A stretch of 64,000 nucleotides of DNA from an uncultured Poribacteria bacterium (lineage in GTDB: Bacteria; Poribacteria; WGA-4E; WGA-3G). The notes beneath the pieces are model-generated. The model saw nothing but the letters and a program-made list of their open reading frames with translations, had not been told where the DNA came from and ran no database searches. Shown here in pieces: positions 1 to 64,000 of the stretch. Position numbers and translations under genes: made by a program. Position 1 is the first letter of the stretch. Each line of letters opens with the position of its first letter. Where the stretch lies: the NCBI GenBank assembly GCA_958296135.2, contig CATQHZ020000001.1, forward strand, positions 4,416,001-4,480,000, read 5' to 3'.

Positions 1-220
1 GATCGGCACCTCCAACGGGCTCGCGACAATCAGCGCGCAGACATTGAACAAGCAAGAGGCTCAATAGATTTTTGGTTATTCCTAGCGAGCGTCAGACGCG
101 AGTTCGATCGCGAGGGACAGGTTTTCCCTCGCGCTACGGGGACTCGGGAGGTTGCCTGGACGATTGGAATCCGCTCAAGCTACCAGACCCCCGTGCTACG
201 GTGAAAAGATAAACGCTACT

Positions 221-1057
221 ATGTCCCAGCAACCGACACGCATCAAACAACTGACGCGCTGGCACCACGCGCGACCGCAGCACGTCGAAGACGAGCTCGT
301 TGTTGAAGAACCACTGGAAATTCGGGTGAACCAAGAGAGTCTCATCGTCGTCATGCGCACTCCCGGGCACGATTTTGAATTGGCGGCGGGGTTTCTCTAT
401 ACAGAAGGGCTCATCAAATCCAGCGACGACATCCACATCATCGCCTATTGCGAAGATAGCGAGGATAACATCGTCAACGTGCATCTCGGAACGGAACTGC
501 AGGCGGGATGGCAGCGGAACTTCCATGCAAATGCAAGCTGCGGGCTCTGCGGCAAAATGACAATTGAATCCGTCAAACTTCAGGCACCGGCAATAACTGT
601 CGGGACAGATTTCTATATCTGTCCGCACTCGCTCTACCAACTCAATGCACGGTTGCGAGAAGCGCAATCGGTTTTTGAGCGGACAGGCGGCCTCCACGCC
701 GCCGGGCTGTTCAATGAAAACGGCGAGCTCTTAATTATCAGAGAAGATATCGGCAGGCATAACGCCGTGGACAAGGTCATCGGGCAAGCGTTGTTGGCAG
801 ACATGCTACCTTTAGAGCGGCACATTTTGATGGTAAGCGGGCGCGCCAGTTTTGAGATTGTGCAGAAGGCACTCTTCGCGCGGCTCCCTATCATCGTCGC
901 TGTCTCCGCCGCATCCACCCTCGCTGTGGCACTCGCGCAAGAGGGAAATCTGACGCTGATCGGTTTCATGCGCGGGGAGAATATGGCAGTCTACAGTTGT
1001 CCGGAGCGTATCCGCGCTGCAGGCAGCTGCGCGCGCGAGAAAATTCATCAATCCTGA
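221..1057 (+). CDS. fdhD: Formate dehydrogenase accessory sulfurtransferase FdhD
   Basis: VEEPLEIRVN, MRTPG, ASCGLCG, TGGLHAA, REDIGRHNAVDK and SGRASFEIVQKA motifs. ATG 221 preferred over the ORF start at 152. Confidence 0.95.
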   Translation: MSQQPTRIKQLTRWHHARPQHVEDELVVEEPLEIRVNQESLIVVMRTPGHDFELAAGFLYTEGLIKSSDDIHIIAYCEDSEDNIVNVHLGTELQAGWQRNFHANASCGLCGKMTIESVKLQAPAITVGTDFYICPHSLYQLNARLREAQSVFERTGGLHAAGLFNENGELLIIREDIGRHNAVDKVIGQALLADMLPLERHILMVSGRASFEIVQKALFARLPIIVAVSAASTLAVALAQEGNLTLIGFMRGENMAVYSCPERIRAAGSCAREKIHQS

Positions 1058-1280
1058 CGCTCTTTTTCCTACGACGTGTCTCTAGACGAGACGCGCCGTG
1101 AACGGCAAGGTAAACACCGTAGGACGCGGAACAAACCCCATAGGCGCACGGCTCCAAGCGCGATTTCAAACCGCGCTTATCGGGTTCCCGATGCTAATGT
1201 GTTTCAGTCCTGACTATCCTTTCTCTGCGACGTGTCTCTATAGACATAAACAATCCTTATAACAAAGGAGTGAATCTCTC

Positions 1281-1571
1281 ATGAACTTCATTTTGAGTGG
1301 CATCCAATGGACAGGCAATTTCCTCTTTCTGGCAGTTGTCCTCGGTACCCTCATTGTTTCGTGGGTATACGCACATCGGCTGCGCGAACGCCACGGTGCG
1401 GATTTTCCGTGGAACAAAGCCGGCAGCATCATCGGCATTGAAGTCTTACTTTGGATTGCGTTTAACGTTTTCCTGGAATTCTTCAAAGCCTATTGGCTGC
1501 CAATTACCGTCATCGCGATTATTGTCATCGCTGTCGTTCTCTCGCGAAAGAAGAAGCGGCGTTACGTCTGA
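1281..1571 (+). CDS. Small membrane protein (about 3 TM), hypothetical
   Basis: AAAGGAG RBS; hydrophobic segments and a basic C-terminal tail (RKKKRR). Confidence 0.75.
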   Translation: MNFILSGIQWTGNFLFLAVVLGTLIVSWVYAHRLRERHGADFPWNKAGSIIGIEVLLWIAFNVFLEFFKAYWLPITVIAIIVIAVVLSRKKKRRYV

Positions 1572-1764
1572 CGCAAGTCAACCGGGGGCACCACCGTAGC
1601 GCAGGTATGTTCTACAGGGCCCCCACACTTATCAAAGGATAGGACTTACGCAGCACAATCCCATAGGCGCGCGTTCCAAGCGCGCAACCTCACGCGGGCG
1701 TGGGCGAAAACCGCGCCTACCTACGAAGAATCATGGGATTCAAGTAAGTCCTGAGGAGATAAAA

Positions 1765-2817
1765 ATGCCACGCACAGGCAGAGCCGTAGTCGCATACGGC
1801 CAAGATTTTGAAATCCGCGAATACCCGGTGCCGGACCCCGCGCCAAACACCGTGCTACTCCGCCAAGAGTTAGCCGGTATCTGCGGCACCGACTTGCATA
1901 ACTGGCAGAACGGTTTCCAACGGGAGATCCTCCTAGGACATGAAAATGTCGGCATCGTTGAAGCAATCGGCGACGGCGTGGAAACCGACTATGTCGGCAC
2001 GCCGATTCAAGAGGGAGACCGGATTATCTTCGCGCCCGGCACCAACTACGGCGGTTACGGGTTCCAATGGAATCCGGACGAGGCACCCCATTTTCGGGGC
2101 GGCTTCGCCGATTACATGTATCTCACCTACCCAAACACCTGTTTTATGAAGACAGATGCGTCGCCGGAGGTTGCCGTGCTCACCGAACCTTTCACCGTCG
2201 GCGTGCATGCTGTCATGCGAGGAGAGATAAAACTCGGCGATACCGTCGTCGTGCAAGGCTCCGGTGCCATCGGGTTGGTAACGCTGGCCTGCGCGAAACT
2301 GAGCGGTGCAGCAAAGGCGATTATGGTAGGCGGTCCTGCCGGACGCTTGGAACTTGCCAAACGCCTCGGCGCGGATGTCACCATTGATATCGAAGAGGTT
2401 ACCACTGTCGAAGAACGCACCGAGTTGGTGAAGGCGGAAACACCGCGCAACGCGGGGGCAGATGTCGTCTTCGAGTGTGCTGGCTTCCTCCCCGCTACGC
2501 CCGAAGGACTCGGATATACGCGTGCCAGCGGCACCTTCGTCGAGGTTGGACACTTCGTCGATATGGGTTCGATCGACTTCAACATTAACCAGTTGCTCAT
2601 GCGCAAGAACCTGCGGGTGGAGGCTATCTGGGGAAGTCGTTATGAACATTTCGTGCGTGGGCTGCCGCTCCTTGAAAAGAGCGAGCTCCCCTTCGCCGAC
2701 ATGATCAGCCATCAACTCCCGCTTTCACAAGTGGAAGACGGCTTTAAGGCACTCAATGGCGACTATCGCATTAAGGGCGAAACCGCCATCAAAATTGCTG
2801 TCCGCGCCGAGGAATAA
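1765..2817 (+). CDS. Zinc-binding (MDR family) alcohol dehydrogenase
   Basis: GICGTDLH, LLGHE, GSGAIG Rossmann motif; GAGGAG RBS. Confidence 0.9.
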   Translation: MPRTGRAVVAYGQDFEIREYPVPDPAPNTVLLRQELAGICGTDLHNWQNGFQREILLGHENVGIVEAIGDGVETDYVGTPIQEGDRIIFAPGTNYGGYGFQWNPDEAPHFRGGFADYMYLTYPNTCFMKTDASPEVAVLTEPFTVGVHAVMRGEIKLGDTVVVQGSGAIGLVTLACAKLSGAAKAIMVGGPAGRLELAKRLGADVTIDIEEVTTVEERTELVKAETPRNAGADVVFECAGFLPATPEGLGYTRASGTFVEVGHFVDMGSIDFNINQLLMRKNLRVEAIWGSRYEHFVRGLPLLEKSELPFADMISHQLPLSQVEDGFKALNGDYRIKGETAIKIAVRAEE

Positions 2818-2974
2818 TACCAAACCTCTGTAGAGACACCAGATCTCCCGATCTTGACTCCCGTTCAAGGTCGGGAGATTCTGAACTCCACAAGTTAATT
2901 TGGTATAAACTACGAGCATAGATTGCTCGTGCAGAGAAACGGAGTGAATTGATAATCAATCCACTCCCAGAGAG

Positions 2975-3298
2975 TTATGACCTAGCGAGTTTATACAGCC
3001 CGTGGGCAACTCTGACAACTAAGCCGGCAGGCATTAGATGTTCACCTAAATCCACGCCGATAGCAGAAGAAAGATTGTCGACACAATTACCTTCTGCTTC
3101 CCATGCCGGTTTAATCGCGCTGTCTATATCTCTTTTTCGGGTTATGCCGCGTTCCAGGATCCTTAAGACCCGGTCTTTGCGGACGATCCGGTTGCCAGCA
3201 GCGTATTCGTCGCTCTGCCAAGTAATATAAGACTGTCGTTCGCTATCAGACATCACCCGATAACGGATGCCATCTTGATACGCATATTCGTGATTCAT
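2975..3298 (-). CDS. Hypothetical protein (107 aa)
   Basis: TAAGGAG RBS and its own sigma70-like promoter upstream; no family recognised. Confidence 0.6.
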   Translation of the reverse strand: MNHEYAYQDGIRYRVMSDSERQSYITWQSDEYAAGNRIVRKDRVLRILERGITRKRDIDSAIKPAWEAEGNCVDNLSSAIGVDLGEHLMPAGLVVRVAHGLYKLARS

Positions 3299-3368
3299 TA
3301 GTAAATCTCCTTATTGGGCATCCATGCCCCGAGGAGTTGAATTGGGAGGTGGAACACCCACCTCCGTT

Positions 3369-3397
3369 AGTATATCAATTAATAAATTTCAAGTCAA
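3369..3397 (-). promoter_or_regulatory. sigma70-type promoter TTGACT-17-TATACT
   Basis: Near-consensus hexamers, 17-bp spacer, upstream of 2975..3298. Confidence 0.6.
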
Positions 3398-3415
3398 GAA
3401 AAGAGAGGAATAATT

Positions 3416-4435
3416 ATGTCAAAAACCTATCGCATCGGCTTCGCTTCACTCGTGCACGACCACGTCTGGGGCGAACTCCATCACTGGAAGGCGCATCCCA
3501 ACGTCGAAATTGTCGCCGCCGGCGACATCAATGTTGAACTCCGAGACCAGTTTCGCACCGAGGCCGGCGTTGATAACGTCTACACCTCTTGGCAAGAAAT
3601 GCTGGAGAAAGAGGAGTTAGACATCGTCCAAGCGGCAGCAGAGAATAACGCCGGTGCAGACATCGTTGAAGCCGCGGCGGCGAAAGGCATCCACGTCGTC
3701 TCAGAGAAACCGATGGCCGCCCGCTTATCGCAGGCAGAACGGATGCTCGCCGCAGCCGAAAGTGCAGGCACCTTACTCATGGTGAACTGGCCGACAGCAT
3801 GGAGCCCCGCACTGAACACCGCAACGAACCTCATCCAAGAGGGCGCAATCGGCGACGTTTTCTACTTCAAGTGGCGTTCCGCGCACAACGGCCCCAAGGA
3901 AATCGGATGCTCGCGCTACTTCTACGAATGGCTATACGATGAAGAGAAAAACGGTGCAGGCGCATTGATGGATTACTGCTGTTATTGCGCCGATATGTGC
4001 GCCTATCTCCTCGGCCTACCGCAGCAGGTAACCGCTTTCCGCGGCACGTTCGTCAAAGACTATCCGATTCCGGACGACAACGCCGTCATCCTCATGAAAT
4101 ACGGCAACGCCTTCGGGATTACCGAGGCATCATGGACACAGAAGGTAGGCTATGTCACGCCGAACCCGGTGGTTTACGGCACCGAGGGCGCGCTGATGGT
4201 AAGCGGCAACGAGGTGCACCTGCACCCCGCCGGCGGCGATGTCCAAGTGCTCACGCCGGCGGCGATGCCGGAAGGTTCACGCAACGCAGCGGAATACTTC
4301 ATTCGATGCCTTGAAACCGGCGCGCCGATCGAAGGACTGTGCAGTGCCAAAGTCAGCCGTGACGCGCAGGAAATCTTAGAGGCAGGGCTCGTTTCAGCAG
4401 ATAGCGGACAGGTAGTCAACTTGCCGATGACATAA
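3416..4435 (+). CDS. Gfo/Idh/MocA family oxidoreductase
   Basis: GIHVVSEKPMA, GAGALMDYCCY. Confidence 0.9.
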   Translation: MSKTYRIGFASLVHDHVWGELHHWKAHPNVEIVAAGDINVELRDQFRTEAGVDNVYTSWQEMLEKEELDIVQAAAENNAGADIVEAAAAKGIHVVSEKPMAARLSQAERMLAAAESAGTLLMVNWPTAWSPALNTATNLIQEGAIGDVFYFKWRSAHNGPKEIGCSRYFYEWLYDEEKNGAGALMDYCCYCADMCAYLLGLPQQVTAFRGTFVKDYPIPDDNAVILMKYGNAFGITEASWTQKVGYVTPNPVVYGTEGALMVSGNEVHLHPAGGDVQVLTPAAMPEGSRNAAEYFIRCLETGAPIEGLCSAKVSRDAQEILEAGLVSADSGQVVNLPMT

Positions 4436-4615
4436 CGGGTATTTCCCCACAAGGCGATTATGAAGTTGCAGTAGGAGAGCCCTCCCGCGTCTCAATGTCC
4501 GCTGAAATGAGTTTTCAATCTTCATCAGTCTTGTGAGACGAGCCCTTCTTCAGGGCCTAATGAACCTAAAGCCGCTTGATTTTTCATCATACATTTCAAA
4601 CACAAGGAGAACCTT

Positions 4616-5374
4616 ATGAGCGATAGAATTCCCATCGCCTTACAGTTGTATTCCATCCGAGAAGATTGCGCCCGCGACCTGTCTTACTGCCTGCAGGCAG
4701 TTGCCCAGATGGGCTATGAGGGCGTTGAATTCGCCGGCTACTACGACAGAACCGCGGCAGAACTGCGCGGCATGTGCGATGACTTAGGACTCAAAGTCGT
4801 CGGCACGCACACGCAACTCAGCACGCTCCTCGGCGACGAACTCCAAAAAACGGTGGAGTTCAACCAGACCCTCGGTAACCCGTATCTCATCGTGCCGGGG
4901 CTGCCTGAGCCGTATCGTAACTCGCGGCAGGCATGGCTTGACACGGCGAAACTCTTCAACGAAATCGCCGAAAAAATCGCCGACCAGGGTATGTTCACCG
5001 GCTACCACAACCACGCCGTTGAATTCGCACCGATGGATGGCGAATTGCCGTGGGATACCTTCTTCGGCAATACCCGCGACGATGTCGTCATGCAGCTTGA
5101 CACCGGCAACGCGCTCCACGGCGGAGCCGAGACCGAGCCGTTCCTCAAACGCTACCCCGGCCGCGCCAAACTGGTGCATCTCAAAGAGTATTCGTCCACG
5201 AACGACAAAGTGCTCATCGGTGAAGGCGATGTGCCGTGGGACGCAGTCTTCCACGCCTGCGAAACGATCGGCGGCACCGAATGGTATATCGTTGAGCAGG
5301 AAAGTTACGCCTACCCACCGATCGAATGCGTGGAACGATGCATCGAAAATCTACGAAAAATGGGGAAAATCTAG
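4616..5374 (+). CDS. Sugar phosphate isomerase/epimerase (TIM barrel)
   Basis: LQLYSIR, GYEGVEFAG, GYHNH, QLDTGN, VHLKE, YIVEQE. Confidence 0.9.
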   Translation: MSDRIPIALQLYSIREDCARDLSYCLQAVAQMGYEGVEFAGYYDRTAAELRGMCDDLGLKVVGTHTQLSTLLGDELQKTVEFNQTLGNPYLIVPGLPEPYRNSRQAWLDTAKLFNEIAEKIADQGMFTGYHNHAVEFAPMDGELPWDTFFGNTRDDVVMQLDTGNALHGGAETEPFLKRYPGRAKLVHLKEYSSTNDKVLIGEGDVPWDAVFHACETIGGTEWYIVEQESYAYPPIECVERCIENLRKMGKI

Positions 5375-6096
5375 GGTTGCACGCAGCCGAATCCGCCCTC
5401 TTGCTCTGGTGGGAAGATTTCTACCACCCCGTTTTTGAGTATGTCCTACCCAAAATCGGAACGTTGGAGGGCAAAAAGGTGCTGGAACTCGGCACCGGGA
5501 CAGGCGGCACAGCAACATTGCTTGCCAAACGCGGCGCAACCGTTGTCGGCATCGATTTACTGCCTTTTCGCCTCGCCGAAGCGAAGGAACGGGCAGCGCA
5601 ACACAACGTCGCCGATGCAGTTGAGTTCGCGCTCATGGATGCAACACAGCTCGCCTTTCCAGACAACACCTTCGATGTTGTCATCTCCAAATCGGTGCTG
5701 GTGTTTACCGAACACGCGCAGACCGCGGCGGAATGCTACCGCGTCCTCAAACCGAACGGAAAGGCGATTTTCATTGAGAATATGCGCAACCACCCGGCAG
5801 TATGGCTCTATCGGAAGTTGTGCCTGAAATATGCCAGCAAGTTGCGCTACTTCTCACTGCGCGACATTGAGACAGTCGGTGCTGAATTCGAGGAGATGGA
5901 GCATCGTGAGTTTCATCTGCTTGCCTTGGGCGCGCTCTTATGGCAACGCGGCATCGCTATCCCCGCGTTTTACCGGTGGACACTCCGATGTCTTAAAGGC
6001 ATTGATGCGTTTCTCTTGCGGCTCTTCCCTTTCCTCAAGCGATTCTGTTGGATCACCGCGATGATTTGCGAGAAGAGAGCCGGTCGTCTTCCGTAG
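5326..6096 (+). CDS. Class I SAM-dependent methyltransferase (start uncertain, possibly TTG 5377)
   Basis: VLELGTGTG, VVGID, FPDNTFD, YRVLKPNG. Confidence 0.85.
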   Translation: MRGTMHRKSTKNGENLGLHAAESALLLWWEDFYHPVFEYVLPKIGTLEGKKVLELGTGTGGTATLLAKRGATVVGIDLLPFRLAEAKERAAQHNVADAVEFALMDATQLAFPDNTFDVVISKSVLVFTEHAQTAAECYRVLKPNGKAIFIENMRNHPAVWLYRKLCLKYASKLRYFSLRDIETVGAEFEEMEHREFHLLALGALLWQRGIAIPAFYRWTLRCLKGIDAFLLRLFPFLKRFCWITAMICEKRAGRLP

Positions 6097-6389
6097 CGCG
6101 AGGGACAGGCCCTCGCGCCCTAGCCCCAACACGAACATTTCTCAACATCCCATTTGGGATAAAAGAAAAACGGCTCAGCATCCATGCGATGCTGAGCCGT
6201 CTCATTTTGGCAGTCTCTGTAGAGATTGGAAGGACTTGAGCCAACTTGCGTCAAGGGTCTCTGATAGGCGGATATATCTTGCCACAGCAGCCCCCAAAAT
6301 GTAGTCATTGACAACGTCAATGACGGATGACAGAGAGAGCGGGCATTGCACCAGAAACACTCGCCGAACGCCTTGCGCCACTACAAAAA

Positions 6390-7298
6390 CTACCGCTTCT
6401 TGAGGTTACCCCACGTGGTAGCGAGTTTGCCCTGTGCTTCGACAGCAACAACCGCGCCACCCGCCAGGTCACGCACTTCATCTTCGCTTAAGGCACGGTC
6501 CCAGAAGTAAACCTCATCGATCATGCCATCAATCCAGATGTCGTTGCCTTCATCGCCGCCGCGGGCCCTGCCGACTCCGAGTTCAATCGGTTCGTTGGGG
6601 AACGCAAAAAGGGGCGGCGTAATTGCTCTCGGATGCTCTTGCCCACTTTCGGGGATGATAGTGTCCCCCCCGGTAGCCGAGGAAGTCACGTAGGCTTTCG
6701 CCTCGGTGCCATCGACGACATAGGCGACGTGCGCCCATTCTTCCGCCGCGTAAACCCCATCGGTGCGGAACCACCCTTCGGTGCCTTCCCAGCAGCTCCC
6801 CCAGGTTAGGTCGGTATCGCTGACGGTGCAGATGCGCACCATGAAATTCGCGCCCCATCCGACTTTTTCGCCCTTGAAAAGCACGCCGCCGTGGTCCCGG
6901 CCGCCGCCCTCGCGGATGTAAAGCCACAATGAGATGGAGAAAACCCCATCCTCTTTTTCAAGACTCGCGTCGGACGGAATTTCAACATATTGCCCGGTGT
7001 TCTCGCCAGTGGCGGGATTCTCCGGGTTTTCAAGGTTGAGTGCCATCCCGGACTGCCCAACTGCGACGCTGGCACCGTTCATTAACTCACCATCGTTACC
7101 GCCGATTGAATCGTTAGCGGTGCCGTCGTCAAAGTTCCATACAGAGACGAGGCCGTCTTCCAAAGCGGCGTAACTATTGACACTGAAAACCATGAGCGTT
7201 AAAAACGCAAACAGACATAATTGCTTCATAATAGAAAACTGTTCCCCGAAACGCTGACATTCGCAGGGAAGTGTCAGGTTTCTAAGTTCCTGCTTCAT
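6390..7298 (-). CDS. Secreted LamG-like jellyroll protein with conserved C-terminal GKLATTWG tail
   Basis: Signal peptide from Met 7229; WNFDDG, GMIDEVYFWDRALS; ends AVEAQGKLATTWGNLKKR. The GGAGG RBS precedes 7301/7298. Confidence 0.85.
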   Translation of the reverse strand: MKQELRNLTLPCECQRFGEQFSIMKQLCLFAFLTLMVFSVNSYAALEDGLVSVWNFDDGTANDSIGGNDGELMNGASVAVGQSGMALNLENPENPATGENTGQYVEIPSDASLEKEDGVFSISLWLYIREGGGRDHGGVLFKGEKVGWGANFMVRICTVSDTDLTWGSCWEGTEGWFRTDGVYAAEEWAHVAYVVDGTEAKAYVTSSATGGDTIIPESGQEHPRAITPPLFAFPNEPIELGVGRARGGDEGNDIWIDGMIDEVYFWDRALSEDEVRDLAGGAVVAVEAQGKLATTWGNLKKR

Positions 7299-7531
7299 CA
7301 CGATGTGCCTCCAAGTGAGGGCTTACCTTCGCTCCACAGGCGTTTAAGGTATTAACTCTCGGATACGAGAGGCGTGTATAACGGACGCGGAACGCTCCCG
7401 GAGGCGTGCTTTCAAAGCGCGCACCGTGTCACCAGCGCGGGTGAAAATCGCGCCTACCGTGGCTGCGTCCGTCCTATCATTTTAACGTAGCGGGTTCGTG
7501 ATGCAATTTCACAAGCCCGTGTTGAATAAAT

Positions 7532-7558
7532 AGGAGGCGACGCTGCTCGCCGCCTCCT
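7532..7558 (-). terminator. Hairpin directly after the LamG gene, possible terminator
   Basis: AGGAGGCG...CGCCTCCT stem followed by a weak U-rich stretch on the minus strand. Confidence 0.4.
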
Positions 7559-7563
7559 TGCAT

Positions 7564-8388
7564 TTAGCGGCGGTGGTAGGATTTCACCTTCCCCCATGTT
7601 GTCGCTAATTTCCCTTCGGCTTTGACGGCCAGAGCCCTGTCGGGGCGTTTGCCGTTCGCCAGGTCTTGCACCTCGTCCTCAGACAACGCCCGATCCCAGA
7701 TGATTATCTCGTCAATGAGGGCATCAAGGAAGGTATCGTTCCCAGCGTCGCCGCCAATTTGCCGGCCGGCACCGATTTCCAGGGGCCGATCCTCGAAAAG
7801 GTTGTAAGGTTCAGGAGCAACTTGCGGATTCGCTTGGCCGCTAGCGGGAATGTTGATTTTGCCGCCATCTTCCTGAACATAAGCGATAGCCTCTTCACCG
7901 TCCGCTGTCTGACAGACATGATACCACTCCTCGGCATCAATTACGCCATCAGTCCGCATCCAGTTTTCGTTACCGCCATTCGTTGTGCCGAAGGTCATGT
8001 CGGTATTATTAAGCGCGAGGAGCCGGAAGGTGAAATTCGCGCCCCATCCGACTTTTTCGCCTTTCCAAACGCCAGCGTGGTCCGCGCCGTTCCGGACGTA
8101 AAGCCAATACGATACGGTGTGCGGGCCTTCAATGGCCTTTTCAAGCCCGTTGTTGAAAGGCACCTCGGCACGCGTATCCTTACTGCCATCCACGTCTAAC
8201 GCCTTGCCAAACTTGCCTTTATCGACAATCTTCGCGGCTTTAAAGAGTTCACCGTGGGCATCCCCAACGGCATCGGTGACTTTTCCATCGTCAAAAGTCC
8301 ACGCGGCGATGACTCCATCGTTCAAGTCTGCCTGCACAGAACCGAGTGCCAGCGCAACGACGAAAAGGACTGAAATAAACAATTTCAT
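7564..8388 (-). CDS. Secreted LamG-like jellyroll protein, paralog of 6390..7298
   Basis: Signal peptide; shared KGEKVGWGANF; LIDEIIIWDRALS; AVKAEGKLATTWGKVK tail; GAGGAGG RBS. Confidence 0.9.
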   Translation of the reverse strand: MKLFISVLFVVALALGSVQADLNDGVIAAWTFDDGKVTDAVGDAHGELFKAAKIVDKGKFGKALDVDGSKDTRAEVPFNNGLEKAIEGPHTVSYWLYVRNGADHAGVWKGEKVGWGANFTFRLLALNNTDMTFGTTNGGNENWMRTDGVIDAEEWYHVCQTADGEEAIAYVQEDGGKINIPASGQANPQVAPEPYNLFEDRPLEIGAGRQIGGDAGNDTFLDALIDEIIIWDRALSEDEVQDLANGKRPDRALAVKAEGKLATTWGKVKSYHRR

Positions 8389-8403
8389 TTAAAAATTCCT
8401 CCT

Positions 8404-8748
8404 CTAGTTAAGAGAGTGGACAGAGGCACAAGCCCCGGCCCAATAATTTTTTAAGGGTGGTAGGCCCCGGACGAGACCTGGGGCAACGAAAATAGCCCGC
8501 GACGAAACACTCCGCCTGAAGCAGAGCGCGTGCGGGCACGAAGACAGACCAAGGGGGAACCCCGATGGTGCCTTGAAACGGATAGTGATTAACGAATGTG
8601 AATGATGGGGGGGGGTAATTCTGCCTAGCCGATTGTCAAAACAACCGACAGCACGTAGGCGCGCGAAGAGGCCGCGCGCAACGCCAACGCGATGCGCGTG
8701 AAAACTAATCGCTTTCTCCTCGCTGAAATTGATACGTGCGTTCTGCAT
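8404..8748 (-). CDS. Putative leader peptide (uORF) with RLRAV...RITPP motif and C9 tract
   Basis: Homologous to the uORF at 62298..62459 through synonymous codons; its stop codon abuts the RBS of the LamG gene. Start could be 8757, 8754 or 8748. Confidence 0.55.
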   Translation of the reverse strand: MQNARINFSEEKAISFHAHRVGVARGLFARLRAVGCFDNRLGRITPPHHSHSLITIRFKAPSGFPLGLSSCPHALCFRRSVSSRAIFVAPGLVRGLPPLKNYWAGACASVHSLN

Positions 8749-8884
8749 GTCCATCACCCCATAGACATTAAGGACCTAACGGACCTTTATTGGAATAGGT
8801 TCTTTCGATATGTCGATAGATTTGGGAAACTACCCAGCTCCCCCATAGATAGGAATTATCGACGTAATTCCATCCGTGACATCA

Positions 8885-8913
8885 AATATACAAAAAATTT
8901 AAATTTTTGTCAA
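8885..8913 (-). promoter_or_regulatory. sigma70-type promoter TTGACA-17-TATATT driving a ~490-nt leader
   Basis: Consensus -35, 17-bp spacer, near-consensus -10. Confidence 0.65.
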
Positions 8914-9068
8914 CGTTTTTTGCAAAAATCTGATTTTTGAACAAGAGCTGTGAACGTTTGCTTTGACATCAATTCTGCAAATCCTGATTGGATTTCACTT
9001 GCCTTATATTTGCTATAATGCTAGACTAACAGCTAATAGAATTTCAGCGAAAAAAGAAGGATTTATTC

Positions 9069-11363
9069 GTGCAGATTCCCCAACAATACGCCATCAACCT
9101 AGTCGCGCTTTTTCGGCGCGCCGTTCGCCCATCTCTCATCGCGCTCACCTTATTCCTCACGTGGGGGTGCGATTCACAGGAGAGTCGGCGGAAACAGCCG
9201 CCGGCACCGAAGTCGGAAGTTGCCGAAGTGATGAGTCCCGTCGAATTTCCAAAACCTCGCGCTGTGGACTGGCACATGTTCATGCATGATTTAGACTTCT
9301 CCGGGATAAGCGCGGATAAGACGCTCACGCCGCCGCTCCAACTACTGTGGAAATTCAAAACCGGCGGCCCACTCCACGCCTCACCGGTGGTTGCAAACGG
9401 TGTGCTATACATCGGTTCAACCGATGGCAAGTTGTATGCGCTCAATGCCAAACGGTGGGACATCAAATGGGTTTTTAACGCAGGCAGTGCCATCCGATAT
9501 TCAGCCACGGTGTTAGGAGCCCGTGTCTATTTCAGCGCGAGGAATAATAAGGTTTACGCGCTCAATGCCGACACAGGCGAACCGGTGTGGGAGTTTAAAT
9601 CCAAGAGTTGGATGGACGCGCCGCCCATCGTGGTAGATGGGAAACTCTATATCGGCGCGTTTCCCTCAAAAATCTATCAATTGAACGCGATAACTGGAAA
9701 ACTTGAGGCGACGCGCGAACGCACTGTCCGAATCCGGGGGGTTGAATATGGGTGCGCCAACGGCGAATTCCGTCCGATCGCCCCGCACTACAACGCACCA
9801 CTGTGGCGAAAACAGACTGCAGGAAGCAACAGCTACCCTATTATCGCAAACGGGTTCGTCTATATCGGCGCGCGCGATGGACACATCCACGCGTTTGACG
9901 CGGCATCAAAACGTGAAACGTGGACATATCAGACGCGCGGTTTTATTGACGCAGCACCTGCTGTCTCTGACGGTATCCTCTACGCTGCCTCCGGCGATGG
10001 CACAGTCTACGCATTTAGCAACGTCTCAACAACTCCCGCAAGCAAACTTGCCAATGGCAAGGCACCCCCTACTCCCGCAGGCGCGCGTTCCAAGCGCGCA
10101 AAAGGAACCGTCACGCACGATAACGCCCCAGTCCACGCCGCTCGGAACGGACAAACCGAGAAACCGCTCCTCCACCTCAACGATGGCGTTGTCCTGCCGA
10201 TTGTGCAAACTGCCGACAGATGGTATGAGGTAGCACTGCCGAACGGCGAACTCGGTTGGATGGATACGTTCGCCTTCGGACAGTTTGAAGAGACAGAAGG
10301 CGTGCTGTTTAATACTAACTTCTGCGGAAAACCTCGGACACTACAATTGGTTGAAGGCGCAGAATACCCACGCTGGAGCCCAGATGGGGAACTCATCGCG
10401 ATGCTGAAAAGGACAGAACTCCGCGGGCGGTATTGGCAGGCAAGTGAACTGCTAATCATGGACAAAGCGACGGAACGAGCACGCAAACTCTATGCCGGGC
10501 CGATTTACAACCCGCATGTCTCCTGGTCCCTCGATAGTCGGCTTTTGGCATGTGAGGTTGATGAAAAGGGGGAACGTTACGTTTACACGATAGATTGGAA
10601 ACTCGGCCGGGTTAAGAAGTTAATTCAGGGCGATGGCCCCACCTGGTCGCCCACTTCAAACCGGCTCGTGTTTCGGCGGCGCGATAAGGGGATGGATGTC
10701 GTCTACCGCATCAACAGCGACGGGAGTGGGACGCAGGCGATTGCGCGGGTGCCGGTTGAACGCCGCAAGCAGTCTTACACCTACCTGCCCGCGCCGTCCT
10801 GGGCACCCGATGGGACGCGCGTGGCTTTCGGTGTCCACCACCAAAAATATGTCGGCATCCGCATCCAAGGTGTGGAAGGGAAACGTTTAAAGGAGATACC
10901 GACGCAGCATCAGCACGTCGCGCACCTCCACTGGGCGGCAGACGGAACGCAGCTCGCTTACGTGTTGTCAGGCAGCAACCGTCCGGGGCAACTCATTGAT
11001 AAGCAGCTCCACCTCGCCGATGCGATTTCTACGTCAACGCAGACGCAGATTCTCAAACATACGTCGCCAGCCTGGGCACCGGCAGGGAAGCAGTTGGCAT
11101 ATTTGGAACGCGAGGATTGCGAGGGGCTCCGCTGGAAAGTCTGGATTTACGACGTTGAGAGCGGGCGCAAATGCCCGATTGCACGGACGCAGCTGAAGGT
11201 AACATCAGTCGTCTGGATGCCGGACGGGGAACATCTCTGCTTGTGGCACACGTCGGATTACCTGCGCGATAACGCCTACAAACCCGCAATAACGAAGGGG
11301 TGGATTGTGCCTGTTAATATCCCTAAGATATTAACATCCAACAAACCTAAATCTGGCTTGTAA
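9069..11363 (+). CDS. Lipoprotein with PQQ-like (BamB-type) beta-propeller repeats, SH3-like domain and TolB/PD40-like propeller
   Basis: LTWGC lipobox; repeated 'SPVV..G.LYIG..DG.LYALNA..W.F'; WYEVALPNGELGWM; repeated P.WSPDG. Confidence 0.8.
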   Translation: MQIPQQYAINLVALFRRAVRPSLIALTLFLTWGCDSQESRRKQPPAPKSEVAEVMSPVEFPKPRAVDWHMFMHDLDFSGISADKTLTPPLQLLWKFKTGGPLHASPVVANGVLYIGSTDGKLYALNAKRWDIKWVFNAGSAIRYSATVLGARVYFSARNNKVYALNADTGEPVWEFKSKSWMDAPPIVVDGKLYIGAFPSKIYQLNAITGKLEATRERTVRIRGVEYGCANGEFRPIAPHYNAPLWRKQTAGSNSYPIIANGFVYIGARDGHIHAFDAASKRETWTYQTRGFIDAAPAVSDGILYAASGDGTVYAFSNVSTTPASKLANGKAPPTPAGARSKRAKGTVTHDNAPVHAARNGQTEKPLLHLNDGVVLPIVQTADRWYEVALPNGELGWMDTFAFGQFEETEGVLFNTNFCGKPRTLQLVEGAEYPRWSPDGELIAMLKRTELRGRYWQASELLIMDKATERARKLYAGPIYNPHVSWSLDSRLLACEVDEKGERYVYTIDWKLGRVKKLIQGDGPTWSPTSNRLVFRRRDKGMDVVYRINSDGSGTQAIARVPVERRKQSYTYLPAPSWAPDGTRVAFGVHHQKYVGIRIQGVEGKRLKEIPTQHQHVAHLHWAADGTQLAYVLSGSNRPGQLIDKQLHLADAISTSTQTQILKHTSPAWAPAGKQLAYLEREDCEGLRWKVWIYDVESGRKCPIARTQLKVTSVVWMPDGEHLCLWHTSDYLRDNAYKPAITKGWIVPVNIPKILTSNKPKSGL

Positions 11364-11473
11364 CACGCCTCATAACCCGTAGGGCGAGGGCCGTTACGCC
11401 GAAAGGTTGTTATCTCTGCAGCCTCGCTGCAGAGATGGCCACTGTCCCTCGCCGTGCCAACTGAAAAATTCGG

Positions 11474-12928
11474 ATGGAGATGCCTAACATGAAACCGAAC
11501 ATACTCTGGATATGCAGCGACCAGGAGCGATTTGATACGCTCGGCTGTTATGGAAACCCGTTCGTGCAAACGCCAAATTTGGATACATTGGCAGCCGAAG
11601 GCGTGCTTTTTGAAAACGCTTACTCGCAAAGCCCAGTCTGCACGCCGAGCCGCGCCAGCTTCCTCACCGGCCGATACCCACGCACGACGCGATGCCGACA
11701 AAATGGACAGGCAATCCCACCCGATGAAAGGCTGGTAACAAAACTGCTCCACGACGCAGGATATGTGTGCGGATTGGCAGGTAAACTTCACCTCGCGCCA
11801 TGCAATCCGCGCGTCTGTAAAAGCACAGAAAAACGCATTGATGATGGCTACGCTCAGTTCTTCTGGTCGCACGACCCGAGCGATGTCTGGTCCGCGCACG
11901 ATTATACGCAGTGGCTGCAGGACAAAGGCCGCCGCCGAGGAAGCAAGCCGTTCGCCGATTCAGCATACGTCCAAGTGATTCCATCGGAGGAACACAGCCA
12001 GACGACGTGGAGTATTGAACGCGCGATGTCGTTCATCAGGAATGCCGAACGCTTTGAGCAACCGTGGCTTTTCTCGGTGAATATGTTCGATCCGCACCAT
12101 GCGTTCGACCCGCCAGTCGCCGCCCTGGAACGATACCGCGAGATGCTAGACGATATACCGCTCCCGAACTACGTTGAGGGAGAATTGCAAGATAAACCGA
12201 TCTGGCAGCAAATCGACCACGGTGGCGCGTACGGCAAAAAATCTGGGTATCCTTACACGGAAATGACGAAGACAGACCATCGTTGGGTACGCGCCGCATA
12301 CTGGGCAATGATTGACGTAATCGACGCGCAAGTCGGCAGACTGCTCAATTTCCTGGAGGAAATCGGGCAGAGAGAAAACACAATCGTTATCTTCATGTCC
12401 GACCACGGTGAAATGCTCGGCGACCACGGTATCTATCTGAAGGGCCCTTATTTCTACGAACCCGCCATCCGAGTGCCGCTGATTATCTCAGGACCAGGGA
12501 TGCTGAACAACGGTTCGCGTTCCAATGCACTCGTGGAATTAGTCGATCTGGCACCGACGCTGCTGGAGGCATCCGACATGGAACCTCACCCCGGCATGCA
12601 AGGACAGAGCCTCCTCCCGATGCTGAAAGGCGAAGCACCGTTGGATACGCACCGCGCCGATGTCTATTGTGAATACTATAACGCGATGGGATGGCACAGA
12701 GAACCCGTGGCGCACGCAACGATGGTGCGCAACAACCAGTACAAATTAGTCGCCGCGCACGGCACAAACAGCGGTGAACTCTACGATTTGGATGCAGATG
12801 CACAAGAGACACACAATCTCTGGCACGATGCAGATTACAGAAACGTTCGGATAGAAATGCAAGAGCGGCTCATCGACAGGATGGCTTGGACAGTAGACCC
12901 GCTGCCAGAACGCCAAGCACCGTGGTAG
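11474..12928 (+). CDS. Sulfatase (Cys-type)
   Basis: KPNILWICSDQ, CTPSRASFLTG, SDHGEMLGDHG; start may be Met 11489. Confidence 0.92.
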   Translation: MEMPNMKPNILWICSDQERFDTLGCYGNPFVQTPNLDTLAAEGVLFENAYSQSPVCTPSRASFLTGRYPRTTRCRQNGQAIPPDERLVTKLLHDAGYVCGLAGKLHLAPCNPRVCKSTEKRIDDGYAQFFWSHDPSDVWSAHDYTQWLQDKGRRRGSKPFADSAYVQVIPSEEHSQTTWSIERAMSFIRNAERFEQPWLFSVNMFDPHHAFDPPVAALERYREMLDDIPLPNYVEGELQDKPIWQQIDHGGAYGKKSGYPYTEMTKTDHRWVRAAYWAMIDVIDAQVGRLLNFLEEIGQRENTIVIFMSDHGEMLGDHGIYLKGPYFYEPAIRVPLIISGPGMLNNGSRSNALVELVDLAPTLLEASDMEPHPGMQGQSLLPMLKGEAPLDTHRADVYCEYYNAMGWHREPVAHATMVRNNQYKLVAAHGTNSGELYDLDADAQETHNLWHDADYRNVRIEMQERLIDRMAWTVDPLPERQAPW

Positions 12929-13029
12929 GTTTTTTGTCCCTCGCAAGGCGTTGTTCATCATCGCCCGGGATGATGAAGTTGCTTTAGCAGGCCGCATCGC
13001 CGTTGGCGATGCTTGCATGTGAGTAATCT

Positions 13030-13266
13030 TTAGGAGTAACACCTTTCGGTAGGCGCGCTTTGAAAACGCGTCCATTCTTTTCGGGAAAGCAACTCCTGAT
13101 TCGTCCGGAGGCTCGCCTCGTGGAATTGATAATCGTCCTTGCCGAGCCGGTAATAACACCGGAGGTGCCCGGTATCAACCGCCTGTTTGAGTGCCGCAGC
13201 GGAAATGCCGAGCATCAGCGCGGCTTCGGTGAGGTTATATTCAACGGTAAATGCACGTATTCGCAT
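13030..13266 (-). CDS. Small helix-turn-helix (excisionase/MerR-like) protein
   Basis: AAGGAG RBS; YNLTEAALMLGISAAALKQAVDTGHL pattern. Confidence 0.6.
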   Translation of the reverse strand: MRIRAFTVEYNLTEAALMLGISAAALKQAVDTGHLRCYYRLGKDDYQFHEASLRTNQELLSRKEWTRFQSAPTERCYS

Positions 13267-13958
13267 ACTATCTCCTTTTGCAAAAAATAACGCAAAAAGG
13301 AGACAGAGGGTTTCATATTAACACGTTACAAAAAATACGGAAGCACTTAGCAATAGCGGCGGACAGGCCCACGCACTACGGTTATCGTTTGTCGCTTTCA
13401 ATATGCCTGTTCTGCTGCATCGCGATTTGCCTGAATGCGGAGGCAGAAAATGTGTTGTCGCGCTGGGATAAGGCAATTTTTAACAGCATTTACGACGCGC
13501 CGCCACGTCGCGAACCGATGTGGACGTTAATGGAAGGCATTACCGAATTCGGACATTACCGCGCCGTGATGGGAGTCTCCATGCTGCTCATGGCGTATGG
13601 CAACGAATCGCATCGGCAGACCGGGAGACTGTTGTCCTCGGCGTTCTTGGCGACAGGAACGATTACCTATGGCATGAAACGGCTGATCGGACGAAAGCGG
13701 CCGCTTGATGAGACGTTAGGGAATCCCGCTTTGCCATCGGGACATACGTCGCTCGCGTTCACTTCCGCCACCATTTTAGGGTATCAGTATCCGCGGTGGC
13801 GGGTGCCGCTTTACGTTGGTGCGGGACTCGTGGGATTTTCGCGCATCTATTTAGGGCGGCATTACGCCTCAGATGTGGTAGTGGGCGCGGCGGTTGGCAC
13901 AGCGGTAGGCGTTTTCGTCTGGCATAAAGCACCGATGCTCTTGCGGTGGGAATTTTAG
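13251..13958 (+). CDS. PAP2 family phosphatase (start uncertain)
   Basis: KRLIGRKRP, PSGH, SRIYLGRHYASDV motifs. Confidence 0.9.
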   Translation: MHVFAYYLLLQKITQKGDRGFHINTLQKIRKHLAIAADRPTHYGYRLSLSICLFCCIAICLNAEAENVLSRWDKAIFNSIYDAPPRREPMWTLMEGITEFGHYRAVMGVSMLLMAYGNESHRQTGRLLSSAFLATGTITYGMKRLIGRKRPLDETLGNPALPSGHTSLAFTSATILGYQYPRWRVPLYVGAGLVGFSRIYLGRHYASDVVVGAAVGTAVGVFVWHKAPMLLRWEF

Positions 13959-14119
13959 GCGGCGCGGTTTCCAACCGAAGCGATAGCGAGGGGTCGGTGC
14001 AGTGGCACTTCGGTTTCAGCTGCACATGCCATTGAGGCCTGGAGGTAACCGAGTGCTTCCTCCCGGCAGTTCCCAAACCATTCGATGAGGACTTCTCGCC
14101 ATGTCCTCATTTTTCTCAT
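13955..14119 (-). pseudogene. Truncated addiction-module antidote-like ORF (54 aa)
   Basis: AAAAGGAG RBS; MRKMRTWREVLIEWFGNCREEALGYLQASM resembles an antidote N-terminus; no HTH follows and it ends in a REP. Not in the ORF track; translated by hand. Confidence 0.45.
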
Positions 14120-14158
14120 CGGTGTGTCTCCTTTTTTGATTTGTGGAAAACATTCGCC

Positions 14159-15142
14159 TTAAATCTCATAACGCACTAACTTGCGCGCGGCTTCCACAAT
14201 CTGCGATGCATCCGGAATAACAAAGTTCTCCATGACAGGCGCGAACGGCACCGGCACCGGCGCAGCAGTGACACGCTCAATCGGTGCATCGAGGTAGTCA
14301 AACGCCTCTCGCACGACGAGGGCGGCAATCTCCGCGCCGAACCCTGCTCTACCAACCGCCTCATGCGCTATCAGCAACCGATTCGTCTTCTTGACAGAAT
14401 TGAAAATCGTCTCCTTGTCAAGAGGCATCAACGTCCTCGGATCGACCACTTCTGCAGAGATACCTTCGTCGGCGAGCACGTCTGCAGCAGCGAGTGCATG
14501 GAGCACCATCCGCGAGGTAGCAAGAATAGTGATGTCGTCACCCGCGCGTTTCACATCGGCGACACCCAACGGAATCGTATACTCCGCCTCAGGCAGGTCT
14601 CCCTGTTCGGTATAGAGGAGTTTATGCTCAATAAACATGACCGGGTTGTCGTCACGGATGGCTGTTTTCAACAAGCCTTTCGCATCGTAAGGCGTTGCAG
14701 GCATAACGACGAGGAGGCCGGGGATATGCACAAACCACGCCTCCAAACTTTGCGCATGTTGCGCCGCCGATGAGCGACCGGCACCGCCTTGCGTGCGAAT
14801 CACAAGAGGCACATCCAATTGCCCGCCAACCATATAACGGATTTTGGCCACCTGATTGACAATCTGATCCATGCCAACGGCAGTAAAGTCAATATACATC
14901 AATTCGGCAACCGGACGCATGCCAGTAACGGCAGCACCGAGCGCAGTGCCGATGATGGCGGCTTCAGAGATAGGCGTGTTGCGGACGCGCTCCTTGCCAA
15001 ATTGCTGGAAGAGGCCATCCGTAACCTTGTAGGCACCACCGTACTCGGCGATATCCTCTCCCATTAGAAAGACTGATTCGTCGCGGTGCATCTCCTCAAC
15101 GAGTGCTTCTTTGAGGGCATCGCGGTAGGTAATCGTTTTCAT
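14159..15142 (-). CDS. pdhB: 2-oxoacid (pyruvate/acetoin) dehydrogenase E1 beta subunit
   Basis: VFLMGEDI..YGG, NTPISE, AQHAQSLEAW, NPVMFIEHK, LDAPIERV. Confidence 0.88.
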   Translation of the reverse strand: MKTITYRDALKEALVEEMHRDESVFLMGEDIAEYGGAYKVTDGLFQQFGKERVRNTPISEAAIIGTALGAAVTGMRPVAELMYIDFTAVGMDQIVNQVAKIRYMVGGQLDVPLVIRTQGGAGRSSAAQHAQSLEAWFVHIPGLLVVMPATPYDAKGLLKTAIRDDNPVMFIEHKLLYTEQGDLPEAEYTIPLGVADVKRAGDDITILATSRMVLHALAAADVLADEGISAEVVDPRTLMPLDKETIFNSVKKTNRLLIAHEAVGRAGFGAEIAALVVREAFDYLDAPIERVTAAPVPVPFAPVMENFVIPDASQIVEAARKLVRYEI

Positions 15143-15381
15143 TGTTCGGTTCCTGTTTCCTCGTGGGGCTCGTCAACCGGACGTGGCTGCAGTGTGACAT
15201 ATTTCCACCCCAACTTCTTCCACTTCGCCGATTGGGCCCGCAAATAGTCGCCGAATTCACGAGTCGTTTTGAATTCGGCACTGATTTCCCGTTTGATGCG
15301 ATAGCACTCTTCAAGAACGGGATTCGTGTAGGTGGCCGGATCGAAGTCAAGCTCCGAGGGCTTTCCTGGCGTTTCTTTCAT
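15139..15381 (-). CDS. Small hypothetical protein, free-standing copy of the C-terminal domain of the PIN gene (antitoxin-like)
   Basis: Near-identical to 15503..15733; stop codon overlaps the pdhB start (ATGA). Confidence 0.55.
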   Translation of the reverse strand: MKETPGKPSELDFDPATYTNPVLEECYRIKREISAEFKTTREFGDYLRAQSAKWKKLGWKYVTLQPRPVDEPHEETGTEQ

Positions 15382-15733
15382 GATAAATGCCTCATGCACG
15401 GCGGTAATCATCCCGCCGTTGCTGGCAAGATCGATGCCGTTCAGCAGTAAGCCGCATCGGAGCGGCGTAAGCAATCGCGCGTCGTTCCCGCCTTTCAGTT
15501 TTCTGTTTCCTCGTGGGGCTCGTCAACCGGACGTGGCTGCAGTGTGACATATTTCCACCCCAACTTCTTCCACTTCGCCGATTGGGCCCGCAAATAGTCG
15601 CCGTACTCGTAAGCATCTTTAAATTCGGCACTGATTTCCCGTTTGATGCGATAGCACTCTTCAAGAACGGGATTCGTGTAGGTGGCCGGATCGAAGTCAA
15701 GCTCCGAGTGCTTCTCTGGCGTTTCTTTCATGA
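15153..15733. repeat. ~230-bp direct duplication (15153-15383 vs 15503-15733)
   Basis: Direct alignment at offset 350 with a few clustered mismatches. Confidence 0.95.
15394..15501. repeat. 108-bp copy of an aminotransferase 3' coding segment (16359-16466)
   Basis: One mismatch seen over 108 bp. Confidence 0.95.
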
Positions 15734-16226
15734 CGAATTCCTCCATTAATTCCGAAGGTGTGCAGATGACGACAGGTCGAAAACCCGCTGCTAGACACAC
15801 CTCGTTAATAAGTTGCCGCTTGTCTGGCCTGACAAGATGCTTATGGTTCCACGAGACGAGGTATTCAACGCCATGAACCGCTGCAATGGCGATATGCTCC
15901 GCATCCGGACGCAAGTTTTGTGGGATTGCTCCTGCAGCTAGCAAGTTTTCACACAACGCATCCGCCACCGGTAACGTTTCCAATACTCTTACATCAGTTA
16001 ACGCTGCAACGCGTCGTTGAGCGGCAGCTGCATCGCCACGGCTCGCCTCGTTGAGAACAGCATCAGAAGTAACAAAGTCAAACCTATCTGCATATTCTGT
16101 CCAAAACCGCCGGGTTTCCCGTTGCCACGCCGCCATTTTTACATCGCGGGTTGCACGCGCGACGAGTTGGCTCACAACTGTCGTCTCAATATAGACTTGC
16201 GGATTGACATTGCTGTAGTGTATCAC
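15495..16226 (-). CDS. PIN-domain (VapC-like) protein fused to a short C-terminal domain
   Basis: VYIETTVVS, DAEHIAIAAVHGVEYLVSWNHKH, ICTPSEL. Confidence 0.85.
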   Translation of the reverse strand: MIHYSNVNPQVYIETTVVSQLVARATRDVKMAAWQRETRRFWTEYADRFDFVTSDAVLNEASRGDAAAAQRRVAALTDVRVLETLPVADALCENLLAAGAIPQNLRPDAEHIAIAAVHGVEYLVSWNHKHLVRPDKRQLINEVCLAAGFRPVVICTPSELMEEFVMKETPEKHSELDFDPATYTNPVLEECYRIKREISAEFKDAYEYGDYLRAQSAKWKKLGWKYVTLQPRPVDEPHEETEN

Positions 16227-16277
16227 AAAAATTCCTTTCTTGCAACAGAAAAGTGCGCGGCCGGCAATTCCGGACGG

Positions 16278-17627
16278 TTATGAAATCAAGCCTTCCACTT
16301 TCATCCACTCAATTGTCTGTGCGAAGGCATTCACCGTTTTTGCGATGTCGGCTTCGGTATGCACGGCGGTAGTCATCCCGCCGTTGCTGGCAAGATCGAT
16401 GCCGTTCAGCAGTAAGCCGCATCGGAGCGGCGTAAGCAATCGCGCGTCGTTCCCGCCTTTCAGTTTCCGGTAATCCCACTCGTAGGGATTAAACGCAACG
16501 GCACGGACATCCTTCTCACCGTGCCCGATGAGAAGTTTGATGCCAGAAAATTCCCCATAAACCGCCCAATCCAAGCCGTGCGCGTCAATAAGCTGGTTGA
16601 GTGCATCGCGGAGTTGCTTCGCAAGGCGGTTTGCCTGCTGATGCGGTTCCCCAGTCTTGACGATGTTGAGCATCGCGATGCCAGCGGAGGCAGAAAGAGG
16701 ATTCGCGTTAAAGGTGCCAGGGTGCGGCATCTTCAAGCCGCGTTTCTCTGATTGCATGGAAATGAGCGCCAGAATCTCTTTTTTCCCGACGAGCGCGCCG
16801 CCGGGGAGCCCCCCTGCTAAAATCTTCGCGAGGGTTGTCATATCCGGCGTGACATCGTAATAGGCTTGCGCCCCGCCCGGTGCAACGCGGAACCCCGTTA
16901 TCACCTCATCAAAAATGAGGAGAACGCCGTGTGATTCCGTGAGCTCCCGCAGGTGTCTCAAAAATGCCCCATCAGTTGGAACGATGCCGAAAGACGCACC
17001 GGTAGGTTCAAGGATAACGCAGGCGATGTCAGCATCGGTTTTCAAGAGCGTCTCAACTGCATCGATGTCGTTCGGTGGACAGAGCAGCGTGGTATCCCGC
17101 ACCTCTTGTGGAATGCCCGGCACCGGCACTTCAAAAGGCGGATATGCCCCCAAAATCAGGCTGTCGTGCCAGCCGTGAAAATGCCCGGTGAACTTTAGCA
17201 CCTTGTTCTTGCCCGTGTAGGTGCGCGCGAGACGGATGGCCATCAGCGTCGCCTCGGTGCCAGAACTGACGAACCGGATGCGTTCCGCCGATGGAATGAG
17301 CTCGGTTACGAGTCGCGCCCATTCCAATTCAAGCGGATGGCACGCGCCATAGTGAGTGCCGCGGTGCATCTGCGCGGTTACCGCTTCAACAACAGCAGGC
17401 GGATTGTGGCCAAGGAGCAACGCACCGTGGCCCGCCCAATAATCGATAAATTCGTTTCCTTCAAGTCCCCACTTCTTCGCGCCATCCGCGTGCGAAATAT
17501 AGACAGGAAAGGGTGCCATATAACGGCTGTCGTGCGTTACGCCATCGGGAAACAGTTGTGTCGCGGCAAGCGAGAGTTCTCTATCTTTTGCGAAGGTTTT
17601 TTGATACCGCTCTAAAATCGTTTGCAT
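16278..17627 (-). CDS. Class III aminotransferase, glutamate-1-semialdehyde aminomutase-like
   Basis: SSGTEAT, FHGWHD, LIFDEVITGFR, AKILAGGLP, GTFNANP. Confidence 0.9.
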   Translation of the reverse strand: MQTILERYQKTFAKDRELSLAATQLFPDGVTHDSRYMAPFPVYISHADGAKKWGLEGNEFIDYWAGHGALLLGHNPPAVVEAVTAQMHRGTHYGACHPLELEWARLVTELIPSAERIRFVSSGTEATLMAIRLARTYTGKNKVLKFTGHFHGWHDSLILGAYPPFEVPVPGIPQEVRDTTLLCPPNDIDAVETLLKTDADIACVILEPTGASFGIVPTDGAFLRHLRELTESHGVLLIFDEVITGFRVAPGGAQAYYDVTPDMTTLAKILAGGLPGGALVGKKEILALISMQSEKRGLKMPHPGTFNANPLSASAGIAMLNIVKTGEPHQQANRLAKQLRDALNQLIDAHGLDWAVYGEFSGIKLLIGHGEKDVRAVAFNPYEWDYRKLKGGNDARLLTPLRCGLLLNGIDLASNGGMTTAVHTEADIAKTVNAFAQTIEWMKVEGLIS

Positions 17628-17749
17628 GTTTTTTTCCTTATGGACTGACGCAGCCCCGCGATAGGCGCGGTTTTCAACCGCGCAGTCTGTTCTCTCGCGC
17701 GTTTGCAACGCGCACCTACGGACATGATGAATTCGCGTCAGAGCACTCG

Positions 17750-18247
17750 TCAATAAAATTCGCTGTAATAGTCACACAGAATATCACCATCGTGTTTAAA
17801 GGCGACTGTTTTGGGGAGTTCTTCCGGTCCGAAGAGCCCCGCCTCCAACGCCTCCGCGCCAGCACTCGGAACCCCGGAGACAATTCGTCCGACATACACG
17901 ATAAGCACCACGGTGCGCTCCTCATTCGGATAGACACCCAACAACCGTTCCAATTCCACCCGCACGTTTGCCTCCTCCTGCGCTTCGCGAACGGCGGTTT
18001 CTTCGGGCGTATCGCCGATGTCAATGTAACCTGTCGGGAAACTCCAATGGCCGTAACCCGGTTCATTTCCCCGGCGGATGAGCAAGAGTTTTGCGTCTTG
18101 AAAGGCAAGCACTCCCGCCACAGGCTTCGGGTCGCGATAGAAAACGAACTCGCAGGCGGTGCAGACTTGGCGGGGCCTGCCTTCAATGCGCCTCTCCGCC
18201 AGATGCGCCCCGCATTTTGGGCAAAACTTAAATTCTTGATGCGCCAC
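17750..18247 (-). CDS. NUDIX hydrolase with N-terminal zinc ribbon
   Basis: FCPKCG...CTAC; Nudix box G.....D..EETAVREAQEE; GTG start with GAGGGAG RBS. Confidence 0.9.
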   Translation of the reverse strand: MAHQEFKFCPKCGAHLAERRIEGRPRQVCTACEFVFYRDPKPVAGVLAFQDAKLLLIRRGNEPGYGHWSFPTGYIDIGDTPEETAVREAQEEANVRVELERLLGVYPNEERTVVLIVYVGRIVSGVPSAGAEALEAGLFGPEELPKTVAFKHDGDILCDYYSEFY

Positions 18248-18359
18248 GAACTCCCTCAAGCCAAAAGGTTTAACCTGATAATACACCCAGCGACAGAAAA
18301 TGTCAACCAAAAAGTGAGCGGACGCGACTCCTGGATGAACCGTGTCGCGTCCCTCAAAA

Positions 18360-19151
18360 CTAACGCGCAGTCTTCAGTCGTCCCCATGTTGTCGCTAGTT
18401 TACCGCGCGCCTCCACCGCGAGGAAGCCATCAACGCCATCGTTCATGATGGTGTTCACCTCTTCCTCCGTTAACCCGCGCTTCCAGATGTTCAAGTCATC
18501 CATGAGCCCGTTGAACGGACGGTTATTGTCAATGTTAAAGCCAACACGTGCTCCTGAATCCCAGTCGGGCGCGATGGGGGTGCCAACCCGCGCTTTCTCT
18601 TCACCAACGTTATTCCCGTTGATGTAAAGCACAGCGAGGCCAGCCGCGCGGCTGAACGTGCCGGCGTAATGCACCCACTCGTTGGCCTTATTCTTACCCG
18701 CGCGGATGTCAAAGATTGTCGTACCACCGGGGCTCCGATTGAGCCAGCGATAATTGCCATCGCCGCGCGCCTCTGGATGCACGAGCCACGTGTTGTCACC
18801 AGCGCGGGCGTTGAAAATCGCCATGTCGGAGACCGCCTCAACGTTAATCCACGCTATGAGGCTCATCCCTTCTGTCGGAATATCGTCCGGGTTAATGTTC
18901 GGGCCATCCAGATCGAGGAAGCTGCCAGAGGCAAAATGGGCGGCTTTCCCAAACTTCCCATCGCCAGACTGCGTCACCTTCCCGTTAATCGCGCCGTCAT
19001 ACCCGCGCCCAGATTCTTCAACGACAGTATCGCCGCTGAACTTCTCGTAATCAAAGTATAGCACCAGGTCCGGGTCCAACACAGCGGCGGACACGCCGCT
19101 GACGAGAACTACCAGAAGCAGGCACGTCAAAATCACCATTTGAGTTTTCAT
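18360..19151 (-). CDS. Secreted LamG-like protein with GKLATTWG tail
   Basis: Signal peptide; LVLYFDYE, GKFGKA, FNGLMDDLNIWKRGLT; AVEARGKLATTWGRLK. Confidence 0.9.
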   Translation of the reverse strand: MKTQMVILTCLLLVVLVSGVSAAVLDPDLVLYFDYEKFSGDTVVEESGRGYDGAINGKVTQSGDGKFGKAAHFASGSFLDLDGPNINPDDIPTEGMSLIAWINVEAVSDMAIFNARAGDNTWLVHPEARGDGNYRWLNRSPGGTTIFDIRAGKNKANEWVHYAGTFSRAAGLAVLYINGNNVGEEKARVGTPIAPDWDSGARVGFNIDNNRPFNGLMDDLNIWKRGLTEEEVNTIMNDGVDGFLAVEARGKLATTWGRLKTAR

Positions 19152-19401
19152 TTCACAAATCTCCTTTTTTTCTCAAACCAATTGTTAGCATTAAGTTTAA
19201 CATTTTTTCTTGCAGATATGCAAATTTTTGTTATTCGCCGTGCGTTTTCAGGTTCACCATGGAAATCGATACGGACAGATATAGAAATCTGTCCTTACGC
19301 TCTACTTATGCAAATGCCGTATTTCCCCCGGTAGGCGTTCAGTTCATAAATCCTACTTAATTTCCTTGATTTTAACACCGTTTTTTTGTAAACTAAGACG
19401 T

Positions 19402-21261
19402 ATGAACATCGCACCCATTGATTGGGCAATTCTCATCGGTTATATCGTGTTCGCGCTCGGACTCGGCATATACTTTTCCAAGCGAGCGGGACAGAATATC
19501 AACGAATTCTTCGTCTCCGGACGCAATCTACCGTGGTGGCTCGCAGGCACCTCCATGGTAGCAACGACGTTCGCGGCGGATACACCCTTGGCCGTCACGG
19601 GGCTCGTTGTCAACGACGGCATCGCCGGCAATTGGCTGTGGTGGAACGCTGTGTTAGGCGGCATGCTGGCGACGTTTCTCTTCTCACGGCTCTGGCGGCG
19701 CGCCGAAATTATCACGGACGTTGAATTGACAGAACACCGCTACTCAGGTGCCTCCGCGAGTTTCCTGCGCGGCTTCCGGGCCCTCTATATCGGCCTACCG
19801 ATTAACTGCATTACGATGGGATGGGTTATTCTTGCCATGCAGAAAATCGTCGTCCTCACCTTCGGCCTGCCGGAGACAGTGAGTTGGGAAATCACGGTGC
19901 TGCAGACGGCTTTCAGCCTCACCATCAGCACAAAGGTGCTAGTTGTCATGGGGTGCCTGCTCATCGCCGGCATCTACTGCGCGCTCTCCGGGTTCTGGGG
20001 CGTTGTCGTGACAGACCTGGTGCAATTCGGCATGGCAATGGTAGGTTCCCTCGCGTTGGCAGGCATCGCTGTCCACAAGGTAGGCGGTATCAACACATTG
20101 AAGGAGAAACTGAACGAGATTTACGGTGCAGAGCATACCGTGCTGAATTTTACACCGGATTTCAGCGCAGGCGAGATGGCAATCCTCACCTTCGGTGTCT
20201 ATCTCGGCGTGCAGTGGTGGGCATCCAACGGTGTTGACGGCAGCGGCTACATTGCACAGCGGATGTTCGCCGCGAAAGATGAACGCCACACGCTGCTGGC
20301 GACGCTGTGGTTCAATATCGCGCACTATACCCTCCGCCCGTGGCCGTGGATTCTTGTCGCGCTCGTCGCGATGGTAGTCTACCCCGGACTCGGCGAACTA
20401 CAGCACGCCAACCCCGCCTTGCGCGATGCAGAGGCAGGCTACCCAATGTTGATGCTCAGTTACCTGCCAACCGGGTTGCTGGGGTTAATGTTAACGGCGT
20501 TCTTGGCGGCGTTCATGTCAACAATTGACACGCATCTCAACTGGGGCGCGTCCTATCTCGTCAATGATTTTTATAAACGCTTTTTCAAGCCGGAAGCCGC
20601 CGCAAGTCACTACGTCGCCGCATCGCGAGTCGCGGTGGTATTCATCATGATTATTGCAGGCGGCGCAAGTCTATTGATGAACTCCATCGCGGGCGCGTGG
20701 AAATTCCTTATCGCCTTGAATTCAGGTATTGGGCTCGTGCAGATTCTGCGGTGGTATTGGTGGCGCATCAACGCCTGGTCGGAAATTTCAGCGATGGTGG
20801 CGGCGTTCATCGCCTCTATCGTAGTCTTCACCCTGCCACAGACGAAAGACGAATTCGCGCTCCAGCTCCTCATCATCGTGCCGTTTTCCACGGTGGTGTG
20901 GGGCATCGTCACGTTTATGACTTCGCCTGTTTCAATGGAAACGCTGACGAAGTTTTACCAACGGGTGCGCCCCAGCGTGGCAGGATGGAAGCCGGTTATC
21001 GCGACAATAGTGCATACAGATACCACAACTTCTCCCGCAGGGCGAAGGCCTGTCCCTCCCCATGCAACGGATACCCCAAGAGCGGCACCTGCCTTGCTCG
21101 CTTGGGTTGTCGGTGTCATTTTCATCTATGCAACACTGTTCGGCATTGGCAAACTGCTGTTGGGATTTACCGGCATCGCCGTGATTTTTCTGGCGATTGC
21201 AATCATAGCCGGTGCTATCATGTATCACAACGTCGGGCGGAACTTTAAATCCAATAACTGA
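19402..21261 (+). CDS. Sodium:solute symporter family protein
   Basis: GRNLPWWLAGTSMVATTFAADTPL, AAFMSTIDTHLNWGASY; many TM segments. Confidence 0.92.
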   Translation: MNIAPIDWAILIGYIVFALGLGIYFSKRAGQNINEFFVSGRNLPWWLAGTSMVATTFAADTPLAVTGLVVNDGIAGNWLWWNAVLGGMLATFLFSRLWRRAEIITDVELTEHRYSGASASFLRGFRALYIGLPINCITMGWVILAMQKIVVLTFGLPETVSWEITVLQTAFSLTISTKVLVVMGCLLIAGIYCALSGFWGVVVTDLVQFGMAMVGSLALAGIAVHKVGGINTLKEKLNEIYGAEHTVLNFTPDFSAGEMAILTFGVYLGVQWWASNGVDGSGYIAQRMFAAKDERHTLLATLWFNIAHYTLRPWPWILVALVAMVVYPGLGELQHANPALRDAEAGYPMLMLSYLPTGLLGLMLTAFLAAFMSTIDTHLNWGASYLVNDFYKRFFKPEAAASHYVAASRVAVVFIMIIAGGASLLMNSIAGAWKFLIALNSGIGLVQILRWYWWRINAWSEISAMVAAFIASIVVFTLPQTKDEFALQLLIIVPFSTVVWGIVTFMTSPVSMETLTKFYQRVRPSVAGWKPVIATIVHTDTTTSPAGRRPVPPHATDTPRAAPALLAWVVGVIFIYATLFGIGKLLLGFTGIAVIFLAIAIIAGAIMYHNVGRNFKSNN

Positions 21262-21273
21262 GGAGGCTAACCT

Positions 21274-22056
21274 TTGCAAAAGCGTCATATTACCGCAATA
21301 GGAATTATTCCGGCGCGTTATGCCTCCAGTCGGTTTGAGGGAAAGCCGTTGGCGGACATCTTCGGAAAGCCGATGGTGCAGCATGTCTACGAACGCGCCT
21401 GCCGGGCGGAAACCCTCGATGAAGTTATCGTCGCTACCGATGACCGGCGCATTTACGATGCGGTTGCTGGATTCGGGGGGAACGTCCAACTCACTGGCGA
21501 GTGTGCCACCGGCACCGAACGCGTCGCCCGCGTCGCAGAACAACTAACGTGTGACATCGTCGTCAATATCCAAGGAGACGAACCGCTGCTTGAACCCACG
21601 CAACTCAACATGATGATACAACCGTTCGGTATTAACTCCCGTGAACGGGAGATAACACCGTCTAGTTCGGAAGTGCAGGTTTCCACGTTAAAACAGCGAA
21701 TTGACACACTCGCGGACTATCGGGACGTGAACATCGTGAAAGTTGTTACAGACCTGCAGGGGAATGCGTTATATTTTTCACGCGCATCGATGCCCAGCAG
21801 CATCGATGAAGCAACACTCCCAGATTTGCCGGTGTATCGGCATGTCGGTTTATACGCTTATCGGCGGGAAGCCCTCATCGCTTTCACGAAGTGGGAGAGC
21901 ACCCCTTACGAAAAGGCAGAAGGGTTAGAGCAACTGCGCTTCTTGGAACACGGCGTGCCCATCCGTGTCGTTGAAACCGATACGCCGCTTATCGGCGTAG
22001 ATGTCCCGGCGGACTTAGCCCGGGTCAAACAGATAATACCTTTTAGAAAGGACTGA
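21274..22056 (+). CDS. kdsB: 3-deoxy-manno-octulosonate cytidylyltransferase
   Basis: IIPARYASSRFEGKPL, VNIQGDEP, ALYFSR, LEQLRFLE. Confidence 0.95.
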   Translation: MQKRHITAIGIIPARYASSRFEGKPLADIFGKPMVQHVYERACRAETLDEVIVATDDRRIYDAVAGFGGNVQLTGECATGTERVARVAEQLTCDIVVNIQGDEPLLEPTQLNMMIQPFGINSREREITPSSSEVQVSTLKQRIDTLADYRDVNIVKVVTDLQGNALYFSRASMPSSIDEATLPDLPVYRHVGLYAYRREALIAFTKWESTPYEKAEGLEQLRFLEHGVPIRVVETDTPLIGVDVPADLARVKQIIPFRKD

Positions 22057-23688
<1,632 letters not shown>

Positions 23689-23788
23689 GGACGAATTTGT
23701 ATGGATTCCGGCCATCCTTTAACAGTGCCCTTAGGCACGACAGGTTTATAAGTGCAGATTGCTATATCTATCCGAATGGAGAAGAACC

Positions 23789-25048
23789 ATGAAGAACACA
23801 GCCACAGTCCACTCACGCGCTTGGTATGGCGACGAAGAACTCACGCTGCATTTTCCAACCGGTTGGGAAGTGGAGATATTGGGACCGAAAGATGGTCCCG
23901 CGCTCTCTGACACGCAACTTGCGCAGGCATTCGCTGAACCCATCGGCACACCGCGCATCGCAGAAATGGCAAAGGGTAAAAAGAGTGCCGCCATCGTCGT
24001 CGATGACCTGAGCCGGCCGACACCTGCCGCGACGGTTATCCCTTTTCTCCTCCGCGAACTCACCGAAGCCGGTGTCCCGAAATCGGAGATTCGGTTTGTC
24101 GTCGGAGGCGGCTCACACCGGCCCCTCACCGACGCGGAAGCCGCCAAGAAGGTGGGCACCGATATCGCCACCGAATACGAAGTGACGAGCCATAACTTTA
24201 TGGCCGGTGATCTACGCGCATTGGGAAGCCTTGACAACGGCCTGCCCATTTATGTCAACCGTGTCGTCGCCGATGCGGATTTCAAAATCTGCCTCGGTGG
24301 TATTTATCCGCACGGATCCGTCGGTTTCGGCGGCGGCGCGAAACTCGTCGTACCCGGCATTGCCGGGTTCGCAACGATGTTCTATTTCCACTCCTTCTCG
24401 CCGAGCCGAGGGCACGCCGTGATCGAACGCAAGGGCAGCGAACCAGATCATCGCGATTTCGCCGAGGCAGTGGCAGGAAGACTGGGACTTGATGTTATAG
24501 CCAACGTCGTACTGAATAGCCGCCGCGAAATCTGCGGATTGTTCGTCGGCGATTTTGTGCAGGCGCATCGCAAAGGCGCGCACTTCGCTCTTGATACCTA
24601 CGGCACCGAGATTCCGGAAACCAGCCGAAAAGAGACAGACCTGGTGGTACTGAACTGCTATCCGCTAGATGCAGATCCGATTCAGACCGGGAAGGCACTG
24701 TGGGCATCGCGCCATTTTGAGAAGGCATGGAAGATGGCTCTCAACCCCGCTAGCGACGGTATCTGCTATCACGGCCTGTTCGATCAGGTAGATTACGCGC
24801 GATTCCTGCAGCAGCGGGAAGGGCAGACGCTTTCCGAATTGCCCGCGCCGCAACTCGGAAGGCGTGAGCAGTTGCACGTCTGGTCTGAGCATTTTGGGGT
24901 GGATGATTTCTATAAGAAACATCCGGATGCGTTGCTCTTCCGCGATTTGGAGCAATTAATTCAGTTGTTCTCGGAGAAACTGCCGGCGAATGTGAAGGTG
25001 GCGGTGCTGCCTGCCGCGGGCATCCAGGTCCTCGCAGAGAGCAATTAA
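23789..25048 (+). CDS. Lactate racemase (LarA) superfamily protein
   Basis: VDDLSRPTP, GSHR, PHGSVGFGGGAKLVVPG. Confidence 0.8.
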   Translation: MKNTATVHSRAWYGDEELTLHFPTGWEVEILGPKDGPALSDTQLAQAFAEPIGTPRIAEMAKGKKSAAIVVDDLSRPTPAATVIPFLLRELTEAGVPKSEIRFVVGGGSHRPLTDAEAAKKVGTDIATEYEVTSHNFMAGDLRALGSLDNGLPIYVNRVVADADFKICLGGIYPHGSVGFGGGAKLVVPGIAGFATMFYFHSFSPSRGHAVIERKGSEPDHRDFAEAVAGRLGLDVIANVVLNSRREICGLFVGDFVQAHRKGAHFALDTYGTEIPETSRKETDLVVLNCYPLDADPIQTGKALWASRHFEKAWKMALNPASDGICYHGLFDQVDYARFLQQREGQTLSELPAPQLGRREQLHVWSEHFGVDDFYKKHPDALLFRDLEQLIQLFSEKLPANVKVAVLPAAGIQVLAESN

Positions 25049-25119
25049 CCTCGCTCCTCATCCGTAGGGCCAGGGACAGCCCCTCGCCCTACGTCGAACG
25101 CTTTGCGCCAATACAAAAA

Positions 25120-25635
25120 ATGCTAAAAAAAATCAACGCCTCCCTCGGCAAGATTGAAACCGGGTTGCTGTGCCTGATCGTCGCGATGATGATAGGGCTT
25201 GCAATCCTCAAAATCCTCCTGCGCTACGTCTTCCACACCAGCCTCCTGTGGAGCGACGTGATGTTGCAACACTTGACGCTCTGGCTCTGCTTCCTCGGTG
25301 CAGCACTCGCTACCTGCGAGAGACGACATATCAGCATCGATGTGCTCAGTCGGGTTTTGCCAAAAAATATCACGCGCTGGAGCACGCTCATCGTGGATAG
25401 TCTCAGTCTCCTCGTGGTGGCAATTCTCGCCTATTACGGGTTTGAATTTCTCGGAGACGAACAGCAGAGCCCAGCCGTGCTAATCGGGAACATCCCATTG
25501 TGGTGGGCGAAGGCTATCATCCCGCTCGGGTTTGTGCTAATCGGCGTGCACCTGATTCTTCAGATCGGTTTATGGGTTTCGGACAAACACAATCAGGAGA
25601 ATGAGGAAAATCAAGAACGGGCGCGCGCAGACTGA
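25120..25635 (+). CDS. dctQ: TRAP transporter small permease
   Basis: Four TM segments, FLGAALAT..RRHISIDV. Confidence 0.85.
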   Translation: MLKKINASLGKIETGLLCLIVAMMIGLAILKILLRYVFHTSLLWSDVMLQHLTLWLCFLGAALATCERRHISIDVLSRVLPKNITRWSTLIVDSLSLLVVAILAYYGFEFLGDEQQSPAVLIGNIPLWWAKAIIPLGFVLIGVHLILQIGLWVSDKHNQENEENQERARAD

Positions 25636-25774
25636 GTAAAGCGAGAACGGGAGGGCTCTCCTACTGATACCATATCACAACTGTCAGGAGAATGAGGAAA
25701 ATCAAGAACGGGCGCGCGCAGACTGAGTAAATCGAGAACGGGAGGGCTCTCCTACTGATACCATATCACAACTG
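25593..25774. repeat. 91-bp tandem duplication (2 copies) covering the dctQ 3' end and a REP
   Basis: 25593-25683 vs 25684-25774, one mismatch. Confidence 0.95.
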
Positions 25775-25898
25775 TAGTTCGGGCTCGGGCGAGCCCGAAC
25801 ACGGCAAGCTCAGGCGAACTGGTTTCCCTACAGACAGGGGCGGCAATCTGAAAACGAATTTTCATCAATGAGGATGCAACAGAAGGAGAAAGAAACGC

Positions 25899-27185
25899 AT
25901 GGGTATATTAATTGGCGGTGGGTTGGTGCTTTTCGCGCTGTTTGGCGGCGCGCTCTTCGCGCTACTCGGCGCAGCGGCGATTATCGGCTACGCCACCGCT
26001 GGCGAACCCATATCGACGATGCTAATCGATTTCAATCGGCTCACTAAGAATCCCACGATTCTGGTGATTCCGCTGTTTACGTTCGCCGGGTATCTGCTGG
26101 CCGAAGGAAAGGCACCACAGCGGCTGATTGCGTTCGCGCGTGCCAGTGTCGGATGGGCACCCGGCGGCATCGCCATCGTCGTGCTGGTTACGTGCGCGTT
26201 TTTTACTACCTTCACTGGGGCATCGGGCATCACTATCATCGCGCTTGGCGGCTTGCTCTACCCCATCCTGCGCCAAACCTATACCGAACGGTTTTCACTC
26301 GGCTTGGTGACTGCCTCCGGGAGCATCGGGCTGCTCTTTCCGCCGAGCATTCCCCTCATCCTCTACGCTATCATCGCGCAGGTGCGCATCGACAGGATGT
26401 TATTCGCAGGGATTATTCCCGGCCTGCTCATCCTCTTCGTCCTCGGCACCTACTGCTGCGGATGGAGCCTCTTCAAACGCACAGAAACAATCCGGTTTGA
26501 CTTGAGGGTTATCTTCCAAACCTTATGGGCGGCAAAATGGGAACTGCTTCTGCCGTTTCTGGTACTAGGCGGTATCTTATCTGGCTGGATTACGCTCGAT
26601 GAGGCTGCAGCGTTGACTGCCATTTATGTCTTCGTCGTTGAAATCGGCATCCACCGTTCTATCGCCGTGCGAGAATTGCCGCGCATCGTCAAAGAGAGTA
26701 TGCTATTAGTCGGCGCGATTCTCATCATTCTCGGCATCGCGCTCGGATTGACAAATTATCTCATTACGCTTGACGTGCCAACGAGTGTGCTGGAGTGGAT
26801 TCAAACCAAAACCGAGAACAAGGTGATTATGCTGATTGGGCTCAACCTCTTCCTACTCATCGTGGGATGCCTGATGGACATCTTCTCAGCGATTATCATT
26901 GTGGTGCCGCTGCTGCTACCCCTCGCGGAGGAGTTCGGGATTGACAAGGCGCACCTCGGCATCATTGTCTTGACGAACCTTGAAATCGGGTACTTGACAC
27001 CGCCAGTGGGGATGAATCTGTTCATCTCGAGCCTAAAATTTGAACGGCCGGTCGTGCTACTCTACCGTTCGGTGCTGCTGTTTATCGGCCTGCTCCTGGT
27101 CGCCCTTGTGTTGGTGACGTACCTGCCGGAGTTGAGTCTGTGGCTGCCGCGGGTGTTAGGGAAAACGCCGCTGTCGATTTTGTGA
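25899..27185 (+). CDS. dctM: TRAP transporter large permease
   Basis: IPLFTFAG, GSIGLLFPPSIPLILY, GYLTPPVGMNLF. Confidence 0.92.
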   Translation: MGILIGGGLVLFALFGGALFALLGAAAIIGYATAGEPISTMLIDFNRLTKNPTILVIPLFTFAGYLLAEGKAPQRLIAFARASVGWAPGGIAIVVLVTCAFFTTFTGASGITIIALGGLLYPILRQTYTERFSLGLVTASGSIGLLFPPSIPLILYAIIAQVRIDRMLFAGIIPGLLILFVLGTYCCGWSLFKRTETIRFDLRVIFQTLWAAKWELLLPFLVLGGILSGWITLDEAAALTAIYVFVVEIGIHRSIAVRELPRIVKESMLLVGAILIILGIALGLTNYLITLDVPTSVLEWIQTKTENKVIMLIGLNLFLLIVGCLMDIFSAIIIVVPLLLPLAEEFGIDKAHLGIIVLTNLEIGYLTPPVGMNLFISSLKFERPVVLLYRSVLLFIGLLLVALVLVTYLPELSLWLPRVLGKTPLSIL

Positions 27186-27336
27186 ACTGTAAGGACAGAT
27201 TTCTATAGCTGCCCGTTCGGTTTGCGTGACAGGCGGATAGAGGCATCCGCCCTTACAATCCTCGGGCGTGGCATGGCGAGGGAAACCCTCGGCGATTCGC
27301 GCTCGCCGGGCCCTCGCCCTACGCGTTAAACGGCGT

Positions 27337-28134
27337 TCATCGGGCAGACTTCATCTCACCCCACGTAACCGCCAACTTCCCAGCCGGTTCAACATCCAGA
27401 CTGACATCCATCATCTCGCCAATCTCTTTCTCGTCAAGGACGCGCCCCCAGAACGAGATTTCGTCAATGATGCCTTCCGCACCGTTGTTCATGGCGATAT
27501 AATCAATGGTTTCCCAACCGAACCTTGGTTTTTCGTGAAGTTTCGGAAAACCGCCGGTGATTTCTCGGCTCGCCGCCTGCTCCTTGCCATCAATGTAAAG
27601 GAAAGGTGCCTCGCCGCCGAAATCCCACGTGATGGCGACATGGAACCACTCCTCTTTCTTAATGATTCCCTTCGGATCGAACTCCACATCTTGCCAATCC
27701 CCATCGTCTGCGGCTTCAAAGTAGAACCCAAATTCCGCGGGCGTGATGTCCGCGTGCGCGGACCCCTTGCCGATGAAGAAGTATATGGGACCGAGACTGG
27801 CATCAAAGAGCCGGTAATCTTCGCCATCCCCACCATCCCAATCCGGTCTGAACCAGAACAGCAGGCTCCCTGCCTCGGTGATAGTGTTCGGCACTTCAAG
27901 GAAGCTTTCTGCACCGCGGAGTGCGATGCCGGCGGCGTATTTCCCTTGCCCGGCAACCCATTTCGCGTTGCCGCCGAAAGTGCCGTCGTTTCCGTTGCCG
28001 GTGCCGTCAACTGCCTTGTTGCCGCTTCCCTCGCCGATCCAGAGGAGCAAATCGGCATCATCTGGAATGCCAGCAAACGCGGTCCCAATGCACATCAGGC
28101 TAATCAGTAAGCTCAAGAAGAGATATTTCATCAT
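27337..28134 (-). CDS. Secreted LamG-like protein with GKLAVTWG tail
   Basis: Signal peptide; WFHVAITWD, GIIDEISFWGRVL; DVEPAGKLAVTWGEMK. Confidence 0.88.
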   Translation of the reverse strand: MMKYLFLSLLISLMCIGTAFAGIPDDADLLLWIGEGSGNKAVDGTGNGNDGTFGGNAKWVAGQGKYAAGIALRGAESFLEVPNTITEAGSLLFWFRPDWDGGDGEDYRLFDASLGPIYFFIGKGSAHADITPAEFGFYFEAADDGDWQDVEFDPKGIIKKEEWFHVAITWDFGGEAPFLYIDGKEQAASREITGGFPKLHEKPRFGWETIDYIAMNNGAEGIIDEISFWGRVLDEKEIGEMMDVSLDVEPAGKLAVTWGEMKSAR

Positions 28135-28712
28135 CACATTTTGACCTCCTAAGTATTGTTGAACGCATTATAGCAGCAGTCGCGAATTAATGCAACAACG
28201 TTTTCGGCGCGGCAGCCAAAACCCATCCTTGCCCCGTAGCGCGAGGCCCCGTCAAACGCAAACTGGCAAGTCGGTGGCGAGGGCCTGTTACTCGCCACCC
28301 ACCACGTGCCAGAGATGTCAGAAGGCCGCGCGATGTCGCGAGCCCTCGCCCAATGTTGGCGAATTAGAGACACATTTTGCAGCATTTTTAGAAATTATCG
28401 GAAAAAAAGTCAAAAAAAGACCCGGTTTTCCGAAAAATGATAAAAAAAAACAAATCAACTCTAAATCTTGCCTCAAAAATACCTATACTTAAGTACAAAG
28501 GTTTGGGAAATTCGGTATCCATCGGATATCATCGCCCAACCGAAATTATTAGCGACACATGCTGCGGATTAAACTAGAAAGGAAGCACTGGTTTTCCCCG
28601 TTTTTCCTTTATCCAATGGAGGAAAATCTTCCGCGAACGCATTGATGCAACGGATGCATCAGCGGCTCACGGCGTGTTTACCCTTCACAAACCAAAATAG
28701 GAGGAGGAAACA

Positions 28713-29513
28713 ATGCAAAACTTCCTACGTTTCACGACAGTCATACTCTTCGCTATCGCCTTCCAATTCACCGGGTGCGGAGACGCTCCCCCGGATATCG
28801 TGGCACCGAAGGGCGAAGAGACAACGGCGCAAGTACAGACACTTGCCCCAGAACCGATAGCAACCAAACCCACACCGGAAAACACGTTCGCCAGATTGCG
28901 CAACCTGTTTCCGCTGCCCATTGTCAACGCGGACTTCACAACGCTCCGAAAAGTGCTAGACTCCGATACATACCTGGATTTTCTGACGCAAGAATTTCCA
29001 ACGGAAGAACCCTTTCAGACCTTTGAGGCGTATCTTGAGGTTGCCTCTCCCGATGAGGAAAGATACCTCCCCTTTTTGAAAAAATGGGTGGGTAACCCCA
29101 CGGCAGAGGATGTTGAACTCATTCATTGGCTGACAGGGAAGTACCGGGAGGTGAATCTTCACATTTTTCGGGTCGAATTCCAGCGAGATATCCGGCAGGG
29201 AGATATCTTTCATGAAGCAGGCAGGGCGTTTAAAAAGATCGCCGTTGTCGCGGCAGCCCCCCGGGTGGAAGCGTTCATGACTCGCCATGCCCTTCAAGAC
29301 GACTTCGGCCCGGCACTTGAAGCCTTTGTCGCAGCAACAGAGCGGGAGGATGCGCGGTGGCTTCATGAGCAGTTTGAAGCGCAGAATGGTATTGATGAAG
29401 GGCTGTTATGGGTTGCCCTTCGCAAGCCTGCACTCATCGGTGAAATCCTGCACAACTTTTCCAACGCCGATGTGTTTTTGAAATGGGTCGAGGTAACAAA
29501 GGAGCAGGCTTAG
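28713..29513 (+). CDS. Hypothetical lipoprotein, paralog A
   Basis: AGGAGGAGG RBS; FTGC lipobox; strong similarity to the next gene. Confidence 0.85.
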   Translation: MQNFLRFTTVILFAIAFQFTGCGDAPPDIVAPKGEETTAQVQTLAPEPIATKPTPENTFARLRNLFPLPIVNADFTTLRKVLDSDTYLDFLTQEFPTEEPFQTFEAYLEVASPDEERYLPFLKKWVGNPTAEDVELIHWLTGKYREVNLHIFRVEFQRDIRQGDIFHEAGRAFKKIAVVAAAPRVEAFMTRHALQDDFGPALEAFVAATEREDARWLHEQFEAQNGIDEGLLWVALRKPALIGEILHNFSNADVFLKWVEVTKEQA

Positions 29514-29583
29514 AGAAGTCTCGGATGTGGGGGTGATTTCATTGATGTCACCACCACTCACCATCCCCATGGAGGATGCAACC

Positions 29584-30372
29584 ATGAAACGCTTTTTTTG
29601 TTTAGCAACGTTCCTACTCCTCGCTATCGCCTCCCAGTTGCTCGGATGCACCGACACGACACCCGACATCGTGAAAGCGAGCGATGAAGAAACAACCGCA
29701 CCGGTTGAGACACTCGCCCCGGAGCCAATCGCCACCAAACCGACACCGGCGGAAGGCACCTTCGAGGCATTGCGGCGCAAGTACCCAACCGTAATTTTAG
29801 ACGATAACTTCGTCACACTCCGGAAGGTCACCGCTTCCGATATCTACACGGATTTTCTGACGCAAGAATTTCCAACCGACGAACCGTTTCAGACGTATGA
29901 GGAGTATCTCCAGGTCTCACCACCTGACCCGGAGAGATACCGTCCTTTTTTGGAAAAATGGATCGGTGAACCGACAGACGAAGATATAGTTGTCGTTCAT
30001 CGGATGACAGAGGTGTTCCGTGAAGTGAATATTATCCTTTTCGGTAAGGACTTCGCCATCGGAGACATTCTCGCGATTTTTGAAAAAAAACTAGGGGTTC
30101 TTGAGGAGGCACCGGTAGACGCGTTTCTGAAACGCCATCATCTGAATGCAGAACATTTTGCCATTGCTTTTGAGGCGTTTGTTGCTGAAACGGAAGCGGC
30201 GGACGCGCGGTGGCTCCATGAGCAGTTTGAAGAACAGCACAGCATTCATAGCGGCATGTTATGGAGTGTCCTCCGAAAGCCCGCGATCGTCGGTGAACTC
30301 ATGCAGCATTTTTCGAGTAAGGATTTGTTCTTGAACTGGGTAGACGAGAAAAGGTTGCCCAACCAAGAATAG
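29584..30372 (+). CDS. Hypothetical lipoprotein, paralog B
   Basis: GGAGG RBS; LLGC lipobox; shared TLAPEPIATKPTP, DFLTQEFPT, DARWLHEQFE, LRKPA. Confidence 0.85.
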   Translation: MKRFFCLATFLLLAIASQLLGCTDTTPDIVKASDEETTAPVETLAPEPIATKPTPAEGTFEALRRKYPTVILDDNFVTLRKVTASDIYTDFLTQEFPTDEPFQTYEEYLQVSPPDPERYRPFLEKWIGEPTDEDIVVVHRMTEVFREVNIILFGKDFAIGDILAIFEKKLGVLEEAPVDAFLKRHHLNAEHFAIAFEAFVAETEAADARWLHEQFEEQHSIHSGMLWSVLRKPAIVGELMQHFSSKDLFLNWVDEKRLPNQE

Positions 30373-30814
30373 GCATTGCACATCTCCCGGGAGGCGCGGT
30401 AGAAACAGACACCGTAAAGAGCCTTGTTGAAAACCGCGCCTACCGAGATTCAGTTACGTCCGGCCTCTAAAAAGGACTTCAATCTGTCGGTGCTTCCCGC
30501 GATAGTCAAACCGGGCTCATTTATCCCCATTATCCCCAGACAGCATATGTCAAGTGGGATGTGTGGGAAGAGGAGGACGGCACCCTTTCTCGCTATCCCG
30601 CGCGCGTTACGGGCAGATCTGGTGTCAATGGCTATGAAGAGAGCTTGGCCGAAGGGATAATTCCATCGCATATCACTGTGATTGACTACGAGGAAGCAGG
30701 CATCGATGCGTATCAATTTCTCGATTTCCAGCACGAGTGAACATGCGGATACCCGATGCAGGCGCGGTGAAAACCCGCCCCCGGGCTGGAAAAATCGTAT
30801 TTTTAATGTTACCC

Positions 30815-30843
30815 TTGACATTTTTTGTTGAAAAGGGTAAAAT
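30815..30843 (+). promoter_or_regulatory. sigma70-type promoter TTGACA-17-TAAAAT for the sigma-factor gene
   Basis: Near-consensus; implies a ~150-nt structured 5' UTR. Confidence 0.7.
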
Positions 30844-31001
30844 AAGAGAAAAGCATCTCATCAGCACCGAAAAACGCGATAAAAATCGCGAGACTTGCGA
30901 CTGATGAGAGAGAATACCGCCGTGCAACTGCACGACAGGCATTCTTCCGGAAGTAGAAACTCACCTATCACGGGAAACCTGCTTTGAAGGAGGAGAGAGT
31001 C

Positions 31002-31661
31002 ATGTCGTTGAGATGTTACCGGCAGGGCATCAAATGCCCGGCCTACAAGCACGTGGGGACTTTCATTCCAACGGATGAGATAGTCGAGCCGCTTTTTCCA
31101 GATTTGCAGCACTGCGCGAAATGTATGGCGTATGCTGGCTCTGCACGTCCAGATCTGGCAGACCATCTGATGTCAGAGGCATCCTTGGTGCTTATTGAAA
31201 AGGGGCCGTTATATAATCCGCAGCACGAAAGTGGTGCAAAATTCGGCACCTTCATCCGGCCGCAGATCTGTGGCGCGCTGACGATGGAGAAAGAGAAGGA
31301 GTGCAAATACAGCGAGATGGAGTCGGGAGACCCTGACAAACAGTGGGACCCGTCCCAATCCCGATATGCGAAAGTCAACGAGGATATCGGACGGCTGTGG
31401 CACCTGCCGGACCCGAGCGCGGACCCGATGCATCAGACTGACTATGATGTGTTCGCTGAGGATTTCAAGGTGCTCCGCCGGAAACTCCTGAGAAAGTTGA
31501 CATCTGGCGAACGTCGCGTTTTCCAGCGAAATCGGGAGGGTATGCCAAATATCGAAATCGCGGCGGAGCTGGGGCTCACGCCTGGGCGCACCAGCCAGTT
31601 GAAGCACCAGGCCATCGTGAAGTTGAAAGCCGCCTGCCGAGAATTCGGCATCCTGGCCTAA
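31002..31661 (+). CDS. Alternative sigma70-family RNA polymerase sigma factor with Cys-rich N-terminus
   Basis: Region-2-like YNPQHESGAKFGTFIRPQICGAL; region 4 LTSGERRVF...EIAAELGLTPGRTSQLKHQAIVKLK; AAGGAGG RBS. Confidence 0.85.
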   Translation: MSLRCYRQGIKCPAYKHVGTFIPTDEIVEPLFPDLQHCAKCMAYAGSARPDLADHLMSEASLVLIEKGPLYNPQHESGAKFGTFIRPQICGALTMEKEKECKYSEMESGDPDKQWDPSQSRYAKVNEDIGRLWHLPDPSADPMHQTDYDVFAEDFKVLRRKLLRKLTSGERRVFQRNREGMPNIEIAAELGLTPGRTSQLKHQAIVKLKAACREFGILA

Positions 31662-31906
31662 CGTTTTTTGGGAGGTTGAACCCGTTTTGAGCAGAATCAC
31701 ATTCCCTGTCTAGAGGCGATTGCATCTTCTGTGGTGCGCTCGCCTCTTTTTTTGCAGCACTCTTTACGCATTCTGTGATGAACGGATGCCCTCATTGGGC
31801 GGATATAGAAATCCTCCCCTACACGCACAGCGCGTGCACGTTTTCCGAAAATTGTCCGATTTCATTCTGAAACTCCAACTGCTCTTGACTTGTTCGGGCT
31901 TCCTGA

Positions 31907-32647
31907 CTACAGAAGTGAATTTGGCATCACATAGCGGCCGAGGTCGCGGAGGGAAATCGCGGTATAACCGTGCTCGGAAAGGTATGCCATGTATGCCTCA
32001 AACGCCTCCGGTTCAGTGTTTACCCACGGATGCTCAATATCTGGCACGCCGTGGAACGTGAGAATCGAGATATGTCCCGCTTTCGCTTGCGCGAGAGCCC
32101 ACGTGAAATCGTCAAAATTCCAATGCGGTCCCGAGGCACCTGTGGTTGGAATGAGGAGGGGATGGTGAACAGCAGGATTATAGGCGGGGCCCCTGCCGCC
32201 TTCGCCATCGTAAGGGAATTCGGGGGCGACACCGCGACGCGCAAATTGGAAGCCGTGCTTTGAAAGCACTTGCACTGCCGCTTCGCCGTGGCTATAGCCG
32301 GGGTAACAGAAGGTTGTCGGGCGCGGAATGCCGTATGCCTCACACTGCGCGTCAATGTGTTGCAAGTCCCCGCTGAGTGCCGCATCGGATTGCTGCGTGA
32401 CGTTTCGGTGATGGCGCGTGTGGTTGCCGATTTCAAAACCGGCACCGTGTAAGCCGCGCACCTCCTCCCACGTCATATAGGCATCCTTATTTTTGAGGAA
32501 CCCGAGCCCCTCGGTGATATAGAACGTCGCGCCGAAACCGTAATGCGTCAGCAGCGGCGCAACGAAGGTGGCTTGCGATTTGCAACCATCGTCAAACGTG
32601 AGGACGACGAGTTTATCGGGAATAGGGGGGCGTTGTGCGTGTCTCAT
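31907..32647 (-). CDS. Polysaccharide deacetylase family protein
   Basis: VVLTFDDG, GATFYI, EIGNHTRHH, FCYPG, LTFHG. Confidence 0.9.
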   Translation of the reverse strand: MRHAQRPPIPDKLVVLTFDDGCKSQATFVAPLLTHYGFGATFYITEGLGFLKNKDAYMTWEEVRGLHGAGFEIGNHTRHHRNVTQQSDAALSGDLQHIDAQCEAYGIPRPTTFCYPGYSHGEAAVQVLSKHGFQFARRGVAPEFPYDGEGGRGPAYNPAVHHPLLIPTTGASGPHWNFDDFTWALAQAKAGHISILTFHGVPDIEHPWVNTEPEAFEAYMAYLSEHGYTAISLRDLGRYVMPNSLL

Positions 32648-32807
32648 GCTACGGTATTTTATGTGAGACTGCGGTTTTTGTCAAGAAAAATCAGAACCAT
32701 TCAGTTTTCGATTGCCGGTCTCACAGCTCTGACAAAACTTCAGAACGATTTCCTTGACAAAAATTCGGAATTCGTCTAAAATAAAGCCAAACTTGGGAGG
32801 TGTGAAC

Positions 32808-33806
32808 ATGATTGATCGACGTGAATTTCTTAAATCGATGGCAGGCTTGACAACGGGACTCCTCTTGTCCTCTGCAGCTACAGGAACCAGCGCAGAAAAT
32901 AGTGCCAGCGACCGGCTAGGTCCGCTTTTGCCCACGCGGCGGCTCGGGCGCACTGAGGAAGCAGTGACGATGCTCGGGGTTGGCGGCTGGCATATCGTGA
33001 ACATGGAAGAAGCGGAAGCACAGAAAACGATTGAGACAGCACTCAAAGGCGGCGTGCGGTTCTTTGATAGCGCGGAATCTTACGCCGAACACGGGGTGCG
33101 AAGCGAAAGCCGCCTGGGCAAACTGCTCGTGCCGAAGTATCGGGACGATATTTTCCTGATGACGAAGACGACAGCGCGCGACGCGGAAGGCGCACGGGAA
33201 CACCTCGAAAAATCGCTCAAACGCCTCAATACCGACAGACTCGATCTGTGGCAGGTGCATGCAGTACGGAATCCCGAAGACGTGGATGAACGCATCGATA
33301 ACGGTGTTTTCGAGGTGATGCAGGAGGCGAAGGAGGCCGGCAAAACACGCTATATCGGTTTCACGGGGCATTCAAGTCCCGCCGCGCACGAACGCGTGCT
33401 AGAACAAACCGATATCTTTGACACGTGCCAATTGTCCATGAACCTCGTTGATGTCAGTTACGAGAGTTTCATCGAGAGGGTTGTGCCGATACTCCTTGAA
33501 CGCAACATCGGTATCATCGGCATGAAGGCGTTGGCGAACGGCGGCTTCTTCGGCGGCTCCAGGCATGGACAGCACGGCATGAATCCCAAAGTCGTGCCCA
33601 ATCGCGTGAGCATCGCCGAAGCGATCCGGTTCGTCTGGGCACTCCCAGTCAGCACGCTTGTGACGGGCCCAGATAATGCGGCGCAGTTGCAAGAGAAAAT
33701 CGACATCGCCAAGGCGTTCACCGGCATGGACGATGACGAACGGCAGCGACTCATCGAGAAGGTCGCGGATATGGCAGGCACCGGCGTTGAATTCTACAAA
33801 GCTTAA
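32808..33806 (+). CDS. Aldo/keto reductase with Tat signal
   Basis: DRREFLK; GVRFFDSAESY, SLKRLNTDRLDLWQVH. Confidence 0.9.
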   Translation: MIDRREFLKSMAGLTTGLLLSSAATGTSAENSASDRLGPLLPTRRLGRTEEAVTMLGVGGWHIVNMEEAEAQKTIETALKGGVRFFDSAESYAEHGVRSESRLGKLLVPKYRDDIFLMTKTTARDAEGAREHLEKSLKRLNTDRLDLWQVHAVRNPEDVDERIDNGVFEVMQEAKEAGKTRYIGFTGHSSPAAHERVLEQTDIFDTCQLSMNLVDVSYESFIERVVPILLERNIGIIGMKALANGGFFGGSRHGQHGMNPKVVPNRVSIAEAIRFVWALPVSTLVTGPDNAAQLQEKIDIAKAFTGMDDDERQRLIEKVADMAGTGVEFYKA

Positions 33807-33888
33807 CCCGTGCTCCTTCGTCGTTCCTAGCCGGGGTTTAGCATGTCGCCCTACGTTCTTCCAGGGTTCAAACCGCGCATGGAGAAGG

Positions 33889-35574
33889 TTGCGCGCTTAC
33901 AACGCGCGCCTACGGGGTTCGTCCCGCGTCAAGCCCATTATTTGCGTATGCGTCCTACTTTGCGCCTGTCTCCCTGCAGCCGCGAATGTCCAATTCATAG
34001 ATGTCACCGAGGCAGCAGGCATCCGATTTCGGCACGCTACCGGTGCTACCGGTGCACGTTACCTGCCGGAAACGATGGGGGCTGGCTGCGCGTTTTTGGA
34101 CTACGACTCCGATGGCAATCTAGATATCCTACTGGTGAACGGGAGAGACTGGCAGGCACCGGATGCAACGCAAACCGCGCGCCTTTACCGAAACCGCGGC
34201 GATGGAAAGTTCACGGATGTTACCGAAACGGCGAAACTCAACGTGCCGATGTATGGCATGGGCGTAACAAGTGCTGATTACGATAACGACAGCGATGCCG
34301 ATATTTACCTCACTGCTGTCGGCAAAAATCGGCTGTTCCGCAACAACGGCGACGGGACGTTCACGGATACCACCGACTTCGCAAACGTGGGTGACGCTGG
34401 CTGGGGAACGAGTGCGGCGTTCTTCGATGTAGATAAGGACGGCTGGCTCGATCTCTTTGTCGGCAACTACGTTGCGTGGACACCGGAAACGGATGTCCCT
34501 TGCACCGTCGCGCAGCACCGTTCCTATTGCACGCCGACGGTTTACGCAGGGCAATCTTGTCGCCTCTATCGCAACCGAGGCGATGGCACGTTTGAGGATG
34601 TGACGTTACACGCAGGACTCGACAATCCCAATGGAAAATCGCTCGGCGTAGCCGTCTTAGATTACAACGACGATGGGTGGCTCGATCTGGCTGTGGCCAA
34701 CGATACGGAGGCGAATTTCCTGTATCGGAATAACGGCGATGGCACATTCACCGATGAGGCGATTGTGATGGGAGTCGCCTTCAGTGCATCCGGCAAGGCG
34801 CGCGGAAGCATGGGGATTGACGCAGCTGATGTCTATAACACCGGCGGCACCGCTATCGCCATCGGCAATTTTAGCAATGAAAAAACGGCGTTCTTCTACG
34901 CAGAACCGGGTGCCGATTACTTTGTTGACACGGCAGCCCGGGTAAACATCGGCGAGGCAAGCCGCCGCGTGCTGACATTCGGTCTGCTCTTCTTCGATTG
35001 CGATTTTGACGGATACCTCGACCTGTTTTCTGTCAATGGGCACATTGAACCGGAGGTGGGAAGGCATCAGCAGCATACCCCTTATGCGCAACTGCCATCT
35101 CTCTTTCAAAACCGGGGCGATGGCACTTTTCGCGATATCGGCAAACGCGCGGGACTGCAAATTGCCGGTGTCGGGCGCGGCTGTGCCTACGGCGATTACG
35201 ATAATGACGGTGACTTGGATCTCCTCGTCAGCAATAACGGCGTTGACGCAAATTACGGCATCCCTTGGCTCTTGCGCAACGATAGCGAGCCCATCGGGAA
35301 TTACCTCCGCGTCAAACTTGTCGGCACGACGAGCAATCGGGATGGGATTGGCGCGAAGGTGCGCGTGACAACGGCTGACACGGTGCAACAGCGGTTGGCG
35401 CAGACCGGCAGCAGTTACTGTTCTCAAAGCGAACTGACATTAACATTCGGGTTAGGACAAAACGACACGGTTGCACGGCTTGAGGTAACCTGGCCCTCCG
35501 GACAGATAGACAGGCATGTTGCAATCAAGGCGAATCAAAGCATCGCCGTTGTTGAAGGAGCATCCCAAAAATGA
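33889..35574 (+). CDS. CRTAC1-like FG-GAP repeat / ASPIC-UnbV protein (start uncertain)
   Basis: Repeated DYDNDG.LDL, LYRNRGDGTF.DVT; SNRDGIGAKV, TFGLG, VTWPSG. Confidence 0.88.
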   Translation: MRAYNARLRGSSRVKPIICVCVLLCACLPAAANVQFIDVTEAAGIRFRHATGATGARYLPETMGAGCAFLDYDSDGNLDILLVNGRDWQAPDATQTARLYRNRGDGKFTDVTETAKLNVPMYGMGVTSADYDNDSDADIYLTAVGKNRLFRNNGDGTFTDTTDFANVGDAGWGTSAAFFDVDKDGWLDLFVGNYVAWTPETDVPCTVAQHRSYCTPTVYAGQSCRLYRNRGDGTFEDVTLHAGLDNPNGKSLGVAVLDYNDDGWLDLAVANDTEANFLYRNNGDGTFTDEAIVMGVAFSASGKARGSMGIDAADVYNTGGTAIAIGNFSNEKTAFFYAEPGADYFVDTAARVNIGEASRRVLTFGLLFFDCDFDGYLDLFSVNGHIEPEVGRHQQHTPYAQLPSLFQNRGDGTFRDIGKRAGLQIAGVGRGCAYGDYDNDGDLDLLVSNNGVDANYGIPWLLRNDSEPIGNYLRVKLVGTTSNRDGIGAKVRVTTADTVQQRLAQTGSSYCSQSELTLTFGLGQNDTVARLEVTWPSGQIDRHVAIKANQSIAVVEGASQK

Positions 35575-36374
35575 ACAGACATCTCTATGGATGCCTCTTT
35601 TTGGTGATTGTGTGGCTCATTTGCGGATGCGAGGATACGCCGCTGCCTGCGCAGAAACAGCCTGTCACGCAACCCGCCGCGAAAAAACCTGCGACATCTC
35701 CCACCGCGCAGGACTACAATAACAGCGGCACAGCTTATCTGCGCGAAAAGAAATTGGACGAGGCGGCAGCTGCGTATCAACGTGCCATCGCGATGAAGCC
35801 GACGCTCGTCGCGGCACACCACAACTTAGCCACGGTTTACGTGATGCAAGGGAAACTCGGCGAGGCTATTGAGGCGTATCAGCGCGTGATTGCGTTGTGG
35901 CCAGACATGGCGGCGGCGTATGCAGACCTCGGCAGAGCCTACGGACTCGCTGGCAGGTTAGATGAGGCAATCGCTGAATTTGAGAAGGCACTCACGCGCG
36001 ATGGAACGCTCGTCCACGGCTACTACGGCATCGGCGTGGCGTATCGGCACAAACGGATGTTCCCCGAAGCCATCGCCGCGCTTGAAAAGGCAATCTCCCT
36101 GCAACCCGAGCTTCCGGAAGCACTGATGCAACTCGGCACCATCTACCGCGAGACAGACCGGCTCGCGGAGGCGATTGCGGCGTTCACCGCAATGAATCAA
36201 CTCAGGCCAAACAATGCACAAGCACACCATGAACTCGGCGTGTGTTATACGCAGCAGGGTGCATATCGTAAGGCTGTCGCCGCGTTTGAACGTGCTTTGC
36301 AGTTAAAGCCCGAGGATGCTGATACGCAGAACCTTTTGCGTGTCGCCCAAGCCCGTTTGGCACAGCAAAAGTAA
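35571..36374 (+). CDS. Tetratricopeptide repeat lipoprotein
   Basis: About 6 TPR units; ICGC lipobox-like; start overlaps the upstream stop (ATGA). Confidence 0.9.
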   Translation: MNRHLYGCLFLVIVWLICGCEDTPLPAQKQPVTQPAAKKPATSPTAQDYNNSGTAYLREKKLDEAAAAYQRAIAMKPTLVAAHHNLATVYVMQGKLGEAIEAYQRVIALWPDMAAAYADLGRAYGLAGRLDEAIAEFEKALTRDGTLVHGYYGIGVAYRHKRMFPEAIAALEKAISLQPELPEALMQLGTIYRETDRLAEAIAAFTAMNQLRPNNAQAHHELGVCYTQQGAYRKAVAAFERALQLKPEDADTQNLLRVAQARLAQQK

Positions 36375-36649
36375 GGACAGATGGCCATAACTGTCCGCCC
36401 TTTTTTAAGAACAGATTTCTATGGTTTCCGCCCCAACGATTTTTAGAACTTAATCCCTAATCATCTGTCTAATTGTTAACCAACCTAACACCAAAGTCTG
36501 TAGGGCGCGCTCGCATTCAAGCAGCAATCCAAAACTACAGACGCTTCCTATAAGGACAGATTTCCATATCCGTCCTGATGAACGCCGGAAACGGGCGGAG
36601 ATAGAAATCCGCCCTTACAATCTGGCACAACTTCCAAAGGAGAAAAAAG

Positions 36650-37480
36650 ATGCAACAGGCTCTATTTGTTACGCTGTTCATCGCGGTATTTTCCGGAGCC
36701 ACCTTCGTTGCCCATTCTGCGGACATCGAAGACGGACTGTGGATGTATCTACCGCTTAACGAGGGCGCAGGTCAAACCGTCGCCGACCACGGCCCCAACG
36801 ACTTTGAAACCGAACTCAGCAAAACCGCGCCGAAATGGGTCGATGCCAAGCATGACTCCATCAAAAACGCGATGGAGTTTGACGGCAAATCCACTTATGT
36901 CAAGATTGACATGGCGGCGCAGAAGAAGGACATTGACTCGCATTTTGACGATAAGAAAGGCATCTCGATTTGTGCCTGGGTCAAAGTGTTGAAAGTCGGC
37001 ACCGATGCGCATGGACAAACACGGCAGCCTATCGTCATGAAAGGCAACGCCAATGCGTGGGAATTCGCGCTCTACGTGTATGACGATTTCGGCGCGGGGA
37101 TGTCGGTGTGGACATGCCCCGGCTCCGGCGTTTCTGAACCGCATGGTGCTGGTTCCGCGCCACAAGGCAAGTGGATTCATCAGTGCGGCACGTTTAAACT
37201 GAAAGAAGGCGTGCGCGTCTACGTCGACGGCGATAAAAACCCGGTCGCGGAGCTCGGCGATAACGGCGGCGGCCCGTGTGAAACCGGCACGCGTCCGGTG
37301 TTCATCGCGCATCGGGAGGACGGACAATGGCTCAACGCTGTCATTGCCGAGGTCTTCATGTGGGACCGGGTAATCGACATCGATGAGATGAATCTCGCCA
37401 TGGAAACTATCGGTGGGTTGGCAGTGCAGCCGGGAGGGAAGCTGACTACCACCTGGGGCAATGTGAAACGCCGAAGGTGA
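36650..37480 (+). CDS. Secreted LamG-like protein with GKLTTTWG tail
   Basis: Signal peptide; YLPLNEGAG, SICAWVK, VIAEVFMWDRVI; AVQPGGKLTTTWGNVK. Confidence 0.88.
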   Translation: MQQALFVTLFIAVFSGATFVAHSADIEDGLWMYLPLNEGAGQTVADHGPNDFETELSKTAPKWVDAKHDSIKNAMEFDGKSTYVKIDMAAQKKDIDSHFDDKKGISICAWVKVLKVGTDAHGQTRQPIVMKGNANAWEFALYVYDDFGAGMSVWTCPGSGVSEPHGAGSAPQGKWIHQCGTFKLKEGVRVYVDGDKNPVAELGDNGGGPCETGTRPVFIAHREDGQWLNAVIAEVFMWDRVIDIDEMNLAMETIGGLAVQPGGKLTTTWGNVKRRR

Positions 37481-37543
37481 GTAGAAGTGCTCAGAGCGGG
37501 ACCAGGCGATCCCGCTCTACGATGGAAGAGAGGCCGAATCCAT

Positions 37544-38326
37544 CTAAGCCAGCAGCTCCCGCTCCGCCGGATTCATTTTGAAACCGCCTGCAACAATGTT
37601 GTTGTAGGGCTCCTCCGGGGCGCGGCCGACAGGACGCATGCCCGGTTTATGATACCCGAAGCGGACTGCCTTCCGCCACTGCTCCGTCCGATTCACCTCA
37701 GACCAGTGGATAAGGCAATAACTGAAGAAAATCACATCGCCTGCCCGCGCCGGAACCGGAATGGAGTCAAGGAAATCCGGGTGATACTTATCGGTAGGCA
37801 GATGCGGCGCGGTGCCTTCACCCGTGATATGCTCCCGCGGTCCCTCCTTATGGCTGCCGGGGACGACACGAAGCGCGCCGCTCTCAAAAGGCGCGTCGTC
37901 AAGATGCACGAGGCAATCCACGAAATCAAGCCCATCGTGTGGGTAGAACGGATAGTCCTGATGCATCGGGAACGGCGTGCCTTTCTCCGGCGGCTTGGCA
38001 TGCAGCACGGTGTGGTGCCACTGAATCGTCTCGCCGATGAGCGATTGCACGGCACCCGTCAACCGTTCGTGGAATATGACGCGTCCCCACGTCGCGGAGT
38101 AGAAGTGCGGGTTGTGCATGAAGACTGCCTTCGTCGTATCCTGGTCTTCCGCCTTGAGGTAGCGTGCGCGCCAGGGGCCGGGCCAGCCGATCGTCTCCTG
38201 TCCCCAATTGTTAATGATACGCACCATTTCAGATGCGAGTTCGCTCGTCTCCTCCGGTGTGAAGAGTTGCTCCACTTTGAGGTAGCCGTTCTCGTGATAA
38301 AAATCAACCTTGTCTTGCGTAAGCAT
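37544..38326 (-). CDS. Phytanoyl-CoA dioxygenase (PhyH) family protein
   Basis: FYHENGYL, PMHQD, GALRVVPGSH, AGDVIFF...HWS. Confidence 0.92.
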   Translation of the reverse strand: MLTQDKVDFYHENGYLKVEQLFTPEETSELASEMVRIINNWGQETIGWPGPWRARYLKAEDQDTTKAVFMHNPHFYSATWGRVIFHERLTGAVQSLIGETIQWHHTVLHAKPPEKGTPFPMHQDYPFYPHDGLDFVDCLVHLDDAPFESGALRVVPGSHKEGPREHITGEGTAPHLPTDKYHPDFLDSIPVPARAGDVIFFSYCLIHWSEVNRTEQWRKAVRFGYHKPGMRPVGRAPEEPYNNIVAGGFKMNPAERELLA

Positions 38327-38440
38327 GGTAAGCCTCCGTTATGTCAACTGAAGCACTCCAACGGAGTGCAACGTTTATAGCGATTACTAAATTTTACGCT
38401 AAAAGCGGACGTTTTGTCAAGGTTTTTTAATTGAACCGAA

Positions 38441-39829
38441 TTACCTAACAGTTTCCAGCCGGTTAAGAGCCGTCTCTTCATCTGCCTCAATTGCGATTTC
38501 GACTGCACGCTTCGCGCATTCCAAAAGGTGCTTGGATTGCCGGCGCAGGTTAAAGGACTCGGTGACCTGCCGTTCGATTTCAGCCTGCTTCTCGTCGGAC
38601 AGAATGGGAATGAGCGTTTCGGCCACCTGAGCTGGCCGCCAATGGGGAATTACTGAGCCTCCCACATCACGATTCACCTGCTCTTGCGTCAAAATCGAAT
38701 TGAGCACCAGCGTCAGATAGTCAGTGCGAATGCGATCGGATTTGCGCTGCAACCGAAGGATGCCGCCCGCGGGAATCATTTTGGGCGGCTGTTCGCGCAG
38801 ATGATGTGCGATGCCCGGCGTTGCATCCTTGCTGAGCAGGATTTCTCCCTGTTTCGGTTGGTGTTGCTCAAGCTCAACATACAGTTCTTCCGAGATGTAT
38901 TTCTCTTGCGTGATTTCAAACGGGCTGAGATTGCTCACGCGCACGAAGGGGATGCCTGCCTCACGGTATTTCCTGCTACCTACCTCAATGCATTTTTCCA
39001 GCGTGACGAGATTTCCGAGCGTATCCCAACCTCCCGGATAGCCTTTAATGGCATTAACGATGTCATCGTATCTCGGCCGGAAGTATCCCGCGTCAAAGCG
39101 TTCTGCCACCTGAACATCCGAATAGTTTTTGACGAAGGCGAGTTGCGGCTTAGGCTGCCAGTCGGTAAGGCTGACTGAGGCAATGATGAACGCTTGGGCT
39201 TCTGCGTATCGCGCATTTGATAACTCCGTTAAATCTTGCGAACGCAAATAGATTTTTTCGATCTCATCTGGAAGGTATCTCCAAAACGGCATAGGGATTT
39301 GATATAGATGAGGCGGCGCGATTTCAGGTTGTAGGCTGCCATATTTCCCTTTCTCCATCATGGCTCTGCCATATTTCGTGTTGAGAAAAACAGCGAGAAA
39401 GAAAGGGTTCAAACTACCGCTTTTGACGATAAAGGTATGGGATGACGATATCGCCTCTTCACGTTCCAGATAGATGGCACACAAACCGGGGGTTCCCGAT
39501 CGCGTTATCAGGATGTCTTTGTAGTGGATAGTGTTTTCCTTCAAACGCTCCGCGTCCTCTGCCGATATATAAACAGGATTAGTCGTCAGATCAACGGAAA
39601 GCGGGCGAACGTTTTGCGATCTCAAAAACAGAACGCCCTCGTCCACATAATTTCGCTTTATCTCCTTGGGGTGCCTGATTTGGACCTGAAAATCAATTAA
39701 CTTACGTGAACTGATTTCTTCAAGTCGGTTCCAGATCCTCAGATAGTCAGGGTGGAAAAACTCTGCATCAAGCCGCATAGAATGTGACGCACTTACCACG
39801 GATTGGTAATTAACGATTGAATACCGCAT
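38441..39829 (-). CDS. Restriction-modification specificity subunit (HsdS-like, two TRDs)
   Basis: RLDAEFF / RFDAGYF repeated halves, DILITRSGT, GSLQPEI, C-terminal AKRAVEIAIE helix. Confidence 0.85.
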   Translation of the reverse strand: MRYSIVNYQSVVSASHSMRLDAEFFHPDYLRIWNRLEEISSRKLIDFQVQIRHPKEIKRNYVDEGVLFLRSQNVRPLSVDLTTNPVYISAEDAERLKENTIHYKDILITRSGTPGLCAIYLEREEAISSSHTFIVKSGSLNPFFLAVFLNTKYGRAMMEKGKYGSLQPEIAPPHLYQIPMPFWRYLPDEIEKIYLRSQDLTELSNARYAEAQAFIIASVSLTDWQPKPQLAFVKNYSDVQVAERFDAGYFRPRYDDIVNAIKGYPGGWDTLGNLVTLEKCIEVGSRKYREAGIPFVRVSNLSPFEITQEKYISEELYVELEQHQPKQGEILLSKDATPGIAHHLREQPPKMIPAGGILRLQRKSDRIRTDYLTLVLNSILTQEQVNRDVGGSVIPHWRPAQVAETLIPILSDEKQAEIERQVTESFNLRRQSKHLLECAKRAVEIAIEADEETALNRLETVR

Positions 39830-40503
39830 TACTTAGTCTTTCCATCCCTTTTCTCTATCGCCTTCCTCGCCTTTTCGGGAAGGTTATTGTAGAGGTTTTG
39901 AATTTGTTTAGGCTGTGAGATTAATGACTCAGCGATTACGTTAATCAGGCCGAAAAGCATTCCAACGTCGGTCTCATCGCTAAAATCGATCACCCCAGGG
40001 TGAACAGCTTCGTTGCCTGTTACCCTCACAATGTCCAATGATTGTTGGACTTGTTCGTCAAGCCCTTTTTTTACGAGATTTCCTACGCTGTCGTTGATAG
40101 AGCCCGTTTCGCCAAGGAATTTGAGGACCATTTCTATAGCCAATCTCAACAAGGCGCAGGCAGCGCGAGGAGATTGATTGGCTATGTTAGCAGCTTCCTC
40201 ATAAACTTCCTTCACTTCGCATGGTAAATCGTCGTTTGCTGGCGGGGACGTGCGCCCCCGGGGGTAGATCATCTTTTCTGATAACCAGAACGTTGTCTGC
40301 TTACAGTGTGAACAACAAGAGGATTTGACCTCTGCCTTGTCAATCATAATTGGGTTCAGCTCACTACCCGGTACAAGGGCTCGCAGCGGATGAGGTGATA
40401 GATTAACATTGCGGAGAGGCTCCCATCGTTGACTTGCATAAACTTGGCAATAGGGACAGTGAAAATTCCCACTGCCATATTTGGGCGGAAAATATTTAGA
40501 CAT
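39829..40503 (-). CDS. DUF4145-like (HEPN-type) protein with zinc-ribbon N-terminus
   Basis: CPYC...CSHC; YEEA..SPRAACALLRLAIE; RVTGNEAVHPG. Confidence 0.8.
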   Translation of the reverse strand: MSKYFPPKYGSGNFHCPYCQVYASQRWEPLRNVNLSPHPLRALVPGSELNPIMIDKAEVKSSCCSHCKQTTFWLSEKMIYPRGRTSPPANDDLPCEVKEVYEEAANIANQSPRAACALLRLAIEMVLKFLGETGSINDSVGNLVKKGLDEQVQQSLDIVRVTGNEAVHPGVIDFSDETDVGMLFGLINVIAESLISQPKQIQNLYNNLPEKARKAIEKRDGKTK

Positions 40504-40505
40504 AA

Positions 40506-42608
40506 TTATCTCCAAAAACTCAAATTCTCGCCCTTTGCCCACTCAATAAAGGCTTCAGCGATGCCATCAGGCAGTTCGCCATCGTGATTGTGCAAATCGT
40601 GCCCAACAATCAGATGGCCGTTTTTATCCAGTCTATAGTTCCCATCACTATCTTCAAGATAAGTGTAGTCACCAGAAGTGTCCTTCCCCCCTTTCTCACT
40701 CATAGCAAAAAAGATGGGATAGTCGTCCATTTTTGGGCAAAGCGGTCCTGCAGCGGAATCGTCGTTCCACTTTTGGACAAACAACACACTCGTTTTGGTG
40801 CCAGTGTGCGGTTTGAACGTATTGTTATTGAGTCCAACCACGGCCAAGATGCGAGCGTGTGCAGCGATAAAATCGCGGATATATTTGTCGGAAGTATTAT
40901 TGAACCTGCCTTGCGGCAGCACAATCGCCATGCGGCCGCCGGGTTTGAGAAAGTCCAGATTGCGCTCAATAAACAGAATGTCACGTCCGACTCTAGTTTG
41001 CACCTTCCCATTTCCCTTGAAACCGAGGCTGTATTGATGGAGAATGCGGCTCTCCTTGATGTCTCCGGCGAAAGGTGGATTCGCCATAAGGATATCAAAG
41101 TGAAACCGCCGGTTTTCGTCTTTCTCTGCCCGCAACGCTTTGAGTCTGTCAAACCCTCTGCTGTAGGTCATGATCCAGATTCGATCACGTTCGACCCGGT
41201 CGCTCCACCGCTCATAATCAAGCGTGTTGAGATGCAGAACGTTCGTTTCACCGTCGCCCGCGATTAAGTTAAGAGTTCTCGCAACTCGGACGGTCTTTTC
41301 GTCAAAATCAATGCCGAACACCTTAAGGACATGCTCCCTATCTTCCTGCGGGATTTCCGCATTGGTGAAAGTCCTGCCGGTAAGTTTGAAAAGGGTATGC
41401 ACGGGAAACCCGCAACTCCCGGCAGCCGTATCGATCATATATTCTCCGGGTTTCGGATTGAGCATCTTCACGCACATGTCAATGACATGTCGCGGCGTGA
41501 AGTATTGTCCCTTTTCGCCCTTCGCCGATTTGCTCACCAGATATTCAAACGCCTCGTCAACTACCTGCAGATTGGAGTTGAACAACTTGATATCCTGCAA
41601 ACTAGAGACGCAGACTGCCAAATGGCTGTCGGAGAGTTTAAACGCCGCAGTTTCCGGGAAAACGCCTGGCCACTGGTTTCGTGCGTCGTCGAAAAGTCGC
41701 TGCACTTTGGTTTTCAGCTCAGACGGAGTCTGCCCGGTGTTTCTGAACTCCATGCACCGAAAGTCGTCATCCAGAATCTCTTCAACGGCCTGCTTGAGAA
41801 CCTCATAATCTGAGCCGTTTGAGGCATAGGACTGCGGTGGTTCTTGTATTGCCGTTCTGATTTCCCGCCGCAGGGTGCGGTTGATAAACGTTTTGTCTTC
41901 TTGGCTCTTAAACTCATCGTAGAGTTTGGTAAAGATGAGCTTGAAGACTTCCTCGAAAACGTCCACGCCCGCGTTGGCGAGGACCTCATCTTCCAATTCC
42001 AAGATGATTTCTTTCAAGGATTTCCGTTCGGCGGCGAGTTTGTCCTTAAGAATCAGGTCTTTCAGTGTCCAGCGTTCGTTCAGGATATCCGAAAGAGTTT
42101 GATTCGCAGTAGGAATATCGGTGATGTCCTCAAAGTAATTCGGCTCTCTGCGGTGGTAGTGCGAAATCTGTTGTCCGTTTGTCCACACACCGATGGGCGC
42201 GCCGGTGGCGTTGCAGTAGGAACGGAGTTGCGCCTTGCCATCCTGCAACTTCGGCTTCTTTACCTCAACGATGATATAGGGTGTATCCAGCCGGTCCTTG
42301 TCAACGACAACAATATCGGCACGTTTCCGTTCCCGACCGAAACTGACAGAAGATTCAAAGGCTAACCGCGTTCTGGGATAGCCGTATTTCTCGAGCAGCC
42401 GAGCCGCGTAGAGCTGGCGAATCAGTTCTTCGGGTTTCAACTGAACCACCTTATTCCGAACGGCGCAGTTAATGCAATGCGTCTCCTTACCCTTCACCGT
42501 TCCGGTCCAGACTCTTTTGTGCAAATCCCGAATCTCGGTTTCCGTGAAAAGGTCAAGATGGTAATCGCTGTCCCTCAGTATGTCTCGGATGATGTCTTTC
42601 GCTATCAT
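40506..42608 (-). CDS. Fused HsdR_N-type nuclease + N6-adenine methyltransferase (type IIG/IIB-like)
   Basis: KPEELIRQ, RADIVV..IIVEVKK; GQYFTPRHV, DTAAGSCGF, ANPPF. Confidence 0.9.
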   Translation of the reverse strand: MIAKDIIRDILRDSDYHLDLFTETEIRDLHKRVWTGTVKGKETHCINCAVRNKVVQLKPEELIRQLYAARLLEKYGYPRTRLAFESSVSFGRERKRADIVVVDKDRLDTPYIIVEVKKPKLQDGKAQLRSYCNATGAPIGVWTNGQQISHYHRREPNYFEDITDIPTANQTLSDILNERWTLKDLILKDKLAAERKSLKEIILELEDEVLANAGVDVFEEVFKLIFTKLYDEFKSQEDKTFINRTLRREIRTAIQEPPQSYASNGSDYEVLKQAVEEILDDDFRCMEFRNTGQTPSELKTKVQRLFDDARNQWPGVFPETAAFKLSDSHLAVCVSSLQDIKLFNSNLQVVDEAFEYLVSKSAKGEKGQYFTPRHVIDMCVKMLNPKPGEYMIDTAAGSCGFPVHTLFKLTGRTFTNAEIPQEDREHVLKVFGIDFDEKTVRVARTLNLIAGDGETNVLHLNTLDYERWSDRVERDRIWIMTYSRGFDRLKALRAEKDENRRFHFDILMANPPFAGDIKESRILHQYSLGFKGNGKVQTRVGRDILFIERNLDFLKPGGRMAIVLPQGRFNNTSDKYIRDFIAAHARILAVVGLNNNTFKPHTGTKTSVLFVQKWNDDSAAGPLCPKMDDYPIFFAMSEKGGKDTSGDYTYLEDSDGNYRLDKNGHLIVGHDLHNHDGELPDGIAEAFIEWAKGENLSFWR

Positions 42609-42788
42609 AGTTATTCGGATGTCCCCTTTTGTTGAATCATGCACCGCAGTTGGGTCCGAGTGCTGCCTTTTCGCTGCGGCCGTTCACGAACCCGCACAAT
42701 TGAAAATGTCTCAATATAGGATACCACAAAAATCCCAAAATGGCAAACAAAAAATGTGCGCGTAGCATTTTGTGGAAGAACAAGAAAA

Positions 42789-42835
42789 ATTATACCACCC
42801 CAAAAAATCCTTTTGTCAACCCCTAAAAACGCGGC
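42789..42835 (-). repeat. Copy of the promoter segment at 45676-45719, with TTGACA-19-TATAAT spacing
   Basis: ~45-bp direct repeat; one extra C and one extra A in homopolymer runs. Confidence 0.8.
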
Positions 42836-42838
42836 TTT

Positions 42839-45631
42839 TTAATCTTCAAGCACCATCGCGATTTCCACTGCCTGCTTACCATGCAGCCGCAACGCTTTGG
42901 ATTCCCGCAGCAAGTCAAAAGATGCTGTGACACTTTGTTTGATGCGTGCCTGCTCCGCTGGAGAGAGCAGCGGAATCGGGAAATCCAGAATGTCATCATC
43001 GTCCAAGGTGGGATAGGAGGTGCCGGTGCTCGGCTTCAAGGACCAGGTAAGAAAAACGTCTGTGCATAAACACGACAACAACGTTTCTTTGTTAACCCGT
43101 CCCTTTTCTCGCAGGACACAAAACGCGCCGCTTCCCACGTATCCATCTTCCTGGACAATGGTAATCGCGCCTCGGTAGGTTCGGACTTTAGAGACGATGA
43201 TGTCCCCCTTTTTCAAAACGCGCTTTGCATTCGCTGGCAAATCTTTGCCCAACAGCTCCTCAGCGGTGATATCCCCTGTCACCGTATTGACGCTCCCGAT
43301 TTCTACGTAGCGATACACTTTCTCCGGTTCAATTTTGAAGGTGCTTTTGTTGTGCTCAAATTCGTCGCGAATGCGGGTATACCCATGCGGATATCGCTTA
43401 ATCGCCGCTTCAATGCGCTCGTATTTCGGTTGGAAATAATCGGCATCAATGCGCGATTCGCACTGGACATCAGCGTAACCCTTCTCAAACGTGAGAGCGG
43501 CGAGGGGAACCCAATCAGTCAAATCATCTGACTGCCAAAAAGAGAGGTTCTCCCGCTTCGCCCACGCAACGAAAGATTCTGCAATGCCATCGGGCAGTTC
43601 CCCGTCGTGATTGTGTAAATCATGTGCAACAGTGAGATGCCCATGTTTGTCCAACTTGCAGTCCCCGTTACCGTTTTTCAGGTAAATATAGCTGCCTGAG
43701 GTATCCTTGCCGCCTTTTTCGCTCACGGCAAAGAAAATCGGATAGTTATCCGCCTTTGGGCAAAGTGGGCCCTGACCCGGGTCATCGTTCCACTTTTGAA
43801 CGAATAAGACACTCGTTTTGGGACTGGTGTGCGGTTTGAACGTGTTCTCATGCAAACTGACGACAGCCAAAATGCGCGCCTGTTCCATGATAAACTCGCG
43901 GATATGTTGGTGCTTAGGGGCACTGAATTTCCCTTGGGGGAGCACAATCGCCATGCGCCCACCGGGTTTGAGGAAATCGAGATTCCGCTCAATAAACAGC
44001 ACATCGCGCCCGACTTTGGTTTGCATTCTGCCGTTTGGCTTAAAACCGAGGCGATACCGTTGCAAGATGCGGCGTTCCTTAATGTCCCCAGCGAAAGGGG
44101 GATTGGCCATGAGCATATCAAAGTGAAACCGCTGGTTTTCCCCAAACTCGGCTCTGAAGCCTTCCAGACGCTTGAACCCACCACTATACGTGATAATCCA
44201 CTGCTTATCGCGTTCTGTCCAGTCATCCCACCGTTCATAGTCTAGTGTGTTCAGATGCAGCACATTCGCCTCACCATCGCCAGCAATCAGGTTGAGCGTT
44301 CGCGCAACTCGCACCGTCTTCTCGTCAAAGTCAATGCCAAACACCTCACGGATATGCCGCTTGGCCGCTGCAGCAATGTCGCCCGCGGTAAACAAGTTGC
44401 CGGTGAGTTTGAAAATCGTATGCACCGGAAACCCACAACTCCCGGCAGCCGTATCAATCATGGACTCACCGGGTTGCGGGTTCAGCATTTTCACGCACAT
44501 GTCAATGACATGTCGCGGCGTGAAATACTGTCCCTTTTCACCCTTCGCCGATTTGCTCACCAGATATTCAAACGCCTCGTCAACTACCTGCAGATTGGAG
44601 TTGAACATCTTTATGTCTTGCAAACTGGCAACGCAGACTGCCAAATGGCTGTCCGACAACTCAAACGTTGAACCTTCTGGAAAAACGCCTTTCCAGTGGT
44701 TTTTCGCGTCATCAAAAAGGCGTTGGATTTTGGCTTTCAGTGCCGCATCCGTTTGCCCGGTGTTTCTGAACTCCATGACGCGAAAGGCATCGTCCGGAAC
44801 CTCCTCAATCGCTGCCTTAACAGCCTCAGCCTCCGAAACATCAAGAGCGTTAGGGCTGCTCTGTCCCTGTGTAGCCGTCCTCATGTTCTGCCGCAGGAGG
44901 CGATCGATGAACGTTTTGTCTTCTTGACTCTTAAACTCATCGTAGAGCTTGGCAAAGATGAGTTTGAAGACTTCCTCAAAGACATCCACGCCCGCATTGG
45001 AGAGAACCTCGTCTTCTAGTTCCAAGACGATGTCCTTCAAGGATTTCCGCTCAATGGAAAGTTTATCCTTGAGGATGAGGTTTTTGAGGGTGAAACGTTC
45101 ACTTAGGATATCCGAAAGCATCTGGTGAACGTTCGGAATCTCGGTAATCTCCTCAAAGTAATTCGGCTCTCTGCGGTAGTAGTGGGAGATGTACTGTCCA
45201 TTCGTCCACACTCCGATAGGCGCGCCGGTGGCATTGCAATAGGAACGAAGCTGCGTCTTGCCCTCTAAGAGTTTCGGCTTTTTCACCTCAATGATGATAT
45301 AGGGGGTATCCGGCCGGTCTTTGTCAACGATGACGATATCGGCGCGCTTCGTCTCCCGGCCAAAACTCACCGGGTATTCCAGAGCTAACCGGTCTGGGGT
45401 GTAACCGTACTGGGTCACGAGCCGTGACACGTAAAGTTGGCGGATAAACTCTTCCGGCTTGAGTTGGATCCCCCTATTCCGGACAGCGCACGTGACGAAC
45501 GCAATCTGCTTGCCTCTGACCGTTTGCGTAAAGATTCTTTCGCGCAACACCTCAATCTCGGCTTCCGAGAAGAGGTCCAAGTGATAACTGCTATCTTTCA
45601 GAATGCGTCGGATGATGTCGGTTTGCAACAT
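42839..45631 (-). CDS. Fused nuclease + N6-adenine methyltransferase + single specificity domain (type IIG-like)
   Basis: Close paralog of 40506..42608 plus ~230 aa resembling the C-terminal half of the HsdS-like gene (RIDADYFQPKY, GDIIVSKVR, GKQAVEIAM). Confidence 0.9.
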   Translation of the reverse strand: MLQTDIIRRILKDSSYHLDLFSEAEIEVLRERIFTQTVRGKQIAFVTCAVRNRGIQLKPEEFIRQLYVSRLVTQYGYTPDRLALEYPVSFGRETKRADIVIVDKDRPDTPYIIIEVKKPKLLEGKTQLRSYCNATGAPIGVWTNGQYISHYYRREPNYFEEITEIPNVHQMLSDILSERFTLKNLILKDKLSIERKSLKDIVLELEDEVLSNAGVDVFEEVFKLIFAKLYDEFKSQEDKTFIDRLLRQNMRTATQGQSSPNALDVSEAEAVKAAIEEVPDDAFRVMEFRNTGQTDAALKAKIQRLFDDAKNHWKGVFPEGSTFELSDSHLAVCVASLQDIKMFNSNLQVVDEAFEYLVSKSAKGEKGQYFTPRHVIDMCVKMLNPQPGESMIDTAAGSCGFPVHTIFKLTGNLFTAGDIAAAAKRHIREVFGIDFDEKTVRVARTLNLIAGDGEANVLHLNTLDYERWDDWTERDKQWIITYSGGFKRLEGFRAEFGENQRFHFDMLMANPPFAGDIKERRILQRYRLGFKPNGRMQTKVGRDVLFIERNLDFLKPGGRMAIVLPQGKFSAPKHQHIREFIMEQARILAVVSLHENTFKPHTSPKTSVLFVQKWNDDPGQGPLCPKADNYPIFFAVSEKGGKDTSGSYIYLKNGNGDCKLDKHGHLTVAHDLHNHDGELPDGIAESFVAWAKRENLSFWQSDDLTDWVPLAALTFEKGYADVQCESRIDADYFQPKYERIEAAIKRYPHGYTRIRDEFEHNKSTFKIEPEKVYRYVEIGSVNTVTGDITAEELLGKDLPANAKRVLKKGDIIVSKVRTYRGAITIVQEDGYVGSGAFCVLREKGRVNKETLLSCLCTDVFLTWSLKPSTGTSYPTLDDDDILDFPIPLLSPAEQARIKQSVTASFDLLRESKALRLHGKQAVEIAMVLED

Positions 45632-45675
45632 AACGAGGTTCTCCCGCTCTGTGATTTTTGACACAGAACAATAAG

Positions 45676-45704
45676 ATTATACCACCCAAAAATCCTTTTG
45701 TCAA
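45676..45704 (-). promoter_or_regulatory. Consensus sigma70 promoter TTGACA-17-TATAAT for the R-M gene
   Basis: Perfect hexamers and spacing. Confidence 0.8.
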
Positions 45705-46011
45705 CCCTAAAAACGCGGCGGCTCTCGCAAGACCATTTAGTTGTACCGTATCTGTAGTTCAAGCTCGCAACCCTCTGCATGCATGCCGAGAGGGTTCCGA
45801 TGTGAGTGACATCCGGAGCCCGAGCAGGTAAGGAGCAGGCGGTACTTACCTACAGGGTGGGCAAGGCAGTCTGCTGACGCAGGGCGATGCAGACACGCTT
45901 TCTGTAAGTGTAACCGCACGCACATTTTGAAGAGACGTGCCCGTGATGCATTTTCACAAGTGACATCAAAAACGGAAAAACTAAATCGCTCCACGCTTTT
46001 TGAAAATAGTG

Positions 46012-46040
46012 TTGACATCCGAAAGACGTTGTGGTATTAT
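46012..46040 (+). promoter_or_regulatory. sigma70-type promoter TTGACA-17-TATTAT
   Basis: Near-consensus; no convincing gene immediately downstream. Confidence 0.55.
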
Positions 46041-46163
46041 TCACATAACTTGCTATTGTGTGTGAAAGGTATTTTTCATCACGCCATGATTGTTCCTCAG
46101 TTCGTAGGGCGAGGGGGAGTTATTGGTACGGGATGCGAACGATTTTTGGCTGGATTGGCAGAA

Positions 46164-46289
46164 CGCGAGGGACAGTGGACATCTCTGCAGCGAGGCTGCA
46201 GAGATGACAACGTTAAAGGTAGCGTGCTTACGCGGGGCGACACACGCACGTTTTCTGTAGGCGTGACCGTGACGGCCCTCGCGCTACGG
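46164..46289 (-). repeat. REP element carrying two levels of nested hairpin insertion
   Basis: Alignment with the empty REP (57306-57330) and the single-insert REP (57056-57130). Confidence 0.75.
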
Positions 46290-46388
46290 CCCCCCGGGGG
46301 TAGTTATCCAAGAGAAACAATTTCCTTGACTTCGCAGCGGAGATATGTTAACCTATCCTTCAGAAATCATCAGTGAAAGGTGCAGTGA

Positions 46389-47429
46389 ATGGAACAATGG
46401 ATTGAACAATGGATTACTGGGTTAGCCAACCCATTCCTTTTCCTTATCATCGTCGTGACGCTTTACACGCTAGGGAAAGGCGCGGATTGGCTGGTTGATG
46501 AAGCGGTGGTGCTCTCAACGCGATGGGGCATGGGGAAGGCAGTCATCGGCGCGACGATTGTGAGTATCGGCACGACGACACCCGAGGCCGCCGTCTCCGT
46601 GCTATCAGCAATTCAGGGAAAGCCGGGGCTCGCCCTCGGCAATGCAGTGGGCTCGATTATTTGTGATACGGGACTCATCCTCGGACTCGCATCGCTCATC
46701 GCGCCGTTGCAATTCAATAGACAACTGGCTTCAAAACTATCGAACGTGCAGGTAGGCGCAGGGATTCTTTTAGTAGTAGGATGTTTCCCGTGGACATCAC
46801 CGGCGAAAGTTTTTAGTCAAGGCGGAACGCTACCGCAACTGATAGGCTTCGGCTTTATCGTTTTGCTAGGGCTCTACATCTGGCAGTCCATCCGATGGGC
46901 GGCTTCAATAACCGAGGATGGCAGCGAGAAGAGTGATGAATCAGGTGAGGCATCCGCGAATTCGTTCGCCATCCTCGCGAAACTGATTGGCTCAATTGCG
47001 ATTATCGTCATCTCTGCGCAAATTTTGATCCCGAGTGTGAGCGTCATTGCGCAAAGAATTGGGGTGCCGAAGCATATCATTTCGGCGACGCTGGTGGCGT
47101 TCGGCACATCCCTACCGGAACTCGTCACGGCAATTACGGCGGTGCGGCGCGGACACGGCGAATTGGCTGTCGGAAACATCATCGGCGCGGATATCCTGAA
47201 CGTTCTCTTTGTCGCTGGTGTCTCCGCAGCAGCAACGCCGGGTGGTTTGCAGGCAGATGGGCAATTTTTCCAATTCCTATTTCCCGCGATGCTGTTCATT
47301 CTCATCGTCTTCCGGTGCGGAATCTTCGTCTCAGGGAATCAGTTGAAACGTCCGTTTGGGGTAGTGCTCGTTGGAACGTGGTTAGTCGTTACGATTCTGA
47401 GTTATATTTTCTCAATAGAGATGCATTAG
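46389..47429 (+). CDS. Sodium:calcium antiporter (YrbG-like)
   Basis: Alpha repeats GTTTPE / GTSLPE, LALGNAVGS / LAVGNIIGAD. Confidence 0.9.
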   Translation: MEQWIEQWITGLANPFLFLIIVVTLYTLGKGADWLVDEAVVLSTRWGMGKAVIGATIVSIGTTTPEAAVSVLSAIQGKPGLALGNAVGSIICDTGLILGLASLIAPLQFNRQLASKLSNVQVGAGILLVVGCFPWTSPAKVFSQGGTLPQLIGFGFIVLLGLYIWQSIRWAASITEDGSEKSDESGEASANSFAILAKLIGSIAIIVISAQILIPSVSVIAQRIGVPKHIISATLVAFGTSLPELVTAITAVRRGHGELAVGNIIGADILNVLFVAGVSAAATPGGLQADGQFFQFLFPAMLFILIVFRCGIFVSGNQLKRPFGVVLVGTWLVVTILSYIFSIEMH

Positions 47430-47486
47430 CGCAGTCCTTTACCGTAGGGCGAGGGAACTGTCCCTCGTCAGTCGGAGGAATAAAAA

Positions 47487-48671
47487 ATGGATAAGAATCA
47501 AACACCGGCAGCGGAGACGCAGTATTATCGCGCAACCGCTTTTGCTGATGCAAAGCCGGAACATGCAGCTCCCGGTGCTACGCCTGAACGGCTGGCACAC
47601 TTGGAGGAGCACGGGTTTGTCATCATCAACGATTTTGTTGATAATCCTTGGATTCCGATTCTCCGAGAGGCGGGCCGGCGGGTAACCGAGGCGTGCGCGC
47701 CAGAGAACGGTTATAGCCAAATCAATTGCTCGAAAGGTTACGTCCACCGCACGGGCGGCGATGAACCGTGGGCAATTCGGGGGCTCATCCATCCAGCGTT
47801 CAACGAACCGTGTTTCGCTGAATTCCACGGAGCTCCCGATTTCCTTAACTTCGTCAGTTCGTGGTGCCATGGACTCCAGCCGGAAGAACTCTCGCTGAGC
47901 GGTATCCTGCTGTGGTGCAATCCGCGGCATCGCGAGAATAAACTGGGGTGGCACCGAGACGTGACGTGGTGGGGCACCGGGAAGAGTTATTTCGCACAGC
48001 GGGAAGTCCGCGGCGAAGGACCCGAGGCATATTCCGAGGAGACCGAACGCATCCGCTGGAAGGAAATCCGGGAGAAAAACGCGAAAGCCATCACGGAACG
48101 CAACGGCGTGAGCATGTTCTTGGCACTGACTGATGACGAATGTCATGAACTCGTGCCGGGGAGCCATCACCGATGGCGGACCCCGTTTGAGCACGATGTG
48201 CTACTGCCGCAATCCATGAAAGACCAGGGGGTGCCGTATACACCGAGCTGGAACGGCGAAGACCCGCTGCCGGGCCAGGTCGCGATTCGACTCAAGGCGG
48301 GCGAGGCACTCATCCGCAACGGCACGACTATCCATACAGGGCACACCGTGCCAAACCGGGAACGGAACACGCTGTCTATCGGCTGGTCCAAGTGGAAAGG
48401 CGAACCGACTGACAAACCGTCTGTCGCCGATGTGCGGCACGCTTGGCAGCTCGACCCGGCCGTGCGGGAAGCACTCCCTTATGACTGGATGAAGACAGCG
48501 TGGGACCGGTGGGCGGCAACACAGAAACTCGGCGATACGCTGGAAGACCGGTATACCGGGTTTGATATCAAGCACATCAAGGCGGGACAGGTGCTTGGTT
48601 GGAGCGGTGAGTTGGAGCGGCAAGCTGCCGCCGATGGAGAATCGTGGGAGGCATTCCAAACGGCGGTGTGA
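47487..48671 (+). CDS. PhyH-like Fe(II)/2-oxoglutarate dioxygenase, extended
   Basis: LEEHGFVII, GWHRD, LVPGSH, LKAGEAL...IHTG. Confidence 0.8.
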   Translation: MDKNQTPAAETQYYRATAFADAKPEHAAPGATPERLAHLEEHGFVIINDFVDNPWIPILREAGRRVTEACAPENGYSQINCSKGYVHRTGGDEPWAIRGLIHPAFNEPCFAEFHGAPDFLNFVSSWCHGLQPEELSLSGILLWCNPRHRENKLGWHRDVTWWGTGKSYFAQREVRGEGPEAYSEETERIRWKEIREKNAKAITERNGVSMFLALTDDECHELVPGSHHRWRTPFEHDVLLPQSMKDQGVPYTPSWNGEDPLPGQVAIRLKAGEALIRNGTTIHTGHTVPNRERNTLSIGWSKWKGEPTDKPSVADVRHAWQLDPAVREALPYDWMKTAWDRWAATQKLGDTLEDRYTGFDIKHIKAGQVLGWSGELERQAAADGESWEAFQTAV

Positions 48672-48767
48672 ATCAGCCAACCATCCGATAACTCGTAGCG
48701 CGAGGGCCTGGCCCTCGCAAACTCCATATCGAAACGACAAATGTCCAAGGCGAGGGGGTGTTCTTGG

Positions 48768-49754
48768 TTAGAACGGTTCGGGAACTAACCGCACGAACGG
48801 CAACGACACCCTATCCAACTCTTCCCGTATCGCCGCGTCAAGTTCCCAACCGACACCGCCGAGGGTATCGTCAAGCTGCGCGATAGTATCGCTGCCGCTG
48901 ATGGCGACGGTGACTTCGGGGTGCGACAACACCCACGCCACGGCGAGTTGCGCCGGCGTTTTACCTAGCTCGCCAGCGAGCCGCTTCAACGTCGCGATGA
49001 CTTGTCCGGTCGCGCCGCTCATCCGCCGGTCAAATTCGTCGCGGTAGCGTGTCGCCCACAATGTGCCCTCCGGCGGCAGTTCACCGGGCGAATAGACACC
49101 GCTCAGTAAACCGACTGCGAGCGGACTATAAGCCATCACGCCTAACCCCTCCTCCTGCACCAAGCCGAACATGTTGCTCTCCAAATCACGATTCAGCAGG
49201 TTATACATATTTTGAACGCACATATAGGGCGTAGCGTGGATCCTGTCGGAAATCCAGAGTGCCTTGCAGACCTGCCACGCTTGATGGTTGCAGCACCCGA
49301 TGTAGCGAACCTTGCCTGAACGCACCAGATCATCGAGCGCACGGATAGTCTCCTCCTGCGGTGTCCCGACATCAAACGCGTGGATGAGGTAAACGTCGAT
49401 ATAGTCGGTCTTGAGACGCGACAGGGAACGTTCAACCTCACGCATAATGTGGTAACGTGATAACCCGGAGTCATTCGGGCCAGGGCCGATGTTGCTGAAA
49501 ACTTTGGAGGTAATCACCACATCATCCCGTTTGCCTCGGATGGCTTTGCCGAGGATGACTTCTGAACGTCCGATGTTGGCTCTGTCGTCCATAGGGCCGT
49601 AAATATTGGCACAATCAATGAGGTTGATACCGGCATCAATGGCGTGCTCAATGACGCGCTGCGCAGCGCGTTCATCGCCTTGTCCTCTAAAACCCAATCC
49701 TAATGCGAGTGGACTCACTTTGAGTCCCGCTTTTCCGAAATTGATGTAGTTCAT
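48768..49754 (-). CDS. Aldo/keto reductase
   Basis: GINLIDCANIYG, SLSRLKTDYIDVYLIH, AYSPLAVGLLSG. Confidence 0.92.
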   Translation of the reverse strand: MNYINFGKAGLKVSPLALGLGFRGQGDERAAQRVIEHAIDAGINLIDCANIYGPMDDRANIGRSEVILGKAIRGKRDDVVITSKVFSNIGPGPNDSGLSRYHIMREVERSLSRLKTDYIDVYLIHAFDVGTPQEETIRALDDLVRSGKVRYIGCCNHQAWQVCKALWISDRIHATPYMCVQNMYNLLNRDLESNMFGLVQEEGLGVMAYSPLAVGLLSGVYSPGELPPEGTLWATRYRDEFDRRMSGATGQVIATLKRLAGELGKTPAQLAVAWVLSHPEVTVAISGSDTIAQLDDTLGGVGWELDAAIREELDRVSLPFVRLVPEPF

Positions 49755-49914
49755 GATACTGTTCCTATTGCTTTATCCAAACGATTTCGTTTTCAAATTT
49801 TTGCGGTTGTTCATAGGGCAAACTCGCCGGATTTTGACCCGGGTGAACAGGCCATCGCCCTATCAGAACAGAACCGATTGGGCTCAGGCGAGCCCAATCT
49901 ACGTCACCGGCCGC

Positions 49915-50898
49915 CTAACGCCTTGCGCCAACACGAAAAACCTCCGTGACAACTTCATCTGTGCGGATGCCTTCGCCTTCGCCTTCAAAGTTGAGGAGGA
50001 TGCGGTGCCGAAGCGCGGGCAGCAGCACGGCATCTACGTCCTCAAACGCGACATTGTAGCGTTTGTCCAGCAACGCCTTGATTTTCGCCGTTAAAGCGAT
50101 CGCCTGCACGCTCCGTATGCCCGCGCCAAGGTGAACATAGCGTTTGACGATGTCCGGTGCCGCCTCGGAATCGGGGTGCGTCATGCGGACGAGGCGGATG
50201 ATGTAGCGTTCAACATGCTCCGCGATGATAACCTGACGGACTAGCCTACGCATCTCGTTGAGCGTCGCCGCGTTCGTCACCTTCTCCACCTGAATCTCAA
50301 CATCGGAGGTGGTGCGGCGCAAGATTTGGACTATCTCGTCCTCACTCGGAAATTCGACGTGCAGTTTGAAGAGAAACCGGTCGAGCTGCGCCTCCGGCAG
50401 CGGATAGGTGCCCTCCATTTCAAGCGGGTTTTGTGTGGCAAGCACACAGAACGGTTCTTGGAGTTGGTGACTCGCGCGGCCGACAGTGACGGTGCGTTCC
50501 TGCATCGCCTCCAGAAGTGCGGATTGCGTGCGCGGTGTCGCGCGGTTAATCTCATCGGCGAGGATGAGCTGCGCGAAGATGGGACCCTCTTGGAATTCAA
50601 ACTGCTTGCCGCCGCGCTCATCCTCAACGAGAAGCGTCGTGCCGGTGATATCCGAGGGCATCATATCCGGCGTGAATTGGATGCGCTTGAAACTCAGGTC
50701 CAACGTCTGGCTGAGCGTATGGATAAGCTGCGTTTTGCCTAAGCCGGGGATGCCTTCAAGCAAGGCGTGCCCGTTGGCGAGTAGGCAAAACAGGATACCC
50801 TCAATAATCGCGTCTTGTCCGACAATGCGCTTCTGGACTTCGGTTTTGACGCTACCAAAGGTTTCGCGGAAGAGGTGGAACTGAGTTTCTAAATCCAT
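49915..50898 (-). CDS. MoxR family AAA+ ATPase
   Basis: LLEGIPGLGKT, RIQFTPD, LADEINRA, ATQNPLEMEGTYPLPEAQLDRF. Confidence 0.95.
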   Translation of the reverse strand: MDLETQFHLFRETFGSVKTEVQKRIVGQDAIIEGILFCLLANGHALLEGIPGLGKTQLIHTLSQTLDLSFKRIQFTPDMMPSDITGTTLLVEDERGGKQFEFQEGPIFAQLILADEINRATPRTQSALLEAMQERTVTVGRASHQLQEPFCVLATQNPLEMEGTYPLPEAQLDRFLFKLHVEFPSEDEIVQILRRTTSDVEIQVEKVTNAATLNEMRRLVRQVIIAEHVERYIIRLVRMTHPDSEAAPDIVKRYVHLGAGIRSVQAIALTAKIKALLDKRYNVAFEDVDAVLLPALRHRILLNFEGEGEGIRTDEVVTEVFRVGARR

Positions 50899-51079
50899 GT
50901 TTTTGTATTGGCGCAAGGCGTTCGATTGGCTTTCCCTGTGCGATCACGTCTCCCTACGTAAGCCGTCATCGCCGTTGGCGATGACTACGTTCCTGGGGCC
51001 ATGTCTCTGTAGGGAAACCAGATCGCCCGATCTTGCCCTGTTCAGGAGGCGAGCCCAAACTACAGAGATTAAGTTGGTG

Positions 51080-52129
51080 TTACCAACTTTTGCCCCCAAC
51101 GTAGAGGGCGCGATTTTCCATCGGGAGGGAAACGCGCAAGCCGCCTAAGCGGTGCGATTCAATGATACCCATCAGCATCTCTTGGCTGCGGCGCGCGAGC
51201 TGGACGGGGCCCTTCGTCTCCCGGTCTTCGTCAAGTGCCTCGGCGATGTCCGTGATGCCCATGACGGTGCCAGTGGCGCGCGAAACCTCAGGAAAGGGAA
51301 CCTCCTCTAGGAAAGTGCCATCTTTCTTACGGAATTGGCATTCTCGGCTGTTGTTGAGGACGCGGATCTTGCCGCCGGTGCCGCACACCTCAAACTCAGG
51401 CCCTGTGCCAGCGGTGTTATATCCGTGCACCCCGTTGGCGAAACGGATGTAACCGCCGGCTATCGCCGGATCGACGTTCAACCGATTGCCTTCCCAATCG
51501 GAGTCCTTACAGATGATAGCGCCTTGCACGAAGTCTACCCCCGGGTCGCCCGCGAGGAAGAGGAGCATATCGGCGGCATGAGTTAGGCCCCAGAGCGCGG
51601 AAGATGCCCCGTACTGCGCGATGGTGCATTGGACATCGCCGATTTCACCAGCATCGACGAGTTCGCGCACCTTGCGGTAGAACGGCATGTAGCGGCGTTG
51701 CGTGCCGTAGTTAAACTTCACGCCGTGTTTTTCCACGGCATCTACCATCACATCCGCCTCTTCCATAGAACAGCAGAGCGGTTTCTCGCAGTAGATACCT
51801 TTGACGTTGTTTTCGGCGGCGAAAACGGTTATCTCGGCGTGCGGGCCCGGGCGCGTGGCGATACAGACGATGTCCGGCTTTTCCCGCTCAAGCATCTGTT
51901 GGTAATCGGTATAGGCGCGCTCGGCACCGTAGCGTTGCCGGATTGATTCGGCCTTTTCAGGCACCATATCCGAAACAGCAACCAGGTCGGTCCGGTCGCA
52001 GGCGACAGCGGCGGCCGCGTGTGAAAAAGGTTGCCAGATGAAACTATCGGGACGATTGGCGACTTCATCGTCAATCGTCGCGCCCATCCGTCCGCATCCG
52101 ATGAGACACGTTTTGTAGGTGCGTGGCAT
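51080..52129 (-). CDS. Gfo/Idh/MocA family oxidoreductase
   Basis: LIGCGRMG, IYCEKP. Confidence 0.9.
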   Translation of the reverse strand: MPRTYKTCLIGCGRMGATIDDEVANRPDSFIWQPFSHAAAAVACDRTDLVAVSDMVPEKAESIRQRYGAERAYTDYQQMLEREKPDIVCIATRPGPHAEITVFAAENNVKGIYCEKPLCCSMEEADVMVDAVEKHGVKFNYGTQRRYMPFYRKVRELVDAGEIGDVQCTIAQYGASSALWGLTHAADMLLFLAGDPGVDFVQGAIICKDSDWEGNRLNVDPAIAGGYIRFANGVHGYNTAGTGPEFEVCGTGGKIRVLNNSRECQFRKKDGTFLEEVPFPEVSRATGTVMGITDIAEALDEDRETKGPVQLARRSQEMLMGIIESHRLGGLRVSLPMENRALYVGGKSW

Positions 52130-52291
52130 GAGTTTTCTCCTATCCGTGGGCGCGCTTGGAAAGCGCGCCTACCGGTTTATGACAGTCAGCATATTGATTC
52201 GTAGGGCGCGGGCCGTTAGCCGAAACGCTGGCATCTCTGCAGCCTCGCTGCAGAGATGGCCACTAGCCCTCGCCAGCTCACCATATTCACT

Positions 52292-53761
52292 TTAGTCCCC
52301 GGTGTAGAGTTTGCCAAAATAGGGCCGGAAGCCAGCGGGCCCGGGGTAGCCGTCCCAATAGTTGGGATTTTCAGGGAATTCGGATTCGCCGCTGCTGCGG
52401 AGCCATGCCATGAGTGAGGCATCGGTGCCGCGGCGTTCAATTTCGTCCAGGGCAGCGGCATGCAGCTTCGCGACGACATCGGGATGCTCGGATTGAACTT
52501 CTTCCAAGGAACCGCGCCTGACGAGACGCGATGTTTCCGGTTTTGCCGCTACCTCCAAACTCCATTCACCATCAAAAGCAGTGAAAAGATTCATAGTCGG
52601 GTTGTTTACGGCGTTGCTCCATCTCTCGATGCTTCCGCCGGATAAAGCGAGCTGCCGTTCGCCCCCAACCGTGTCTGAAGTCCCTTCGCGCGCAGGCGTT
52701 AAAATGTCGTATCCCTCAATGCCCCCGGGAGCCTCTTCGCCGAGAATGTTGAGAATTGTCGGGAAGAAGTCCTGAGGTTGGACGATGACGTTGCTTCTGC
52801 CTGAGTCACCTTCCGGCAAGCGGATGAAGAGGGGGACATGCGCCTCTTGCTCGCGGACAGGTTGTCCCTTGCCAAAATTCCCGCGCTCGCCGACGTTGGT
52901 GCCGTGGTCGCCCGTTAAAATGACCGCGGTGTTTTTCTCTAACCCGGTGGATTTCAGCGCGGCTAAGAATTCGCCGAAGCAGTGGTCCATCCATGTCAAC
53001 TTCGCGGCGTATTGCGCTTTGATGTGCGCCTTCGCCTCATCCGAGAGGTTCGGATTGTTTCTCCCGCCGCCGAGGGTGCGCGGATCGACGCGGCCGTCGT
53101 AGCCGGGGCGCGTGTCGTATTTCTTCATGAACGCCAGTGGTGCATCCCACGGCTCGTGCGGATCGAAGCAGTCCACCCAGAGGAAGAAGTTTTCGCGGTT
53201 TGCATTATCCTTGAGGAATTGCGCCGCGGTGTTAAAGAGTTTCGCGCAATTCCAATCTGCCGGATTTTTGCGGTTTCGGTTGGCGCGGGCGTAACTCCGC
53301 AGCATGCCGGATTCCGCCGCCTTATCATCAATGCAATCAAATAGCGACTGCCGGACCCAGTTGTCTGGCCATTCGACGGTATCAGTAATCCAGTCCCTAT
53401 CCACTTCTGCGCCTCGGACGAATGTCCAGGCGTGGAAGGGCCAGTCAAAGTTGTGTCCGCCGTTGACGAGGTGCGGCGTATCGTGAATAAGTTGGGTCGC
53501 GTATCCTTTCTCTCCGAGCGTCCACGGCAAAGTAACGCGCTCGTGTCGGAGCGGTTTCCATGGATGGAACGGCGCGCCGTATTGTCCGGTGATGACATCG
53601 GTGCGGTAGGGGATAGTCGGGAAACTCGCACAGAAGGCATTGTCAAATGCCCAGGCGTTTGCGGCGAATGCGTCAATGTTGGGCGTTTCAAGCCAGTCGT
53701 TGCCGTTCGCGCCGATGTAGTCGTAGCGGAGTGTGTCAATAACAATATAGGCGAGGTTCAC
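52292..53761 (-). CDS. Sulfatase-like (alkaline phosphatase superfamily) hydrolase with Thr at the nucleophile site
   Basis: IDTLRYD, SFPTIPYR, FDPHEPWD, GDHG. Confidence 0.85.
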   Translation of the reverse strand: MNLAYIVIDTLRYDYIGANGNDWLETPNIDAFAANAWAFDNAFCASFPTIPYRTDVITGQYGAPFHPWKPLRHERVTLPWTLGEKGYATQLIHDTPHLVNGGHNFDWPFHAWTFVRGAEVDRDWITDTVEWPDNWVRQSLFDCIDDKAAESGMLRSYARANRNRKNPADWNCAKLFNTAAQFLKDNANRENFFLWVDCFDPHEPWDAPLAFMKKYDTRPGYDGRVDPRTLGGGRNNPNLSDEAKAHIKAQYAAKLTWMDHCFGEFLAALKSTGLEKNTAVILTGDHGTNVGERGNFGKGQPVREQEAHVPLFIRLPEGDSGRSNVIVQPQDFFPTILNILGEEAPGGIEGYDILTPAREGTSDTVGGERQLALSGGSIERWSNAVNNPTMNLFTAFDGEWSLEVAAKPETSRLVRRGSLEEVQSEHPDVVAKLHAAALDEIERRGTDASLMAWLRSSGESEFPENPNYWDGYPGPAGFRPYFGKLYTGD

Positions 53762-53852
53762 TTCGGTTCTCCTTTCAATGTGTCTAGGACTTACGCGGTT
53801 TCAAACCGTGCCTACCAGAAATGATTTATAGGATTCGCTTAAACCCCAAAAA

Positions 53853-54596
53853 TCACCACTTCGGGATTGCACCGAGCAATAATTTCTGCTGCGACGTGCC
53901 ATTCTCTCGGAGTTTGGTGACGCGGGGGCCGTCAAAAGGCTCACGGGATTTCATCCACGCATTCTGATAGCACATCAGGCAGACGCGCCGGCGTTGCGAA
54001 GAGGTATTGGCGGCACCGCGATGCCACGTCCAGCCATCAAACATCACCGCCTGACCCGGGGATACCAACACCCGTTTCTCATCGGGGAGTTGGATAGGGC
54101 TCGGTGGTGGCCGGAACGGAGCTCTGTGGCTGCCGGGTTGAATCACCGTCGGTCCCGTATCATCCGTGATTTCGTCCAGATAGTAGCCGCAGTTAATCTG
54201 CGCGGGGAGACTACCGTAAGGCGTGCCGTGCGGTGCAACGGGCCAAGGGCCATCGCGATGCCAATTCTGGTCTGGCGTGCCGGGCTCGGTGATGCGCGCC
54301 GTCGCGCTGTGCAACTGGACACACGTGCCGAGGATCGCCTCCATCCGATTCATCACAGGCGGGTTGTCCAATAGAAAAGCGAACCTGTCGTCCTCTTCAA
54401 GCAGTTCCCCTATGAATTGGCTGTTGTCGCGGCGGGCGTAACTTTCGTCAAGCGCGGCGCGTAAATCTTCTAACTGCCCAGGCGTTACAGCGTTATCCAC
54501 GACGAGATAACCCCACCTGAGAAAGAAATCAACTTCCTGCTGCAGTTGATAGTCCAAGTCAACGTTGAGTTGGGATGGAACGGAAAAATCGGCCAT
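53853..54596 (-). CDS. PhyH family dioxygenase
   Basis: FFLRWGYL, NWHRD, PGSH, WHRGAAN...R. Confidence 0.9.
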   Translation of the reverse strand: MADFSVPSQLNVDLDYQLQQEVDFFLRWGYLVVDNAVTPGQLEDLRAALDESYARRDNSQFIGELLEEDDRFAFLLDNPPVMNRMEAILGTCVQLHSATARITEPGTPDQNWHRDGPWPVAPHGTPYGSLPAQINCGYYLDEITDDTGPTVIQPGSHRAPFRPPPSPIQLPDEKRVLVSPGQAVMFDGWTWHRGAANTSSQRRRVCLMCYQNAWMKSREPFDGPRVTKLRENGTSQQKLLLGAIPKW

Positions 54597-54820
54597 CGGT
54601 TATCCTCCTGTCTCGCGATAGCGCACATCAGGGCGGATAGAGACATCCACCCCCTACAGGCACAATGCGCGCCCGTTTTCCAAAAATTGTCCGATTTCAT
54701 ACTGAAACTTCATCCGAGCCCGAACTATAGAGGCGAATTGGGTCTTAGCCAAGGAACGCAGCATACAACAACGGCGCATGCAGGGCTACGTCAGTAAACG
54801 TTATTGCATCGGAGGTGTGC

Positions 54821-55654
54821 TCAAAGCTTTGCGCCAAGACGAAGAATTGCACCGCGGTCGGCGGCTGCCCATTCTTCCCACCGTTCTTCGTCGGCGCAGA
54901 GAAACCCGGAGTTGCACCGAGGTTGCAACTGTTCATCGACACCGAGGAGCCGCATTTGTTGATGATTATTGGCGGCTTTTGCTTCGGCGAGCAACTTCTG
55001 CGTGTGCGGGCCGCTGTGATGGTCTGTGTGTTTGAGCCATGTCAAGTTGTAATAGATACTAAAGAAATAGCGCAACTGCCCGGAAGTATTCGGCGTGCCA
55101 GAATGCACCAGCCCGTTATGCGTGATGACGACATCGCCTGCCTTCATGTGGATGAGGGTTTCATCCGAATGCGGTTTCGCGCGTGCCGCGTCTGCCATCG
55201 TGAGCGGCGTGCGGTGCGAACCGACGATGACGCGGAGCGGCCCAAACGCATCCGTCAAATCTTGCAAGTAAGAGATCGCGTTAATGGCATTCGGACGGTG
55301 ATATGCATCCGTGTAAGGCACATGCGCCCACCGGTCGCGATGCCACCCCGAAACTCGCCCCTTCCCCTTCTCCGGTTCAATTGAGGAAAATGCGGCGAGC
55401 GTCAGGTTATCCAACTGCACAAACGGCCCCATCACCTTCTCCACGAATTCAAGAATAGTAGGATGCGTGACAGCGGGCCACATCAAATCGGGTGCCAATT
55501 CTAGGGTGTTTCCGAACCACGTTTGCCCGTTATTTTCGGCGGAGAGCTGCCGGTGCTTCTCGCGCCAGAGGTGCATCTGTGGCTCGGCGAAAACCTTCTC
55601 AAAAACGGTGAAGCCGTTGGTTTTGTATGCCTCAAACCGCTCGTCTGTTGTCAT
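54821..55654 (-). CDS. PhyH family dioxygenase
   Basis: YKTNGF, GWHRD, VIVGSH, AGDVVI...VHSG..N...R. Confidence 0.9.
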   Translation of the reverse strand: MTTDERFEAYKTNGFTVFEKVFAEPQMHLWREKHRQLSAENNGQTWFGNTLELAPDLMWPAVTHPTILEFVEKVMGPFVQLDNLTLAAFSSIEPEKGKGRVSGWHRDRWAHVPYTDAYHRPNAINAISYLQDLTDAFGPLRVIVGSHRTPLTMADAARAKPHSDETLIHMKAGDVVITHNGLVHSGTPNTSGQLRYFFSIYYNLTWLKHTDHHSGPHTQKLLAEAKAANNHQQMRLLGVDEQLQPRCNSGFLCADEERWEEWAAADRGAILRLGAKL

Positions 55655-55742
55655 TGTTGTTTTCCTCTATCGTCTGACCTGTTACGGGCGGAGGAAATCC
55701 GCCCTTACACTCCTGTGGCAACGGATAAATCTAATCTCCTAC

Positions 55743-56693
55743 CTAACGGAGGCCCCCTAAGATATCCGCTGCGAGTTGCATGGTTTTCACCGCCTCGTCT
55801 AAATTCGCGGCGGGAAACAAGACAGGCGTATCGTTTTTGACGCAATCTAGGAAATACCGGGCTTGCTCAACGGTGCCGCCTGTGCCCGCGCCTGTCAGTT
55901 CGTGTTGTGCGCCATCGCAGAAAACGGTTCCGCGGGACACGCCTTCCAAATAGGCCGAGATGTCTCTGCCGTGAATTTCATAACGCTCAAGGCGCGCATC
56001 GGTAGTATAGTTGGCGATGAGTTGCGCAACGCAACCGTTGTCAAACAGAATCAGCGCGGCATGGACATCTTTGAACACCGAGATGGAACGTTGGACGACG
56101 CTATGCACCTCTTTCACATCAGCTTCGGCGATGGCGCGCAACGCATCTAGCGAGTGGATAGGCGTTTCCAAGAACATGTTGTCCATTAGGTGTTCCGGGA
56201 ATTTCCCAGAACGCGACAAACGGGTGATGCTCTTGTGGAACTCGCCGACGAGCTGCGTGACAGGCCCGCGTGCCGTTACGCGTCGTTTCGCTTCGACAAT
56301 GAGAGGATGAAACCGCCGATTCCAACCTACCATGCCTTTTGCGCCGGTTCGCTTCGCGGTATCTCGCAAATTTATCGTCTCTGCGACGCTCATCCCCGGC
56401 GGTTTTTCGAGCAGCGTATTGACACCGCGCGCGAGGCAGGGGAGAGCAGCTTCGCCGTTGAGATGCGCCGGTGTCGCGACGAAGATCGCATCCAAATCCT
56501 CGGTGTCTAGCAAGGCATCGATTGTCTCGTAGCGGTTCGCGATGTTGAACGTCTCACCAGCGGCTTTGCGCGCTGCTTCAACCGGGTCGCAGATTGCGAC
56601 GAGGGTGGTATCTTCAAATTGCGAGAGAATGTTGAGATGGCCGCGCCCGCGGCCCCCACATCCGATGACAGCAACGCGTATGGAGGTTGCCAT
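55743..56693 (-). CDS. Gfo/Idh/MocA family oxidoreductase
   Basis: VAVIGCGGRG, LLEKPP, VGWNRRF. Confidence 0.9.
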   Translation of the reverse strand: MATSIRVAVIGCGGRGRGHLNILSQFEDTTLVAICDPVEAARKAAGETFNIANRYETIDALLDTEDLDAIFVATPAHLNGEAALPCLARGVNTLLEKPPGMSVAETINLRDTAKRTGAKGMVGWNRRFHPLIVEAKRRVTARGPVTQLVGEFHKSITRLSRSGKFPEHLMDNMFLETPIHSLDALRAIAEADVKEVHSVVQRSISVFKDVHAALILFDNGCVAQLIANYTTDARLERYEIHGRDISAYLEGVSRGTVFCDGAQHELTGAGTGGTVEQARYFLDCVKNDTPVLFPAANLDEAVKTMQLAADILGGLR

Positions 56694-56730
56694 AATGTTT
56701 TCCTGCTCCTCGGTTTGGCATTTTTCCATT

Positions 56731-56759
56731 AGCATAGCATGTTTTTAAAAATGTGTCAA
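56731..56759 (-). promoter_or_regulatory. sigma70-type promoter TTGACA-17-TATGCT
   Basis: Near-consensus, just upstream of 56693. Confidence 0.65.
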
Positions 56760-56761
56760 CG

Positions 56762-56802
56762 AAAAAAACGCGCGAGCGAGGAAAGTTAACTCCTCGCTCG
56801 CG
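56762..56802 (-). terminator. Rho-independent terminator
   Basis: GCGCGAGCGAGGA stem followed by T7 on the minus strand. Confidence 0.75.
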
Positions 56803-56817
56803 CTAGTGGGCCCTTGA

Positions 56818-57720
56818 CGTAGGGAGAGAACCTGTCTCTCGCGATCTCTCAACCCCCAAAACGGCCCCTTTCACCGTAGCGCGGGGGCCCGGCGATCACT
56901 AATCGCCGAGGGTTCCCCCCGCTATCGTTCGACCCACACAAAAAACGACCGAAGCCCCGGGACTGCGGCCCTCTTCTCCGCAGATCGATGCATGGCGCGG
57001 CACAGGACCGCGCCCTACGGACTAAGGGCCTTTTTACCGACGGGCCCTTTTAACCGTAGCGCGAGGGCCGTCACGCCGAAACTTTGTCATCTCTGCAGCC
57101 TCGCTGCAGAGATGTCCACTGTCCCTCGCGATCTACCTAACCACACGAACCCCCTTTCACCATCGCGCGAGGGAAAACCTGTCCCCCGGTAGGAGAGACC
57201 TCCCGCGTCTCGATGTTCGGATCTTCTTTACAGACCGACGCATGGCGCGGCACAGGACCGCGCCCTACGGACTAAGGGCCTTTTTACCGACGGGCCCTTT
57301 TAACCGTAGCGCGAGGGCCTGTCCCTCGCGATCTACCTAACCACACGAACCCCCTTTCACCCTCGCGCGAGGGAAAACCTGGCCCTCGCGAAACGGCCCC
57401 TTTTCACCGTAGCGCGAGGGCCCGGCGATCGCGAATCGCCGAGGGTTCCCCTCGCGATCGTCCGAACCACACGAACCCCCCTTTCACCGTAGCGTGAGGG
57501 AAAACCTGTCCCTCGCGATCCCTCTTGATAGACCGACGCATGGCGCAGCACAGGACCGCGCCCTACGGACTAAGGCGCCCTTTTTACCATCGCATGGCGA
57601 GGCACAAGACCGCGCCCTACGGACTAAGGCACCTTTTTACCGTCGCACACGAAAAAAACAGCCGCAACCCCAAGGGGCCACGGCCGTTTTCTACATGGCG
57701 AAGGACAACCCCCGCCCTAC
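56818..57720. repeat. Mosaic REP/REPIN-like array (left)
   Basis: Four copies of GGCGCGGCACAGGACCGCGCCCTACGGACTAAG (some variant) interleaved with ACCGTAGCGCGAGGG...CCCTCGCG palindromes; 250-bp internal period. Confidence 0.9.
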
Positions 57721-57722
57721 AT

Positions 57723-60700
57723 CTATTTCGCCTGCTTTTTCACAGCACCGAACGTCGTCAACTGCCGATTGGCCGCGGAGACTGGCCCCCGCAACATCCG
57801 CATCGCCAACGTCGCCGGCCGCCCATCAAACGCGACCTCCTCGATCTGATAATAGTACTCAACACCCGGCTTCGCAGACGTGTCCGTAAACGTATACGTC
57901 TGACGCTCACCTGTCGTGCCAGCACCCGCAATCAACGCAGCATTCAGCAGCGTGAAACCACTGTCGCGTTTCTCACTACGGCGCAGGTTAAAACCAGCGT
58001 TGTCGACTTCGGACTCCGTCGTCCAGGTCACGACAACCGCACCTGCCTCCGTGCGCGCCACGGTGAAACTTGACAACTCCACCGGCAACGCACCACCGCG
58101 CCGATACCCCGGCGTGCCGATGTCCTCAGCATGCCCATAGTGGAGGGCTGACACCGCGAGTCGCTTGACGTTCGACGCCAGAGCCCAACTCGCACGCTGC
58201 TTCCCTTTCAGTGCAACGCCTTTGTCGTAACGCCGAATCAGCGAACTCCGAACGCCTTCCTCAACACTCACCGGCAACGCCCACGCCGGCGCATCTTTCG
58301 TCCGACGATTCCCATCGGTATTGCCCACTTCATCTATCTTCGTCCCATTCCTATCGGTAAGTTTCAGGTAGAACCCTTCCGCGCTCAGGAACGTATCCCG
58401 CGCAGTCTTGATGCGCAGGTTCCTCTGATGCAGTGCCAACAGGTTGTAAACCCGCTCCGCAGGAAACACCGTGCTTGAAGACGCACGCGCAGGCCCCGCG
58501 ACAATCAGCAGCGTCTGATTCGGTTGAATCACCTTCTCTTGCAACGTCAACGCCACAATCGGCCGCCCTACCAAATCTTCCGAATCCACATTCTGGAACT
58601 CCAATTGCCACCGGTTCAGATTGAGTGCCTCGGTCTTGGATTTATTATACAGCTCTATCCACTGTGGCAGTGTGCCACCACCCGAATCAAACATCACTTC
58701 GCTGATAGTGATACTGCCTTTCGGCGTGGCAGCACCCGTTTTCACGGCACCATTCGGATACCCCGGTGTGCCTGCGGTGGCAGCAGACTTCGAGACAGTC
58801 CTGTCATAGCCGATACCGGTGAACGCCGCCTCTGCCCAGGCATCTTTATGGTAACCCACAATATCTGCCTTGGCGCGCTGCCACACCTTACCAGAGCCGA
58901 GGGCCCCTTCGGTATCACCACCCGGTGCCTCACGCACTTGCAACGGCCACACGTAGGTATCATAGTCCCCTGTCTGCTCGCGAACGAACGCATCCGTGTC
59001 ACTGCCACCGCCACCGGCGACATCGACAAATGCCTCGTTCATACCGAGTTTCTCCTTGGCGTTCCGCAGAATCAATAGGAACTTCCCATCATCTGGCAAG
59101 GATAGCCCCGCATCCACCAAAAACGCATGCGACAACCCTCTCTGCTCACCACCTGCCAGCGGCGTTTTATCCGGCGCACTGTTCGTGATGAGTAAGAGCC
59201 CATTGGCCGGCACACTCACATCCGCGAAAACGACAAGCGATGTATCTTCCTTTTGCCCATCGGCCACAACCGAAAGCTCATAGTCTTTCAGGGATACCGC
59301 CGAACCCGTGACATTCCGCAATTCCAGCCAATCATTTGCAGCACCGCTGCCATTGCCGAACTCGTTAAAAACAATCGGACTGCGAGGCACAGCAGACGCA
59401 GCAGCCTTCGGCGATGTCTCCTCGGGGAAAAACGGCACAAACGGCACAACCGGTGTCTCCTGGACGACAGGCGAACCCCCCGGGGCCGCCGCCGGCACCG
59501 AGGCCGGCGCAGCACCAGAACCCATCGCAGGCGCTGCTGTCCCAGACTGCCGCTGTTGCTCAGACAGCAACGTCGTCCCTTCCGGCACCTGTATCTCGAC
59601 AGAGGGAGCACGCACTGTCTCTGCCACCGTGTCCGTGGCTGCCACCGTATACGCGAATGTCACCCGGGTCGAATTCGTGTCTTCCGCCGCTGTCCAAACA
59701 GCATGCCGCGCATTCGCTAACACCTGTTCACCCAGATACACCACCAGATACGGCAGGTTGGCCCCTTCATACCGCAGATTCTCCTGGGCATACGTCACCG
59801 ACACTTCAATCTTATCTCCGGCGGTATAGACACCCGCGGGGGGCGCAACAATCTCCGGCGTACCCACCACGCTGTCCACCGGCACTGTTAACGTATTCGA
59901 TACCAGATTCCCGTTGCCCGCAATGTCCATCGTGGCACCCGCGGGCACCTGAATCGTCACATCGCCCCTAAAACCAGCGGCGGGCGTAATCCGCGCTTTG
60001 TAAACCAAGAACGATGCCGAATTCTTCGCATCACCGGGACTGTGCCCAGCGTCTCCGGAGTAATTCTGTAATGCACGATGGTCGAGCCCAATGTAAACCG
60101 GGGCATCAACCGTCCAATCCAGCGAATTCCCATCGGCATCGCTGAAGACAATGTCCTCCGCGCCAAACGTCTCACCGATTTCCTCGGCGATGGCACCCGT
60201 CTCAGAGTGATGGTTCGTAAAGCGGAATTCAACGTCAAACGCGCCGTCCTGCGACACCGATTCCGTAGTCCCTGCCGCAAAATCTGTCACAGCGTGCCCA
60301 GATGCACTGGGATCCAGGTTGACTATCGCGTTGAGTCGATCCTCGGTGTGCGTCTCCCCATTCTTTATCAAGCCGGGAATCCACACCGTCGGCGGAAGGG
60401 TATCCACAAGGTGCCTGACGACTGCCTGGGCGTAGGCAGCGGCCTTCGCACCGGCAAGAGGGAGGGGCCGCTCCCAACTTCGATAACTCGTAATCGTTCT
60501 CCAATTGTTGGGGCCTTGCCACGTGTTGTCAATTGAATCATCCTGAATCAGAAACCTCCGAAACTCCAATTCAATATCGTGCTGAAACCACGTACCATAA
60601 TCAAAAGTGTAGCCAGCCGCGTTTTTTATGTGCTGCTGCTGCGCTGCGGGAAGCCACTGACCCTGACCATTTACCTCCCACTTACCGGAACGGGCATTAT

Positions 60701-61864
60701 GCCACATACTGTCGTCAAGAGTGATGCCATCGAACACCCGATCTCCCACTTGCACGGTGTATTGGAAGGTGAGCATTGCATCTCCAGTCAGATCCGCATT
60801 GGTGAGTGTAAACAGCGTTTCCGGTCCGCTTCCGGTTCCGGTTTTGAACGACTGGTGCGTCTTCAGCGTCACACCTGCGTCGGCAATGACGTTTTCATCA
60901 AACGTCATCCGAATTTGCATGACATCGCCTGCCCTGTAATAGCCGACGGTCGGACTATTCGCCAAAGTCACAGGGTTAGCCCCGGTAGGAAGGGCCCAGC
61001 CATCAGTTCCCACCAAATCGCAGTATCCCGTGTACTCGGCACCGTAGTGATTGTGATAGCGGAGACAATCTTGGCGCACCTTGTGATAGCGGGACTTGCC
61101 GGTCTGGGGCGCGGTACCAGGAACAAACTGCACCGCGTAAGTGCTTGTCGATGCATCTGTTGTTATCAGTGCCGGGCGCTTCCCGTACACTACGGGATAA
61201 TTGACACCTGTAGTGTCAAACGCGATCGTCCCTTGATTCTGCACTGGCCATCGGTTATTAGAAAAAGGGGTAGCCGTTGTTGAAGACTCAAGCCACCCAC
61301 CGTCGGTATCAATGTCGCCATTCTTCACCTCATAGACGTAGACAGCGGTAGCATTTGCAAGTACTGGACTGAGCCAACTATGTGAGCTGCCTTCCAAGTA
61401 GACGTTAGGAGTCGGTGACTGTTTAATCCCGCCTGGGTTATTTGTCAGATCCGTTGGTACTGCCAACCCGGCCGCATCAAAACCAGGGAAGTTTAACGTT
61501 GCGAACCAGATCCTTACATTCTGTAGATGAAGCGCAATCGCGATGATATCCCCCGCACGCGCCGTGACTGGGGTTGCGCTATCGTGGTCGTTGGAGTCAG
61601 TAATCTCGGTACCGCCGCTCAGCGTGCCGTGGCTCGTACCGAGTTTCGCGTACGGCCCCCCCCCACGGTACCCCGTATCGGCGTATGCGACGACACCTCG
61701 GTTGGATAGTTAGCATCGGCGATGCTGGTTACCATATCTGGGTTCACGTAGATTTTAATGCCAGCTACTGATTCTACGGCTTGTGCGTCTATCGGTATGC
61801 CGAGCATCGAAACTATCCCGACGACGAGCAGCAAACATAAGAAAAAAATGGAATGCCTTTTCAT
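57723..61864 (-). CDS. Large secreted protein (Ig-like repeats, two lamin-tail-like domains, LPVELSSF C-terminal domain), interrupted by a frameshift around G9 at 61656-61664
   Basis: GAGGAG RBS and signal peptide at 61864; that frame stops at 61619 while another frame is open from ~61710 to 57723. IVFNEF..NDWLELRN and ITISEVMF..QWIELYN domains; degenerate tail NRQLTTFGAVKK. Confidence 0.8.
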
Positions 61865-62297
61865 AGGAAAATTCTCCTCTTGGAAAAATGAAATAAAATG
61901 AATAGGGGGTTTCCGCCGCACCGATTGCGGCGGAAACATGAAGAGTAGGAGGGACATCGGGTCCCGATAATACCGTCTCCGCCCCACCGATTGCAGTGGA
62001 GCGCAGCAGGTGTCGCAGTCTCGGAGAAAACAGGGTAACCGTGGGCGAATGCCCACGGCTATCCTGCCCCTTTATATCCCTAGTGGGGACAGAAATTTCC
62101 CCGGAACAACGCTGGTGGCCCTCGACGTTGCAGCCATCGGTGCAACGCGAAAAGCCCCGTGGCAGCCGCGTCCACGCGAACGTGAGCGGCTGCCACGGAG
62201 CAATGTGAGTCGCGCGCATGCAACGCGCGGTTTTTTATGTTGGAATTGCGAGCAAGGATATCCCCCCGGAGCCCCTTCCTGCCGAGTTTATCAAGGG

Positions 62298-62459
62298 TTA
62301 ACTGGCGTAAAGTGAGGGGGGGGTGATCCGGTCTAGGGCATCATCAACGGGAGGCGCAAACGCAAACGGGGATACGGCGCGCAGCCGCGGTGGCTTCAGC
62401 GTCGCTTTCCCAGATATCTGCAGGCGAATCGGGTGATCCGCGCGGAATAGAGTGTTCAC
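62298..62459 (-). CDS. Putative 53-aa leader peptide MNTLFRADHPIRLQISGKATLKPPRLRAVSPFAFAPPVDDALDRITPPSLYAS
   Basis: AAAGGAG RBS 7 nt before GTG; homologous to the uORF at 8404..8748; C8 tract. Not in the ORF track; translated by hand. Confidence 0.65.
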   Translation of the reverse strand: MNTLFRADHPIRLQISGKATLKPPRLRAVSPFAFAPPVDDALDRITPPSLYAS

Positions 62460-62516
62460 GTTCGTGCTCCTTTATTAGTTGCGTTAAATTTCGTGCCCTA
62501 AATTAATGACATAAAT

Positions 62517-62545
62517 ATTATACCACATTTTTTTGCGATTGTCAA
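62517..62545 (-). promoter_or_regulatory. Consensus sigma70 promoter TTGACA-17-TATAAT driving a ~650-nt leader
   Basis: Perfect hexamers and spacing. Confidence 0.8.
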
Positions 62546-62624
62546 ATTAAAATGTGATTTTTTTAGATGCTATCATTTTTTAACGTTTTCGTCAAGGTTT
62601 AGGTTACAGCATCCAGGTCCAGAG

Positions 62625-63570
62625 CGGCCCTTTTCACCGTAGCGCGAGGGAAAACCCGGCGATCGCGAATCGCCGAGGGGTCCCCTCGCGAAGCTCTTAT
62701 TAACCGTAGGGCGAGGGCCGTTACGCCGAAACTTTGTCATCTCTGCAGCCTCGCTGCAGAGATGTCCACTGTCCCTCGCGATCGCTCGACCTAAATCAAA
62801 ACCGCCGAAACCCCGTACACCGCTATCTCCTCTTCAGACCGCTGCATGGCGCGGCACAGGACCGCGCCCTACGGACTAAGGGGCTTTTCACCGCGGCATG
62901 GCGCGGCACAGGACCGCGCCCTACGGACTAAGGGGCTTTTCACCGCGGCCTGGCGCGGCACAGGACCGCGCCCTACGGACTAAGGGGCATTTGCACCGCA
63001 GCGCGGGGGAAACCTGTCCCTCGCCAAACGGCCCCTTTTCACCGTCGCGCGAGGGCCCGGCGATCACTAATCGCCGAGGGTTCCCCTCGCTATCTACCGA
63101 CAGACACAAAAAACAACCGAAACCCCGTGCTGCGGCCATCTCCTTTTCAGACCGCAGCACGGCGCAGCACAGGACCGCGCCCTACGGACTAAGGCACCTC
63201 TTCACCGTAGCGCGAGGGCCTGTTCGCCGCGAAACGGCCCCTTTCACCGTAGCGCGAGGGCCCGGCGATCGCGAATCGCCGAGGGTTCCCCTCGCGATCG
63301 TCCGAACCACACGAACCCCCCCTTTCACCGTCGCGCGGCGGCCTGTCCCTCGCGATCCTCCTTGATAGACCGATGCATGGCGCGGCACAGGACCGCGCCC
63401 TACGGACTAAGAAGCATTTTTACCCGCGCGAAAGAGGCCCCTTTCACCGCAGCATGGCGCGGCACAAGACCGCGCCCTACGGACTAAGGGCCTTTTTCAC
63501 CGACGCATGGCGCGGCACAGGACCGCGCCCTACGGACTAAGGGCCTTTTCACCGACGGCCCCTTTTTACC
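62625..63570. repeat. Mosaic REP/REPIN-like array (right), same orientation as the left array
   Basis: Seven copies of the 33-bp core; 63232-63410 closely matches 57391-57573. Confidence 0.9.
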
Positions 63571-63605
63571 ATCGCACCAGCAATCGTTCGCGCAAAGCAC
63601 GGCGT

Positions 63606-64000
63606 TCAATTCCGCGACTCAGGAATAACCGTTAGCGTTACCCGATTTCCATCTCGCAACACGACAACCTCCACGGGTTCACCGATTTTCACTGCATCCA
63701 AAGCATAGGTATAATCGTAAATATTGGCAATCTGCTGGCCACCAAACTCAACAAGCACATCGCCGCCTTTTAAGCCTGCTTTATCGGCGGGCCCTCCGGC
63801 ACGGACACCGGCGAGTTTCACGCCAGCAATATCGGTGCTGTAATCGGGAATAGTCCCCAAGTAAGCCCGAAGCGTGTCGCGAGAACCGCCGCCCGACTGA
63901 CTTCGCGCAACTTCCACGTATTCAGGCCGTTCGGCGGCAGCCGTTAAGTCCAACAGTAAACCGTGCACGAGCTGCGTCAGCCGCTCCAGGCCCTCATAGT
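63606..64000 (-). CDS. C-terminal part of a PDZ-domain protein, probably an M28-family peptidase (runs off the window)
   Basis: YLGTIPDYS, GVRAGGPADKAGLKGGDV, IANIYDYTYAL. Confidence 0.8.
   Translation of the reverse strand, partial: YEGLERLTQLVHGLLLDLTAAAERPEYVEVARSQSGGGSRDTLRAYLGTIPDYSTDIAGVKLAGVRAGGPADKAGLKGGDVLVEFGGQQIANIYDYTYALDAVKIGEPVEVVVLRDGNRVTLTVIPESRN

Follow-up and report, generated by a model that had tools for sequence, protein, structure and literature searches.

The window, which is the whole 64,000-nucleotide stretch of Poribacteria DNA analyzed here, includes two long leaders in which an upstream ORF (uORF) containing a poly-C tract precedes a gene for a secreted or surface protein. 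The first leader (copy 1) lies 5′ of a gene for a Laminin_G_3 (LamG) protein and has the following parts:

8885..8913, (-): sigma-70-type promoter of the copy-1 leader (TTGACA 8913-8908, 17-nt spacer, TATATT 8890-8885; 11/12 matches)
8754..8805, (-): repeated element of ~50 nt between the promoter and the uORF start, among leaders specific to copy 1
8404..8757, (-): uORF in the assembled C9 state, with starts at GTG 8757, ATG 8754 and ATG 8748
8607..8615, (-): C9 tract, read (A)CC CCC CCC C as Thr-Pro-Pro
8589..8593, (-): GTTAA, 13 nt 3′ of the tract; in the C8 frame the uORF would end at its TAA (8591-8589)
8541..8574, (-): hairpin Pa (predicted fold)
8482..8536, (-): terminator-like module of hairpin Pb and its tail (Pb 8496-8536, CCCGCACGC...GUCGCGGG; tail CUAUUUUCGUUGCC)
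8397..8410, (-): stops in two frames (TAA 8410-8408, TAG 8406-8404) adjoining the SD of the LamG gene, GAGGAGGA
7564..8388, (-): downstream gene for the secreted Laminin_G_3 protein (PF13385, E 7e-15; signal peptide MKLFISVLFVVALALGSVQA)

The copy-1 uORF reads ...ARLRAVGCFDNRLGRITPPHHSHS... and, after ...RLRAVGCFDNRLGRITPP, is open across the entire leader, terminating at TAG 8406-8404, 15 nt from the LamG ATG (8388). The orthologous uORFs of genomes G001 and G002 read through too. An earlier note on this DNA had described the promoter, the read-through to a TAG by the LamG RBS, and a C8 alternative that would stop at a TAA 15 nt past the run and at the same distance as in copy 2, and each of these readings was correct; the TAA is that of GTTAA (8593-8589). 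Its concern that a REP-like repeat overlaps the RLRAV codons was misplaced, as the repeat is at about 8754-8805, upstream of the uORF. This element (leader query positions 196-247) has 83-88% matches at several further loci in the genome and many copies in G001 and G002. The C9 run at 8607-8615 was reproduced in contigs from 4/4 runs of one sample, possibly the source sample, spanning 8032-11406; such contigs hide minor variants. Two of the contig sets (X1 and X2) had 0 gaps and the other two (X3 and X4) differed at A/T runs only. As far as the contigs show, the C9 of copy 1 is not an assembly slip.

The second leader (copy 2) precedes a gene for a Lamin-tail-domain surface protein:

62517..62545, (-): promoter of the copy-2 leader (TTGACA 62545-62540, 17 nt, TATAAT 62522-62517)
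62298..62459, (-): uORF of 53 codons plus TAA, with the SD AAGGAG upstream
62316-62323, (-): C8 tract, with GTTAA at 62302-62298
62141..62196, (-): terminator-like module, hairpin GUGGCAGCCGC...GCGGCUGCCAC plus GGGGCUUUUCGCGUUGCA
57723..61863, (-): downstream gene for the Lamin-tail-domain surface protein

The copy-2 uORF reads VNTLFRADHPIRLQISGKATLKPPRLRAVSPFAFAPPVDDALDRITPPSLYAS* and has nine close paralogs elsewhere in the genome, with 80-98% DNA identity. Relative to its own paralog, the Lamin-tail gene carries a -1 frameshift at an internal G9 (61656-61664). As the earlier note had pointed out, RLRAV is encoded by CGC CTA CGT GCT GTC in copy 1 and CGG CTG CGC GCC GTA in copy 2, and the R (AGA vs CGG) and I (ATT vs ATC) codons also differ synonymously, yet TPP is ACC CCC CCC in both.

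Only two copies had been visible in the window; this Candidatus Poribacteria genome contains about 26 leader cassettes (VNQR-type, copy-1-type, copy-2-type and others), and the proposed genome-wide check for uORFs with (I)TPP on a C-run found 12. In each cassette a sigma-70 promoter is followed by an SD, an ATG or GTG, and a uORF of 40-60 codons that ends in a C8-C10 tract. The tract is followed after N13-14 by GTTAA(G), at whose TAA the uORF usually ends, and then by two conserved hairpins, the second of which (Pb) is terminator-like, and by the SD and the gene. Leaders are 350-500 nt in length, and promoters homologous to that of copy 1 stand before other leaders. We could align 22 leaders from 5 genomes over the SD, start codon, tract, GTTAA and Pb; GTTAA is near-invariant among them. 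The cassette is conserved in at least four genera, and of 176 Poribacteria genomes 33, all from one family, have the tract motif, whereas a reversed-pattern control had 0 matches in the 176. At LamG genes it was found in the window and at 2 of 35 related loci in other genomes, both in the same genus; the remaining 33 loci have no leader of any kind. A search of the window against Rfam returned 0 matches at gathering scores, four leaders searched at E<=1 matched only an unrelated, sub-threshold RAGATH-18, and our literature search retrieved no earlier description of such leaders, which agrees with the proposal that they are undescribed. With the SD, start codon, tract, GTTAA and two hairpins conserved, they constitute a candidate new cis-regulatory RNA/leader family.

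Several features indicate that the uORF is maintained as a frame. The SD (GAGGA) and the GTG/ATG start hold a fixed position in the alignment, and all internal gap blocks among 15 VNQR-type uORFs are 3 or 15 nt. LRAV codons differ at third positions only in three subfamilies, the Arg preceding (I/F)TPP is encoded by AGA, CGA or CGG, and in one copy a CCC->CCT change retains TPPDTHRR*. The modal state is a stop 4-6 codons past the tract, at the TAA of GTTAA(G): all 5 VNQR-type uORFs of G002 end at this GTTAAG, and about 32 of the 47 matching small predicted proteins in independent metagenome assemblies terminate 4-5 residues past the prolines. These patterns suggest that the uORF is translated.

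The amino-acid sequence is barely constrained. The dN/dS analysis suggested as a check showed no amino-acid-level constraint: pN/pS was 0.76 in the uORF frame and 1.08 and 0.80 in the shifted frames, and pairwise NG86 values ranged from 0.3 to 1.7. We therefore set aside purifying selection on the uORF amino acids, as the three-frame control gave no frame-specific signal. No hydrophobic segment or export signal was detected in the uORF peptides. Pro-Pro is invariant, with the tract always read as two or three prolines from CCC, and the residues ahead of it vary (RIT, GFT, GST, RFT, LKT, SYY, GL(P) and others). The nucleotides of TTTA-Cn-N13-GTTAA are identical although subfamilies read them in three different frames, and the "GT" is kept before TAA whichever residue (R, S or C) is last. 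With all three frames in use for one motif, "RITPP" itself cannot be what is conserved.

Tracts of eight or more G/C nucleotides are over-represented, as in contingency loci. Contig C1 has 558 C6, 58 C7, 28 C8, 43 C9 and 10 C10 runs. GTTAA lies within 25 nt of 35 of its 81 C8-C10 runs, compared with 6 of the 616 runs of C6-C7 and 1.8% of 30-nt windows taken at random, and no motif-bearing run shorter than 8 was found on this contig. Among the 3500 Pro-Pro codon pairs that long ORFs contain genome-wide, only 110 (3.1%) are CCC-CCC, yet this pair is used in essentially all leaders, which argues for selection of the tract at the nucleotide level. A promoter role for the tract was also considered. 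By-eye hexamer fits in both orientations, with poly-C as the spacer of a sigma-70 or ECF promoter, gave no consistent spacing across subfamilies, and we rejected this possibility; a TATAAT follows GTTAAG in some genera only.

Comparisons among paralogs, orthologs and near-identical strains point to a labile tract length, as the earlier note had anticipated. The ten copy-2-type paralogs comprise four C8, four C9 and two C10 tracts, and the 12 (I)TPP loci, which include copy 1 (C9) and the locus at 2331385 (C8), comprise five C8, five C9 and two C10. In the orthologous set of copy 1 the tract is C9 in the window, C9 in G001 and C8 in G002. In an independent assembly, 103 of 106 residues agree with the G001 ortholog, but only when C8 is read in place of C9; this one-C difference in a near-identical strain could be an assembly error in one record. 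The part of the uORF past the tract is wholly different between near-identical strains. Runs reach C13 in other genera. In some cases the length differs through a T->C substitution at the edge of the tract and not through slippage. The early stop is used in 0 of 4 sequences of the copy-1 lineage, so a reversible switch is not demonstrated in that lineage.

Downstream of the tract, Pa and Pb were predicted in 19/19 leaders folded (median z -3.3). The Pa stems differ in sequence and retain their architecture. Pb is a GC-rich covarying stem with a U-rich tail; 5 of its 10 consensus pairs have compensatory changes. Of 11 Pb modules counted genome-wide, 10 lie 40-101 nt past a C8-C10 run; the count was made with an nhmmer profile that recovered its own training members only. 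We infer from the stem and tail that Pb may terminate transcription; a simple terminator scan did not call the Pb of copy 1. No conserved antiterminator or alternative pairing was found in the leader folds, and pairing of the C-tract with a G-rich partner was discarded: only copy-2-type leaders have a G6 downstream, and no partner is shared across the family.

In copy 1 and its orthologs two of the three frames are open to stops adjoining the SD, and a length change moves the uORF stop of copy 1 from +15 nt to just 5′ of the SD. In other leaders the read-through stop overlaps the start codon or is 3-18 nt from it. We do not use the long open read-through frames as evidence, given a Fisher p of 0.10 against dinucleotide shuffles for 11 leaders; the copy-1 orthologs gave p values of 0.03-0.07, but are not independent of one another.

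The pairing of uORF and C-tract 5′ of secreted or surface genes, proposed from the two copies, extends across the leader family, and the association is strong. The genes 3′ of leaders encode Laminin_G_3, Lamin-tail (LTD) and cadherin/fn3 proteins and T9SS cargo, and further ones encode cohesin/dockerin, ABC-2 and patatin proteins. The same tract is found in the first codons of methylase genes (six N6_N4_Mtase+Mrr_cat, a mod-like and an Eco57I-type), where it is again flanked by TTTA and GTTAA, on either strand. Such tracts near the start of restriction-modification genes are the hallmark of contingency loci. A model based purely on the uORF leaves these methylase tracts unexplained.

The observed anatomy, conservation, frame maintenance, tract lability and gene classes could be joined in one mechanism, to which we assign a probability of roughly 40%: the length of the tract, or slippage on CCC-CCC-C, sets the uORF stop site and hence whether the hairpins block expression. 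The strong promoter would produce the leader, ribosomes would translate the uORF into the C8-C10 tract, and the fate of the transcript would be decided by where they stop. With the early GTTAA stop, Pa and Pb would fold behind the ribosome, and the leader would be terminated or its RBS poorly used. In another frame the ribosome would cross Pa and Pb to the stops just 5′ of the SD, avoiding termination and coupling translation to that of the gene. Slipped-strand changes in tract length (phase variation) would set the frame heritably, and +1 slippage or pausing at CCC-CCC-C might set it transiently; CCC is described as the slowest Pro codon, and CCC/U-C as promoting +1 frameshifting (PMC8129111). 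Copy 1 (C9) is in the read-through state, presumably the ON state, and copy 2 (C8) in the early-stop state. Judged from its sequence features, the cassette looks like a new genetic on/off or sensing device. More tentatively, and with less confidence than in the mechanism itself, TTTA-C(8-13)-N13-GTTAA(G) may be a portable phase-variation module with two uses in one Poribacteria family. Where it ends a leader uORF, slippage by one base would move the stop and flip the attenuator and the coupling of surface-protein genes; in the first codons of methylase genes, in either orientation, it would act as a classical frame switch.

The same leaders could instead be physiological sensors without DNA switching, in which the uORF ribosome pauses or shifts on CCC-CCC-C and alters Pa/Pb (attenuation), with EF-P activity, charging or modification of tRNA-Pro(GGG), or proline supply as candidate inputs, and with tract-length differences between copies as evolutionary noise. 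Genes for EF-P, Rho and tRNA-Pro(GGG) were found, the invariant Pro-Pro uses the slowest, shift-prone codons (PMC8129111), mgtP offers a precedent (PMC3641672), and the prevalence of the early stop noted above (5/5 in G002, ~32/47 metagenome peptides) is expected if a single frame is functional. We nevertheless consider a sensor unlikely. Two or three prolines could be sensed without an unbroken C8-C13, T-P-P(-P) is reported to pause ribosomes only weakly in E. coli (PMC8129111), the downstream genes are unconnected to proline or translation, and the presence of the tract within methylase coding sequence suggests that frames are switched in the DNA itself. Alternatively, TTTA-Cn-N13-GTTAAG may be a nucleic-acid motif bound by a factor, the peptide being irrelevant. 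The factor could be Rho, loading on C-rich RNA masked by the uORF ribosome as in tnaC, speFL and cruR, or a DNA-binding or repair protein acting on either strand. Occurrence in both orientations relative to genes, nucleotide identity across three translation frames, the constant "GT" and pN/pS values without peptide constraint fit such a motif, and a Rho gene and known uORF-masked rut sites (PMC12360218) fit the first option. A 9-nt C run is far below the length of a rut site, though, no G-rich segment able to pair with the tract is conserved, a protein that might bind the motif was not identified, and 3n-only indels with a conserved SD and start indicate that translation matters, which makes a bound motif distinctly improbable.

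The remaining explanations deny the leader or its peptide a regulatory role. A mobile or duplicated promoter-leader segment with a fortuitous ORF, whose tract differences are homopolymer assembly errors, would account for the 80-98% DNA identity of the copy-2 paralogs and for the presence of the cassette at the LamG gene in one genus only, which implies cassette-like gain; the genome is also rich in REP-like repeats, and open frames are common in this GC-rich DNA. It is very improbable in view of the covarying hairpins and 3n indels of a cassette shared by four genera or more, the recurrence of the tract in four contig sets, the empty reversed-pattern control and the strong link to secreted-protein genes. 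We give still less credence to the idea that the uORF product, of 53-117 aa, is a small protein with a function of its own. The uORF is called as a gene in many assemblies, but it has no amino-acid-level constraint, a Pfam domain is recorded for 0 of 50 matching proteins, its post-tract part differs completely in near-identical strains, and dozens of divergent copies per genome are invariably in leader position.

Known systems share individual elements with the cassette. The arrest peptides SecM, ApdA and ApdP stall at R-A-(P/G)-P upstream of genes for localization machinery (SecA, SecDF, YidC). Like them, the leaders have an upstream ORF with Pro-Pro near its stop and genes linked to secretion. 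The RAGP/RAPP analogy drawn in the earlier note is not supported by the family: the residues before Pro-Pro vary, no R-A-P-P is conserved, the tract is read in three frames that vary by subfamily, and the downstream genes encode cargo and not Sec/YidC. The reading of the motif in all frames likewise leaves a RAPP-type arrest unsupported. In pyrBI-type leaders, RNA polymerase pauses in a homopolymer-rich leader and is coupled to translation of the leader peptide. Here too a nucleotide run lies in the leader, and the leader ORF can extend across the attenuator hairpin, but no pyrimidine genes are involved and the run is of C and not U, inside the ORF as Pro codons. Known phase-variation tracts are placed within the regulated ORF or in a promoter spacer, whereas the Poribacteria tract lies in the last part of a distinct upstream ORF, and a change of frame would therefore act via uORF termination, attenuation or coupling. 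We know of no counterpart of the conserved TTTA and N13-GTTAA flanks in phase-variation tracts.

Contingency loci of Neisseria, Campylobacter, Bordetella and others are described as having labile G/C tracts of at least 8 nt in surface-protein and restriction-modification genes (PMC8355987, PMC1891110, PMC2831843), and the Poribacteria tracts resemble them in length, lability and both gene classes. In the Salmonella leaders mgtP (mgtCBR) and mgtL (mgtA), ribosome progress over Pro codons is thought to choose between alternative stem-loops (PMC3641672). The leaders reported here also contain a short, presumably translated ORF with consecutive Pro codons near its end. Unlike mgtP and mgtL, they have prolines encoded by an unbroken C8-C13 homopolymer that varies in length between copies, their uORF is 40-60 codons long, the cassette occurs in many copies and before surface-protein genes, and no alternative pairings were identified. 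In tnaC, speFL and cruR, transcription read-through is decided by a ribosome that is held at the end of the uORF, or close to it, and masks the RNA alongside (PMC12360218). The Poribacteria leader differs in having no evident ligand-sensing peptide, and its downstream element is like an intrinsic terminator and not a long rut region.

Poribacteria are abundant, uncultivated symbionts of sponges. Our literature search retrieved no earlier report of contingency loci in this phylum, for which hypermutable-tract leaders before at least 20 surface-protein genes per genome, together with the methylase tracts, would be evidence. If the proposed mechanism is true, the uORF-borne tract is a new way to couple slippage (by DNA, RNA polymerase or ribosome) to attenuation, and phase variation of a uORF stop is a mode not described before. 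The eukaryote-like surface proteins of Poribacteria face both the host and phages, and a leader switch would bear on their variation; if the tract module also switches the methylase genes, a sponge symbiont would gain many surface and epigenetic states, generated stochastically.

Re-reading of the window bore out the sequence claims of the earlier note on copy 1, the poly-C leader of a Laminin_G_3 (LamG) gene (promoter, uORF, C9, and a TAG near the LamG gene), and on the C8 of copy 2, the leader of the Lamin-tail-domain gene at 57723-61863. The codon details quoted for both are correct. The features are:

8913..8885, minus strand: copy-1 promoter, TTGACA-17-TATATT
GTG 8757 or ATG 8754 to TAG 8406-8404, minus strand: copy-1 uORF, reading ...ARLRAVGCFDNRLGRITPPHH... 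through C9
8607-8615, minus strand: copy-1 C9 run, inside the uORF
62459..62298, minus strand: copy-2 uORF, with C8 at 62316-62323

The stop of the copy-1 uORF lies 15 nt short of the LamG start codon (ATG at 8388). As had been proposed, the C8 frame of copy 1 would end at the TAA of GTTAA (8593-8589), 15 nt past the run, as it does in copy 2. Copy 1 and its relatives have an early stop in one frame only; the other two frames lead to TAA or TAG stops abutting the Shine-Dalgarno sequence (SD), and in this DNA such open read-through frames are statistically unremarkable. The C9 was reproduced gap-free in contigs of four runs of one sample, which may derive from the source sample, although contigs cannot show minor variants; in two of the four runs the sole differences from the window were at A/T runs.

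The LamG gene is followed by a second secreted Laminin_G_3 gene (6390-7301, minus strand), and both may form an operon served by the copy-1 leader. A G>A variant contig at 7315, in the spacer separating them, occurs at about one-third depth in all four runs. A RAGATH-18 match at 7287-7340 (minus strand) is sub-threshold (E 0.15; 26.9 bits, gathering score 44.9). The Lamin-tail-domain gene behind copy 2 carries a -1 frameshift at an internal G9 (61656-61664, minus strand), where a paralog reads GTG TGG GGG GGG CCG and is intact; either the gene is a pseudogene or this G9 is a further phase-variable tract, inside the gene. A REP-like element of about 65 nt lies upstream of the copy-2 promoter (about 62625-62691); the genome has several hundred copies of it at 80-98% identity, frequently arrayed in tandem in long intergenic regions before Lamin-tail genes.

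The genome-wide search for TPP uORFs on C-runs that the earlier note had called for revealed a family. An (I)TPP uORF is present at 12 loci (ten close paralogs of the copy-2 type, copy 1 and one more), and with the other subfamilies (VNQR-type, a copy-1 paralog at C1:3766617 and further ones) the genome has about 26 leaders. Alignment of 22 leaders from five genomes gave the following order of parts:

promoter, TTGACA-17-TATAAT
5′ stretch, 60-100 nt
SD (GAGGA) and GTG/ATG, at one aligned position
uORF, 40-60 codons
(T)TTA, then C8-10
13-14 nt with a loose CACTTCACAT core
GTTAA(G)
hairpin Pa
hairpin Pb (CCCGCACGC..GCGUGGCGGG), then CUAUUUCUGUUGCA
third hairpin, then SD and gene

Copy 2 follows the same plan with a diverged hairpin and GGGGCUUUUCGCGUUGCA. 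Pa and Pb were predicted in all 19 leaders folded (three of the 22 were skipped; median z -3.3), and RNAalifold retained Pb with 10 pairs, five of them with compensatory changes. A Pb profile recovered 11 modules, all training members; one is a decayed copy, and the other 10 sit 40-101 nt past a C8-C10 run.

The 5.19 Mb genome (four contigs) has 86 C/G runs of at least 8 nt. On contig C1 (C6, 558; C7, 58; C8, 28; C9, 43; C10, 10), GTTAA lies within 25 nt of 35 of 81 C8-C10 runs, compared with 6 of 616 C6-C7 runs and 1.8% of random windows. Among 176 Poribacteria genomes searched for the motif TTA-C8+-N10-16-GTTAA, 33 contained it; the count was 32 of 111 for further members of the window's family and 0 of 64 for other families, and a reversed-pattern control gave none in any of the 176. 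A profile built from 16 uORF peptides matched 50 small predicted proteins, 47 of them from independent metagenome assemblies and three from this genome. Consistent with the proposal of an undescribed family, Rfam gave no match at gathering scores across the window, and four leaders gave only one unrelated sub-threshold match. Two decayed leaders (C1:4116742-4117040 and L072 in another genome) keep the uORF and Pb with the GTTAA stop out of frame; their tracts are interrupted (ACCTC.., CCCCCACCC), so the tract can be lost. The C17 plus C88 run on small contig C4 (7759-7864) and a C-rich low-complexity stretch at C1:3588040-3588121 are probably assembly or low-complexity artefacts outside the motif family.

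Tract length varies among close relatives. The ten copy-2-type paralogs have C8 (four), C9 (four) or C10 (two), and adding copy 1 (C9) and the locus at 2331385 (C8) gives five, five and two; members of near-identical pairs differ by one C. Copy-1 orthologs have C9, C9 and C8 with differing spacings, and tracts reach C13 in other genera. When the copy-1 ortholog in genome G001 is read as C8, it agrees at 103 of 106 positions with a 106-residue protein of an independent assembly; with the assembled C9 it agrees at 53. Part of the differences are T->C edge substitutions that leave total spacing unchanged.

Several features argue that the uORF is translated: the fixed position of its SD and start codon, internal gap blocks of only 3 or 15 nt in 15 aligned VNQR-type uORFs, a CCC->CCT change in one copy that keeps TPPDTHRR*, Arg codons that are AGA, CGA or CGG, and wobble-only differences in LRAV across three subfamilies. 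By our own count, about 32 of the 47 metagenome peptides stop 4-5 residues past the prolines, which also counts for translation; five end in the +1 frame (...TFTGVK/TLTGVK) and ten take other forms, three of them being long read-throughs and four lacking a full run. The peptide-level constraint that the earlier note had looked to was not found, as pN/pS is 0.76 in frame and 1.08 and 0.80 in the shifted frames. The residues ahead of Pro-Pro vary, and identical TTTA-Cn-N13-GTTAA nucleotides read (F/I)-T-P-P, L-P-P-P or Y-P-P by subfamily. The interpretation in the earlier note is partly supported: a leader family with a uORF and a slippery tract ahead of secreted-protein genes is real, but the analogy to arrest peptides is not supported. 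Selection on the tract acts on its nucleotides: of 3500 Pro-Pro pairs counted in long ORFs, only 110 are CCC-CCC.

The model best supported by the sequences is a leader-ORF attenuator whose state would be set by the stopping point of the uORF ribosome. Termination at GTTAA would leave Pa and the terminator-like Pb able to fold, and read-through over both would bring the ribosome to the stops beside the SD. Setting of the frame by tract length would make switching heritable; +1 slippage or pausing on CCC-CCC-C, known to be slow and shift-prone (PMC8129111), may be a second way to set it. Rho, EF-P and tRNA-Pro(GGG) are all encoded in the genome. Two rivals are less probable: a Pro-Pro sensor that works by physiology alone, like mgtP (PMC3641672), and a nucleic-acid motif to which Rho or another factor binds, with the uORF ribosome as the gate (PMC12360218). 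A non-functional repeat is improbable. All uORF-centred models, the attenuator included, leave unexplained that TTTA and N13-GTTAA also flank methylase-gene tracts, on either strand.

The leaders precede genes for Laminin_G_3 proteins, a Lamin-tail-domain family (1200-1450 residues, at least 10 paralogs), cadherin/fn3 giants, a cohesin/dockerin and a WD40 protein bearing T9SS sorting tails, an ABC-2 permease and a patatin. Before the LamG gene the leader is confined to the genus of the window, being present at the window's own locus and at 2 of the 35 related loci found in other genomes; elsewhere a plain promoter stands there, and we infer that the cassette was gained as a unit.

DNA methylase genes have a similar tract in their first codons, in G orientation with TAAA and TTAAC flanks. 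Six copies of an N6_N4_Mtase+Mrr_cat gene carry it, four of them in frame when read from TTG as start codon; it also splits mod-like genes and occurs in an Eco57I-type gene. In methylase and restriction-modification genes, G9-G10 or C9 tracts lie in the first codons or between the N-terminal and catalytic parts, at these C1 positions:

195560, 601424, 670252, 1453394, 2953835, 4145689
171076, 1877380, 3449419, 4722621, 2642102, 2770835

Several of these genes are out of frame as assembled. In front of a TatA-like gene (MLGLGPWELLIVLAIVLLIFGGK...; C1:393265), a G9 run occupies the Shine-Dalgarno position, 4 nt from the ATG.

Literature searches on Poribacteria homopolymers or phase variation, and on phase variation through a leader peptide, uORF or translational coupling, returned nothing relevant. 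The leader family is kin to leader-ORF attenuation and homopolymer phase variation, both known, and we found no printed description of it. The tract-bearing methyltransferase genes are candidate phase-variable genes (phasevarions), and G/C tracts in surface-protein and restriction-modification genes are the classical signature of contingency loci.
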